In this document: piece after piece, positions 1-64,000 of the stretch
Position numbering within the stretch: the first letter of the stretch is position 1
Layout: each line of letters begins with the position of its first letter
Assembly: GCF_004010195.1 (NCBI RefSeq)
Contig: NC_057716.1
Location: forward strand, 6,344,899-6,408,898
Direction of reading: 5' to 3'
DNA: 64,000 nucleotides
Origin: Chiloscyllium plagiosum
Lineage: Eukaryota
The notes under the pieces: model-generated
Told to the model about the DNA's origin: nothing
The model's input: only the letters and a program-made list of their open reading frames with translations
Databases searched by the model: none
Made by a program: the position numbers and the translations under genes

Positions 1-537
1 TCAAAATTGGCCTTTCTCCAATTTAGAACTTCAACTTTTAGATCTGGTCTATCCTTTTCCATTACTATTTTAAAGCGAATAGAATTATGGTCGCTGGCCC
101 CAAAGTGCTCCCCCACTGACACCTCAGTCACCTGCCCTGCCTTATTTCCCAAGAGTAGGTCAGGTTTTGCACCTTTTCTAGTAGGTACATCCAAATACTG
201 AATCAGAAAATTGTCTTGTAGAAATTCCTCAAATTCCTCTCCATCTAAATCTTTAACACTATGGCAGTCCCAGTCGATGTTTGGAAAGTTAAAATCCCCT
301 ACCCTATTATTTTTACAGATAGCTGAGATCTCCTTACAAGTTTGTTTCTCAATTTCCCTCTGACTATTAGGAGGAATGTAATACAATCCTAATAAGGTGA
401 TCATCTCTTTCTTATTTCTCAGTTCCACCCAAATAACTTCCCTGGATGTATTTCCGGGAATATTCTCCCTCAGCACAGCTGTAATGCTATCCCTTATTAA
501 AAATGCCACTCCCCCCCTCTCTTGCTTCCCTTTCTAA
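1..537 (-). mobile_element. CR1-type LINE fragment (ORF2 endonuclease region) in SF3B1 intron 1
   Basis: The reverse complement closely matches the CR1 copy at about 6770-7310 (e.g. gtcagtgggggagcactttgg...ccataattctatt). Confidence 0.85.
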
Positions 538-1068
538 AACACAGGGTGCATTATGGCATACTTGAAAAAAACATCAAAAGTCAGTATGAGTTATACTACA
601 ATTATAAACACAATAATGCAGGCACGATTTTGATAATGTAGAATTCAAAAGTATTAAGAATTACTGACACCGAACAAAAAACGTTTACTAATAGAAACAG
701 TAGGTTTAAATCATATTATCCACAGACACTTCACATTAAATGCAGAACATTTATCAATTTCAAAATTGGTGATCATTTCAACTTTTATTGTCAACAGCAA
801 GATAGTGACATTTCAAACATGACTTTGCAAGTAATTAATATGCCTCATGGTTGCATAAAATTGAACCATTTCTGTCTCAATCTCATATTAAACATAAATG
901 TTTCTCGATCATAAGAATTGGAAAACTGAACTATCTGAATGGTTCTGGGTCGGTTAATAGGAGATTCATCATGTCATTTCTTGGAACAAGTTGTGTCAAG
1001 AAGAACAGAGTTATTCCATGCTTACTGTAAAAGCAAATTGATTTAGAAAAGGGAGACAATGTAAAGCT

Positions 1069-1371
1069 GATTAGATTCCCTACAGTATGGAAACAGGCCA
1101 TTTGGCCCACCAAGTCCACACCAACTCTCTGAAGAGTAACCCACCCAAACCCATTCCCCTACATTTACCCCTAACTAATGTACCTAACACTATGGGCAAT
1201 TTAGCATGGTCAATTCACCTGACCTGCACATCTTTGGATTGTAGGAGGAAACCCACGTCGACACTGGGAGAATGTGTGAACTCCACAGAGACAGTAGGCA
1301 GAGGCGGGAATTGAACCCGGGTCCCTGATGCTGTGAGGCAGCAGTGCTAACCACTGAGCCATCATACCACC
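1069..1371 (-). mobile_element. HE1-type V-SINE (tRNA-derived)
   Basis: The minus strand has an A box (tggctcagtggtt), a B box (ggttcaattcc), a V-domain-like core and a CR1-like tail with an aatct repeat. Confidence 0.85.
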
Positions 1372-1377
1372 CTCATT

Positions 1378-1615
1378 GTGAAATGAGGGGGTAAAATTTA
1401 AGGGTGAGAGATGAAAGATTTAAAAGAGACCCATGGTACAACTTTTACCACAGAGGGTGGATGCATTAATGGAATGAACTGCCACAGGAAATGGTAGTGT
1501 TAGTACACAAATAACATTGAAAAGACATTTGGACAGGTACATGAATAGAAAAGGTTCAAAGGGTTATGGGCCAAATTCAGGCAAATGGAACCAGCTTGGG
1601 AAGCTTGGTCAGCAC
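1378..1615 (+). mobile_element. CR1 LINE 3' end fragment
   Basis: It contains cacagagggtgg...tggaatgaactgcca...catttggacaggtacatgaatag, shared with the other CR1 3' ends in the window. Confidence 0.8.
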
Positions 1616-1629
1616 CTTCATGTACTGAG

Positions 1630-1721
1630 CTGAAAATGTGTTGCTGGAAAAGCGCAGCAGGTCAGGCAGCATCCAAGGCGCAGGAGAATCGACGTTGCGG
1701 GCATGAGCCCTTCTTCAGGAA
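1630..1721 (-). mobile_element. Short Penelope-derived insertion with a degenerate hammerhead core
   Basis: A 12-bp direct repeat TCATGTACTGAG lies at 1618-1629 and 1722-1733. The minus strand reads CTGAAGA-A-GGGC-TCAT-GCCC-GCAA-CGTC. Confidence 0.8.
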
Positions 1722-2439
1722 TCATGTACTGAGAAAAGCTCACTGGACATGAAATGTTTACTGATTTCTCTCCACAGATGCTGAAAGACCTGTTGAGCTT
1801 CTCTAGCAATTTGTTTTTGAATAATCTGAAATCTCATTTGCTTTTCATAAATAGTTATCCAATTCTGAAGAAAATTCATATTTGACTTGAAACATTAATT
1901 CAATCTTTCAGCTGGAGAAAGAAACTGTAATTTAGCGGTTTTGCTTCACGGTGAAACAAAGCAAAGCAACGAGGACCAACACCACTCCTGAGTCATGGCG
2001 GCTTTACGAAGTGTTGATCAAATTCTCATTCATCGACTTTATAAGCAACATTGTGTTTTAATGTTTTGGGTGTGTTAACACCGTCACTTAAGATCTCAAA
2101 ACGTTGACGATTTGTAAATAGGGGCAGAGCTGTGGATACTTGTGTAAGCAATATTAATGTAGCAAGAATTACGATACACAAAAACTGCAGTACTTGGCAA
2201 TCCAGGCCAAGATAAAGCTAGCTAGTTGTGTGCTTCAAATCAAATCAAAATTTGATAACATGACTCTTTATTACTATCGACTATGCTACTCTTAAGGCCA
2301 TCCAGTAGGAAAACACGTGAGTCCCGATTTCAACACTGCACCCCAAGCAGAAACGGGGACTGGGTCGAAATCGGATCTACCTTCTTAACAATCTCCACAT
2401 TAAATCGGGATACAATGCAATGATGTAGTCAGCCGCTCT

Positions 2440-3040
2440 CTATTTTTTTCCGATGCTGGCGGTGGATCGTCCTTATTGACAAGGCCGCAGTCTGACTGCG
2501 TCAGTCCGCCTGGCTCCAATCTCGGCAAAACTCAGCCACCGAAAGCCCATTAAGACCGCGTGTGGTGAAGGCACTTGAACTAAGACCATCCACCCAGCCA
2601 GCCCTCCTATTTCAAGAACTAGTCAGTGCTGCGGGAGAGCCGAAGTCGCTTGTGCTACAAGCCTCTCCTTTGGCCTCATTTGCGCTCTCAAGAGCGACGC
2701 CATTTCCTGAGCCAGCCAGCGCTCGCACATCAAAACTGCGGCCACATTTCTTACAGCCCAAGACCTCTGCTCGCACCTGGAGGAACTACGGACACTACCT
2801 ACAGAAACTTCCTTGTAACCTCAACTCGCCTTTTTGAAACAAAAGGTGACGGAATAGAGTCCTATACAGTCCCCCCCCCCATTACCTTCGTGAGTCTTGG
2901 CGATCTTCGCCATTTTGTACAGCGGTCGCGAGCGGAACCCGCGGGGATGTGGGCGGGCCCCGGGATTTGATTGACAGCAGCTCCTCTGCAGAGACAGCGC
3001 CAATACTCCTTCGTCTGAGCTCACTCCAGGCGGCACTGTT
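2440..3040. promoter_or_regulatory. CpG-rich SF3B1 promoter/first-exon region
   Basis: GC and CpG content are high relative to the flanks. Motifs: GC box GGGCGG 2951-2956, YY1-like CGCCATTTT over the start codon, TGATTGACAG 2968-2977. Confidence 0.75.
2886..2913 (-). CDS. SF3B1: Splicing factor 3B subunit 1, coding part of exon 1 (MAKIAKTHE/D); the rest of the gene lies left of the window
   Basis: The minus strand reads ATG GCG AAG ATC GCC AAG ACT CAC GAA G|gtaat, the conserved SF3B1 N-terminus with a 28-nt coding first exon. It lies in a CpG-rich region, head-to-head with COQ10B as in mammals. Confidence 0.93.
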
Positions 3041-3479
3041 ATTCTCTAAGGGATGCCAGTCAAATCACTGCTGTTAACAAAATAAATTGCCAATGTCATT
3101 ATGAAAATCGTTTTCTTCGCTTTGTGGATGCCGCACTTTTAACTGCGTTGCAACATTCTTTGGTAGTTTGAAAATTTTCTAAAATATAAACGAGACACTC
3201 AGTCAGTTTTATTTTGTCACATCGGTGGAATTGTTATTCAACTGTGTCGAGCATGGTAATGAAACTTTTACTACCTGCGACTTGGTAATACAAATTTGAA
3301 GTTTTCTAACGTTTCTGTAGTCATGAAGTGTATGGGTAAATGAATGGCACATAAAATTTAATGCACACAAAGTGTAAAGCACAAGCCATTAAACAGAAAC
3401 ATAAGTAACTGTAAACTAAATGGGAAAATGACAAGTGTAACCACAGCTTATGAACATTTTTTAGCAGCCAAAGATTCCC

Positions 3480-4300
3480 CTCCTTTGTCCTTAACTAAAT
3501 CCATCCCATTTCCCACACCCATTTTGACTAAAACCATAACAGAATTCTCCTTGTTCTCATCTTCCACCCCACAATCAACAGATAATTTCTGAAGTCTCCA
3601 CCACAAACACATCGTCCCCTTCTCTTTCAGCATTCTGAAAGGAATTATTTCCTCTTCAACAGTATCCGTGACAGCCCTGTGTCCAATACTTATTTCCATT
3701 CTCCAGTACCTTCTCATGAGAGCACAGAAGGTGCAACATGAAAGAAGTTATCCTCTCTTGTCAATGACGCACAATTTAATTCTTGTCAGGTGAAAATTGG
3801 ACTTACTTGTACATTTTTCAGCTTGGTATAATGTACTCACTGGCTAAGTCTAGTGTCTTCTACAGCAGGAAACCCAGCACAGGCTCAGTGATCATTTTGC
3901 TGAAAAGAAAGACTTGTGATTGTATAATATCTTCCACAACTCAAGCGCTTCTCAAAGTACTTCTCAATACAAATATCAGGAACAATGGCTCATTTTTCAA
4001 TAGGTAATTGCAATCTGCATCCCTGCATTCTTCTTCACACCACGAGGCTGGGAGAACTCTCTCTTTTTTGTGATATATTCCATCCTTCCCTCTCCCTCTG
4101 CTATTCTGTGTAACCATTTATTTCTCCCCTAGATCATTTTTTGTTGTATGTCCCATTACCTTTGTAATTCAATCACAAGTATGAAGAAAAAATGTGGATG
4201 CTGTAAATTTGAAATTAACACTACAAATACTGGAAATATGCAGTAATTCTATTTGTGGACAATGGAACAAAGTTATGTTTTCAGGTTGAGGACCCTTCAA
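3480..4300. mobile_element. Old, highly decayed Penelope-like element remnant
   Basis: There is weak resemblance to the RT/GIY-YIG region of the better-preserved copy at 31030-31612, plus a hammerhead-like remnant near 4270-4300. Confidence 0.45.
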
Positions 4301-5431
4301 TATTTAGGATTAAGTTTCACCAATTTGAACTGTTAGAATATTGATCTAACCAAAGAAGTTGAATACAAGTCAAAGGAAGCCAAGGTTGAATTTCTACAGT
4401 CCTTAGGTTAGACCACGATGTAAGTACTTTAGTCCATTTACAAGACTGGAGATAATACAAACCAGGAGATGGATTCCTGATGTCAAAGCTTAAACAGAAG
4501 GTTGAATAAAAGGGAGTGAAAGGGACATTGAAACAGAATAGGCATAAAATTAGGATTAATTTTTCAGTGAGAAAAAAAGTACTCAATACAAGCTGTTAGA
4601 GCAGAATGATTGGTTTCCATGTTGTATTTTCTGTGATGCCATTCATAAGAAGTATGCTAAAGGTGAACTAACAGAGGTGTATGGAAAAACAAATAAAATA
4701 TCAGTATGAAAAACTGTTTGTAATTAAATTGTAAGTAAAATAAGAAGATAGATGAAGATTACATCAAGTGATTGGTAAATGTAGGACTGATATCAGGAAG
4801 GTCTTACAGAAGGAATGATCTACATTTGAAATCAGGGGCCAATTAATTTTTAGACATATTCATCCCTTTATCAGAAATCACAGCCAAATAAAGGCCATTT
4901 CTAATATTCAGCATTATGCTAAGTAGCTGCATACAATTGCTGGATCAAATTGAGTTGACATTTGAAATGACTGTTTCAAAGAGACAGAATTTCTGAGTTC
5001 ATGGATCAGGAAGGATAAGAGTCATGATGAACTCTTGGTAGGGCCTAGAATATTCTTTGTGCCTATTGTTTCAAGAATCTTTCATCCAGCTATGTCTGTA
5101 ATAGACTCAGTACAATATTGGAGCTGGATGTACTTCGGAAACAAATTGGATACTACAATAGAGTGACTGTCGGTTGTTTCTGGATGGATCAATTAATATT
5201 GATCAAATAGTCTGCCTAAATCATAATTATCTTGTGATTACATGACCTTGAAGATACAGTTAGAAACTGTTATGAATCTTGGGTTTTGATCATTGCAGAA
5301 GATAACAATTTTTGTTGTACAGAATTTAATTTTCCTAGTAAATTTTCAAGGGACCCTTTAGCAGAGTAATATATCCTAATGCCCTCTTTCTGTGTTGTAG
5401 GGATTCTATCATTCTAAGATGGTTACAAAGG

Positions 5432-5780
5432 GGAGGCTGTGGTCTCACAGTTGGGTCACTGAACTAGTAATACAGAACTGCAGTTTAATGTTCTGGGGAT
5501 GTAGGTTTGCATTTCACCATAACAGATGTGGAAATTTGAATTCAATTAAAAAAAACTGGCTCAATTGAAACCATTGTTTGCTGATTGTCATTGAAGATCT
5601 TTCTGATTCACTAATGCACTTTAGAGAAGGAAATCTTTCATCTTTATCTGGTCTGGCTTACATATATGACTCCAGACCACAACAATGAACTTCTCTCAAA
5701 CCTGCTCTCTGGGTAATTAGGAAGTGGAATAAATGATGGCCTAGCCAGTGATGGTTACATCCCTGAAGGAATTAAAAACA
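5432..5780 (+). mobile_element. Old tRNA-derived SINE with a LINE-like 3' tail
   Basis: It has a degenerate tRNA head and the tail gggtaattagg...aataaatgatggcctagccagtgatg, shared with the LINE 3' ends at about 27600 and 62720. Confidence 0.55.
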
Positions 5781-7616
5781 AACAAAATTTGACACTAAAC
5801 CATATGAACAGATCTTATGACAGATAACCAAAAACTTGAGAAAACAGATAGGTTTTACAGAGGATCTTAAATTCTTATAATGTAAACTGACAGTATATAA
5901 ATATTTCTAGCACTGTAGCAATTTAGTCTTGCATTTCTCAGCACATTAGATTGTATAGCCATCTTATGAGTTAAAAATCAATTAATCTGTCAAGTTGTAA
6001 TGTTTTGCTACACTATATGTATCAAATCAAAGTAGTATTTAAGATTATGATGCAATACTATTTTTAAAGTTATAGTTTGCATTATATTTGTGCATCTAAT
6101 CTCTACCTTTTAAATATATTTCTCTTGAAGATTAATGTGTGACTTTAAGTGAGATAGGAATACAGGAACAGAATGACCCATGGGTGGACATACCATCTTT
6201 GAGGTTGGCAAGATGGATTCAAAAATCATATGTGATCCTTCACTTTGAAAAAGGGAGACATAATGAGCAAAAACAAGGAAGTTGTGCCAAACATTCATAA
6301 AAAATTGGATAGATATCAGCTAAAGCATTATATTCAGTTGTGGGCACCACACTTTAACAATGTAAGTCTTAGTGATGGTTCGAGGAGATTTTCGAGAATA
6401 GTCCTGGAAATGTGAGGCTTCAGTCACATGTGAAATTGGGGTTGTTCTCTTTAAGAAACAGAAAATTAGAGGGAGATTTAATAGGCTTATTCAAAATTAT
6501 GAAGTATTTTGTTCAAATTAATTATAAGGAACAGTTTCTACTGGCAGAAGGTTGGTAATCACAGGACTTACAATTAAGGTAACTTATAAAAGAACTGGAG
6601 GCAAGATTAGAAGAATTTTCTTTACAAGTAAATCTGATGAACTCAGGGCATGGTTGGGAACACAGGACTGGGACATCATAGCAATTACAGAGATGTGGTT
6701 CAGGGACAGACAGGACTGACAGCGTATTGTTCCAGGGTATATAGATGCTACAGGAAGGATAGAACGTGGGGCAAGAGAGGATGAGGAGTGGTGCTTTTGA
6801 GTAGGGATACCATTACAGCTGTACTTAGGGTGGATATTCCTGGGATTATATCCAAGCAAGTTATTTGAGTGGAATTGAGAAATAAGAAAGGGACAATCAC
6901 CTTATTGGGATTGTATTATAGACCCCTCCCCCATAATAGTCAGCGGGAAATTCAGAAACAAATTTCTAAGGAGTTCTCAGTTATTAGTAAGAATAATAGG
7001 ATTGTTAAAGTAGGGGTTTTAACTTTCCAGACAAAGACTTGGAATGCCATAGTATTATGGGCTTAGATGGAGAAGAATTTGTTAAGTGTGTACAAAAAAG
7101 AATTCTGATTTAGTATGCGGATATACCTTCTAGAGAAGGTGCAAAACTTGGCCTACACTTGAAAATAAGGCAGGGCAGGTGTCTGAGGTGTCAGTGGGGG
7201 AGCACTTTGGTGCCAGTAACCATAATTCTATTAGTTTTAAAACAGTGATGGAAAAGGATAGACTGGATCTAAAAGTTAAACTTCTAAACTGGAGGAAGGG
7301 CAATTTTGACAGTATTAGGCAAGAACTTTCAGAAGCTGATTGGCAGTGAATGTTTGAAGGTAAAGGGACAGTTGGAGAATGGAAAGCCTTCAAAAATGAG
7401 ATAATGAGAGTCCAGAGACAGTATGTTGCTGTTAGGGTGAAGGGCAAGGCTGATAGGTGTAGGGAATGCTGGATGACTAGAGAAATGGAGATTTTGGTCA
7501 AGATTAAGAAGGAAGCATATGTCAGGTACAGACAACAGATTTTGAGTGAATCCCCAAAAGGGTACAAAAGCAGTGGGAGTACACTTAAGAGGGAAATCAA
7601 GAGGACAAAAAAAGGA

Positions 7617-7921
7617 ACATGGTAGAGCTTTGGCAAATAGGGTTAAGGAGAGTCCAAAGGGTTTTTTACAAATACATTAAGGACAAAAGAATAACTAGGG
7701 AGAGAATAGGGCCCCTTAAAGATCAGAAAGGCTGCCCATGTGTGGAACTGCAAGAGATGGGGGAGATACACATGAGATAGCTTTGGCATATCGGGTTAAG
7801 GAGAGTCCAAAGGGATTTTACAAATACATTAAGGACAAAAGAATAACTAGGGAGAGAATAGGGCCCCTTATAGATCAGAAAGGCTGCCCATGTGTGGAAC
7901 TGCAAGAGATGGGGGAGATAC
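7617..7921 (+). repeat. Tandem duplication of about 152 bp inside the CR1 ORF2
   Basis: 7617-7769 and 7770-7921 are near-identical (agctttggca...aggagagtccaaaggg...gagatgggggagatac). Confidence 0.9.
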
Positions 7922-8137
7922 TAAATGAGTATTTTGCATCAGTGTTTATTAAGGATAATGATATGGAAGATAGAGAATGTGAGCAAATAAATAGCAACAG
8001 CTTGGAAAATGTCCATATTACAGAGGAGGAGGTGCTGGATGTCTCAAAACGCATAAATTAGATAAATCTCCAGGACCTGATCAGGTGTACCCCAGAAGCT
8101 AGGGAAGTGATTGCTGGACCCCTTGCTGGGGTATTTA

Positions 8138-8441
8138 GAACATAGACATAGAACATAGAAGAATACAGCGCAGTACAGGCCCTTGGGCCCTCGATGTTGC
8201 GCCGATCCAAGCCCACCTAAACTACACTAACCCACTATCCTCCATATACCTATCCAATGCCCTCTTAAATGCCCATAAAGAGGGAGAGTCCACCACTGTT
8301 ACTGGCAGGGCATTCCATGAACTAACGACTCGCTGAGTGAAGAACCTACCCCTAACATCAGTCCTATATCTACCCCCCCTTAATTTAAAGCTATGCCCCC
8401 TTGTAATACCCGACTCAATACGCGGGAAAAGGTTCATACTT
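8138..8441 (-). mobile_element. Young CR1 3'-end insertion of a different subfamily, nested antisense in the older CR1
   Basis: The minus ORF reads LFPRIESGITRGHSFKLRGGRYRTDVRGRFFTQRVVSSWNALP, with a (ttctatg)n tail and retained CpGs. The host sequence resumes after it. Confidence 0.88.
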
Positions 8442-10114
8442 TATTTGTATTTGTATCATCAATAGCCATAAATGAGCTGCCAGAAGACTGGAGGTTCACT
8501 AATGTAGTGCCACTATTTAAGAAAGGTGGTAAGGAAAAGCCAGAGAACTATAGACCAGTGAGCCAGACATCAATGGGAGGCAAGTTGTTTGAGGGAATCC
8601 TGAGGGACAGGATGTACATGTATTTGGAAAGGCAAGGACTGATTAGGGATAGTCAACATGGCTTTGTGTGTGGGAAATCATGTCTCACAAACTTGAGTTT
8701 TTGTAGAAGTAACAAAGAGGATTGATGAGGGTAGAGCAGAGTACGTGATCTATATGGATTTCAGTAAGATGTTAGACAAAGTTCCTCATGGTTGACTGGT
8801 TAGCAAGGTTAGATTACCTGGAATACAAGGAGAACTAGCCATTTGGATACAGAACTGGCTCGAAGGTAAAAGACAGAGGATGGGTGGTGCCGGGCTGCTT
8901 TTCAGGCCAGAGGCCAGTAACCAGCTGTGTGCCACAAGGGTCAGTGCTGGGTCCACTGCTTCTTGTCATTTATATAAATGATTTGGACGTGAACATAGGA
9001 GATATGGTTAATAAGATTGCAGATTACACCAAAATTGGAGGTGTAGTGGATATTGAAGAAGGTTACCTCAGAGTACAATGGGATCTTGATCAGTTGGGCC
9101 AATGGGCTGAAGAATGGCAGATGGAGTTTAATTTAGATAGGTCTGAGGTGCTGCATTTTGGAAAGGCAAATATTGTGGGACTTACACACTTTATGGTATG
9201 ATCCTCGGGTGTGTTGCAGAACCAAGAGACCTTGGAGTGCAGTCACAGGGAGAAGGATAGTGATCGCAGAAGATCACAGGATAGTGAAGAAGGTGTTTGG
9301 TATACATTGAGTATAGGAGTTGGGAGGTCATATTGCGGCTGTACAGGACATTGGTTAGGCAACTTTTGGAAGACTGTGTTCAATTCTGGTCTCCCTCCTA
9401 TCAGAAGGATGTTATGAAACTTGAAACAGTTCAGAAAAGATTTACAAGGATATTGCCAGGTTTGGAGGGTTTGAGCTGTGGGGAGAGACTGATAGGGCTA
9501 TTTTCCCTGCAGCATTGGAGGCTGAGGATGACCTTATAGAAGTTTATAAAATCATGAGGGGCATGGATAAGGTAAATAGATAAAGTTTTTTCCCCAGGGT
9601 GGGGGAGTCCACAACTAGAGGGCAGAGGTTTAAGGTGAGGGGGGAAAGATTTAAAAGAAACCTATGGGCAACTTTTCCACACAGAGGGTTGTAGGTGTGT
9701 GATATAAGCTACCAGAGGAAGTGGTGGAGGCTGGTACAATTTAAAAGTCATCAAGATGGGTATATGAATAGGAAGGGTTTAGAGCAATATGGGCCAAATG
9801 CTGGCAAATGGGACTAGATTTATTTAGGATGGTATGGATGAGTTGGACTGAGGTGTTTCCATCTCTATGACTATATGACTCTGTGTAAAGCTGGAATGCT
9901 TTTCTTGAAAGGATGATGGAAGCTGGTTCAATAACAATTTTCAAAAGAAATATAAGTATTTGAAAGTCCATGGGGAAAGAACAAGGAAATAGAGCTAATT
10001 GCATAGAAGGATCATTGCTCCAAAAATTAGGGAATAGAATCATTGTGGATAGAGCTTGGGAACATCAAGGGCCAGAAAATATTCATGGGAATAGGTAACA
10101 GGCCCCCTACTATT

Positions 10115-10305
10115 CGAAAAGTGTGGCGCTGGACAAGCACAGCAGGTCAGGCAGCATCCGAGGAACAGGAGAGTCTACGTTTTGGGCATAAGCCCGAAAC
10201 ATCCACTCTCCTGCTCCTTGGATGCTGCTTGACCTGCTGTGCTTTTCCAGGGCTATACTTTTCAACTCTGATCTCCAGCATCTGCAGTCCTCCCTTTCTC
10301 CCTAG
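10115..10305. mobile_element. Fold-back (inverted-repeat) Penelope-derived element
   Basis: Arms 10115-10187 and 10192-10265 are reverse complements centred on GGGC-ATAA-GCCC. A tactatt direct repeat lies at 10108-10114 and 10306-10312. Confidence 0.8.
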
Positions 10306-10919
10306 TACTATTTACCATTTGACAGAGCATTAAACAATAAATTATTGTAGTTTGATGTAATAGTTATAGGGAACTTTAATCTTCAGTTAGTCGAGACAAA
10401 TCAAATTTCAAAGGAGGTCTGGAAGATGAGGTTTTAGAATATTTTTGTGAAGGTTTCCCAGAACAATATATCATGGATCCAACTAAGGGTAAGGTTATTT
10501 TAGAGCTGGTATTGTTTAATGAGGCAGAGTTAATTATTAATGTCATAGTAAGAGGTCCACTTGGAAGGAGTGATCATAATACAACTGAGTTCCACATTAA
10601 GTTTGAAAATTGTGTACTCTAATCATTGTAATAATCTTAAATTTAGACAAATCCAATTTAGGGATATGAGGAGAGAAAGCTGGCTCTAGTTAATTAGGTA
10701 AATAGACTAAAAGGTATGGCTATAAATAAACAGTGGGAAACCATTAAAGAAACATTTAAAATGCTCAACGAAAGATATTCCACTGACAAACTTGTGGGAA
10801 AGATCCATTTATGCTTTACTAAGGAATTTAAAGATTTTAGATTAAATTAACAGTTAAATGATATTGCAATGAATAATATTAATTTGAGAGACTCTGGATT
10901 ATTTTAGAAATTAAAAAAA

Positions 10920-11450
10920 GGTCTCCTTGTTATAGGAAAGATGTTGTGAAATTTGAAAAGGTTCAAAAACGACTTGCAAGGATATTGTAAGGGTTGGAGG
11001 TTTTTAGCTATAGGGAGAGGCTGAAAAGGCTGGGGCTATTTTCCCTGGAATGTTCGAGGCTGAGGGATGACCTTACAGAAGTCTATAAAATCATGAGGGG
11101 ATGGATAGAGTAGGAAGTACAGTCAAGGTCTTTTCTGCAGGGTGGGGGAGTCCAAAACTAGATGGCATAGATTTAAAGTAAGAGGAGAAATATTTAAAAG
11201 GGACCTACGGGGCAACATTTTCATGCGGACGTTGCTGTACGTATGAAATGAGCTGCCAGAGGAGGTGGTGGAGGCTGGTATAATTACAACATTTGAAAGG
11301 TGTCTGGACGGGTATATGAATAGAATGAGTTTAGAGGGATATGGACCAAATGCTGGCAAGTGGGACTAGATTAATTTAGGATATGTGGTAGGCATGGACA
11401 AGTTGGACCAAAGAGTCTATTTCTGTGCGTACATCTGTATGCATGTATGT
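10920..11450 (+). mobile_element. CR1 LINE 3' fragment
   Basis: It parallels 9390-9880 (ORF2 C-terminus plus 3' UTR). Confidence 0.85.
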
Positions 11451-12506
11451 ATGAAATCTCTTGAACAGCCATCATTTGCACGATGGATCAAATGATCAAT
11501 TTTAAGCTATCCTCTTTACTTCAATGTGTCCAGCCTGTTATATTAATTTACATTAATTTTTAAAAAGATATTTTTAATCAACCTGTCTAGACACGTTACA
11601 ATATACCTCTGCTGCATTTGGGACTTGAACCTAGGCCTTCTCGGCCCAGAAGTATGGGCAGCACCTGTGTACCACAGTAGCCCATCAATTAAGTATATGG
11701 TTATTTTTAATCAACCTATTCAGCCAGGTTAGCCACTTCTGAGGCAGGTGCATGTATGGAATGAGTTGCCAGAGGGGGTAGAGGAGGAACCTGACCTAGG
11801 GGTAGGGACATTAATACTGAGTCACAAGACAATTATAGTTCCTTGTTCACTGGTCCATGAGGTTGGAACCTCAGTCATTAGACTGCTTCTCAAAACTGCA
11901 AATATTGGCCAATTTTGTAACTCATTAAGATGCGTTAAAAACATAATATATTGTATGTAATGTAGTATTATAATAATAAATTCAAGTCTCAAAATTATAG
12001 CAATAATTACACCTCAAACACAATTGGCTCTAAAGCACTTTTGGAAACATAGAGGTCATGAAATGTGCTTTCTCAATGCAAGTCTTTTTTTCTTCATTTG
12101 AATAATTTATTTCTAAGTACTTTACTTAGATCTGCATTTTATTTTGGTACTGTGTAGAGTGTACAGGCTATCATTTACAGAACACAATGGACCAAAATGT
12201 CATATAATGCAGTATTAATTCACCTTGAATAGTAATTAACATTTGGCCAGACAACTTTTCTTCTAATGTGTTCTGACTCTGATCATCCACAAAGCAAATG
12301 AGATGTTCAGAGAGTTATTTAACAACCAAATGAAGTGGAATAGAATGCACTCTTTGGTTAAATAGACAAGTACACTTTCTAAATTGGAAAATAGAAGATT
12401 TCATGGAGGAAGCTGCCTTTTCAAACTTTAACTTCCTTATCCTTTTGAATTTATAAGCCTGAAAAAAGGGAACCTGTGATTCAAAGTTGTCTTTGTGAAA
12501 AAAACA

Positions 12507-12803
12507 ATCCAGAACTAGAGGGCATAGGTTTAGGGCAAGAGGGGCAAGATATAAAAGAAACATATGGGGCAACTTTTTCACTCAGAGGGTGATGTGTGTA
12601 TGGAATCAGCTGCCAGAAGAAGTGGTGGAGGCTGGTACAATTGCAACATTTAAAAGGCATTTGGGTATATGAATAGGAAGGATTTAAAGGGATATGGGCT
12701 GAACACTGGTAAATGGGAATAGGTTAGGTTGGGATATCTGGTCGGCATGGACTAGTTGGACCAAAGGGTCTGTTTCTGTGTTGTATATCTCTATGACTCT
12801 ATG
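12507..12803 (+). mobile_element. CR1 LINE 3' end
   Basis: It reads agaactagagggcatagg...cagagggtg...ctctatgactctatg tail. Confidence 0.85.
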
Positions 12804-14618
12804 TCAATACGTAAAGATTCTCAAATCTGGTGGCATTGGAATTTATGTGGGGGTAAATTATGTTGGTTCTTCAGGCATCCCATAATATAAACAATTATAT
12901 GTTATCCACATCTATTACAAACTATTATTTTGTAATAGGTACCTTCACAACACATCAAAGTCTGATGGAGAATTTGAAATCAAATGAGAATCTGCATTTG
13001 ATTATTGTTGTATGCATGTCTCCTCATCAGATGAGACATTATGCTCAGGTAGATGTGAAAGATCTCATGATACTGTTGAAAAAACTGCTGGCCAATATTG
13101 AATTATCAATTAGCATGAAAATTGATCAATTAGTCTTTCTCATTGCCATTTGTGAGAATTTGCAATGCAAATGAGCTGCCACTTGTCGTACATTACACGA
13201 GCGACTATATTTCGAAGAAGTACTTTATTGGCCGTAAAGTGGTTGAAGACGTCCAGTAGGCAAGTGAAAAATGTTATAAAAATGCAAGTCTTCGATAATT
13301 TGCTGAGGAAGCAGTTTGGTTGTAGTCTACTTGCTTTATTTTCTTGAATGATGGATACTGTATAAGCAAGTAACTGCGGAATGAAAGGTGGGACCATTTT
13401 AAATGGACCGGCATCCCCACACTAATGGATCTCTCAAAAGAATGATTTATTTTGGACCGGCATGAAAGACTCTGCTATGATTTCAATATGCACAGAATTA
13501 TATTTTAAGCTATCATGTGGATGTCAAAGTCCACAATAAAGCTCTAATCATGATGATAACGGTAAAGACACATCCCTCCCTGATGCGCTCAATGCTCTAT
13601 ATGCTCAGTTTGAGCAGAATGACAGCGGCAACTGTCCCAATAGCCCTGGGTACACCTGTGTCTACTGTCACTGCTGCAGATATCATGGTTCTGATGTATA
13701 TCATGGTACATAGACTGATCAGTCTCCTGGAAGTCAACCAAAGGAAAGCAATTTGCCCAGACAGAGTCCCCAAATGATCACAGATCCTGTGCGGACCAAC
13801 TGGCAGAGATATTCATCGACACCTTCAACCTCTCCCTCCTACAAGCCAAAGATCCCCCCCCCGCTTCAAGAAGACCCCAGTACCTAAGAAAGCACATGCA
13901 ATGTGCCTTGATGATCACTGCCCAGTGACTCTGACCTGCATAATTATTAAGTGCATCAAGAGGCTGGTCATGTCCCACATCGACTCTAGTCTCCCATCCT
14001 GCCTCAATCCCCTACAATTTGCCTACCAATGTAACAGGTCCACAGCTGATGCCATTTCCTTAGCCCTGCACTCATCCTGGGAACACCTGGACAACAGGAA
14101 CACCTACATTCGACTCCTGCTCATTGTCTGCAGTTCGGCCTTCACACCATTATCCTCTCTAGACTGATCTCAAAACTCTGAGACCTTGGTCTCATTTCTG
14201 CCCTCTGCAACTGGATCCTCAATTTTCTGACCCACAAACTGAAATTAGTGAAGATAGATAACTACACCTCCTCCATGATAACACTCAACACTGGAGCTCC
14301 TCAAGGATGCATCCTCAGCCCTCTATTGTACTCCCTGTTCACCCATAACTGTATTGCCAAATTCTGAACGAAGGCCACATTTACTGACACCACTGTGGTA
14401 GGGCGGATATCTAACAACAATGTAAGAATACAAAAAGGAGATAGAGGGCTTGGTGACATAGTGCAATGAGAACAATCACTCTCTCAATGTTGCCAAAACT
14501 AAAGAACTGATCATTGACTTCAGAAAGAAAGGAGAAGAACATGCCTCCATCTAAATCAACAGAGCTGAGGTTGAGAGAGTGGAGAGTGTCAAGTTACTAG
14601 GAGTGACAATAACTGACA

Positions 14619-15554
14619 TTCTGGATTAGTGGTGGTGGAAGAGCACAGCAGTTCAGGCAGCATCCGAGGAGCAGTAAAATCGATGTTTCGGGCAAAAGCC
14701 CTTCATCAGGAATAAAGGCAGAGAGCCTGAAGCGTGGAAAGATAAGCTAGAGGAGGATGGGGGTGGGGAGAAAGTAGCATAGAGTACAATAGGTGAGTGN
14801 NNNNNNNNNNNNNNNNNNNNNNNNNNNNNNNNNNNNNNNNNNNNNNNNNNNNNNNNNNNNNNNNNNNNNNNNNNNNNNNNNNNNNNNNNNNNNNNNNNNN
14901 NNNNNNNNNNNNNNNNNNNNNNNNNNNNNNNNNNNNNNNNNNNNNNNNNNNNNNNNNNNNNNNNNNNNNNNNNNNNNNNNNNNNNNNNNNNNNNNNNNNN
15001 NNNNNNNNNNNNNNNNNNNNNNNNNNNNNNNNNNNNNNNNNNNNNNNNNNNNNNNNNNNNNNNNNNNNNNNNNNNNNNNNNNNNNNNNNNNNNNNNNNNN
15101 NNNNNNNNNNNNNNNNNNNNNNNNNNNNNNNNNNNNNNNNNNNNNNNNNNNNNNNNNNNNNNNNNNNNNNNNNNNNNNNNNNNNNNNNNNNNNNNNNNNN
15201 NNNNNNNNNNNNNNNNNNNNNNNNNNNNNNNNNNNNNNNNNNNNNNNNNNNNNNNNNNNNNNNNNNNNNNNNNNNNNNNNNNNNNNNNNNNNNNNNNNNN
15301 NNNNNNNNNNNNNNNNNNNNNNNNNNNNNNNNNNNNNNNNNNNNNNNNNNNNNNNNGGGCATCTTTAACCATGTGGGAAGGGAAATTGCGGTCTCTAAAG
15401 AAGGAGGCCATCTGGTGTGTTCTGTGGTGGAACTGGTCCTCCTGGGAGCAGATACGGCGGAGGTGGAGGAATTGGGAATACGGGATGGCATTTTTGCAAG
15501 AGGTAGGGTGGGAAGAGGTGTAATCCAGGTAGCTGTGGGAGTTGTTGGGTTTGT
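14619..15554 (-). mobile_element. Penelope-like retroelement nested in Rex1 (partly hidden by the gap)
   Basis: The minus frame near 15530-15357 encodes SYLDYTSSHPTSCKNAIPYSQFLHLRRICSQEDQFHHRTHQMASFFRDRNFP (PLE RT C-terminal region). A hammerhead core lies at 14682-14709, with an 11-bp TSD AATAACTGACA at 14608-14618 and 15555-15565. Confidence 0.88.
14800..15356. other. Assembly gap (557 N)
   Basis: Run of N. Confidence 1.
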
Positions 15555-16669
15555 AATAACTGACAACCTATCCTAGACTTCCCATGTAGATGCAACGGTC
15601 AAGAAGGCGCAACAACACCGCTACTTCCTCAGGCTGCTCAGGAAATTTGGCATGTCTATATGGACTCTCACCAACCTTTACAGATGATCCATTGAAAGTA
15701 TACTATCCGGGTGTATATGATCTGGTATGGCAATTACTCTGCCCAGGACTGTAAGGTTATATGCACAGCCCAGATCATCACGGAAGTCAACCTTCCATCT
15801 ACGGACTCCATTTACACAGCTGCCACCATCATCAAAGTCCCATTGCACCTCAGTAATGCTCTCCTCCAACCTCTTCCGTCAGACAGAAGATACAGAAGCT
15901 TGAACACATGCACCAGCAGGTTCAGGAACCGCTTTTTCCTGGCCATTCTTTGACTGATGAATGGACTTTCTAACTTCAAATGATGTTGATTTTTCTAAGG
16001 TCGATCTTGCCTAGTGCATGCCCTGTGCGATGTAACCTTTATGTCTTACTCTGTCCAAGTTTTCTTTCATCCTCTGATCTGTATGCTCTTGCTTACTATG
16101 ATCTGCCTGTACTGCTTGTAAACAGAACTTTTCACTATACTTAGGTACACGACAATAAATAAATCAAATCAAATTGTGAGTAATCTAAAGCAGTTCACTG
16201 TTTTGTACCATTGATGTACATCATGGACGCCTGTAAATTGGACTCCTTGAGTCTAACTACATTCCCAATTTATACTTGGACTCCTCTTGGATAGAATTGC
16301 TTAGAGAATCGTTTATTTGGGTTACATGCAACATCGCACCCTCTTGAACAACTGAATAGTCAAGAAAATAAAATACATTTCCAAAAGCACGGCACGCTTG
16401 TTTCCACAACTTGCTACTTTCGCCATGTTTGTTTATTTCGACAAGAATTCGACCTCTCACACGTTGAATCCGATTGTTAAATAAATTTGAAAAAAAAAAC
16501 TGTTTATTTCCCCCTCAGGGAATAGGCAAAGAATAATTGTTTGTACGGCAAATTCTATCTGATGTGTAATGGGGCAATAGTTTAATTCTGGCTATCTGAA
16601 CATTATGTTGGTCACATTTGCAGGGTATTTTTAAAAGCAGTTACCATATATGTCTAAGACATGTTAGTC

Positions 16670-17420
16670 TCGAGGTGAATCCGACCGCTGGCAGCGCCGC
16701 CGAATCCCGTGACAAACCTTTACATAACCTGACAGTGGAAACATTGTGACGTCGCTCGTCCCAGGTTGCCAGGCGACCATCCACCGCCCCCCCCCCGCCC
16801 CCCACCCCTTGCGGGAAGGCGGGCATCGCAGCCAATCAGGAAGCAGAGTCCAGAGGGGGCGTGGGAGCTATGAGGGAGGCGGATGAGGGCAGTGGGTGGA
16901 GCCGTCGGCTCGGGTGGGCGGGGTGTCCGCTGACGTCAGCGATCGGGCGGGGGCGGGTGCTGGGTGCCGGGTGGCCTTCACAAAGAGTGAAATGGCGAGG
17001 AGCGGTAGGCCTCTGCGGCGGGTACTTTGCGATGTTTTCGAATTTCCAGCCTATTTTGCCCGGGAAAGACAGTCCAAACACGTCGTCAGGTAACTCATTT
17101 GGCAGTGTTGGCTTGCGGCGTGGCCTTGTCAGTACGTACCAACCCTCCCGAGCTGCCGACCTTGGAAAGTTTTGGGGGAATCAGTTTCTGTTTTCGGTCC
17201 TAAAGGCCGGCGGCTCGCCTATTTCCGTTTGTCGGGGTGCGGATATAATTCAACGCTGACCGGGCGAAGCGACAGACGTCAATAATATTCAATGCAGTTT
17301 AAGATCGCAGTTGTAATGGATTTTGTGACCGGCGGTGGGCCTGGGCCAGCGCGACTTTTTAAATTGCAGCAACTAGTCAACATTCATATCGCTGGATTAC
17401 ACCGCCCGGATCTCTGGGTC
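16670..17420. promoter_or_regulatory. CpG-island promoter of COQ10B
   Basis: Very GC- and CpG-rich, with a CCAAT box (gccaatcag, 16831), a perfect CRE TGACGTCA (16931-16938) and GC boxes (about 16945-16958 and 16783-16800). Confidence 0.85.
16992..17089 (+). CDS. COQ10B: Coenzyme Q-binding protein COQ10 homolog B, exon 1 (presumed mitochondrial presequence MARSGRPLRR...)
   Basis: ATG in a good context (aaATGG) within the CpG island. The AG|gtaact donor is phase 2, matching exon 2, and the N-terminus is Arg-rich. Confidence 0.75.
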
Positions 17421-17844
17421 ATTAAACTGCAGGAAGATCTGCTCCATGTTCTAGATAATCCTCACTACTGTTTAAAAATTGCACAACGGGTGTTTAATTT
17501 CAGTTCATTAACTGAAGCAGTGAATCGAACAGCATGTGGGTAAATTCTGTTGACGGTGAAAATAAGTGACATACGTCATGAATATTTCAAAAGTTTTGAA
17601 TCTTTATCGCTGTCAAGGTTAACCGGTATTTATCCTTTCTCGGTAACTGACCGGGGGAGTCGAAATCTTCCTAATAATGATCGGTCCATTTCAAAACAAT
17701 GCTAGCTGCCATTTACAGTGGTTGCTTTAAATGTACTTTCATAACCAGCGCCATATGTTTCCTTCTGTTTGTTCCTGAAATATATTTCTAGTTCAAATTG
17801 AAGCATAATTGTTCCTTTCATCGTGATAATATTGTTTGACTTTT

Positions 17845-20300
17845 TTATTTACTCATGGGATGTGGGCATTGCTGACCCGGCCAACTTTGTTCATCTTGAG
17901 AAGGTGGTGGTGAACTGTTGCTGACCTTATGCTATAGGTAGACCCTCCAATGTAGTTAAGGAGTTCTGGGATTTTGACCATCAATGGCAAGTTGCATGGA
18001 GAGGAACTTGCAGGTGTGCTGTTCCCAAGTATCTGCTATCCTTGTCCTTTTAGATGCTAGTAGTCATGGATCTGGAATGTGCCTTCTGAGGAGCCTTGGT
18101 GAATTTCTGCAGTGCATTTATACACTACTGTCGCTGAGCATCAATGTGCAGAAAGTGAATGTTTCTGGATGTGATGCCAGTTAAGTGGGCTGCCTTGTCC
18201 AGGATCATGCCAAACTACTTATATTGGAGCTCTGCTCATATGGAGAAGTGGAGAGTATTCCATTACATTCTGACTCGGGACTTGCAGGTGGTAGACAGCA
18301 TTTGGGAATCAGGAATTCATTTACTCCGTAGGATTCCATGCCTCTGATCTGCTTTTGTAGCTACTGTATATGATTAGTCCAGTTCAGTTTCTTGTCAATG
18401 GTATCCCCTAGGATGTTGGAATTGGAAGATTCCTTGGTAGTAATGTAATTGAATGTCAAGGGATGGTGGTTGCATTCTCTCTTGTAGTGGTCATTGCCTG
18501 GCATTTAGAGTCAGAGTCCTAGAGATGTACAGCACGGAAACAGACTCTTCGGTCCAACTCGTCCATGCTGACCAGATATCCCAATCCAATCTAGTCCCAC
18601 TTTCTAGCACCTGGGCCATATCCCTCCAAACTCTTCCTTCCTATTCATATACCCATCCAGATGCCTTTTAAATGTTACAATTGTACTAGCCTCCACCACT
18701 TCCTCTGGCAGCTCATTCCATACACTCTCTCCCCTCTGTGTGGAAAAAGTTGCCCATTAGGTCTCTTTTATATCTTTCCCCCCTTACCCTAAACCTTTGC
18801 CCTCTAGTTCTGGACTCTCCCACCCCAGGGAAAGGACCTTGTCTATTTACCCTATCCATGCCCCTCATGATTTTATAAACCTCTATAAGGTCACCCCTCA
18901 GCCTCTGACCCTCCTGAGAAAACAGCCCTAGCCTATTCAACCTCCCCCCTTTGCTTTAACCCTCTGACCTTGGCAACATCCTTGTAAATCTTTTCTGAAC
19001 CCTTTCAAGTTTCCCAACATCTTTCTGATCGGAAGGAAACCAGAATTGCACGCAACATTCCAACAGTGGGAATAATTGTTCATTTTTGCCTTTCAGCCGA
19101 AGTCAGTGTATTGTCTGGGTTTTGATGCATTTGGACTTAGACTGTTAGCTGAGGATTTGCGCATGGTGCTGAACATTTGTGCAATTGTTGCAGAACATCC
19201 CCACTTATGATGTGATTTGAATCAGCTAAGGATGTACAATACTACCCTGAAGAATGGGACTGTTGTAATGCAGTGGTAGTGTCCCTCCCTCTGGACCAAG
19301 TGAACTGAATTTCTCACCTGCTCCAGAGGTGTACAATAACATTTCTGAACAGGTGAATTAGCAAATATTTTGCCTGATGAACTCTTGCAAAGATTCCTTC
19401 AGAGGAGCGAACTTCCTCCAGCAACCACAACCATCTTGTTTTATGCCAAGTATGACTCCAACTAGTGGAGAGTTTTCCTTCAATTCTCATTGACTGAGGG
19501 TTTGCTGCGGCTCTTTGATCCACTCAGTCAAATGCAGCCTTGATATCGAGGGCAGTCACTCTCTTCACCTTTTTGGAATTCAACTCTTTGGTCCATATTT
19601 GAACCAAGACTATCATGAGGTCATAAGCTGAGTGTTTGATGGAACTCAAACTGTTTGAGCAAGTTATTGATGAGCAGGTGCTGCTTGATAGCACTTTGGT
19701 TCATTTTACTGATGAGTGAAAATAGACTGTTAGTATCATAATTGGCTGAGTTGCCTTTGCCCTGCTTTTTGTGTACAGGACAAACCTGGGCAATTTTCTA
19801 GATGATTAGGTAGATGCCAGCGTTACTGGAAAGCTTGGCTAGGCTGTGTGGCAAGGTCTGGAACATATTTTCAGTATGGCGGAAATGTCAGGGATCCATC
19901 CAATATCCAGTGCCTCCACCTCTCTCTCGATTTCATGTGGAGTGAATCAAATTTACTGAAAACTGGCATCTGTCGTATTGGGATCTCTGGAAGAGGCTGA
20001 GATTGGTCATCAAATCTGCAGTTCTGGCTGAATATGGGTTGCAAATATCTCAACTTTAGTCTCCTGGCTTTCCCATCATTGAGGATGGAAATTATTCTGG
20101 AACTGCCTCCTTTCAATTAATTGTCCACTACCATTCACAATTAGATGTGGCAAGACTTCAAAACTTAGATCTGATCTGTTGGTTGAGGAATTGTTTAGCT
20201 CTGTCTATCTTTTGCTGTTTGGTATGCAAATAGTCCTGTTTTGTAGTTTTACCAGGTTGACAATATGCCTGGTTCTGTTCTTGGCATGTCCTCCTGCACC
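17845..20300 (-). mobile_element. Decayed CR1/L2-clade LINE with a nested CR1 3' fragment (about 18505-19068) and a short SINE (about 19255-19365)
   Basis: Its tail tttatttactcatgggatgtgggcattgct matches the family at 55580 and 62030-62750. The nested piece encodes RLRGDLIEVYKIMRGMDRV..TRGQRFRVRG. Confidence 0.75.
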
Positions 20301-20594
20301 CTTACATTAATTTAATATTGTCGCTTGTACTTATGTACACTGAAAAATGGATAATGTTTCCATATTCCAGTGCCCCTTTGGATTGCAGAATAAATTATTG
20401 AATAAACTATAAATGGTAAAATACTGAATAAATCAATATTAAACTGATATTACTAAAACAGTTTCTAAAGTTAGGCTTTCCCTCTCCATACACTTTGCCC
20501 TCTTTGCTACACCAATCACATGAACATGTGAAAATTAATCAAGGCATTGAAGGCATTTAAACTGTGGTTCACAAAGCACAGGTGATGGATAAAC

Positions 20595-20832
20595 AGGAGA
20601 TCTAAGGGGCAACCTTTTCACTCATAGGGTGGTACGTGTAAGGAATGAGCTGCCAGAGGAAATGGTGGAGGATGGTACAATTGCAACATTCAAAAGACAT
20701 TTGGATGGGTATATGAATAGGAAGGGTTTGGAGGGATATGGGCCAGGTGTGACTAGATTGGGTTGGGATATCTGGTCAGCATGGATGGGTTGGACCAAAG
20801 GCTCTGTTTCCGTGCTGTACATCTCTATGACT
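20595..20832 (+). mobile_element. CR1 3' end
   Basis: It encodes RNELPEEMVEDGTIATFKRHLDGYM followed by the 3' UTR. Confidence 0.85.
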
Positions 20833-22553
20833 TGTTAAGAGGATACAAGCTATGCAGTTTTTGATGTACGTATGTTCATGGAAGGTAGGATGCTTGTTGG
20901 CAAAGAATTTAGAGGTCAGAAAACCTGGATGAAAATTTCAACATCAGGTGGACTGACAAAGGAGGGGTGAGCACATGGGGCTGGTGGTTCAGTATCCTAC
21001 ACATCACAGATTCTGAGCTTGAGACAATGGCTCAGGAGGGATGGCTGGGAAATTTAGATCTGGTTCTAAAGGCAGTGGCTTTGGTCTCCTTGACATTTAA
21101 GAGGAAGAAGTTTCTGCTTCTGTGGGACTGAATATCAGACGAAAGTCTGGTAAAAGTCAAGCAAAATGACAGAAGCAATATTGGACGTTGTAAGAATATG
21201 TTTGGAACCTGATGCAATGAGGTTATTCTGTAATATTGTAACCGGGAGTAATTTTTTACTTTGTATCACATAAGTAATATTACAGCTGACAAGTTACATG
21301 TTCTTAATTTGAAAGGAAAACTTTCCTAATATGATATCTTAAATAATTTCCATGCTTTTGAAAAATTTTCTCACATCCTTTGGAACTTCGCACTACCAAA
21401 TTGGAAAGCACTTTTGTTCTTACATCTCACAGCATTATGATTTCTATTGCTTTACTAATAATACCACCCTTCTGTTCTGTTTAAAGAATTGACTCCTTTT
21501 ATTTGTTCTGGATTGTATTTCTGTATTACAAAGGATGAGACGTCAGAGGGAGGGTTGTATCTGACTTTCTGTGGTGGGAATGTTCTGCAAGGTGATCAGT
21601 TGGTGACTCAGAGACAAATAATAACCTGATGCATGTTGTATTTGGTAAACAAACATACTATTGAAATAAAAGGAGAATCGTCAGCTTGTTGGGCAGCACC
21701 TTATTGGGGAGACGATTCTAGTTTGAGGTAGATGGCCTTCTGTGAAATTAGAAACACTTGAGAGCTATAATAATAATTAAGCAAGTAACAAGGCAGGGAA
21801 GTGTGGAGTGGTGGAAGAATGAGAGGATGTTTAATATGCACAGTGGGAGAGCTTAATAATCAAGGGGGTGGTGGTACAAGGCAAAAGAAAATAGATCTTG
21901 AACTATAATCGTGAATACAGTTTGCTTAATTGAAAGTACATTTGCTTCTTTGCCTGGAAGGAGTGCTTGGTGTGCTGGAAAGATAGGAGATATAAGGATA
22001 GGTGTTGCATCCTGTCCATAGGAAGATACTGCAAGAAGGGGAGGTTTTTAAGGCAATTGGGTGGAGCAGGAGAAAACTATCTCTTCGGATTACTGAAGAG
22101 AATTGGAAGGAAAGTGTTTGATGGCATTGGCAAAAATGATTGAAGATGATCCTTTTTAGATTGTGAAGAAGTTGAAGGGGTGGCCCAATAATTGTTCTAG
22201 GGGAATGAGTGAAAACACAAGTTTGAGGAATGGAATGGGCATGGTCAAAGGTTCTGTGAATGCTGAAAGATCATTGACCTGAAACAATATCTTTTGTTCT
22301 TAGTATACATAGTCCTTTAGTAATACAGAACTTGTGTTATTGAAGTTTTTTTTAGCTTGTGTTCATCAGGACGAATATAAATGCAAAATTTCAAAAGGCA
22401 TGACAAGTTCTCTTACACTGTTCTCAGCACCTAATCTTTTCATTAGATGCTTTGTAACTTTTTGGAATTCACATTTAATACTACAATTTCAGCATGTCAA
22501 TAGATGTTTTTTTTTCAAATTACAAATGTTTGTGGTGGTTCTGTAAATTCCAT

Positions 22554-22714
22554 ATACTGTGTGATCTTGATTATCCGAAATTTGGATAATCTGCAAGATC
22601 ACAAGGTCCTGATGCTTGGCTAATCTGTTATTCGGCATTTGATTTTTCCGAACATTTGATTATCTGAACAAACCACTCCCCGTCCGTGTTGCTCAAATAA
22701 TCGAGGTTCCTCTA
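22554..22714. mobile_element. pogo/Tigger-like MITE
   Basis: Imperfect terminal inverted repeats (..atcttgattatccg / aataatcgaggttcctct) are flanked by TA, with internal (g)attatccg-like repeats. Confidence 0.6.
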
Positions 22715-23908
22715 TATACCTCTTCTTGACTTTTTTTTTCTTTATTGCCTCTAACCATACTTGTTTACTTTTACACCATTTATCCTTTTAATCACTTGAT
22801 TTACTTCCTCTGTGATACGTGCCTTCCCTTTTTATTCTTCCTGCCCCATTCTATTTCTTTGTACAGTTGTCACATGATTGACCTGAATATTTCCAGCACT
22901 GTTTATAATTTCAGGCTTCCAACATTTGTTTTCTTTTGTATAATTGTTAATGTTGCTTCAGTTTGTCACTTATGGATCTGGCCTGTTGGAAATTAATATG
23001 ATCTGGTTGCAATTCTCATTTGCAGCTGTGCTTTCTTCTGATATATATTTGGGGCAAGACACTGATCTACAAATTTATAGTATCCCTTTTGAGAAATTGC
23101 TCAAAAGAAGCAATAGAGTTATGAAAGTAAACTTTTTTTTTTGTGGAGTGAGTGGTTAAAATCTGGAATGCACAGCCTGCAAAATGATGATAGGTTCCAC
23201 TGAGTTCAAGAAGGAATTCAATTACATGAAAAGGAACAATGTGCAAGGTTACAAGGAATGATACTTAAGTGGATTTCACACTTGGAGAAATGTCTCACTC
23301 ATGCTGGGACAAATGATTGTGATTCTATTTCAGAATAGGAAACAAAAGTATCACTTAATAATGTTTCATGTGCTTCATATTTTTTAATCTTTAGGATTAA
23401 TTTATCAAACCATAGGAGGATGTTTGCAGAAGAACCTGGAGTAAGGACTGGGGAGGACATTGAGTCTACAATAGGCAAAATATCCATAAACTTTGAATTA
23501 TTTTAAAGGAATAGTTGCATTTGAACATTTTCTTCAACATCCTGTACAATTAATGCTTTTAATTCAAAGGGTACTTGCATCCTATCTGAGACATTGTGAT
23601 TTGAAGAGATTTTTGCAGTGGAATCCATCAGAAGAACAAAATCCTCTTGGCAATGAATACTGTTTTAATAGATATCAATTGGGAATTGGAAAGCTGTGTT
23701 TTTGTGTTGTCTTCATTCTTTCATAACCTGAAGAATGGAGGCAAATTTTTGGCATTTAGCCAGTTGGCATCCTCCTGCAATCTTCTTCCAGCAGACTGAA
23801 GCTTGAACTTCAGGCTTCGCTGGTATTTATGGCTCAGTCCCATGTTTCACGACAATGTTTTTGCATTTTATTTTCCCCTCTGTAACATCATTACTTTTCC
23901 ATCTTATA

Positions 23909-24068
23909 GGAGAAAGTGAGGACTGCAGATGCTGGAGATCAGAGCTGAAAAATGTGTTGCTGGAAAAGCGTAGCAGGTCAGGCAGCATCCAAGGAGCATC
24001 CTTCAGGGCTTATGCCCGAAACATCGATTCTCCTGCACCTTGGATGCTGCCTGACCTGCTGCGCTTTC
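23909..24068. mobile_element. Inverted-repeat Penelope-derived element in COQ10B intron 1
   Basis: TSD CCATCTTATA at 23899-23908 and 24069-24078; agcaggtcaggcagcatccaag is present in both orientations. Confidence 0.85.
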
Positions 24069-24517
24069 CCATCTTATACAAAATCAGCTGAATGTTGATC
24101 CAGTCAGAAAAAAAGATCCAATTTTAGCTGGCTTGATGAGCAGTTGAGTTTGGCAGACAACTGGTACTCTATTCATGTCTCAGTACTTTCAGCATACCAC
24201 TGTCAGCTGAATCATGTCAGATGCATTGGCTTTGGAACGGAGTTAAAGTCCACGATTTACCCACCAAAGAAACCAATTTGTGAAATAATTTTCTGTCTAT
24301 TGGAGGCAGTGGTAAAGATTTGAATTTATTTTTGTTCAATTTCAAATCACTTTGAATCTAGATGGATCTAGAATGAAATAGGTAAAATGGTTAAATGTGG
24401 AGGAAGGAAATTAAGAGTTGTCACTGTTATAATGAACAAACTACTAAATGCAAATGATTTATGTACAACAGAATACAGCTTTAATGTCATTTTAATAACT
24501 AATATTTCCAATAACAG

Positions 24518-24664
24518 GTATCTGTCATCTTGTGGCATTCTAATGAACAGAACTCCATTACTCAAGACACCAAGACATTGCCTGATTCAACAAACAAATT
24601 TTTTCAATCTTGCTGGGCCACTAATAAACAAGAAGAAAGAGTATTCTGAGAGAAGAGTAATGGG
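24518..24664 (+). CDS. COQ10B: COQ10B exon 2 (R/YLSSCGILMNRT...LINKKKEYSERRVMG)
   Basis: cag|G acceptor, GG|gttcgt donor, 147 nt; the KxKEYSERR motif is typical of COQ10. Confidence 0.92.
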
Positions 24665-24747
24665 GTTCGTGGTTTTTGTTATCTAAGATTTATTTTGTCT
24701 CTTGTATGTCAGTTTTGATAGTAAATTTGAATCTTAATTTGTTTTAG

Positions 24748-24940
24748 GTTTTCAATGCTGGAAATGTACAATGTAGTGTCTGGTGTAGCTGACTACAAAC
24801 ATTTTGTACCATGGTGCAAGAAATCGGACATCATATCTAAACGCTCAGGGTATGCTAAAGCTCAGCTAGAAATAGGATTTCCACCGATAGTTGAACGGTA
24901 CACTTCAGTTGTGACTTTGGTGCGACCACATTTAGTTAAG
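24748..24940 (+). CDS. COQ10B: COQ10B exon 3 ([53 protein letters not shown])
   Basis: START/polyketide-cyclase-fold signature; tag|G and AAG|gtaatg; 193 nt, restoring phase 0. Confidence 0.96.
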
Positions 24941-26887
24941 GTAATGTTTCAATATTAAGAATTCTCTTGTGTATTTAAAAGTTGAGTTGTGTATTTGTAT
25001 ACAGTTTGGATATCTTGATTTTAATGGCTCTTCCTTTCCGAACTTTCTCCTTGCCCTTTCGGTCTCTAAGATGTTAATTCCTCACTTGTGACAGGCTGCC
25101 TTGGGCATGCTGGACTGAATGGCCGGTTGCAGTGCTGTAACCATTGTAATTCTATATACTGGTCAATGTCCTGCACGTGGTCCAAATCAACCCTATTCAC
25201 AGTCCTTGACAGTACAGAAACTCCCAGCAACTCTTTCTTTCCAACTGTCTGCTTTATCAAATGGCTGCAAATAGAACAGGGAGCTAGGATAAAGCACAAC
25301 ACCATGATGCCCCTTGCTGATGCAGGAAAATAGAGACCTGTTGTTTATCCTTTTACTTTTATCACTTCCCAATTGTATCAGCATAGGTCAATTCCAGAAC
25401 ATCTCCAATGTGCATAATTCAGCTCCCCACTGAACCATCTCCGGAGCTTATAATTTTAGATGCATTTAAAAGAAATTCAATCAAAAAAATCTTAATTTTA
25501 ACAATGATCTGGTGTTCATTTGTATGTCAGAAATTACTTCACCCCATTTCTTTCTAAAATGGGTGATCTTCAGTAAGTTGAAGTGTGCAAATGTATAGTT
25601 AATTGAGTTTAAGCTATTACAATGATTAGAAATCAAAGTGTGGGTTGCAGGTTGGGTGCTGCAGTCCTCCTTTTGGTTGATTTCTATTCCCTTTTTTTCC
25701 TAGCTGTCATTCCTGTGTTCTTTCTGCTGAGTTCCAGACACATTTTGACAAGTTCCCATTATATGTTTGACAGTATGTGCAGGTTATTACAACTAAACTT
25801 GATGTTATTTACACTCAACTCTCAGGATTCATTTCATAAAAGTCATTGGATTATCATCAGAAATAGAAACCTAGACAGTTCTTCCCTCTTCAACCCAAGA
25901 ATGGTACAAGCAGTTGTGTTAATGCTGTGCTATGATAAAATCAGCTAAACCAGAAATGCAACTTGAAACCAGCTTGTCTATATGGCTTAGTATCTCCTCT
26001 TTACCATTTGATTTTACTTTTCTCCTGTCTCCTTTCAAATTTCTAGCTCACTTGCACTTTGACATGTACCAGAAAGAAGAAATTAAATTTTAACCCTAAT
26101 TTATTTCATTTCCCTTCCTCCTTTTGTAGCACTGACAGCAGTAATGGGTTGGGATCATCTCCAAGGTTTCTGTCATTCACAGAAGCAACAAAATAAATGT
26201 GCAGGGTGTCTTGTTTGCTGTTAATTTTCTTCTTGCCTGCTTGTGAGGAAAACTGTGGTCAAATCTGTTCCATCTTGGTGACCGTTCCATTATGAGAAAG
26301 CATAACTGTAAACTATCCAACCATGATGCAGTATGTGTTCCTATGCAGTAAGGCTTGGACAATGACAAGGCCTGGACTAATCAGTGGCAAGTAACATTGT
26401 CTGTCATGAATAGTAGAAATTCCCAATTCCAACAAGTGAGATTTAATCATCATCCCTTAACTTTCAATGACATTAGCATTACTGAAACCCCTCATTACTA
26501 ATATTCTGGGGACATTGACCAGAAACTGAACTTGTCCAGTCAAATAAATTCTGTGGTTACAAGAAAAGTTAGAAACTAGGAATTCTGCAGTAAGTAACTG
26601 TCCTTCTGTCTTCTCCAAACCAGTTGAGTGTGATGGGATACTTTACACTGGCCTGGATGCCTGCTCATTCCAATAATACTGTGAAGAAGCTTGATACCAT
26701 TCAAAATAAAGCTGGAATCATGATTGGCACCCTGTCTAAGACCTTTATTTCCCTTCACCATTGATGCACAGTGGCAGAAGTGTATGCCATCTATAAACTG
26801 CATTGCATTTTCTCACCCAAGTTCCTTGGGCATGTTGGGCTGAATGGCCTGTTGCAGTGCTGTAACCATTCTGACATTCTCTATTGG

Positions 26888-27239
26888 GAAGAAAGTGAGG
26901 ACTGCAGATGCTGGAGATCAGAGCTGAAAATGTGTTGCTGGAAAAGCGCAGCAGGTCAGGCAGCATCCAAGGAGCAGGAGAATCGATGTTTCGGGCACGA
27001 GCCCTTCTTCAGGAATCAGGAATTTCTACTATTCATGACAGACAATGTTACTTGCCACTGATTAGTCCAGGCCTTGTCATTGTCCAAGCCTTACTGCATA
27101 GGAACACATATTGCATCATGGTTGGATAGTTTATAGTTATGCTTTCTCATTCCTGAAAAAGGGCTCATGCCCGAAACGTCAATTCTCCTGCTCCTTGGAT
27201 GCTGCCTGACCTGCTCTTTTCCAGCAACACATTTTCAGC
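26888..27239. mobile_element. Composite Penelope-derived insertion: two inverted ribozyme-bearing ends around a captured 132-bp local segment
   Basis: A 15-bp TSD GACATTCTCTATTGG lies at 26873-26887 and 27240-27254. Segment 27019-27150 is the reverse complement of 26292-26423. Confidence 0.88.
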
Positions 27240-28423
27240 GACATTCTCTATTGGTCAACATCTGGCACCTGGCCCAAATCAACCCTTTTCACAATCTTTG
27301 ATAGTGCACTAACTCCATAATCACCAGCAACTCTTCCTTTTTCAACTGCCTACTCTGTGGAATACTGCATGAGGAATAGCACTATCCAAAACTGTCACCT
27401 AGAATGACCAGGGTAGCAGAAAGATGGAATACCATCACCTGCCTTAGAACTATATTGCCATCCCTTTTACTGTCTTCTGATTAAAATTGTGGAGCTCCAT
27501 TTTTAGCAGAACTGTAACTACCAATACTTAAGGGTAGCAGCAGTTTAACAAGGCTGCTCACTAGCAATTTCTTCAAGACAATTGACCATTAATCGTGGCT
27601 GAGCCAGTGATATCCATATCCTATGATCGACTTAAAAAATAAAGTTGTGTACAGTGAAACTTACTGGCCGATTACTCTTCTGCCTCCTACCAAACTGCGT
27701 CCCACCTATCTTCTATTGATGCAGTTTAATTAGTGGACAGGAATAGGTGAAATATTTTAGGGTATTCTGTATCCCACAAATATTTTCAAAAGTAACTGGC
27801 AGAGAAAAAAAAAACAAATGGATTGATGGCCTGTTGATCTGATTAGTACAGTCACTTGTTTCATAGAAACATGGAAAAGAGGAGCAGGAGCGTGCTCTGC
27901 AGACCATCAAGCCTACCCTGCCATTCAACATGATCATCGATAATCCTCTATCTCAATGCTGTACTCCTAAGCTCTTTCTACAACACTTAATACCTTTAGT
28001 CTCTAGAGATCTATCCATTTTTTAAAAAGCATATTCAGTTTCATCTGCAAATGTAACCTGAATGAGTGAGTAAGTTGTTTTCATTTTCTTAAAGCAGGTT
28101 TCAGTCGTGTAGTGATTGTAATACTGGACTGACCACCAAAAAACCTCTTGTAAAATTAAATTCTGAAATTTTGTAACCTGGCATGTTTACTTGGATAACA
28201 TGACTACAATCTGTTGTTTGATGTATTCCCCTTCTTAACTAATACCATGTAGTGAACTCGTTATGTATGCTTAAGTTTCTCATGGCAACAAAGGAAAGCT
28301 AAAAAGTGTATAGAGCCATACCAGCATTGTCTACATCTTGAGAAAAAAAAATTGTGTGCAACCTTTTTCTAAATGGAATGTTTCATTTAAAGTCTTAGTT
28401 TTATTAATAATATATAATTTCAG

Positions 28424-28525
28424 GCTTCCTGTACTGATGGTAGACTATTTAATCATTTGGAGACAAATTGGCGATTCAGTCCTGGAGTTCCTGGATATCC
28501 AAGGACCTGCACTGTTGACTTTTCG
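28424..28525 (+). CDS. COQ10B: COQ10B exon 4 ([34 protein letters not shown])
   Basis: cag|GCT and TCG|gtaggt, 102 nt, conserved COQ10 sequence. Confidence 0.96.
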
Positions 28526-30434
28526 GTAGGTTATATGAAACGTGCCTCAGACTTCTTGTATTTTAGATCGACTGTAACTTGGAAAGACTTGTAAGACTGG
28601 AAAAAAAAATCTGTTCATTCCTGAAGACTGAATAGAGCAGCTAATTTAACACCGCTTGTGTTTAATACTTTCTAACCTGTGGTACTAGCCACATTTATTA
28701 AGGATATTTTCATTTTCTTATTAATCTTGTTTGTACAAATCAAAAATTGACTGAATGCATTAATTTGAGAAGAGCAAGAAAAGGCCATCAAATTTATCAA
28801 GCCAATTTATCAATGCAATTTACATTCAATTCACCCATGTTCTGAGCACATGATTTTTGGACAGAGCATCCAGAGGAAAAAAGCATTGCAAACTTCTGAT
28901 GGTTAATCAAGTAGCAGGACCTTGGCACACTTCAGAAGTCACATTTAAAAGTGATCATGTGGGGCCCACATGCTCCTCTAACCGTTGTGCAAGTGACTCT
29001 CCTCACAATTTATGTTGCATTTCTTTTGGAGTTTAATGCCATATTCTGTTGCATTTATAGTAGATCATCCCTAGTTGGGACGTTAATGTAAATTTTAGAA
29101 ATGCTTATGGATAGTTGAAAATCTCTTGCATAAGGAGCTCAGAAGCTGCTGAGTTCTCATTTTGGCAAACAGCAAATCATTTGCAGCTGTTGCTTATTCA
29201 TCATGAATAGTTCTTTTATAACATGCAACTCCATTGCCATTTACTAGTTAACTTTTTTTGCAAGATTGTAGTGCTGAAGTTTTGTTTTTGCTGTTTCTCC
29301 ACCCCTGAAGTTTAACAGTGGATATCTTTTTAACATTATTTACAGATATTTTATAGTATAATACAGTACAAACGAGGCCTTTTAGATGTGTACTTATAAA
29401 AACTACTCTAAATCTATACTAGTTCCACTTCCCAACAATTGGCCTGTAGCTTTGAAAGCGATGACCTTTTCAGTTGCTCATCCAAGTACTTTTTTTAAAA
29501 AGTAGAGGTTTCCTGCCTCAACTGCCTTCCCAGGCTGTGCATTCCAAGTTTTCATCACTCTCTGGCTGGGGAGAATAAAAACTTTCTCAAATCCTCTCTA
29601 CCTCCAGCCTTAACATTACTCCCCCTTGTTAGTGACCCTTCAACTAAGGGGAATGGCTGCTTTGTTTTCACCCTGTCCATGCTTTTACCCAGCATCTCTT
29701 CACTGTAAGCTGCTTCATTCCAGGCAATATCTTAACAAATCTCCTCTGCACTCCTTCCAGCGTAATGACCAGAGCTTTGGGCATACTTCTTCAGCTGTGG
29801 CCTAATTAAAATTTTCTACAGCTCCAACGTGACCTCCCTACTGAAAGGCAATTGTCCCATATGCAGCCTTAACTCCCCTATTAACCTGTCCTGCCACCTT
29901 CAGGAATCTATGGACAAGTATCCCAAGATCTCTCTGCTCCTATGAATCCTATAATGTTCTGTCACTGGTTGAGTATTCATGTAATAGTATTATATAGATT
30001 TGTAACTGTATTCTCTCAATTTTGAAATAGGTGGTAACAAGTTTATCTTTGTTATGAAAGCTTCTTAAACTTGCATAGGTGTCTTTTTATTACTGGAAAA
30101 GATGAAGAATCCTTATCCACAGGAGAAGGAACACCTGATACAAGAATCAGCTGTGGCTCAGTGGTCATTTTCTTCTGAAGCAGAAGGCTGTGGATTCATG
30201 TTTCAGTGTAGAAATCTGAGCACCAAGTTGAGGCCAACTACAGCAGTAATGAGGAAGTGCTATGCTCTCGGCGAAGTGCTGTCTTTAGGCTCCAAAATGT
30301 AACAAGTGAACACTGAATATAAACAAAAAACCTATTGTGCTCTTCAAACTACCTTGACAATATTTTCTGATGCCCCCGTCAATGTTACTTGAAATAGATT
30401 TGCCTTTTATGGAACAATGAATTGCACTTATATA

Positions 30435-30625
30435 ACAAAAACAGAAATTGTTAGATAAACTCAGCAGGTCTGGTGGCATCTGGAGAGAAAGCAGAGGTAA
30501 TGTTGAGTCCAATGATATTTCTACAGAACTTTCTATTCTGAAAAAGGGTCACTGGACTTGAAATGTCAACTCTTAAGTATTTTTGATTTCTGATTTTTGT
30601 CAGATTTCCAGCATCCAGTTTTTGT
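30435..30625. mobile_element. Older palindromic Penelope-derived element with a hammerhead remnant
   Basis: CTGAAAA-AGGGTC-ACTG-GACTT-GAAA-TGTC at 30538-30567; the ends are partly complementary; same family as 52865-53090. Confidence 0.6.
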
Positions 30626-30634
30626 TTTTTAAGT

Positions 30635-30950
30635 GGCAGCACGGTGGCACAGTGGTTAGCACTGCAGCCTCACAGCGCCAGAGACCCGGGTTCAATTCCC
30701 GCCTCAATTCCTTTGTGGAGTTTGCACGTTCTCCCAGTGTCTGTGTGTGTTTCCTCCAGGGGTGCTCCGGTTTCCTCCCACAGTCCAAAGATGTGCAGGT
30801 CAGGTTAATTGGCTATGCTAAATTGCCCGTAGTGTTAGGTAAGGGATAAATGTAGGGGTATGGGTGGGTTGCGCTTCGGTGGGGCGGTGTGGACTTGTTG
30901 GGCCGAAGGGCCTGTTTCCACACTGTAAGTAATCTAATCTAAAAAAAAAA
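30635..30950 (+). mobile_element. HE1-type V-SINE, full length
   Basis: A box tggcacagtggtt, B box ggttcaattcc, V-domain gtggagtttgcacgttctccc...ctccggtttcctcccacagtccaaagatgtgcagg, and an (aatct)n-A tail. Confidence 0.92.
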
Positions 30951-31029
30951 GTGCATTGAAGTAGTGCTTTTAGGCTTTGTGAAATATCGACTTTCTTCAT
31001 CGATGCTGTCTGTAAAACCTGCCAGCACA

Positions 31030-31612
31030 CCACCCCCCATCACCTCCATCCAGGGCCCCAAACAGTCCTTCTAGGTGAGTCAGAGGTTCATCTGCCTCTC
31101 TTCCAGCCTAGCTTATTGTAATAGGTGCTCCTGATGTGGTTTTCACAACATCGGAAATGAACAGTTTGCCGAGCATTGCAGCTGGGCCTGCAGAGGCCAA
31201 CCTGACCTCCCAGAGACCGCCCACTTCAATCCCCTTCCCACTCCCGTTCCAACATGACCATCCTTGGCCCCTCCACTGCCACAACAAACCGTACTGCAAA
31301 TTGGAGGAACAATAACTCATCTTCTGCCTAGGCAGCCAACAGCCCGGAGGACTCAACATTGAGTTCTCCAATTACAAATAACCTCCTTTCCGAGCCCTTC
31401 CCCCTCTCTGCCACCGACCAGTTTGTACCCTGTACCTATCTTCATCTATCCCCTTTTTATGATCCTGTCCCCCACCACCCTTTATCTGACATCCACCTCC
31501 AATCCTGAAGAAGGATTACACCTGAAATGTCAACTTCTCCAACTCCTGATGCTCTCTGGCTTGCTGTGTTCTTCCAGTCTCCTGCCTGTCTACTTCTGAT
31601 TCTGATTTCTAG
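31030..31612 (+). mobile_element. Penelope-like element 3' part: decayed GIY-YIG endonuclease, 3' UTR and hammerhead core
   Basis: It translates, with lesions, to IQGPKQSF.V.QRFICLSSSLAYC.RCS.CG...IG and KLEEQ.LIFCLGSQQPGGLNIEFSNYK*. CTGAAGA-AGG-ATTACA-CCT-GAAA-TGTC lies at 31505-31531. Confidence 0.85.
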
Positions 31613-32544
31613 CAGAGGGTTTTTTAAACAAAGTTGACAGTTTTAAAATTATTGGTGGTCTTGGAGCCATTGTAAGTCAATGAGCTGGGGGGTGGTTAAA
31701 TGGATTTAAGTGCAAATCAGAATAAAGGGAGATTTTTAGGTGGCATCCAGATTTCACGTTAAAGTGACTACTTTCAGAAGTATAGTTGAAAAGTGCATTT
31801 AAATTGTTCTAAGATTCATAAATGGTGTCATAGTATCTGCACATTGGTGTCATTTTGTGCTGATCTTCCACATTTCCTCAAGTCAGTTACATCCAGGCCG
31901 TTGTATTAGTCATTTATTTCCTAAAGTTTCCTGTTGGTTTTGGTTGATCTTTGATAATTGTTATACACTCATGTGACCAAATAGTTTAGGATCCAAGGAT
32001 AGATCAGGGTACTTTCTGGATGGTATGAAGTTGAATACAGATGTCCAAAGACATTGGGGGTTCAGCTCTGTAGATCTTTTAAAATGTCACTAACAGGTGC
32101 AGAAAATAACCAAGAAAGCTAATGAATACTTGCCTTTATACATAGAGGACTGGAGTACAAGGATGCAGAACTTATGCTGCAATTATACAAACCCAGCTTA
32201 GATCCTACTTGAAGTATTAAGATCTGTGCATCTCACCTTTTAGGAAACATATAGACATAGATGTACAGCATAGAAACAGACCCTTGTGTCCAACTCGTCT
32301 AAGGCAACTGGATATCTAAAATTAATTCCATTTGTGAATGTGGATTAAGAATGAATGGGAAAATGATCAAGATCATGGTGATAAGCAGAGACCTAACTCA
32401 AAGATAACTGATGTAAATTGACAAATCCTCAACCTGGCTAGATCACAGTGACTGTACTTTCAGAAGTATAGCAGAGAAGTCTACCATTTTGGATTTAAGT
32501 TATTAACTTAAACAAATTTAGTTTTCTGTACTGTTCAAGTGTAA

Positions 32545-32748
<204 letters not shown>

Positions 32749-34039
32749 ATAAAGGTTGGAAGGAGCCGTTGTAGGTCCCCTTTAAAAGTTGTATAATTTA
32801 TTTATTAGTGTGGTGCTTTTCCACATCTGCAAATGTGGGAGCGATTTTTCTTTACCTATGTGTATCACTTGATTTTATAATGACACTGTAATCTTTTTGG
32901 AAAGCCCCTCTGGCAAAGTGTTACATATATATAGAAAATGCATTATATAGATGCAAATATACATGTATATAAAGTGCAGATATTTCAGCTGTAACTAAAT
33001 GTAATTTGTCTACATGTTGTGGTGCATTAAGCTGGACTGGCTGCAAAGCTTGTTTTAACCTGTGCAGATGGAGAAGGCAGCCAAGCTTCTATTTATTAAG
33101 AGATTTTGGGCTGTTCAGGTAACATGAGCAGTTAAATTTTAGTGTTAAACACTAATTCCAGAAAGTCACATACATTCAAAGGCTGACTATTTTCACAATT
33201 TTAAGCTGTATGCCTTAACTATTTTCTTAAAGGCCTGTCTAAGATTAATGCGCCTACAAGTTCAATTGCCATAACAGCTTAATATTTAAGTGTTAATTTA
33301 TGAAAATAAAATTCATGGTTAGTCTCAATTAGTGCTACTGTCAAAGCACCAAGAGCAGAATCACGAAGTACTCTTAAAACCTGTTTTAAATGTAGATTAA
33401 CAAATTATACCCAGTACAAGCAAAATTTTAGCCTTTCTCCTTTGCCAGACTTTGCATGGCAGCTTGTCATGCTTTCCAGTCTTTGCCAATAATGTGCAAG
33501 TGCAACGTGAGTTTGTTTCCTCAATTCTAGTTCCCCTCCACAAATCTTATGAACTTGAGCCTCTCATATAACATTTGAAATGAGCACATTGTCCTTTAAA
33601 TAGCAAGTTTCTACTGCATGAGTTAAACCTTTTTTGTACTGATTACACCTGTGTGTTGGGTCAAAACAGGGAATACTCATTCATTTAATCATGGATGAAA
33701 GTGTACACATGTAAGTACTGTGAAGTATTAAGTCATCCTTGGGTAGTCATAATTTGAACTGCCTACATATTCCATAGAAATTAGCTCCAGTTTGTAACTG
33801 GGATAATAAAATTATGCTCTATGATTTAAAATGTTACCTTTGTCTTATGAGCTTCTTTTAAACCTCAAATATTGTAAACTACTTCCAAACAGATGAAATG
33901 TTCTAATAATGTTCAGTTATTCAACCTAATATTAGAAAGTGATTTAATTGGGCTCTTTAACAAATTTGGGGTGGCAGATTTGAATTTAATTTAAATAAAT
34001 GTGCTGCAAGACTTAATAGTATCTTGGTGCATGTAGCCA

Positions 34040-34585
34040 AACAAAGACCTTAAATGCAGGTACATAGTTCCTTTGAAAGTAGAGTTCAGGGTAGTAAAGG
34101 TGGCATTTAGTCAATGTTTGGGTATAGGAGTTGGCATGTCATTTGCAGCTGTACTGGACATGGGTTAGGCCCACTTTTTGAATACTTTCAATTCTAGTCC
34201 TTGCTATAGGAAACGAGAGGGTTCAGAAAAGACTTCTAAAGATGTTGCTACAATTGGAAGGTCTCAATTATAGGTGGAGGCTGAAGGGTGACCCTAAAGG
34301 TTTATAAAATCATGAGGCATAGATAGGGTGAATAGCCAAGGTCTTTTTCCCCAGGATCAGGGACTCCAAAAGTAGTTGACATGTTTCATGAGAGGGGAAG
34401 CTTTTTAAAAATGAAGGGTGGTGGAATAAGCTGCCAGTGGAGATGGAGGCTGGTATAATTACAACAAAGCACCTGGATGGATATGTAAAGTGTTTATAGG
34501 GATATGGGCCAAATGCAACTAGATTAATTTAGTATATCTGCAATTGGACCAAAAGGGTCTGTTTCCATGCTATACAATGGATTCT
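34040..34585 (+). mobile_element. CR1 3' fragment between the convergent COQ10B and HSPD1 3' ends
   Basis: It matches 9230-9880. Confidence 0.75.
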
Positions 34586-34760
34586 AAAAATGGATCTCTT
34601 AAACAAGTTTCACAACACAATATTCTAATCTTGCACAAGCTTTCAAGCGGACATCAACTGTGTACAATATTGAAATATCAAATCTTGGCTGTGCTCAATT
34701 TTCGTGATCTTCTAGAGAAACCATTAAACTACCCCACAAGTCAAATTGATAGCCATTTGC

Positions 34761-34766
34761 TTTATT
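34761..34766 (-). terminator. Candidate distal poly(A) signal of HSPD1 (a proximal ATTAAA lies at 34958-34963)
   Basis: AATAAA on the minus strand about 430 nt after the stop codon. Confidence 0.55.
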
Positions 34767-35195
34767 TATGGCAATATTACATGATATACTTTTGTACTGC
34801 ACTGGAGAGGGCACAGATCAGAGTCTTGTTTTTCACAGAAAACTTGCCTTGATCATTTAACTTGTTAAAATTGTCAGTAGAATACTGTTACCATAAAACC
34901 AATGAATTTCAGGTGGGTTACACTTCCAGTACTTTAAAGGAATGTACAAATGTTGACTTTAATTCAATATAAAATAAATTACAATATAGTACTGACAGGG
35001 CAGTAAACAAGTTGCTTATGAGATCTAGCACAGTCCAACATGGCTGTACTAACCTTAATTACAAGTATTTCAATGTTAGCAATTTTCCATTCTGCCTGGT
35101 TTACGTTCATTCATCTGGTGATTTTTCTAAAGGAAGCAGCCATTCAACTGAGACTATTAACATGTCAGTCACTTTTCAGAGGAAGAGTGAAGAAA

Positions 35196-35351
35196 TTAAA
35201 ACATATCACCACCCATACCTGCACCACCCATGCCACCCATACCCCCCATTCCTTGTGCTTTATCCTCCTTTGGGAGTTCTGTGACTACGGTTTCTGCTGT
35301 TGCTAAGAGAGATGCCACACCAGCTGCGTCCAGCAAGGCAGTCCTCACAAC
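35196..35351 (-). CDS. HSPD1: HSP60 terminal exon ([16 protein letters not shown]...[18 protein letters not shown])
   Basis: GGM-repeat tail of GroEL/HSP60; cag|GTT acceptor. Total CDS is 1725 nt (574 aa). Confidence 0.97.
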
Positions 35352-35559
35352 CTGCAAAAGAATAGAATTAATTCCATTTTTTGGTGCTCCATTTGGAATT
35401 TTGTTTTCCTGCAGCTTTATCAAGATATCCCTTAAAAGGGAAAACATTTTCCAATTCACTTCAGACAGCTACTTTCATGCCCTCAAAATATAGTCTTGAA
35501 CCCACATTTCTATTTAAAGAGAAAATTTGAAGACTCTGGATATTCTACAGGGTTTAGAA

Positions 35560-35930
35560 AGACAAGGTGATCTGATTGAAGCTTATGGAATATTGAACAA
35601 CCTGGTCAAAGTGGGTGTTGGGAAGATGTTTCCATGGGTAGGAGAGACTAGGATCCAACGGCACAGCCTTAGAATAAAGGGAAGCCCCTATAGAATAAAA
35701 GATGAGGAGAAATTTCAGACAGTGGTGAATGGATGGAATTCATTACCACAGAGGGCTGGAGGCCAGGGCACTGGAGTATATTTAAGACAGAGATAGGTAA
35801 GTTCTTGATTGCCAAGGGGAATCAAAAGTTACAGGGAGAAAGTGGGGTTGAAAACCCTAATCAGCTTTGATCGAATGGCAGATTGAATAGGTCAAATGGC
35901 CTAATTCCTGCTCCTTTCTCATGGTCTTGA
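35560..35930 (+). mobile_element. CR1 3' fragment
   Basis: It encodes GDLIEAYGIL...MFPWVGETRIQRHSLRIKG...VVNGWNSLPQ. Confidence 0.8.
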
Positions 35931-36252
35931 TTTCTCAGCTCTACTAAAACCACTTTGACCCATATTCAGAGAACTAGGCATATCCAGTATTTGCACAGAC
36001 TGTATCCATCTTGCACTTTCCAGTAAACCAATGCGGACTTAGTAGGGAAGTGAGATTACAGATTATGGTCAGAAACACCTCTGCTAATGAACCACAGTAC
36101 ATCAGATGTCCAATTCTAAATCTCAAGGGTCTGGGTTTTCACAGGGACTTAAAAATAGTATGTTTAGATGGGCCATAAAAGAAATACAATCAAATAAATC
36201 AGACTTTAAAAATCCAGAAGTTTGAATTATTATATGCATAAATTAGGTATAC

Positions 36253-36431
36253 CTTTGTGGGATCAATTATTCCTTTTTCTACCATCTTTACAAATTCTCC
36301 AGCCATTGCATCATAGCCAATCTCTGGTGGACTCTGTAGTATCTTCTCCACAATGAGGCTTCCTTCAACCCCAGCATTTTTGACTATTGTAATAGCAGGT
36401 ACTTTGAGAGCTTTGCTGACAATGTCAATTC
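36253..36431 (-). CDS. HSPD1: HSP60 exon ([13 protein letters not shown]...EKGIIDPTK)
   Basis: 179 nt, cag|GA and AAG|gtatac. Confidence 0.96.
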
Positions 36432-37258
36432 CTGTAGAAGTTGAAACAAAATCATAAGGAAGTTGATTTGATTTGTTATGACACTCCACAAATACCAAAT
36501 AATATGTAAATTGCTCAGTTCCAGGTTTATAATAAAGACTTCAAACTTGTGAGCAAAGTTGTTCACACGCACAGTTACAAAAATCAAGCTTAATGGAAGA
36601 TCACAGGAGAGCAAACCAATCACTGAGTATTACTAAATGTTGGCCATGATTTCACAAGGAAAACAAAACCATGGAAAATGTTTCCTTTTGGAGACAGTTA
36701 TGCTAATATCACCATTTACCAACAAAAACCCCAAAACTGGAGGTGATAAGTTCAAGTTGGATCAAACTGAAAATTAGAGTATTGTATTTTCTCACCTCAA
36801 CTCGGCAAACACTTCTCTTAAAAGTCTGAACAGGGTGGTCTTGCATTGGATAAGTTAAGAATGTGATGTGATTTTGTTGAAAGTATGGGTATAATAAGTA
36901 CTAAGAGGATATTTCTTCTTGTGGAAAACTCAAACCAGGGGCACAATAAGAAAAAACTCCCTTTTAAAGAGCTCTGAAGTGATGAGAGCCACAAAGTGTG
37001 GAATTTTCTCCTTCAGAGGACAGCAGAGGCTGTTTTAAGAGCAGGGGCAGGTTGATTTTTGATAGACAATGGAGTCTTGGAGATTAGTCTAGTTCCACTT
37101 GTCACAAACATCAGCCATAATTTGTTTGAATGGCACATCGGTCTTGAAGTTTCAACTGAATTACCTACCTTTTCTCCCAAGTAGCACATTCCTGATGAGC
37201 TATTTTAAAGACACGTTCTTTGTAGCTGAAACATGAATAAAAGCTAAACAGTACGTAC

Positions 37259-37433
37259 CAACTTTTTGGTCTTCATTTACTGGCCGGAGATCACCCAATG
37301 CTGGAATGCACCGCAGTAGAGCGCATCCACCACCAACAACAATACCCTCCTCCACAGCAGCTCGAGTAGCATTAAGTGCATCAGTCACTCTGTCTTTCTT
37401 CTCATTCACCTCCACATCACTTGTACCACCAAT
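37259..37433 (-). CDS. HSPD1: HSP60 exon ([41 protein letters not shown]...)
   Basis: Chaperonin cpn60 signature [12 protein letters not shown]; 175 nt; canonical splice sites. Confidence 0.97.
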
Positions 37434-37932
37434 CTAGATCCACAATTCAACAGTTATTTCATAGTTGCAAATATATTGAACTAAGTCCCTTGTCATATTT
37501 ATAGTTAGACTGTTGACTCCAAAGGTCCATAAAAATGGCAAAGAAAAGCAGCTTTACAGAAATGTTAAAGACTAAACAGAGTTCTCATCTACAAGAAGCT
37601 TCAATGTAGCCAGAATTAACTCATCTTTCTGAAGTATTCTTAAGTGTCATTTCAATTCAGGGATGGAAACAATATTACTGTTGCAAAACCACGTCATTAT
37701 CAAAAAATTAATTATGCAACAAATTGGTATTCCAGCCACATTAGTGTAACCACTAAAAATTTTCATTATATCTTTGTTTAAAAGAACAGTTGATTATACC
37801 ACTTTTTTCCATTATTAACTCCACTGTAAGCAACATTAAGCCAGCTTAATTCAAATCAAACACCTTAAGACATCTGTATTCATACATGACCACACCACTT
37901 GTACATGAAGTAGCCCATGTCTACAAAATTAC

Positions 37933-38178
37933 CTTTAGTACTGCCACACCATCAGATAATTTGGCCAGCCTTTCATTTAGTTTTTCCTTCTCATAATCAC
38001 TTGTTGTAACTTCTAAAGTTTCTGTGATTTCTTGAATGCGCTGTTCAATGGCACTCTTGTCACCCTTGCCTTTCAACAGCATGGTGTCGTCTTTGGTGAC
38101 TACAACTTCACCAACTTTACCAAAGTCGTGGGCCTGGATATCCTCTACATTCAGTCCAAGGGCCTCATCCCCAAATAC
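37933..38178 (-). CDS. HSPD1: HSP60 exon (VFGDEALGL...[20 protein letters not shown])
   Basis: 246 nt, tag|GTA and AAG|gtaatt. Confidence 0.97.
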
Positions 38179-39608
38179 CTACAAAAATGTTTACACAGAC
38201 ATTGCATTAAAACAGGGATCCAATCACGAATTTCTTTGCTCTCCCAGCTGGAAGAAAAATTTTACTTTGGAATTAGATTGTCTGTAAGATAGAATAAACT
38301 ATCAGTTTATTGAAATCCTCAATAGTACATGTTTACCATTTTCTTCACATTTATTGACTGGTCAGTTCAGATGTGCACTAGTACACAAATACTAGTGAGC
38401 ACCTAAAAATGTTAATTATAGATCTATTACTTGGAAACAATATATAAACTGCAGGTTTCCTGGAACTACAAGAATCAATACACGCTTCACACTTCATTCA
38501 TTTTCTTCTAAATTTAGACTCCCACTTACTGGCTAGCCGCAGTGTTCATTGTATAATTATTTCTAATCTCAGCCAACCATAGAGAAAAAGAGAACTTAAA
38601 AGCCCCACTCTATATTTGCCCACATGCTCATTTTCCAACAGGTGGCAAGAAACACAATGAGCCGGAATCTTAGATTACAAATGATCAGGACCAAATCAGA
38701 CAGAATGCATTTGCTCACAAATCTCTCCAACACTGATCAATATCGTAAGTGAAAGGGTCTACTTTGGCAAAACATACCATTTATTACAAATATTGATGGT
38801 GTATTCATTACATAACGTGAAAGAGATTATTAAAGCAAGTTGGTTTAGTGGTGGGGGAATAAAAAACACTATTCAATGAATTATTAACTACCATAACTAC
38901 CCCACTTTAAATATAGGAGTATATCCTAATTTTCATCCTTCTCCCCAGTTCTTCAGAGTTCCAAGTTTGCTTAAAAGTGATAAGCAGTAAAATGGGGCTG
39001 TTTTATTTACAACTGATGAAACAGGAGGTGTTTGTTAGAATTTTAAGACATTTAAGATTGTGACTGGATGGATCTTTACAAGAAGTCTTGCTTTTAAGGA
39101 GATGAGAATATAGGGACAAAATATCCTAGACTGATCTTTAATCCAGGACAGAGGAGAAAGACAGGACTGAGGCAATGCAGCGTGGACTACCATAATTAGT
39201 GATTGAGATTCAAAACATTTACGAGAAGGTATATGATCAAAGGAAATGAGCTATTGCTGAAATAAACAGATTGGTTAGGCCAATTACAGATCCACTATTA
39301 TTGCACACCAATTTCAAAATGAGAGCAGACACCAATCAGCATCATACTTCCCAAGTCTGAAACCTCAGTTTGCACAATCTCAAAATCAATACCTTGTGAA
39401 AAAGAGGCTCAAAATAATTGAAATGAGATCTATACTTTAGTTCCCAATTATGCTAGTAAGCAACTTCCAATTTTAAAATCAAGTTATGGATCTACTTTCT
39501 GGAAGAAAATTCATTTAATCCTTTATGCTTCTTGATCAGCTTTGAGCTTAATGCGAAGTGCCATTGTAACACCATGGACTAAAAATCTGGATGACTACAT
39601 TTACATTA

Positions 39609-39893
<285 letters not shown>

Positions 39894-40016
39894 TCACCTC
39901 ACATTGTTAATCATCCTATATGAATTTTAATCTAAAGATAAAATGAGCACATTTACAAAAGTACATTTAAATTTTAGTTTTTAGATCTTTAGTTGACTGA
40001 AGGCAATAAGACAAAC

Positions 40017-40185
40017 CTATTCAAAACCAAGGTGCTGAGTGCTTCTCCATCGATGTCTTCAGCAACAATAACTACAGGTTTACGGTGTGCATTGGCAATC
40101 TCTAAGGCAGGTACAATGGACTGTACATTTGAAATTTTCTTTTCACTAAGCAGAAGGTAAGCATCCTGGAATTCACATTTCTGAC
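40017..40185 (-). CDS. HSPD1: HSP60 exon ([19 protein letters not shown]...[16 protein letters not shown])
   Basis: 169 nt, tag|GT and AG|gtttgt. Confidence 0.97.
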
Positions 40186-40896
40186 CTATTAAAAGTGAAC
40201 TAGGAATAAGTAACAGTCCTTATTAGCAACACATTATCTAAACAATTGATCAATCCAGAAAGTGAAAATATCTGGGACTCAAGTTTCAATGAAGAGCTGA
40301 GAGTTCAAATCTTAAAAACTTCTTTGATCTCTGCCTTAGTGGGGTGCAAAGAGGAAAAATGGCAGCCCAGAATAATCTGCTGAGCCAAAGCAATGGTTAG
40401 CGTGAATGGTTGCTCATAAGTGAATGAGACTATCTTTAGAATGTTTTTCATTCATACTGTCAAGACCAGGATGAGTCAAGTCAAAAGGTATCCAGTTTGA
40501 AGTGCAGACCACAAACAAAGGCAATGTAAAGACTGGGTACCCCTTGCACTAAGATTTTCATCAAGACACACTAGCATGACTCCAGAAGATGGCCTTTAAA
40601 AAAATTCATTTCAGTTTCTGCAGTTCATATGGTGGCAGTATTCTCTTTGTTAGTTAGGAGGTCAACCCAACAAGATAAATGTTCTTATGTCTAAATTAAA
40701 GGTACTAACTGTCTAGGAGGTAGTGCAGTTCAGAACCTGCAGATTTGTATCTTAATACCAAATCAATATTTATAGAGGGAAAATAGAAAAGAGATGTGGT
40801 ATTGTACTGTGGATCCTCTCTAAAACAAGCTTCCTAAGATATTGGTAAGAAATCAGTTTTAAAGATGCATCACAGCCAGCTTGTAAGAATACATAC

Positions 40897-40990
40897 CTTT
40901 AGCTGTGTTGATGAAGTATGGTGAGATGTAACCTCTATCAAACTTCATTCCTTCAATAATTTCAAGCTCATCATGGAGTGTTTTGCCATC
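40897..40990 (-). CDS. HSPD1: HSP60 exon ([32 protein letters not shown])
   Basis: 94 nt, aag|GAT and G|gtatgt. Confidence 0.96.
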
Positions 40991-41091
40991 CTTTTTACAC
41001 AATACGTAACAAGAAAACCACCATTACACAATATACTTTTCAATTAAGAGTATGACAGCAAAGAAATTAAACTTTTATCTCTTGTAGTTAC

Positions 41092-41187
41092 CTTGACTGT
41101 GATGACACCATTCCGGCCAACCTTTTTCATTGCATCAGAGATGAGCTCACCAATTTCTTTATCTCCATTGGCTGAAATAGTTGCCAC
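41092..41187 (-). CDS. HSPD1: HSP60 exon ([32 protein letters not shown])
   Basis: 96 nt, cag|GTG and AAG|gtaact. Confidence 0.97.
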
Positions 41188-41679
41188 CTGTAACAAAAGA
41201 AAATCAATTTTCCCCGAGAACACTGGGCTATATCAGCCACAGAATGATTAAAGTGACAGTCATGCTATACCACAGCTATCAGTGGCTACAATGACAAGGG
41301 GGAGGGATATTAATGTATAACCAAGTGTACACATTAATATCCCTCACCTTAAAAAATCCAAATATTATACAAAGTAATCTGCTTTAAATTTTGCCATTCC
41401 ATAACATAATTATTGTTTTACCATTGTGATTAGCCTTATTACATAGGATACTACAACCAGAGCCTGGGAATTATATTGAATGGCCAATATTGATCACACA
41501 AATAAATACAAATCAGATTATCTGGTCATGATCACATCGATGATTGTGGGATTTGTGCACCCATCAGCCATTTTTTTTACAATGCACCAGTGACCAACAT
41601 CAGAAGCATGACAGTAGTTAAAGTACCCAGACATCCAATAATTGCAAAAATCCCAAATCAATGCCAAGTCAGGATTTGG

Positions 41680-41990
41680 GATTACATTACATTACAATGT
41701 GGAAACAGGCCCTTCGGCCCAACAAGTCCACACCGACCCGCCGAAGCGCAACCCACCCAAACCCCTACATTTACCCCTTACCTCACACTACGGGAAATTT
41801 AGCATGGCCAAATCACCTAACCTGCACATCTTTGGACCGTGGGAGGAAACCAGAGCACCCGGAGGAAACCCACGCAGACACGGGGAGAACGTGCAAACTC
41901 CACACAGTCAGTCAGTCGCCTGAGGCGGGAACTGAACCCAGGTCTCTGGCGCTGTGAGGCAACAGTGCTAACCACTGTGCCACCGTGCCG
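41680..41990 (-). mobile_element. HE1-type V-SINE, full length, young
   Basis: Reverse complement of the 30635 family, with CpGs retained and a (taatg)n tail. Confidence 0.92.
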
Positions 41991-42361
41991 GATCTCAAGA
42001 GCAGTTACAAGATTTGAGGTTCTGCTCTTCCATGGCTGTCAGCTTTTCCTTATTCTTTCTCCTCAGATAGCTCTTCCCTGATACCCCTCTCTCATAGGCT
42101 CCTCCATTCTCAATTTTCAGCCTTGAAATGGTCACAGGAGGTCACCAAGTAGCCCATTTCACCTGAATTATCTGTGCTGTGTTGCAATTTTTCTGAATGC
42201 CTGCTTCTATTTGGGTGTCTCTAATTTAATACGCAAGTAGCTTTTCATCTATGTGCGATGTTTATGTAATGGAGACACCATTGACTTATACAAAAACCTA
42301 AACAATTACATTTTAATTTCTGTGGACAGTACTGTTGAATTCTGTTTTCTAGCACAAGTAC

Positions 42362-42444
42362 CTGAGCAATTTCTTCAGGGGTTGTGACTGGTTTAGACAT
42401 CTTCTTCAGCTCACCAATTACTGTATCTACAGCCAACATTACAC
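42362..42444 (-). CDS. HSPD1: HSP60 exon ([28 protein letters not shown])
   Basis: 83 nt, tag|GT and CAG|gtactt. Confidence 0.97.
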
Positions 42445-42827
42445 CTACAAAAGAAATTAATTTTGACAGATATTACGTCAATGATTTTACAATGTATTTA
42501 CAATTTATTAAAACTAGCTCAAGTGTATTGTAAAGTTAAAAAACATTGTAAATCTTCAAAAATGCAAGTGTATACGCGATGCTTCAATTTGTAGTTTTAG
42601 CTAGGACTGGACTTTTTTTGGGGATCCAATGCTACCTGTAAGTCTCAATTTGCCATGACGGCCTCAGTATAACTATCTGATTCTAGACTTTGTCCTCACA
42701 CATTCATATATTGAGGCAGTTTATCAAAAATTCATTTATCAAATAATGACATTTCAGAAAATGTCTTCTTGGAAAGGTGAAAAATACTCTAGCCAGTTTT
42801 AATTTTTTTGCAATTAAAAATTGTTTA

Positions 42828-43375
42828 GTCATAGAGATGTACAGCCTGAAGAGAGGGGCTTTGGTCCAACTTGTCCATGCTAACCAGATATCCTAAATTA
42901 ATCTAGTCCCATTTGCCAGCACTCGGCCATATCCCTCTAACCACTTCCTATTCATATATCCATCCAGATGCTTTTTAAGTGTTCTAATTGTACCAGCCTC
43001 CACCACTTCCTCTGGCAGCTGATTCCGTACACGCACCATCCTCTCCATGAGAATGTTGCCCCTCAGGTCCCTTTTAAATCTTTCCCCTCACCATAAACTT
43101 ATGCCCTCTAGTTTTGCACTCCCCTACTTTAGGGAAGACCTTGTCTATTTAGCCAATCCATACCCCTCATGATTTTATAAACGTATATAAAGGTCACCCC
43201 TCAGCTTGTGATGCTCCTTGGGAAAACAGCCCTAGCTTATTCAATCTCTCCCTGTAGTTCAAATCCTCCACTTGGACATCATCCTTGCAAATCTTTTCTG
43301 AACCCTTTCGAGTTTCACAACATCCTTCCAATAGGAGGGAGACCAGAACTGCAAGCAATATTCCAAAAGTGGCCT
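42828..43375 (-). mobile_element. CR1 3' fragment
   Basis: Reverse complement of the CR1 ORF2 end and 3' UTR. Confidence 0.85.
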
Positions 43376-43929
43376 GTGCTGAACTTTCCCACAGACTTTT
43401 TTTTTTTAAAAAAACACACAATTTATGATATTTCCAATGGAAAATTCATGATTTACAAAGCTTAATTCAAAAGGTACTTGTTTTTATTGCACTATGTTTC
43501 TGTGTAGATCTAGCAAGAACGTCCATTGTAAAAGTTGATTTTTAAATATCTAAAAAATTCCAAAGTTTTCCAACAGGAAGTAAAATGGAATCTTGCAGTA
43601 TCCCAATCTGGTCACTTGATGGCGCTGCACAGAAAATCTATTTCTACTAATTGCATCATGAATTTCTACTCCAATTGTTTAATATAGCTAAAATGAAAGC
43701 CAAGACATTTGTGACCGATACCAGATTTTACATTGTATATCCCTTAGTTGAAGAAAAATTCTATAACATTTTAATATGGTGAATGCTCAATCTGGCAGCT
43801 GAATACAGTCGAGTTAGGCATCAATAAATTTTAGCAAAGATTCCAAGTAAGCACCAATCAACTCCATGCAGTGGGAAAGAATTCAACCCACTGAATCTAC
43901 ACTAAACCTGTGAAGAGCATCCACCTGAC

Positions 43930-44112
43930 CTCTAACCCTGCATGCCCCATGGCCAAGTCACCTAACCTGCGCAGCTTTCAACTGTGGGAGGAAACCTGAA
44001 CACAGCAGAAACCTAGAGAGAGTGAGAACATACAAATTCCACACGACTCGTCTAAGGGTGGAACTGAATCTGTGTCTCTGGCACTATGAGGCAGCAGTAC
44101 TAACCATTGACA
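43930..44112 (-). mobile_element. Diverged HE1-type SINE
   Basis: It reads catggccaagtcacctaacctgc...tgtgggaggaaacc...tgaggcagcagtactaacca. Confidence 0.75.
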
Positions 44113-45121
44113 CCCCAGAAACTCCTAAATACAAGGTACTGCATGCTGACAGAATGTTTGCAGCATATTTCCTATGAATGGTGCAGAGCACTTCATAAGG
44201 ATTTAGCAGAGTAATTGTTTCAACACCTAATACCAAGTCATTGTAAAAGGAGCAATTACAAATCAAGCATATGCTAAGAAACTTTATTTGCATTGCAAGC
44301 TCACTAAGTAAGGAGATGTTATATTAAGATGGCACAATATGCTGGGATTCTTGGGTCATCAAATGGAGCTGCTACTCAAGCTATGGAGGTGGCACAAAGA
44401 GCCACTAAGTTGAATTCTGGTGTCAAAAAGGTTCAAATTACATTTAAAAAACCTGAAGAATGTGCAGCTATGTCATCATCTAGATGACAGGTGTTTGAAG
44501 TGGGATGAAGAAGGAACAAAAGGAATACAGATATTTTGTCTTGTACAAAACAGATCTGTGAAGCCACATTGATCTTGTAAAGCACCGTCATGTGCTCATT
44601 CAACTTAGAGGAAAGTTGATGTCACCTGGAAGCCAGGGTGAAAGTTAAAATGGCTATGGTACTGTTCAATCAACTGCAATTTCTCTTAATTGCTCTTGAC
44701 TTGCATTACTTTCTTTCCTTGCTCTTCAGATTTTCCCAAATTCTGGGGTTGCAATAATGCCAGTTGATTACCCTCAATCGTACACTGATTTGGTGGGTGG
44801 TTTTTAAACAACTATGATTTTCCTGTCACTAACCTTCTCAATTTATCCAGGTTGGGGACTAGCACTGATACACCATGCCTTTGGTGTTTAGTTAAGTCAG
44901 CTACTGGCGTGGCAAAACAAAAAAAAGACAATTGTTCATTTCACTGTCGAGGTAAGTATAGCAATTCAGAGACAAAACCTCATTAAATATAAATTATAAA
45001 TGTGCAACATTAACAATACTTACTTGCAAGTATGGTAATCTGCCATTTGAAAAATGCACACTTTGCTAGTCATTTGTTATTGCAACAATTGGTATTTAAT
45101 TCAAAAAGAAACCAAAAACTA

Positions 45122-45376
<255 letters not shown>

Positions 45377-46365
45377 CTAGATAAAAATAGACATTAAGCC
45401 ATTACTGTTTGTTATACAAGTAATAGAAATTCATTGTATTCTGTTGTCCCAATATCATGGAGACAGCAATTCCCGCTGTCACACTTTATGGCTTCAGATA
45501 CTTTCATTCTTCCCAGACCTTGCGAAAAAAAGTCTTAGTTAGAAGTAACTTTGAAATGGCTAGTTCCCAATGACCAAAATTGGTAACTGCTCTAAAGCAA
45601 TACTGGAGAAAAAGTACAATTCTCGATACCACCAAGCCATCTTGAACACACTAAGTAATTGAATGCTTTCTGATAAACATGGTGTTGAAATCTTTCATAA
45701 CTTTGGATACTCATACATTTTTACCAAGAGAACTGAAGTGATATTTGACTACAAACTTACCCATTGTCCATGAAATAGGAAACTCAGCCGTCATTGCTAC
45801 ACCTGGGTTTTTTGGACAATTTTTACTCCTTGATGTTGGAAATCTTTTCTGATCTGTGGGGATACTGGAAAACTGAAGATCTGAACATAGAAGTCAAGCA
45901 CAACATAGAAGATAGATCTATCCTGCAGAGTAGGTCAAGTACAGAAAGATTGTTCTTTCAAGTTGAGAAAGCTTGTCCACTAGAGTGGACAATGTTGAAG
46001 TATTTTCACAGAAAATTGCACAAAATGAGGTAGAGATTGTCCTACAGATTCTCAACAAAGCCGTGTTTCTCTTTTTAAAGAGAACGATAGACCTGTCTTT
46101 AACATGAAGAAATGTTCCTAAGACACTTCACAGGAGTGTTACCAAACAAAGATTAGCCGCAGAAGTAGGTCTAAAAGTCTGATTCAAAACATTGGTCTTA
46201 ATAATATTCTTAAAAAGGGGGAAAGTGAAGTAGAGAGGTAGAGAGATTTAGGAAGGGAATTTGGCGTTTTAGGGACTGAGGTAAACAAGGCACAAACACT
46301 GGTCAAGCAATTGTGATTGATGTGGATGAGTCAATGTTGAACTGGGGTGGACAAAGTTTAAAAAA

Positions 46366-46544
46366 ACACCAGGTTTAGTCCAACTGGTCGTTCATCTCGT
46401 AGCTAGTGGGATAGGATCATAGGACACACTTTATAGTATAGTAAAATTTATTATAAATTCTGAGTCCCATTAGCTACCTGGTGAACGACCAGTGTTCCAA
46501 AAGCTAGTACTTCCAGATAAACCTGCTGGACTATAACCTGGTGT
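46366..46544. repeat. Fold-back element of about 180 bp (probably a second Penelope-derived family)
   Basis: Outer inverted repeat acaccagg..tagtcca / tggactataacctggtgt; inner arms actggtcgttca..gtagcta / tagctac..tgaacgaccagt. Confidence 0.65.
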
Positions 46545-46867
46545 AAACTTAAATCGTAATGAAGAGATAGGACAGCGTTGTACAAAATATAGGTGGCGAT
46601 GTCAAAGGGAGAGGAGTGATTTCAGAGGGGGACAACACCCAAAAAGGAATCATTAACGATATTTGCTAATATGGAGGCCCGGGAAGAAAGCTGGGTGATT
46701 AGCTATTATTGGAAATAAGATTCAAGGTATAAAGGAGATGGATCTCCTTAACAAAATAACATCAGCAACAGAGAGAAACTACAAAAACATTCAGGGCCAG
46801 GATGGATGAAAAACTGAAGCATGTTCAGTCAGATGTCAAGGTAAAATCACTATCTTACTAGATCATG

Positions 46868-47110
46868 CGACTGACTGTGTGGAGTTTGCACGTTCTCCCC
46901 GTGTCTGCGTGGGTTTCCTCCGGGTGCTCCGGTTTCCTCCCACAGTTCAAAGATGTGCAGGGCCAGGTGAATTGGCCATACTAAATTGCCCGTAGTGTTA
47001 GGTAAGGGGTAAATGTAGGGGTATGGGTGGGTTTTGCTTCGGCAGGTCGGTGTGGACTTGTTGGGCCGAAGGGCCTGTTTCCACACTAGATTATATTACA
47101 TTACATTACA
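46868..47110 (+). mobile_element. HE1-type V-SINE lacking the tRNA head
   Basis: V-domain and 3' tail nearly identical to the 41680-41990 copy. Confidence 0.9.
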
Positions 47111-48679
47111 ATCATTAGGCTGCACTCAGGAGAGATAGGGATGACTGGTGGGGAGTTTAACCCAAGGGTCACCATGCCTCAGGCAAGGGGAAAAGTACAG
47201 TCCTTTGTGGTAACTTTGGCAATCGAACCCACGCTGTTGATATTCAGCCAGAGGGAAGAGACATGACAAAGTCAACAAATCTTTGACAAAGTCCAAGAGG
47301 TCCTCACTCTTGGAAATGAGAGATGGAGATGGCGCCAAGAAAATGGTATGCAAAAGAAAAAGCACAGGATGTTACATTTGCATTCTAAGATGAAACTGCA
47401 ACAGCGAGCACTTTTAATCAGATAAGAGTTTTTATCCAGCCAAATCTGTGATGGCAGGTCTTATCCAAGGAAAAGCCAGGGAGAGAGCAAGAAATTAGTT
47501 ATTGAAGATTAGAACAAAGTTAGAGTTGAGTGTGCAGTTGAGTAAATCAATAGATCAGGAACTGGAGAAATATCATGGCAAATGGATGTGAAAGGCTGGA
47601 TACGATCCCAAAAATCACCTTTTTGCTGTCTTGGGTGATTTCAAACTTTTGCAAGAATTCTTGTATGCCACTACCAATGAATAACTATTTTAGTGTTCAA
47701 CAAATCCACCAGGACCTTCTGAAAATCAGTATAATGAAGGTGCACCCAAGCTAACAAGCATAGTAGATACCATCTTAATGGGTATACAGCTAGAGGATAA
47801 AAAAACAAATTAATCTTTTGCAAGAAATTGCCTGCACTTTATATTATGGTTAATAATGAAACAAGTGGGAGCAATGTTCGCAGAGTTTTCAAGCAGGTAG
47901 AGTTAAGAATGACAATGGTTTATTAAACGGTAGTGACATGCAACCTCAAACTCTGTTGCAGTTGACTTTCAGAACCTAAGGAATTAGTATTTTAGAGTGT
48001 AAATCCGATTTTAGCTATGAGACCAAACACAGACCTTGTGGAAATTGGTAGCTTCTCCAATGTCAGAAGTTAACATAGCAAGCATAACCTGATGTGCTGG
48101 GTCCATAATGCAAATAAAAATTCATTTTTCTTGGGGGCTTCAAGGGAGGTAGGTAATGGCTCCAACTTAGTTCCTAATAAGCTGCATGCTACTGGGACAT
48201 ATACACATCATTTAGTTTTCCTTTTGAATAAAATCTAACTGCAAGGTGAGAGTTCCTTTTTCTCAAAGAATGAGCCAAGTTTGTCCACTGTTAAAGAGAT
48301 ATTAAATGAAATGAACAACAAACTGTTGAATTGACATATGGACTTCTCAGTGGCTTGGTTCAGAGACATGAATTTTCCATGCAAGTCACCCAAACAGCAG
48401 ACCCAAAAAGGTTCACTGCATCAAGGCCTAGTTGCGGGGAGCTCATGCTGATTATATTAAAGAATATGACAATTTGCAGCTTCAAATTGTGGCTATGAAT
48501 ACTTGAAGGTTCTCAAGTAACTTTCACTAAGTATTAATAATCCTAATTCTTTGTAAGGTAAAGTATAAGTTCAAAAACAATTCAGCAAATATTTTACTAT
48601 TTCTATTAATGTTGGTATAATTCAACAAAATACACCCCCCTTATGCTGCAAAGAGTACTCGGAGTAGACGCTGACCCAC

Positions 48680-48853
48680 CTTTGGTCCCATGGTTACAGC
48701 CACAGCATCGGCGAGAAGATCAACCCCTTTCAGCATCATAGCTCGAGCTTCGGATCCGAATTTCACATCTTTGGCGTAAGCCCGTGTGAGATGAGGTGCA
48801 AGTAGACGGGATACAGGTCTTACCTGGCGCAGAACAGTTGGCAAACGGAGCAT
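48680..48853 (-). CDS. HSPD1: HSP60 first coding exon ([33 protein letters not shown]...VTMGPK), with mitochondrial presequence
   Basis: 174 nt. The acceptor gtag|ataATG (exon starts at 48856) implies an upstream non-coding exon; the donor is AAG|gtgggt. Confidence 0.98.
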
Positions 48854-49599
48854 TATCTACAGAAAATAAATAATATTGATCAACCTTTAAACTATACGTT
48901 AATTAAAAACAAAAGAGAGGGTATCAGTAACGTGGGCCTCCCCACATGTCGCCAGGGGACACACGTCACAAGGTCAAATTAAAGTACTGCAACAATCCAC
49001 AAAATAATTGGGAATGCAAAAACAAAGTCACTAAGAATACGCCTCAAATTCGACCGAGACACCCTAGGTCTATAAAAACAATATGCAATTGCCAGTCCGT
49101 CTGAAATGCGATAGCCAACGTTGGAACTCTGATTCCTAGATTTCATTCATTGAATAATTTCATTACATAAAAGAAAACGCCTGTAGTCTGCATAATTTTT
49201 CAAACATTTACGAACCAAACCGATTTCCATGTAATACTACTTACTGACTTATTTACTTTGGAACGAGTAGCTAATACAACAGTGAAAACCCTTGCTTCAG
49301 CCGAATTCTACAGCTACGACCAAACTGCACAACTACCGGGACTAAACCCGAGCCTCTCTCGGAGAGCACGTGGGGTTGCAGCGGGGAGAAGCCTCTACTC
49401 GCCCCTTAACCTGGATACTTTAACACCAGCAACACTCTCAAGTACGGCTACTAAAAATTTTTGACAGACAAATAGCCACCTACTTACTACCATCAACGGA
49501 TGTCATAACATCATTGAAAACACAATTATGCGATTCAGTACGAACTTATCACGAAAAGAAGGTACTCGGAGCAGCTCACATACAGCTTCAGGGGTTCAG

Positions 49600-49619
49600 G
49601 TTCCAGAAACTTCCAGACG
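49600..49619. promoter_or_regulatory. Heat-shock element in the HSPD1/HSPE1 bidirectional promoter
   Basis: gTTCcaGAAacTTCcaGAc: three perfect alternating nGAAn units plus a near-perfect fourth. Confidence 0.85.
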
Positions 49620-49910
49620 CTTGCGTGGGCTGGGTCAAAGTGCACAGTTCTATTGTGCAATAATTTAAAAAAAATTGTTCTCTAAAATTAAAATTAAAGC
49701 TCCTTTGGGTGTTTGTGAGTATAAACTGCTGTCAAAGTATTGCTCAGGCATGGATTTCACGTTTAGAAAGTGTCCCTGAAATGTAACGTTCTTCTGACGT
49801 TCGAGGTCATGTCTCCGGGTTCGAAGGTTTTTCCTCACGTGGGGAGGCTGCCATAGTTGCTGCTGCAGGGAGCTGTCTCAGTTTCAACATTTTCTAGAAG
49901 GGGTAGCAGC

Positions 49911-49913
49911 ATG
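49911..49913 (+). CDS. HSPE1: HSP10 exon 1 coding part (ATG only)
   Basis: gcagcATG|gtaagc gives a good Kozak context and a strong donor. It joins in frame to exon 2 (AGQAFK); vertebrate HSPE1 has an ATG-only first exon. Confidence 0.88.
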
Positions 49914-50554
49914 GTAAGCTTTGATTTTACTTTATAGTAGACTGAATGAGAAGAATAAAGTAATTTATGTGCTGTTCTTAATTATTAATTTTGTGACTTT
50001 TTGATGTTAAAATGGTAAATTGAGCAGTTTTAAATTAACAAGTGTCTGGAGGATATAAAGTGATTTTGCCTGTTTCATAAGCTCGATGCAAACACATGAT
50101 CCTTTTGAAATATTCCTATACCAGAAGGGAAAAGGTTCGCCAGGCCACAGACTGGTTACAATCCTGCTGAATGAATGAATGAATGAATAGATGGACAATA
50201 TGCTTGTGACCTGTGTCGGTGTTACAAATCAGTTTGTAACAAAAGTCTTGTCGATTGAAGAACTTGACACGTATTTATTACTATGTAACCACACGGATAT
50301 TTGGGTAGAAACGAATAATTCAGATCGCTTACATGCAACTTAAAGATTTTAGGTTTGACGTGGGTGACACTTTCAAGGTCAAATGAGCTTAGTTTTTAAA
50401 TGTCGTCAAAATTTATTTTGAGAAATACAATTTTTCATTAATTACTTCTTCAGGCGATGTTTTACACCTTTTTTAAGGTGTTATAAAAGTTCGAACATTT
50501 CGACCATGCTTTATTTTTAATGGTGTTATATTTAGAAGCCAACTGTATGTACAC

Positions 50555-50672
50555 CTTGATGAAGGGCTTTTGCCCGAAACGTTGATCCTCCTGCTCCTCG
50601 GATGCTGCCTGACCTGCTCTGCTTTTCCAGCTCGACTTTAATCTCCAGCATCTACAGTCCTCATTTTTGCCC
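50555..50672 (+). mobile_element. Short Penelope-derived insertion in HSPE1 intron 1 with a mutated hammerhead core
   Basis: TTGATGA-A-GGGC-TTTT-GCCC-GAAA-CGTT at 50556-50583, followed by the family 3' end ctgctcctcggatgctgcctgacctgct...ctccagcatct. Confidence 0.8.
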
Positions 50673-50881
50673 AGTATATGCGTTATTAGCTGTGAAAGCA
50701 AAGCTAATAGTCTGAGAACATTTATCTAGTTCTTTTGTAACAAAAAAATTCAGAAGTCACTTTGCCTCTCAACATTCATTCGGAATGACCTCTATTTGTA
50801 GATCTCCGAAATGGTAAAGCTTGCGATATGTGGTTTGTAACCTGTCTGTTAATAGGTTACCAAAATGTTTTATTTTAACAG

Positions 50882-51046
50882 GCAGGACAAGCGTTCAAAA
50901 GGTTTCTACCCCTCTTTGACCGTGTTTTGGTGGAAAAGGTTGCAGCAGAGAAGGTAACAAAAGGTGGCATCATGCTTCCAGAAAAATCCCAAGGCAAAGT
51001 GCTTCAAGCGACAGTCGTCGCGATTGGACCTGGCAGCCGAGTAAAG
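50882..51046 (+). CDS. HSPE1: HSP10 exon 2 (AGQAFKRFLPLFDRVLVE...TKGGIMLPEKSQGKVLQATVVAIGPG..K)
   Basis: cpn10 signature PLFDRVLV and mobile loop TKGGIMLP; 165 nt. Confidence 0.97.
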
Positions 51047-51305
51047 GTAGTCTTCAGAAAGTAAAATCCTGAGCAAGAAAATGTTTGTGAAATTCCGACC
51101 CAATGGATTCCAAAGTGGACTGCTGTTTTTAAGTTAAATGCAGTTAGAAAGCCAAATTCAATACTTTCTCTTGTACTTTCTTCCTTATCTATGAATTTGT
51201 AGTGAGCGTGGATGCATTATAAGCTCTGACAGTACAGGTATGGGATTTCTGTTGGAGCACTGTTCACAAACATTAATTTGTGGATAATTTTCATTTTCAT
51301 TTCAG

Positions 51306-51395
51306 AATGGTGACATCCACCCAGTTAATGTAAAAGTTGGTGAAACTGTTCTACTCCCAGAATATGGAGGGACTAAAGTTGTCTTGGATGATAAG
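51306..51395 (+). CDS. HSPE1: HSP10 exon 3 (NGDIHPVNVKVGETVLLPEYGGTKVVLDDK)
   Basis: 90 nt, cag|AAT and AAG|gttggc. Confidence 0.97.
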
Positions 51396-51477
51396 GTTGG
51401 CACTACTATGTTAGTAATTCTTTTGAATGAGTTTAGATGTTCTTTTCTCTCTTGATGATTTTTTTTTTCTTCCTTAG

Positions 51478-51528
51478 GATTACTACTTGTTTAGAGATGG
51501 AGATATCCTTGGAAAATATACAGCATGA
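51478..51528 (+). CDS. HSPE1: HSP10 exon 4 (DYYLFRDGDILGKYTA*)
   Basis: tag|GAT acceptor. Total CDS is 309 nt (102 aa). Confidence 0.96.
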   Translation, partial: DYYLFRDGDILGKYTA

Positions 51529-51626
51529 ATATTGGATGTTGCTTTCAGTTTTAAGAAACTGGCCATTCCATGAAGTTGCTGTCTTTTTGTCTCAGCCTGT
51601 ATATACCATTTTTGGAGCTTTGGTAC

Positions 51627-51632
51627 AATAAA
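51627..51632 (+). terminator. HSPE1 poly(A) signal
   Basis: AATAAA about 100 nt after the stop, followed by a U/GU-rich tract (about 51652-51670). Confidence 0.75.
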
Positions 51633-52864
51633 ATCAATGTTAAACATACAACTTTCTGTTTTACTGTGATTGATCTCATTGATAATTTACTTGAATTTTT
51701 AATTAATAAATATAAAATTATGAATATAAACTAGTGAACTTGTTGCAGAAGTGATTCATTTTGCTTTGAAAACCAACTTTTTTGAAAGGTTGGTAGTAAA
51801 ATTACTTGGTAAATATGCCATGGACATTTGTAAAATGCTACAAAGATAGTTACTGTGTCTTCAGTAACTTGTAGAAATACTAGTTCACTTTTGCATAAAA
51901 TGCAAACTTAAATATTTCAGTACATTCTAAGGGAGGAGTTTTCTTTATCATAAAGCTTATATTATTCAGTTTTAAAATCCTCATTCTGTAATGCCCATCT
52001 AAGACGACCTTAAATATAAGATATTCCTTACATCCCTCAGCCTTGACATGTCATCAAAAACGCCAACAATTGCAATCTCAAATTGCTATTTCCCCTCCTA
52101 TTCTCAATCTTGTTTAAAGGCAGTCCTTTGTGTTGTCTTGTGATCTGTTTCTATCATTTCAAATTACATATGAGAACATCTGTTTGCTGCTTTTACTAAT
52201 TGCTCCCAGCTCCCTTCCACCCTTGTTTCCTTCTAGGGATGATGTGGAGGTGCCAATGTTGGACTGGGTGGACAAAGTTTAAAAAGGTGCTTTAAGAAAA
52301 ATAGGACACCAAGTTACATGAGATTAAATGAATAATCGAACAAAGAGGAAAGTTTTGAAGAGTGTCTCAAAGAAGGAAAGTGAGGTGAAGAGGTGTAGTG
52401 CATTTACCTTTTTGGACATGTTCATGACATGTCTGGAGCAGATGGGACTTGAAGCCAGGTCTGTGGGACCAGAGATAGGGGCACTACTACAACAGCCCTT
52501 GGTGAATTCAAATTTCGCCAACTGTTACGGTGGAATTTCCCAGAAAATTAACTCCGTGGTCTGGATTACTTGTCCAATGATATCACTGCTGCTTACCTGC
52601 TACTTACATCTTAACTTGCATTAAGTCCTGTCCCTGTATTACTGTGCTCACTAACTGGATGATAGATAATCAGTCTGCTAATATAGCAACAATTTAAGTG
52701 TGTTAATAGAGCTGGGTATGTCATGGTACATGTAAAGAAAAATGCTTTGGCTTTAGTTGGTATAAAGATCATGAGAAATGAGAGGTGGGGTTGTCGAAGA
52801 TAGATCCTAGAAAAAAACGAGAGATAATGTTAGAGCAGGAAGAGAAGCCATTTCAAATGATAAC

Positions 52865-53090
52865 CAAAACCAGAAATTGCTGAAAAAAAACTAGGCAAGT
52901 CTCTCTGTGGAGAGAGAGTTAACATTTCAGCTTCATTGACCCATATTCTGAACTCTTTTCAGTTCAACTGAAGGGTCACTGGATACAAAGTTAACTGCTT
53001 TCTCTCCACAGATGCCACATCTGATGAGTTTTTTCAGCAATTTCTGGTTTTGTTTCTGATTTTCAGAATCTGCAGTTCTTCCGGTTTTCC
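52865..53090. mobile_element. Older palindromic Penelope-derived element
   Basis: Inverted ends aaaaccagaaattgctgaaaaa / tttttcagcaatttctggtttt; inner ctgtggagaga / tctctccacag; hammerhead remnant gaagggtcactgga. Confidence 0.65.
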
Positions 53091-55579
53091 ATTTCAAATG
53101 ATTCTCTGGTTATATTCAGATACTAATTTGAATAATTAGAGAACAGTTTCAGGCTGCTGTATGGCAGAGGTGTTAGAGGAGTGTGATGTCGGAAGTTGCA
53201 GAAGGGGTGGAAACCTAATTGGAGCAATCAAAATATTTGGAATAAATTTGACAATACCTTCAAGGACTTCAGAAGGAAATCAGGTTGGAGATGAATTGAT
53301 AATTGGCAAGAAAGTTTTTGAAAAGAGGTGTAATTTAAAGGAGAAAGGGACAACACCTGAAGAGAGAGAGAACCGATATTCATAATATTAGCTAACAGCA
53401 GTATTAGAATGTTCAATTGAACAGGAGGTAAAACTCATGGACAAAATGAACTCCGTTGAGGGCACTAGGAGACATGGCAGAAAATAGAAAATATAAGAGT
53501 TCAGGACTAGGGCAAAGGGGAGCATTAAAGGAAGCTTGGGCAGGTGGGCTAGTGGAAGTGGGTACCACTGTAGAACAAGCTGGTTAGATTGTCTCAAAGA
53601 TTATTACTATACTTCTCGTTCAAAGTGAAGGTAGGAGAGGACAAGGAAGAGGGGCTTAAGACAGTTTGCAGTCAGAAAAGAAACTGAAATCTGTCTTAGC
53701 TTCTCAGAATGATCCAGGAATACTGACAAAGTTTAACAGGCAAGTGCAGGACCAGTAGTGTTAAAGTGATCCAACTAGATCTGGAAATTATGGCTAAACC
53801 AATTATCTGCTGTTTTAGTGGTGTCTCTTGGATTTACAGATGTGGGCCATTTTGAGGGACCAGCCATGTGAAAGAGCAAATGGTTTACCAGTGACTTGGG
53901 CATCAAAGGTGGGGATGATTGTGCAGTTGAGTTAAATCAGTAGTTCCAGAAATGTTAATGGAGAGCCAAAGGCTTGATGTTTCAGATTTTGAAATTGCAG
54001 TTGTAGGTGAATTGGAAGATAGATTTTTCCAAATACAAATATGGAAGGAGGTTGGTTTTGAGGTATGGAGGGGATGTGAATGTTGAGTGTAAGGAAGTGA
54101 TCAGAGATAGCCTATCTGTAATTGATATGATAGGACTAGCAGGACCACATGAAATAACAAGGTCAAGGGAGTGACCATCAAACTGGGTTAAAGAGTGTCA
54201 CTTGGAAGGAGTGTGTATAAAAGGGCAGTAAACATTAGAGGAGAGAGAACATGATAAGTTCTAATGGACAATAACTGAATGAACATGGATTTCGCTACTA
54301 TCTGTCCTTGCCCTCAGCAACCAAATCAAGTTTAACCATTCATTATCTATGATATGTAGTCCACAACCCTGCAAATGTCAAGACCACCTGTTTCATAATG
54401 GTTGGTGAGGCAATGACTGCAGAATTCACACCTTCTCTCTACACTTGTGTCCTCTCTTCTGCGCCAAGAGAAAGCTGAAAGTGTGTGAGAGAAGTGGGAC
54501 ATGTGGAGAAGTTGAAATTATTGAATTGAATGAGACATGTTAATGAGTGTAAGCATGAATTTTGACTGCTCAGATGGTAAAGTGAGAAGCTGCCTCAAGA
54601 GACAGGTATAAGAGGAGCTCTGAGCCACGTTGATGTATGCAGGAGAATGGCTTGGGAAGTCAGAATATGGGAGTTGGTAACTGGAAATGTTATTCCATTC
54701 ATCATGTGTTCAATGTGGAATGTGTTCAGTAATAGGGATCACACTGCTGTTGCTCACTACTTCATTGAACTCCAGTCACAGTTACTCAGTTTGATTGACA
54801 GCTCTCTTCTTCTCATCTGCCGATGAATAAGGATCATTATCACATCCACACTCTACTATTGGCTGGAAAACCTGGAAGATAGATGCAAAGAAGTACCTGT
54901 ACTTCCAAATATTAACCTGAAAATTCCATTTTCCTACTTTGAACAAAATACTTTATTCTAATTTAGTGTAATATTCCATATTATTTTTCCCATTACCATA
55001 AATCTTAAGATGCCTGTTCCAGAGGGAAAAGGCCAAATTTCTTCTTAAAGCTGACAGCCTTTTTCAAAGAAAACTAAATACTTCCATCTATGTACGCATG
55101 CTGACCACAATTTGAATCCCTGGAAACAAGAAGTACTCTATCACTTCAACTCTCCAACTCACCTTCCTTTTCATTAGTGTAATCTAACAGTAAAAGAAAA
55201 TATCAAATATCCTCATTCTTATTAATATTCACCTGTACTGTGATCTGTACTGCACCTGAACTATTTGTGAACTATAATAATGGCATAATTGATGGAACTG
55301 ACTGTAGCATATCCCAGCTTGCTGGGAAAATAAGCAATGAGGAGAATACAAAGAGGCTGCTGCAGCATGCAGATAGATTGGATAAGTAGTGAAGAACATG
55401 GCGAAGAGAATAAGTGTAGTGAAATGTGAAGTTATTCACTGTGGGAGGAAACATTAAATTATAATTTTTATTGAACAGAGAGAAACTGGGAAACAGTTGC
55501 ATTTAGAGGTACCTGGATCTCTTTGTATATGAATCATATAACTAACATGTAGATATAGTGAGCACTTAAAAGTTTTTAA

Positions 55580-56030
55580 AATTCATTAGTGGGATGTGGG
55601 CATCACTGGCTGGCCAACATTTATTGCCTGTCCCTAGTTGCCTTTGTGAATGTGGTGGTGAGCTGCCTTCTTGAACTGCCACAGTCCACCTGCTGTGGGT
55701 TGACTCACAATGCCATTAAGGATGGAATTCCATGATTTTGACCCAGTGACCGTGAAGGTATAGCGATATATTTCCAAGTCAGGATGGTGAGTCGCTTGGT
55801 GGGGAACTTGTGAAGGTGGTAGTGCTCCCATGCATCTGCTGCCCTTGTCCTTCTAGATGGAAGTGATGGTGTATTTGGAAGATGTAGTCTGGGGATCTTT
55901 GGTGAATTTCTGTAGTACATCTTGTAGGTAGGTCATACTACTGCTACTGAGCATTGGTGGTGCAAAGGGCTTGTGGATGTAGTGCTAATCAAGTGGTCTG
56001 CTTTGTCCTGCATGGAGTCAAGTGTTTAGA
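55580..56030 (-). mobile_element. CR1/L2-clade LINE 3' end, nested in an older CR1 (about 55270-56370)
   Basis: The tail attcattagtgggatgtgggcatcactggc belongs to the same family as 17845 and 62030-62750. Confidence 0.75.
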
Positions 56031-57011
56031 GTTTGTTGGAGGCTGAGAGTGCTTCCCCAGGTTGAGAAATCTAGAACACGGAGGCACAGTCTCAAAATTA
56101 AAGTTTACCCATTTAGGATTAAGATGAGGAAAAAATGTTATTGCTCAGAGAGTTGTGAATCTGTAAATCTCTAGCACAGAAGGCTTTGGAAGATCCATCA
56201 TCATGTACGCTCAAGATTAATAGGCCAATAGGTTCCTGGGTACTAACGCAATGAAGGATTATGGGGACAGTGGAGGAAAGTTGAATTGGGCTTGAAAATC
56301 TCCCATGATCTTGTTGAATAGTTGAGCAGGTTTAAAGGATAAAATGGCCTTCTCCAGCTCCTAGAGATTGGTTTAACTGTAAACATTGTTTGAATGACAG
56401 GCTGCTGAAATTACTGATAACAGCACATCACAAGAAAAGGATCAATCACCTTGGAGCTGAGTGAATTGAGCACAGAAAGACACATCTCTTTAACCAATCA
56501 GATTGAAGAACTGAAATAAACAGCAGAAGGAATGAGAAGGAAGTATAGAACATGCAAATCAAGGACAAATTGGGAAGAGAAAGACAAAAGGACAGAAAGG
56601 AATGCATTTTTCTAACTTTTGAATCTCAAATAATTAATATCTTAAGGATTGAGATAGTATGAGCTAATTTTCAGTGCCATAGAGTTATCAATAATTTACA
56701 CTTATTAAAAAGATAAGTTGTTGTTAAAAAGATACTTGCATATAATAAACAAGAATTGGCATTCTGTGACAAACACAGTACATAACTACTGTGCAACTAA
56801 ATTCACCTTGTGACATTCAGTTGTTAGGGAAGTAGCAAAATATTATTCTTGCAAAGATAATAGTAGAGTGGTGCAGCTCAGAAAGAAAGTTCTGGACGTG
56901 GTTTTAATAGTAAATCTTTCAGCCCAAAGTGGTTTGTATGATTTATGCATAAAGCTTCAATGTTAATTTGTATGTTCCAATTTAGTAGCCTCTTGCAGTT
57001 CAATCTAATTC

Positions 57012-57520
57012 ATAGAATCATAATCATAGAGTCATAAAGCACGGGAACAGACCCTTTGGTCCAACTAGTCCATGCCGACTATGTTCCCAAATTAAATTTG
57101 TTCCACTTGCTGGCATACAGCCAATATTCCTCCAAACCTTCCCTCTTATCCAAATGTCTTTTAAACGTTATAAATGTACCTACATCCACCACTTCTTCTG
57201 GCAGTTGATTCCACATACTAACAACTCTCTCTAAAAAGGTTGCTCGTCTTTTCTCCTTGCACCTTAAAAATATGCCCCCTACATTTGATCCCCCACCACC
57301 TCAGGGAAAAGACCTTTGCTATTCACCTTATTTATGCCCTTCATGATTGTACAAAGCCTCTAAATCACCCTCAACATCCTAAGTTCCAGTGAAAAAAACG
57401 TCCCACCTATCCAGCCTATTTTTATAACTCAAATTCTCCATTCCTGGCAACATCCTGGTAAATCTTTTCTGAACCCTCTCCAGTTTAATAATATCCTTCC
57501 TATAACAAAGTGACCCCAGA
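57012..57520 (-). mobile_element. CR1 3' fragment
   Basis: It encodes YRKDIIKLERVQKRFTRMLPGMENLSY and has a (tatga)n-type tail. Confidence 0.85.
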
Positions 57521-57720
57521 ATTTCATAAAGTACAACAGAATAGGTCTCACCAATGACTTGTAAAACCTCGACATGACGATCAAGATCCCTTTGTAATCT
57601 TAGATGTTGGATGTGTATATCCATGGATGAAGGATGCATGCAGTTAGTTCCAGATGATTGTACCTTGAAATGCTGTTTGGTGATGAGCAACATGGAGGCT
57701 GTTTGCAACCAGTAGTGCTC

Positions 57721-58118
57721 TGATTAGATTAGATTCCCTACAGTGTGGAAACAGGCCCTTTGGCCCAACCAGTCCACGCCAACCCTCCGAAGAGTAATCC
57801 ACCTAGACCCATTTCCCTCTGACTAATGCACCTAACACTATGGACAATTTAGCATGGCCAATTCACCTGACCCACACATAGTCATAGAGATGTACAGAAT
57901 GGAAACAGACCATTCGGTCCAACCCATCCATGCCGACAAGATATCCCAACCTAATCTAGTCCCACTTTGGACTGTGAGAGGAAACTAGAACACCCGGAGG
58001 AAACCCACACAGACACAGGGAGAATGTGCAAATTCCACACAGTCGCCATGGGCTGGAACTGAACCTGGGACCCTGGTGCTATGAGGCAGCAGTGCTAACC
58101 ACTGAGCCACTGTGCCGC
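57721..58118 (-). mobile_element. HE1-type V-SINE with a nested CR1 tail of about 87 bp (57880-57966)
   Basis: Full SINE on the minus strand, interrupted at cacat|...|tttggactgtg by agtcatagagatgtacag...tagtcccac. Confidence 0.85.
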
Positions 58119-60124
58119 TCTGATGTCCACATCAAGAATTTTCAACGACTCAATTGTTCAGTACTTTTTCTAAATTAGGAAACTGAATATTAATGAACTA
58201 AGATGTGCTTTTAAGAAGGCATTTGACAAGCTTTAATCCCCCTTAATTGGCATCATGCCACTGTCTAGCAAGGAACTCTTCTTGCTGCCTTGTAAATGCG
58301 TAAAAGATACAGCGAGACGTTGCTGATGTTGAGACAGGCCTTATGGAACTTCATACAAATTTCAGCTACATATCTCACCATAGCCTAAGTTGTTCAAGTC
58401 CCTGAAATACTCTGCTAATTAACTCTATTTCTCTCTGAGTGTTTCCAGCTCTTTTTGATTTTTATTTCAGAAGTCGAGTCTTTGTGTTGTATTATTTCTA
58501 TGCTTGCAGTGTGAATGAAAATATAAATTGTCTTGAAATTATTCAGAAACATTAGCACATATATATTCAATATTATTTTGTGGACTTCTGTTTTCTTTAA
58601 TGTAGTAATTGTAAAAGGTATGTTGAGTAGTACCTATTCATTGCAATATTTCACATGACTTTATGGAGTTCTAATTTTTGTTCTTTATTACTTCTATTTG
58701 AAGATTTAAACAAGTGTCAAATATTTATTTGGACCTATTATACATTTTTGCAGCTTTGAATATGCAAACAGAGCACACTATAAAATTATAACATGGAAAA
58801 CAACGAGTTACATTAAGAAATACTACAGCAGGGCAAATAATACAACCTCAAGCTCATTACTATAGCATATAATAAAAAAAACTTCAGATAATGTTTAGAA
58901 TACATGGACCTAATAACTTGAGTAATAACACTATAATTTTGCTCATCAACTGCAAAGTGATTTTTCCATTTAATACTTTTGACAATCAATTGTGAGGATG
59001 TCACTCTGCAGCGATGAGATCAAATTCCTTATTGAGCCTAAGTACTGCAGTGTATTATTGTAATTCCATTAAAACCATAATGCATATATATTCAAAATAG
59101 TGTCAGGCTGTGATTTCATTTTCAGGATTTTGATCATATCATCCGAATGCTTTATCAGCTTTATCACTTGTTCCCAACTACCCGTAATTTATATGGTATT
59201 AATACATAGTAACTCTTTAAGACCAGACAAATAACACACAATCAAATGTTTCGAAAACATCTACTTTCTTGCTTTACAGTCTTTCAACAAACAAACTGAT
59301 TGGCACTAATATCCGTAAGACCCATTTAACCATGTTTCTAAAGAGGAACAGCTAAAAACTGACAACAATTTAACAGTGCTAATTAACATTTTCTGAGTAC
59401 ATGTACATACCTAAAACAACTAAAAATGATTGCAAGGAGTTTTAAAAACATTACAAAAGATTTTTTCAAAAATTACTTACGTCAGAACATAATGGTAAAT
59501 TTCTCCATTTGTGTGTCTTCTACCTGGCCTTATGTAAAGTTGCCACACAGCGATTGTCAGTCAGCCTGTGGCCAACCTATATTCCCAATATTTCCATCCG
59601 TACTTAGAAGATGACTCAGTTAGGGTACATAGGCAGTTAGGTCTGAAAATTTCAAGGGGTCTATCAAAAAATCACCTTGTCACAATGAAAGCAAATTTAG
59701 AAAAAAAATTAAAACAAGTAAGCCAGTTCTGAACATGACCTTCTTTCAACTTAAATAATTGCTGTAAACTCTATCTTCCAGCTGGTTTTATTGGCCAATT
59801 TCCAACTCATTGAGGATTTCCAGGGGAAGTATGTTAGCCACATAGTCTGTCACCCTTCCCTTGAGGAGCTGCTGGAGAAGATGATTTACCAGGACTCCTG
59901 GCCATTCAAAGTTGTGGGAACAGACTTCTGTTAAGGTGTTCCTGAGGATCAGATTGGTTAGATTTACAAGTCACTTTGGGCTGAATTTTACCACATGCTT
60001 TAGAACGCCAAAAGGTCAGGACATGAGCACTGGTTTGGGTAATTTTACTATGGATGGCCTCTTAATTAGCCATCTATAGGTTTATCATCTGATTTGGAAC
60101 AGCAGGGAGGCTCTTGACGCTAGG

Positions 60125-60372
60125 CAGAAGTGGGTACTGCAGACCTGGAGAGTACAGTCAAGATTAGAGTGGTGCTTGAAATGCACAGCAGGTCTGGCAG
60201 CATCCGAGGAGCGGGAAAAATCGACGTTTCGGGCAAAAGCCCTTCATCAGGAATGAGGTGGGAGCCTCGGGGATGATGAGATAAGTGGGAGGGGCTGGGG
60301 CTGGGGAGGAGGTAGCTGAGAGTGCAAGAGATGGATGGAGGTGGGGGTGAAGGTGATAGGTCGGAGAGGAGA
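60125..60372 (-). mobile_element. Penelope-like element 3' end with an intact minimal hammerhead core
   Basis: The minus strand has a pyrimidine-rich 3' UTR, then CTGATGA-A-GGGC-TTTT-GCCC-GAAA-CGTC (60223-60250) and the family terminus. Layout is the same as 14619-14800. Confidence 0.85.
60223..60250 (-). ncRNA. Minimal (type I, Penelope-associated) hammerhead ribozyme motif
   Basis: CUGAUGA box, 4-bp helix II, GAAA box, palindromic ACGU in place of helix III, and a GUC cleavage triplet. Helix I is only weakly paired and activity is not shown. Confidence 0.7.
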
Positions 60373-62029
60373 TGCCCCTCCTGCCTTTACTGCTCACAGC
60401 CTCCTCTCTGAGCCACAGGGCCTCTGGCTCAACTGCCCCTTTCTTGCAGTTGCTGTAGCAGATCCATCTACATTAAACATGTGGCCTTTGGGAAAACATA
60501 TCAACTCCCAGGAGCAGTATTTCATTGGGGAGCCATTCTGACATGGCTATCTGTAATTTAATAGATCCTACACCTGTGTCCCAGCCCTCCAGCTGGGAGC
60601 TAGTAAAACTTGGAACTTAGTCATCCAAATCTCACAGAGAGAAAGCAGTGAGGATCAGCGATCTCAGGGTATAAGTGGAAAACAGAGGGAGATCTTGGCG
60701 AAATTCAAGTGAATCTGTAATATGCTGAGGAAAATGTTTCAGCTGCAGAAACAAATGTAACAAAAATAGATGCTGTCATTTCTTAGGGTAGGTTTTGTAA
60801 TATTGTCAATTACAGAGAAACCTAATACATTTGCAAAATAACTAATGCTTCATCGGTGTCTTAGAAAGATCATTTTATCTATTTTGGGACAGCATGGTTA
60901 CCGTAACAAAACTAATCTTCTCTTGCACAATCCGCACAATCACAGGAATACTCATCCTCAGTAACAATGGCTTGCATTTATACAGCACCTTTAAAATGTC
61001 GAAGGTGCAGCACATTAGTGGTATCAAACAAAATTTAACATCAAATCATATAAGGAGATATTGATAATTAATCAAAATGGTTGGTATTAAGGAGCAATTT
61101 AAGGGAAGAGAGAAGGCTAAAGGGTTGGACAGGCTCAGAGAAGGAATTCCAGAGCTTTGGGACTAACCAGCCAAAGTTATGGAAATCATGGTGAAGTGCT
61201 GAGAATCCGGCATGTGCAAGAAGCTAGAATTGGAGACGTGCAAAGACCTCGCAGATTGTAGGGACTGGAGGAAGCTAAAGATATATGGTTGGTGCGGATG
61301 GAAGCGGATACAGCAAAGGGAGGTCCCAGACAAATCTGAAAAAACCTCAATAAAAAGAAGTAATATTAGGCAATTAAAACAAAATTGATAAATTCATATG
61401 TATAATTTGGAACTAACGTTTATACAAAAATATTTGCATTAAGGGGATCTATAGGTTGTTTTACTACCATTGGAGGGGGCCTTCATAAGCAAAACAGATT
61501 TGCGAACCCTGATTGATCTAAGAACACTTTTCAATTATTATTCTAAAAAGTTAGTTAACTGGTGGAAATGCAACAAGAGGATGGCTCCTACTTAAGCGTC
61601 ATGTAATTAGTTCTGATGTGGTACTAAACCATGTGGTATATCCAGAAATGACAATGAAATGATTGCCCTAGCCAATGCAATGAATCAATTTCTTTCTTTA
61701 AATTAGATTATGATTATGAAACATTGTGTGGAATCATGAGTGAAAAGTTCCTTTGTAATCCAAAATGAGGGCATGATATAGTCGAGTACCTGAAATGAAA
61801 TTGTACTCTGTGCATAAGTTGATACAATAGTGCATCATTCCTTTCTATCATGATTTATTCTCTTGATGAGCTGAAGAAATAAATATGATAATTGAGAGAA
61901 TTTTGTATTGATCCCACTACCAGACTGATTCTCATTAAATAACTTTCAGTGTATTATTACAAATTAACAATCCCAACAATAAGTTTAGCTTCAGTGTTTA
62001 GTTTCATTTGCAACTCCTCCACAATGAAA

Positions 62030-62750
62030 GTCTATGCCTGAATTCGAGAAGACCTGGGCAATATTTACACTCGTCCTGCTAAGTGGAAAGTAACATCTGT
62101 GCCAGACAATGGCCATTTTCAACAAGACGAAGTCTTAACCACCTTCCCTGGAGATTCACTGGCATCATTACTATCAAAACTCCACTTCGGAGTCACCATT
62201 CACCAGAAACCAAAATGGACCAGCCACATAAATACTATGGCTGCTGGACTAACTTACTCTCTGGTTGTTTTTAAATACGCTTTCCATCAAGAACAAAACA
62301 GGAATGCTATGAAATATTCTACTTTTCCCGAATGAATGCAGTTACAAAAATATTCAAGCAGCTCGGCTCTATCTGGGACAAAGCAGTCAATGAGGTTGGT
62401 AATGCCTTCATAACATGTACATCATGCTTGCAGTTACACTGCAGCAACTCCCCAAGGATACTTTGAGACTTTCCAAATCTGTGATCTTTAGCATTTAGAA
62501 GGATAAAAGTAATAGGCACCCGTGAACAAGTATCAACTGTAAGACCACAATGACTCAGAAATTTACTGCTTTTTTTTCACTATTGTCAGGTCAACGTCCT
62601 GGAATTCTCTACAAAAAAAATCAATGAGAAGACTTTCATCACCTGTCCTGCAGCAGTTCAAGAAGCCAACAAGCCATCATCTTCTCTAGGCTAATTACGG
62701 TTGGCCTATAAGCACTGGCAGTGCCTGTGATGTCCAAATCCCATAAAGAA
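62030..62750 (+). mobile_element. Decayed CR1/L2-clade LINE 3' part
   Basis: It parallels 26330-27630 (gtaacat..gcca..accagaaac..tggaccagccacataaatact) and has the family tail. Confidence 0.75.
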
Positions 62751-63397
62751 TGAAAATAGCTGATGCCAACGAAACAGATATAGTAGTTATATTTTCCTAC
62801 AGTTCAAGCAGGACAACTAACATTACTTTAGCTGAACATTCCTCAAGAATGATTCCTTTTAACCATGCAGAGATAGCAGTCTTCCAAGAGCTTTTCTTGA
62901 ACAAGTTGACTGCAAAGCATGATCCCAAGAGTATGCAAAGGAAAATGACAGGAAAGAAGTAACAACATGATTTTTAAAAAATTAGCACATAATCATACAA
63001 ATGGAAAAAATAAGAAAGATATTACTTGAAAAGTTAAAAGTAAATATAAATATCTGGATATGTTCTTTCCTATGAATGGCTTTCCTAAGTAAGTTCAAAG
63101 TAATTTTAAATCATCAGGTGAAGCTCTTTCTGATAGCAAATTGTAATCAACAGTTCTGCTTTGTTAAGGAAGCCTGGATCTGTTAGCATAAATCCTGAGA
63201 ACTGAAGTATTTGTTAATGCTTTTTTTTCCTGTAGGATTAGAGAAAAATTTTAACAACAGCACACTTTTGTACAGAACAAAATCAAAAGTCACAACTTTG
63301 CAAAGCCATTAGTTACTACCAATCAAGTTAAACTGTAGAAAATCTGCTTTTCTTTCTTTATACTGTTGTCTTCAATACGAAACTGAACTGTGCAATG

Positions 63398-63646
63398 TTA
63401 AATGCAGGTAACCTGAGGTGTTTCTTCCTCTTGATCCAGTTGCCCATCATCCAAGTCTTTGAAAACACTATCAGTACGATTCATGCCTGAAATGTCTCCA
63501 TATTGATGTGAGTTGGTCCCTGAAGTGGTACAAGAATCTTCAGGAGACTTTGTTTCTGAATGTTTATTTTTACCAGTGATCACACCCACATTTCTGTTCC
63601 AATTTTTGGTTCTTTCACTGACTTTTGTTTGCCGAGTAGATCTTTT
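63398..63646 (-). CDS. RFTN2: Raftlin-2 terminal exon (KRSTRQTK...DSVFKDLDDGQLDQEEETPQVTCI*); the gene continues right of the window
   Basis: The C-terminus resembles mammalian RFTN2 ...ELDDGQFDQEDGVTQVTCM (recalled). An acceptor cttacag|AAA follows an in-frame upstream stop. Minus orientation and position fit 2q33.1 synteny. Confidence 0.82.
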   Translation of the reverse strand, partial: KRSTRQTKVSERTKNWNRNVGVITGKNKHSETKSPEDSCTTSGTNSHQYGDISGMNRTDSVFKDLDDGQLDQEEETPQVTCI

Positions 63647-64000
63647 CTGTAAGATAGGTCTCAATACAGTGATTTATACAAATAAAAATGGAAAACATTC
63701 TATTGTACGTTTGAAATCATAGGAGACTGTATTCTCATGGAAAGTTTGGGTAAATCTCAAACCTTTACAGATAAATTTTCAATCTAACCATTTTAAGCAT
63801 TTTCTCTTCTTGTCCACTGTTAACTGTATTTCTTCCCATACAGTATCTCATTAAGAACAGATGATTGGTTCTCAAACTTCTGCCAATATTTAGCTTGATC
63901 TATTTGTTAGTTATATACATATATGTGTGGAGTCCATCTTAGCTTTTAATATGGAATTGAAAGGATGAATGCAATTGTCTACAAGTAATGGGGATTAGAA

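Follow-up and report, generated by a model that had tools for sequence, protein, structure and literature searches.

An intron of a coq10b-like gene in Chiloscyllium plagiosum holds a dead Penelope-like element (PLE) insertion, in which one target-site duplication (TSD) encloses two element ends lying head to head, with a 132-bp inverted copy of nearby DNA between them (Table 1). It is probable (at about 0.6) that both strands of a single staggered cut served as primers for these mirror ends, and that a polymerase joined them by way of 132 bases borrowed from the neighbouring DNA. The window, i.e. the whole stretch of DNA analyzed, spans 64,000 nt of contig NC_057716.1. The initial annotation had divided the unit into five parts (TSD, arm, spacer, arm, TSD), and each of them was found where it had been placed.

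Table 1. Parts of the insertion unit, its source and its host intron (positions in the window).
Feature	Position	Strand	Basis
Host intron of the coq10b-like gene, plus-strand transcription	24941..28422 (approximate ends)	+	flanking exon-like frames
Source, intronic DNA, in part presumably a decayed non-LTR reverse-transcriptase remnant	26292..26423	+	130/132 to spacer
Left TSD	26873..26887	+	15 bp, sequence GACATTCTCTATTGG
Penelope tail, 35 nt, left arm only	26888..26922	-	alignment; outer end matches the principal start site of the family
Left arm, Penelope-like pLTR end, minimal hammerhead motif	26923..27016	-	alignment
Left joint, tandem CAGGAAT-CAGGAAT	27010..27023	+	alignment
Captured 132-bp inverted copy	27019..27150	-	130/132 identical to 26292-26423
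Right arm, pLTR end without tail	27149..27239	+	alignment
Right TSD	27240..27254	+	GACATTCTCTATTGG, 100% identical to left copy

The chance expectation of such a 15-bp TSD match is about 1.4e-9 per placement (5.6e-7 across 400 placements), and the paralogous stretch 25099-25253 is collinear through the insertion site and lacks the insertion. The host gene, which we take to be coq10b, was recognized by short motifs of human COQ10B, with exon-like frames at 24372-24686, ~24750-24940, 28425-28530 and 32580-32700. Pfam named three of the six window frames scanned, one of the three at chance level, while both the PLE fragment and the one coq10b-like frame in the scan received no name; the minus strand carries an hspd1 exon at 36.2-36.5 kb (Cpn60_TCP1, E 4e-8). 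The locus is intronic, decayed and likely neutral, and the insertion unit has no evident present function.

The Penelope-like identity of the ends, claimed at the outset, is supported by related loci in the window. The arms themselves have no ORF, and indirect evidence points to a truncated endonuclease-bearing PLE of the Neptune type. In particular, a related end at 14629-14713 (87% identity to the left arm) is adjoined, across a 557-base N gap, by a frame 93% identical to P0001, which matches RVT_1 (E 0.0077) and, at 21.7 bits and hence slightly short of the 22.6 cut-off, GIY-YIG (E 0.00025); a CxxxxCxxC stretch located by eye between its reverse transcriptase and endonuclease may correspond to the cysteine-rich linker of Neptune or Nematis. 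Moreover, a divergent end at 31502 follows the endonuclease-like fragment 30985-31351. The unit has the form of an inverted, 5'-truncated copy with a one-sided tail in the 30-40-bp range (here 35 nt) and a TSD. Inverted pairs make up three of the eight PLE-end loci in the window, and among the joints listed 13 of 15 belong to other loci and connect left-arm with right-arm orientation (892 further joints); for these elements an inverted pair that bears a 35-nt tail on one side is nothing unusual. Sister loci are joined at the palindromic stem II or through short filler. Exact-pattern scans for the element gave no matches in viral contigs, metagenome contigs or prokaryote genomes.

The arms differ by four substitutions and a 3-nt deletion (near 27212 in the right arm) over 94 columns. 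They are asymmetric, since the tail is found on the left only and the outer end of the right arm corresponds to left-arm position 26923. Both outer ends coincide with family-wide start clusters: in run X1 (see below) loose ends of other copies pile at 26888-26891 (190, 986 and 249 contigs), and a second pile at 26922-26927 lies near 26923, the counterpart of the right arm's outer end. These two clusters match the two reverse-transcription start sites and the two-strand extension described for an anole PLE (PMC11167929). As the initial annotation noted, both arms stop at the same ATTC; the solo copy 1627-1722 is also complete to that point, and thus the centre of the unit has not been eroded. 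The initial annotation had further suggested a route to TIR-like composite elements, which finds no support in the asymmetric ends and the single-copy spacer in X1. There is no second copy of the whole unit in the window and no sign that the composite is mobile as a unit. A TIR DNA transposon or MITE-like composite was rejected, as the repeat starts 35 nt inside the left end; a non-LTR retrozyme, built of head-to-tail hammerhead units (10.64898/2026.07.22.740005), was rejected as well, the units here being inverted with host DNA between them.

The spacer is, as had been counted by eye, the reverse complement of its source with exactly two mismatches, and the source lies 464-595 bases left of the break; its family label is presumed from its translation. 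Both mismatches are C>T on the copy's plus strand (27111 and 27134), and both arose in the copy, since at 26308 and 26331 species B (see below) carries the source letters of the window (both sites lie within X11 record 9). Elsewhere in the window the spacer matches nothing below E 0.26. An equally good match to another LINE copy was sought and none was found for 26288-26375: at a likeness of at least 90% the source has single-contig depth over 26288-26375 in X15 and over 26288-26419 in X11. The other half of the spacer (27036-27079) attracts other contigs of the family, with depth 93-339. The distance of 2/132 compares with 3.5 expected for the age of the A/B split (P(<=2)=0.33), and would fit an age beyond that split. 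At the three source positions that differ between A and B (26342, 26352 and 26354) copy and source in the window agree with each other. If the capture is as old as the arms, all three differences must be changes in the B lineage, the chance of which is roughly 1 in 8 (1 in 4 when the two adjacent ones count as a single event). A protein search intended to name the host LINE and polarise these differences found nothing.

At the left joint the initial annotation overlooked a 7-nt slip duplication. The GGAAT microhomology that it reported exists, as 27019-27023 also match source 26419-26423, but it belongs to the second CAGGAAT unit and not to the arm end at 27016, while 27017-27018 (CA) are part of neither arm nor source. 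The microhomology on the right, AT, stands as described, right arm and spacer overlapping at 27149-27150; with a donor RNA reading CTCATTCC, like the copy at 60254, it would extend to CTCAT, and both lengths are uncertain, as they depend on the subfamily sequence immediately upstream of ATTC.

The structure was compared with contigs of four public runs (X1, X15, X6 and X11) from two species, A and B, where B (X6 and X11) is a sister species diverged by ~2.5% and X1 may be the sample behind the assembly. The right outer junction is present in one contig in each of the four runs (records 8, 16, 24 and 32), with the TSD joined to 23-24 arm letters, the left one in one run, of the sister species, and copy-specific letters are joined to the right arm in one run of four (X1); the sides of these junctions, 23-26 letters, are under the tool's 31-letter rule. 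X1 record 7 (27081-27175) starts exactly 30 bases before copy-specific 27111 and extends 25 letters into the right arm, and the X1 source contig ends at 26361, 30 bases beyond 26331, the counterpart of 27111. The spacer-specific bin has depth 5.86 in X1 against 5.7-6.5 in the flanks, i.e. it is single-copy. Bin 27080-27123 is empty in X15, X6 and X11, where the record filter makes emptiness uninformative on absence of the spacer, though these runs lend the spacer no support either. In X15, record 18 stops at 26887, followed by 14 unaligned letters at about half depth. The inner left joint was not found among the pieces listed, X1 included. As to whether capture was simultaneous with insertion, neither an empty orthologous site nor a contig spanning the whole unit was seen in the four runs. 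As far as contigs can show, the structure is not a misassembly.

The initial annotation's proposals of two priming reactions from opposite strands inside one TSD and of a local template for the spacer are both supported. As the TSD suggests, the endonuclease of the element would have nicked both strands 15 nt apart, leaving 3' overhangs, and each 3' end would then have primed reverse transcription, for which the anole PLE provides an in vitro precedent. The top strand would have served as primer at the tail end, with priming at the pLTR end left to the bottom strand, hence the one-sided tail. Both cDNAs ran through an uncut hammerhead to ATTC, an extent shown by the sequence; having the same sequence, they cannot pair with each other. 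The top cDNA likely slipped by 7 nt, its GGAAT annealing to ATTCC (26419-26423, plus strand), and would have been extended by 132 nt on the local plus strand, before releasing and pairing with the bottom cDNA through AT or CTCAT, with the gaps filled. The template was likely the resected, single-stranded left flank, used by fold-back in cis, and the spacer is oriented as fold-back of a top-strand cDNA onto the plus strand requires. There is nothing special about the annealing site, as ATTCC occurs seven times on the plus strand in the 2 kb left of the break.

The hammerhead itself is a family feature. The pLTR carries a minimal motif with the layout given for metazoan PLEs in PMC4209133, sharing the CUGANGA core, an extra base between 9 and 10.1, the G10.1-C11.1 pair and, in intact family copies, the palindromic 15.2-16.2. 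A strict descriptor finds three cores in the window (left arm, 14.6 kb and 60 kb), against a mean of 0 in 30 mononucleotide shuffles; Rfam gives no match at gathering score in the window and six chance-level matches near the locus, with no hammerhead among them. In the left arm core C3 is at 27012, stem II at 27004-26993 and the predicted cut after 26985; in the right arm the predicted cut is after 27180. "Ribozyme-bearing", as the ends had been called, is apt for the family motif but not for these arms, in which core and palindrome have decayed. An active hammerhead pair, as predicted from sequence, was rejected because the right arm reads CUGAAAA (G8>A at 27158) and the left arm has ACAU for the palindromic ACGU (26987). 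Folded as RNA, the arms show no excess stability (z -0.45 to +0.85).

Several other explanations were weighed. The initial annotation held that both reverse transcriptions stalled at the hammerhead, or were ended by it, and that this triggered the switch. The 5' ends do cluster near the motif, as four of 11 arms in the window end at most 8 nt upstream of the core and three more at or in stem II (a count that excludes three weak profile matches without core, at 1770, 30448 and 53004), and ATTC is the 5' strand of helix I. However, both arms of the unit include the entire motif and end 4 nt beyond the CUGANGA box, 32 nt past the cut site; as cDNA runs 3' to 5' on the RNA, it had passed the cut site, stem II and the CUGANGA box in both arms, so that the RNA was uncut and the fold already left behind. 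None of the 11 arms ends at the predicted cut site, hammerhead mutants of the anole PLE leave insertion in vitro unchanged, and no anole RNA reads end at the cut site (PMC11167929), which makes stalling very unlikely. The stop at ATTC is likely the RNA 5' end. Its base is the A of an initiator-like YYANWYY motif, a weak consensus, in all three longer copies having upstream sequence, with a background of 1.3% per position and the three copies being homologous and pyrimidine-rich. We give even less credence to inverted arms arising by self-priming on antisense or read-through RNA that included the spacer. Self-priming was proposed for rotifer Penelope head-to-head pairs with palindromic joints (PMC3846280), and the inverted pair at 10116-10302 meets at such a palindrome, but an RNA-borne spacer should stem from the locus of the donor and not from DNA 0.5 kb away from the new target, and two-strand priming has since been demonstrated in vitro (PMC11167929).

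Two events, an inverted Penelope pair and a later break at the hairpin centre patched by host repair or gene conversion, would agree with the strong hairpin formed by the whole unit (z -16), with outer junctions in both species while copy-specific letters occur only in X1, and with the copy siding with species A at all three source differences; the available part of PMC11724301 describes fold-back templated insertions at plain yeast breaks, mostly 5-34 bp. Such a history is nevertheless improbable, since the arms are unshortened at the centre and both reach the family stop point, and the divergence is compatible with a single old event. The X6 source contig breaks twice inside the copied segment (26295-26324 and 26376-26405), as a second copy would cause, but X11 lacks breaks of this kind. 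An assembly artefact is barely credible: inverted PLE structures trouble short-read assemblies (PMC8557442) and no read here spans the unit, but the two copy-specific letters, the exact TSD, the breaks of the X1 graph precisely where predicted, and a right outer junction seen in four of four runs and two species all oppose it. It is possible, if rather unlikely, that in the same event the reverse transcriptase jumped from the RNA end onto nascent coq10b pre-mRNA near the break, which differs from the preferred reading in the template only. The locus is within an intron of a plus-strand gene, the source lies upstream in transcription with the copy antisense to the transcript, as required, and the 7-nt slip may resemble an enzyme still engaged at the template end. 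Fold-back on resected DNA predicts the identical orientation, however, so that the fit is worth one bit and the two templates are indistinguishable at one locus. Resected flank DNA is slightly favoured over pre-mRNA.

Inverted Penelope ends and capture between them have already been described (PMC8557442, PMC3846280, PMC4209133), as has local templating by L1, and this insertion is a small example of a known accident. In the PLE insertion units of PMC3846280 and PMC8557442 what was captured is either a distant gene or DNA whose origin is not stated, and it is read as mobilised in trans, whereas here only 0.5 kb separates source and target and the spacer lies where two inverted ORF-less ends meet; no published case of inverted Penelope ends enclosing DNA from a sub-kb source was found. 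Opposite-strand hammerhead pairs ~100-700 bp apart are known from Schistosoma (PMC4209133); in contrast to them both copies here are decayed, and the available part of that source does not give the origin of the intervening DNA. The closest parallel in mechanism is L1 twin priming with templated insertions (10.1101/2024.08.27.596794; PMC11702581), where both ends of a staggered cut are likewise primed, the TSD is discrete, the joints show microhomology, and a non-element template shorter than 250 bp duplicates local DNA (22 and 3 local cases, respectively), as do the 132 bp inside the TSD here. Still, in L1 twin priming the two copied parts of the RNA are different and adjoin each other, while both cDNAs here represent the same 91-94 nt, and L1 templates are typically, though not strictly, within 15 bp of the site (10.1101/2024.08.27.596794), against 464-595 bp here. 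Anole Poseidon resembles our case in that both strands are nicked and extended in vitro, two internal start sites bound the tail and the substrate is unprocessed RNA, as would be the case here; it belongs to another clade than Neptune, and end joining and local capture were not reconstituted (PMC11167929).

How Penelope-like insertions are closed and how their inverted repeats originate is stated to be unresolved (PMC8557442, PMC11167929). A single fossil proves little, yet in this one the two priming sites, the end points of the two cDNAs and the template that bridged them are all preserved. Our tentative suggestion, which may well be wrong, is that shark Neptune-type elements routinely make two identical run-off cDNAs, which their own reverse transcriptase bridges via DNA or nascent RNA 0.5-3 kb away. 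If true, short inverted duplications would arise recurrently in the germline, driven by the element, and such scars would form a large natural data set on insertion closure. Were spacers common in the genome, computation alone could tell DNA fold-back from pre-mRNA templating by the side, strand and distance of each. Under routine bridging, run-off would occur at an RNA 5' end defined by the initiator and located four bases ahead of the hammerhead core.

We read the insertion at 26873-27254 as a Penelope-like one, truncated and inverted, whose bridge was templated locally. The five-part structure reported in the initial annotation was confirmed with small corrections: the target site duplication (TSD) is exact (chance of such a match about 5.6e-7 across 400 placements), and the spacer matches the source 26292-26423 in reverse complement, except for two C>T changes at positions 27111 and 27134; within the window, the source has no further match below E 0.26. 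What that description overlooked is a 35-nt extension, present on the left arm and missing from the right one, the tandem left joint (CAGGAAT-CAGGAAT, with 27017-27018 belonging to neither arm nor source), and the decay of both hammerhead motifs, the right one lacking G8 and the left one the ACGU palindrome. With the extension on the left arm only, the proposed TIR-like composite element is not borne out.

Parts of the insertion and related features in the window
Feature	Position	Strand	Length	Remarks
15-bp direct repeat	left and right ends of 26873-27254		15 bp	two copies identical
Repeat end (left arm)	26888-27016	minus	129 bp	between left 15-bp repeat and spacer
Spacer	27019-27150		132 bp	between the two arms
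Second copy of the left arm's repeat end (right arm)	27149-27239	plus	91 bp	between spacer and right 15-bp repeat
Solo tail-less end	1618-1733			12-bp TSD; ends at the ATTC point shared with the arms of 26873-27254
Head-to-head pair	10116-10302 (wider span 10108-10312)			older subfamily; joined at the hammerhead's palindromic stem II; decayed target duplication of at least 7 bp
Penelope end and RT-linker fragment	14629-15567			557-base N gap (14800-15356) between them
Head-to-head pair	23909-24068 (wider span 23899-24078)			10-bp TSD; few filler bases at joint
Divergent Penelope-like 3' end	30985-31614			endonuclease-like fragment, then hammerhead-like motif with different stem II
Initiator-like YYANWYY	14713, 60254, 31502			A four bases before CTGA core; different subfamilies; short copies' stop base

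The insertion site is flanked by exon-like frames of a plus-strand gene that we take to be coq10b-like (the name and the motifs used for finding the frames are our assumption), with hspd1 beyond it on the minus strand; the chaperonin exon is the sole host-gene exon named by Pfam. Region 25099-25253 is collinear with both insertion flanks without the insert and thus serves as a proxy for the empty site, though the likeness is only 94% and then 75%; it is either an old local duplicate or part of a chimeric repeat family. At 7617-7929, another decayed repeat contains a stretch of about 160 bp in two tandem copies with 94% likeness.

Logan contigs of four of the 22 listed runs were compared (four studies; two runs each for organism A and its sister species, organism B). 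The flanks in organism B diverge from the window by 2.3-2.6%, and both its runs have a 13-base insertion relative to the window at 26615. The right outer junction is found in one contig per run in all four runs (23-24 right-arm letters, TSD and unique flank), and the left one in a single contig of the organism B run X6 (left flank and 26 left-arm letters), all sides of the junction contigs being below the 31-letter bridging rule. In these four runs no contig record spans the whole unit, the inner left joint is absent among the pieces listed, and the spacer-specific bin is covered in one run. A 95-letter contig of X1, a run possibly from the sample behind the assembly itself, starts 30 bases before the copy-specific position 27111 and takes in 25 right-arm letters, again below the 31-letter rule. 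The X1 source contig breaks at the place matching the start of this spacer contig. We take the unit to be real and its outer ends to predate the split of organisms A and B.

Both spacer mismatches originated in the copy, not in the source. The spacer could be a later patch or conversion rather than part of a single event, as it agrees with species A at all three A/B differences in the source (a search intended to polarise them gave no result), but the copy-source distance of 2/132 is compatible with an age beyond the A/B split (3.5 expected, P=0.33), and we consider such a later origin unlikely.

On the far side of the N gap, the related end 14629-14713 is adjoined by a frame with 93% identity to P0001, a Penelope-like element (PLE) protein with an RT match, a GIY-YIG match and an apparent cysteine-rich linker, which points to a Neptune-type PLE as the element of the arms. 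Three proteins carrying the label Chiloscyllium punctatum share 90-93% identity with the PLE protein fragment in the window, so a bamboo-type shark is the probable host. With a strict minimal-hammerhead descriptor, three cores are found in the window and none in 30 shuffles, while Rfam finds no hammerhead there. A profile search of the window yielded 14 matches, or 11 arms at eight loci after exclusion of three weak matches without the core; three of the eight loci, including the spacer-bearing one, are head-to-head pairs. In the pair 23899-24078, the end of the left arm is located about 10 nt downstream of the cut site, and the filler resembles nearby element sequence.

In the runs, joints that connect the two arm orientations at other loci account for 13 of the 15 joints listed, with 892 further joints beyond those. 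Loose ends in the runs cluster at two places, 26888-26891 and 26922-26927, which coincide with the outer ends of the unit's two arms. At 26890, contigs with loose ends (about 440-1030 per run) have flanks whose consensus ends in AACTAGG, which suggests that the tail-end nick favours certain targets. Moreover, an inverted junction of 26966 to 27146 with a small hairpin centre has a depth of about 210 in three runs and both species (sides of only 22-27 letters; unique flanks at depth 6-13). This may reflect amplification of certain inverted units, or of a repeat that contains one.

Tails on one side only, inverted pLTRs and unrelated sequence trapped between solo pLTRs within TSDs have been described (Arkhipova et al. 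2013, PMC3846280), as have minimal hammerheads on opposite strands about 100-700 bp apart (Cervera and de la Pena 2014, PMC4209133), and an inverted copy with a tail is called typical, its mechanism being undefined (Craig et al. 2021, PMC8557442). Retrozymes, defined as tandem units (10.64898/2026.07.22.740005), were rejected as an identity for the unit on that definition. Neither sub-kb local capture between inverted Penelope ends nor shark Penelope insertions of this form were found in the literature searched, which covered few subscription journals. The value lies in the class of such insertions, as a genome-wide tally could reveal which template closes Penelope insertions.

The arms lie on opposite strands within the TSD, which points to a staggered cut with 3' overhangs and extension of both 3' ends: the left arm would be top-strand cDNA with priming at the TSD's right edge, and the right arm bottom-strand cDNA with priming at the left edge. 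For an anole PLE in vitro, both strands are nicked and extended, with extension initiated at two sites, one on either side of the tail, and hammerhead mutations have no effect (PMC11167929). Being identical, the two cDNAs would be unable to pair with each other; the top cDNA probably slipped by 7 nt, then annealed via GGAAT to plus-strand ATTCC (26419-26423), and would have been extended by 132 nt before joining the bottom cDNA via AT or CTCAT. Either the resected flank or coq10b pre-mRNA may have been the plus-strand template, and the expected spacer orientation is the same in both cases. We lean somewhat towards DNA by analogy with L1, for which 22 templated insertions of <250 bp, typically <=15 bp from the site (10.1101/2024.08.27.596794), and three insertions with nearby genomic templates (PMC11702581, where the case in Fig. 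S10 may share this geometry) are reported, and with fold-back repair. Short fold-back inversions are seen at yeast breaks (PMC11724301).

The interpretation in the initial annotation is partly supported, the exceptions being the TIR-like composite and the supposed stalling at the ribozyme. Reverse transcription reaches the cut site first, and both arms of the unit stop 32 nt beyond the predicted one; thus both were copied from uncut RNA, past the whole motif, which a stall would not predict. None of the 11 arms ends at the predicted cut site: in four the end lies at most 8 nt upstream of the core, in three at or in stem II and in one downstream of the cut site, while three continue upstream (for the arm at 31.5 kb, as judged from the adjacent endonuclease fragment). 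In the three long copies, the base at the stop point is the A within TTATTCC, TCATTCC or CCAATCC, and each of these motifs matches the initiator consensus YYANWYY, which occurs at 1.3% of window positions and is commoner in pyrimidine-rich context; the three copies are related. A transcription start directly ahead of the hammerhead is possible from these motifs. As Penelope promoters lie within the pLTR, the Drosophila one including an initiator (PMC2377424), the arms likely end by run-off at the putative RNA 5' end. Unlike the window copies, with the initiator-like A four bases before the core, Drosophila Penelope has its start >100 nt upstream of the hammerhead, separated by 46 nt and a 75-bp intron ending at helix I (PMC2377424, PMC4209133).
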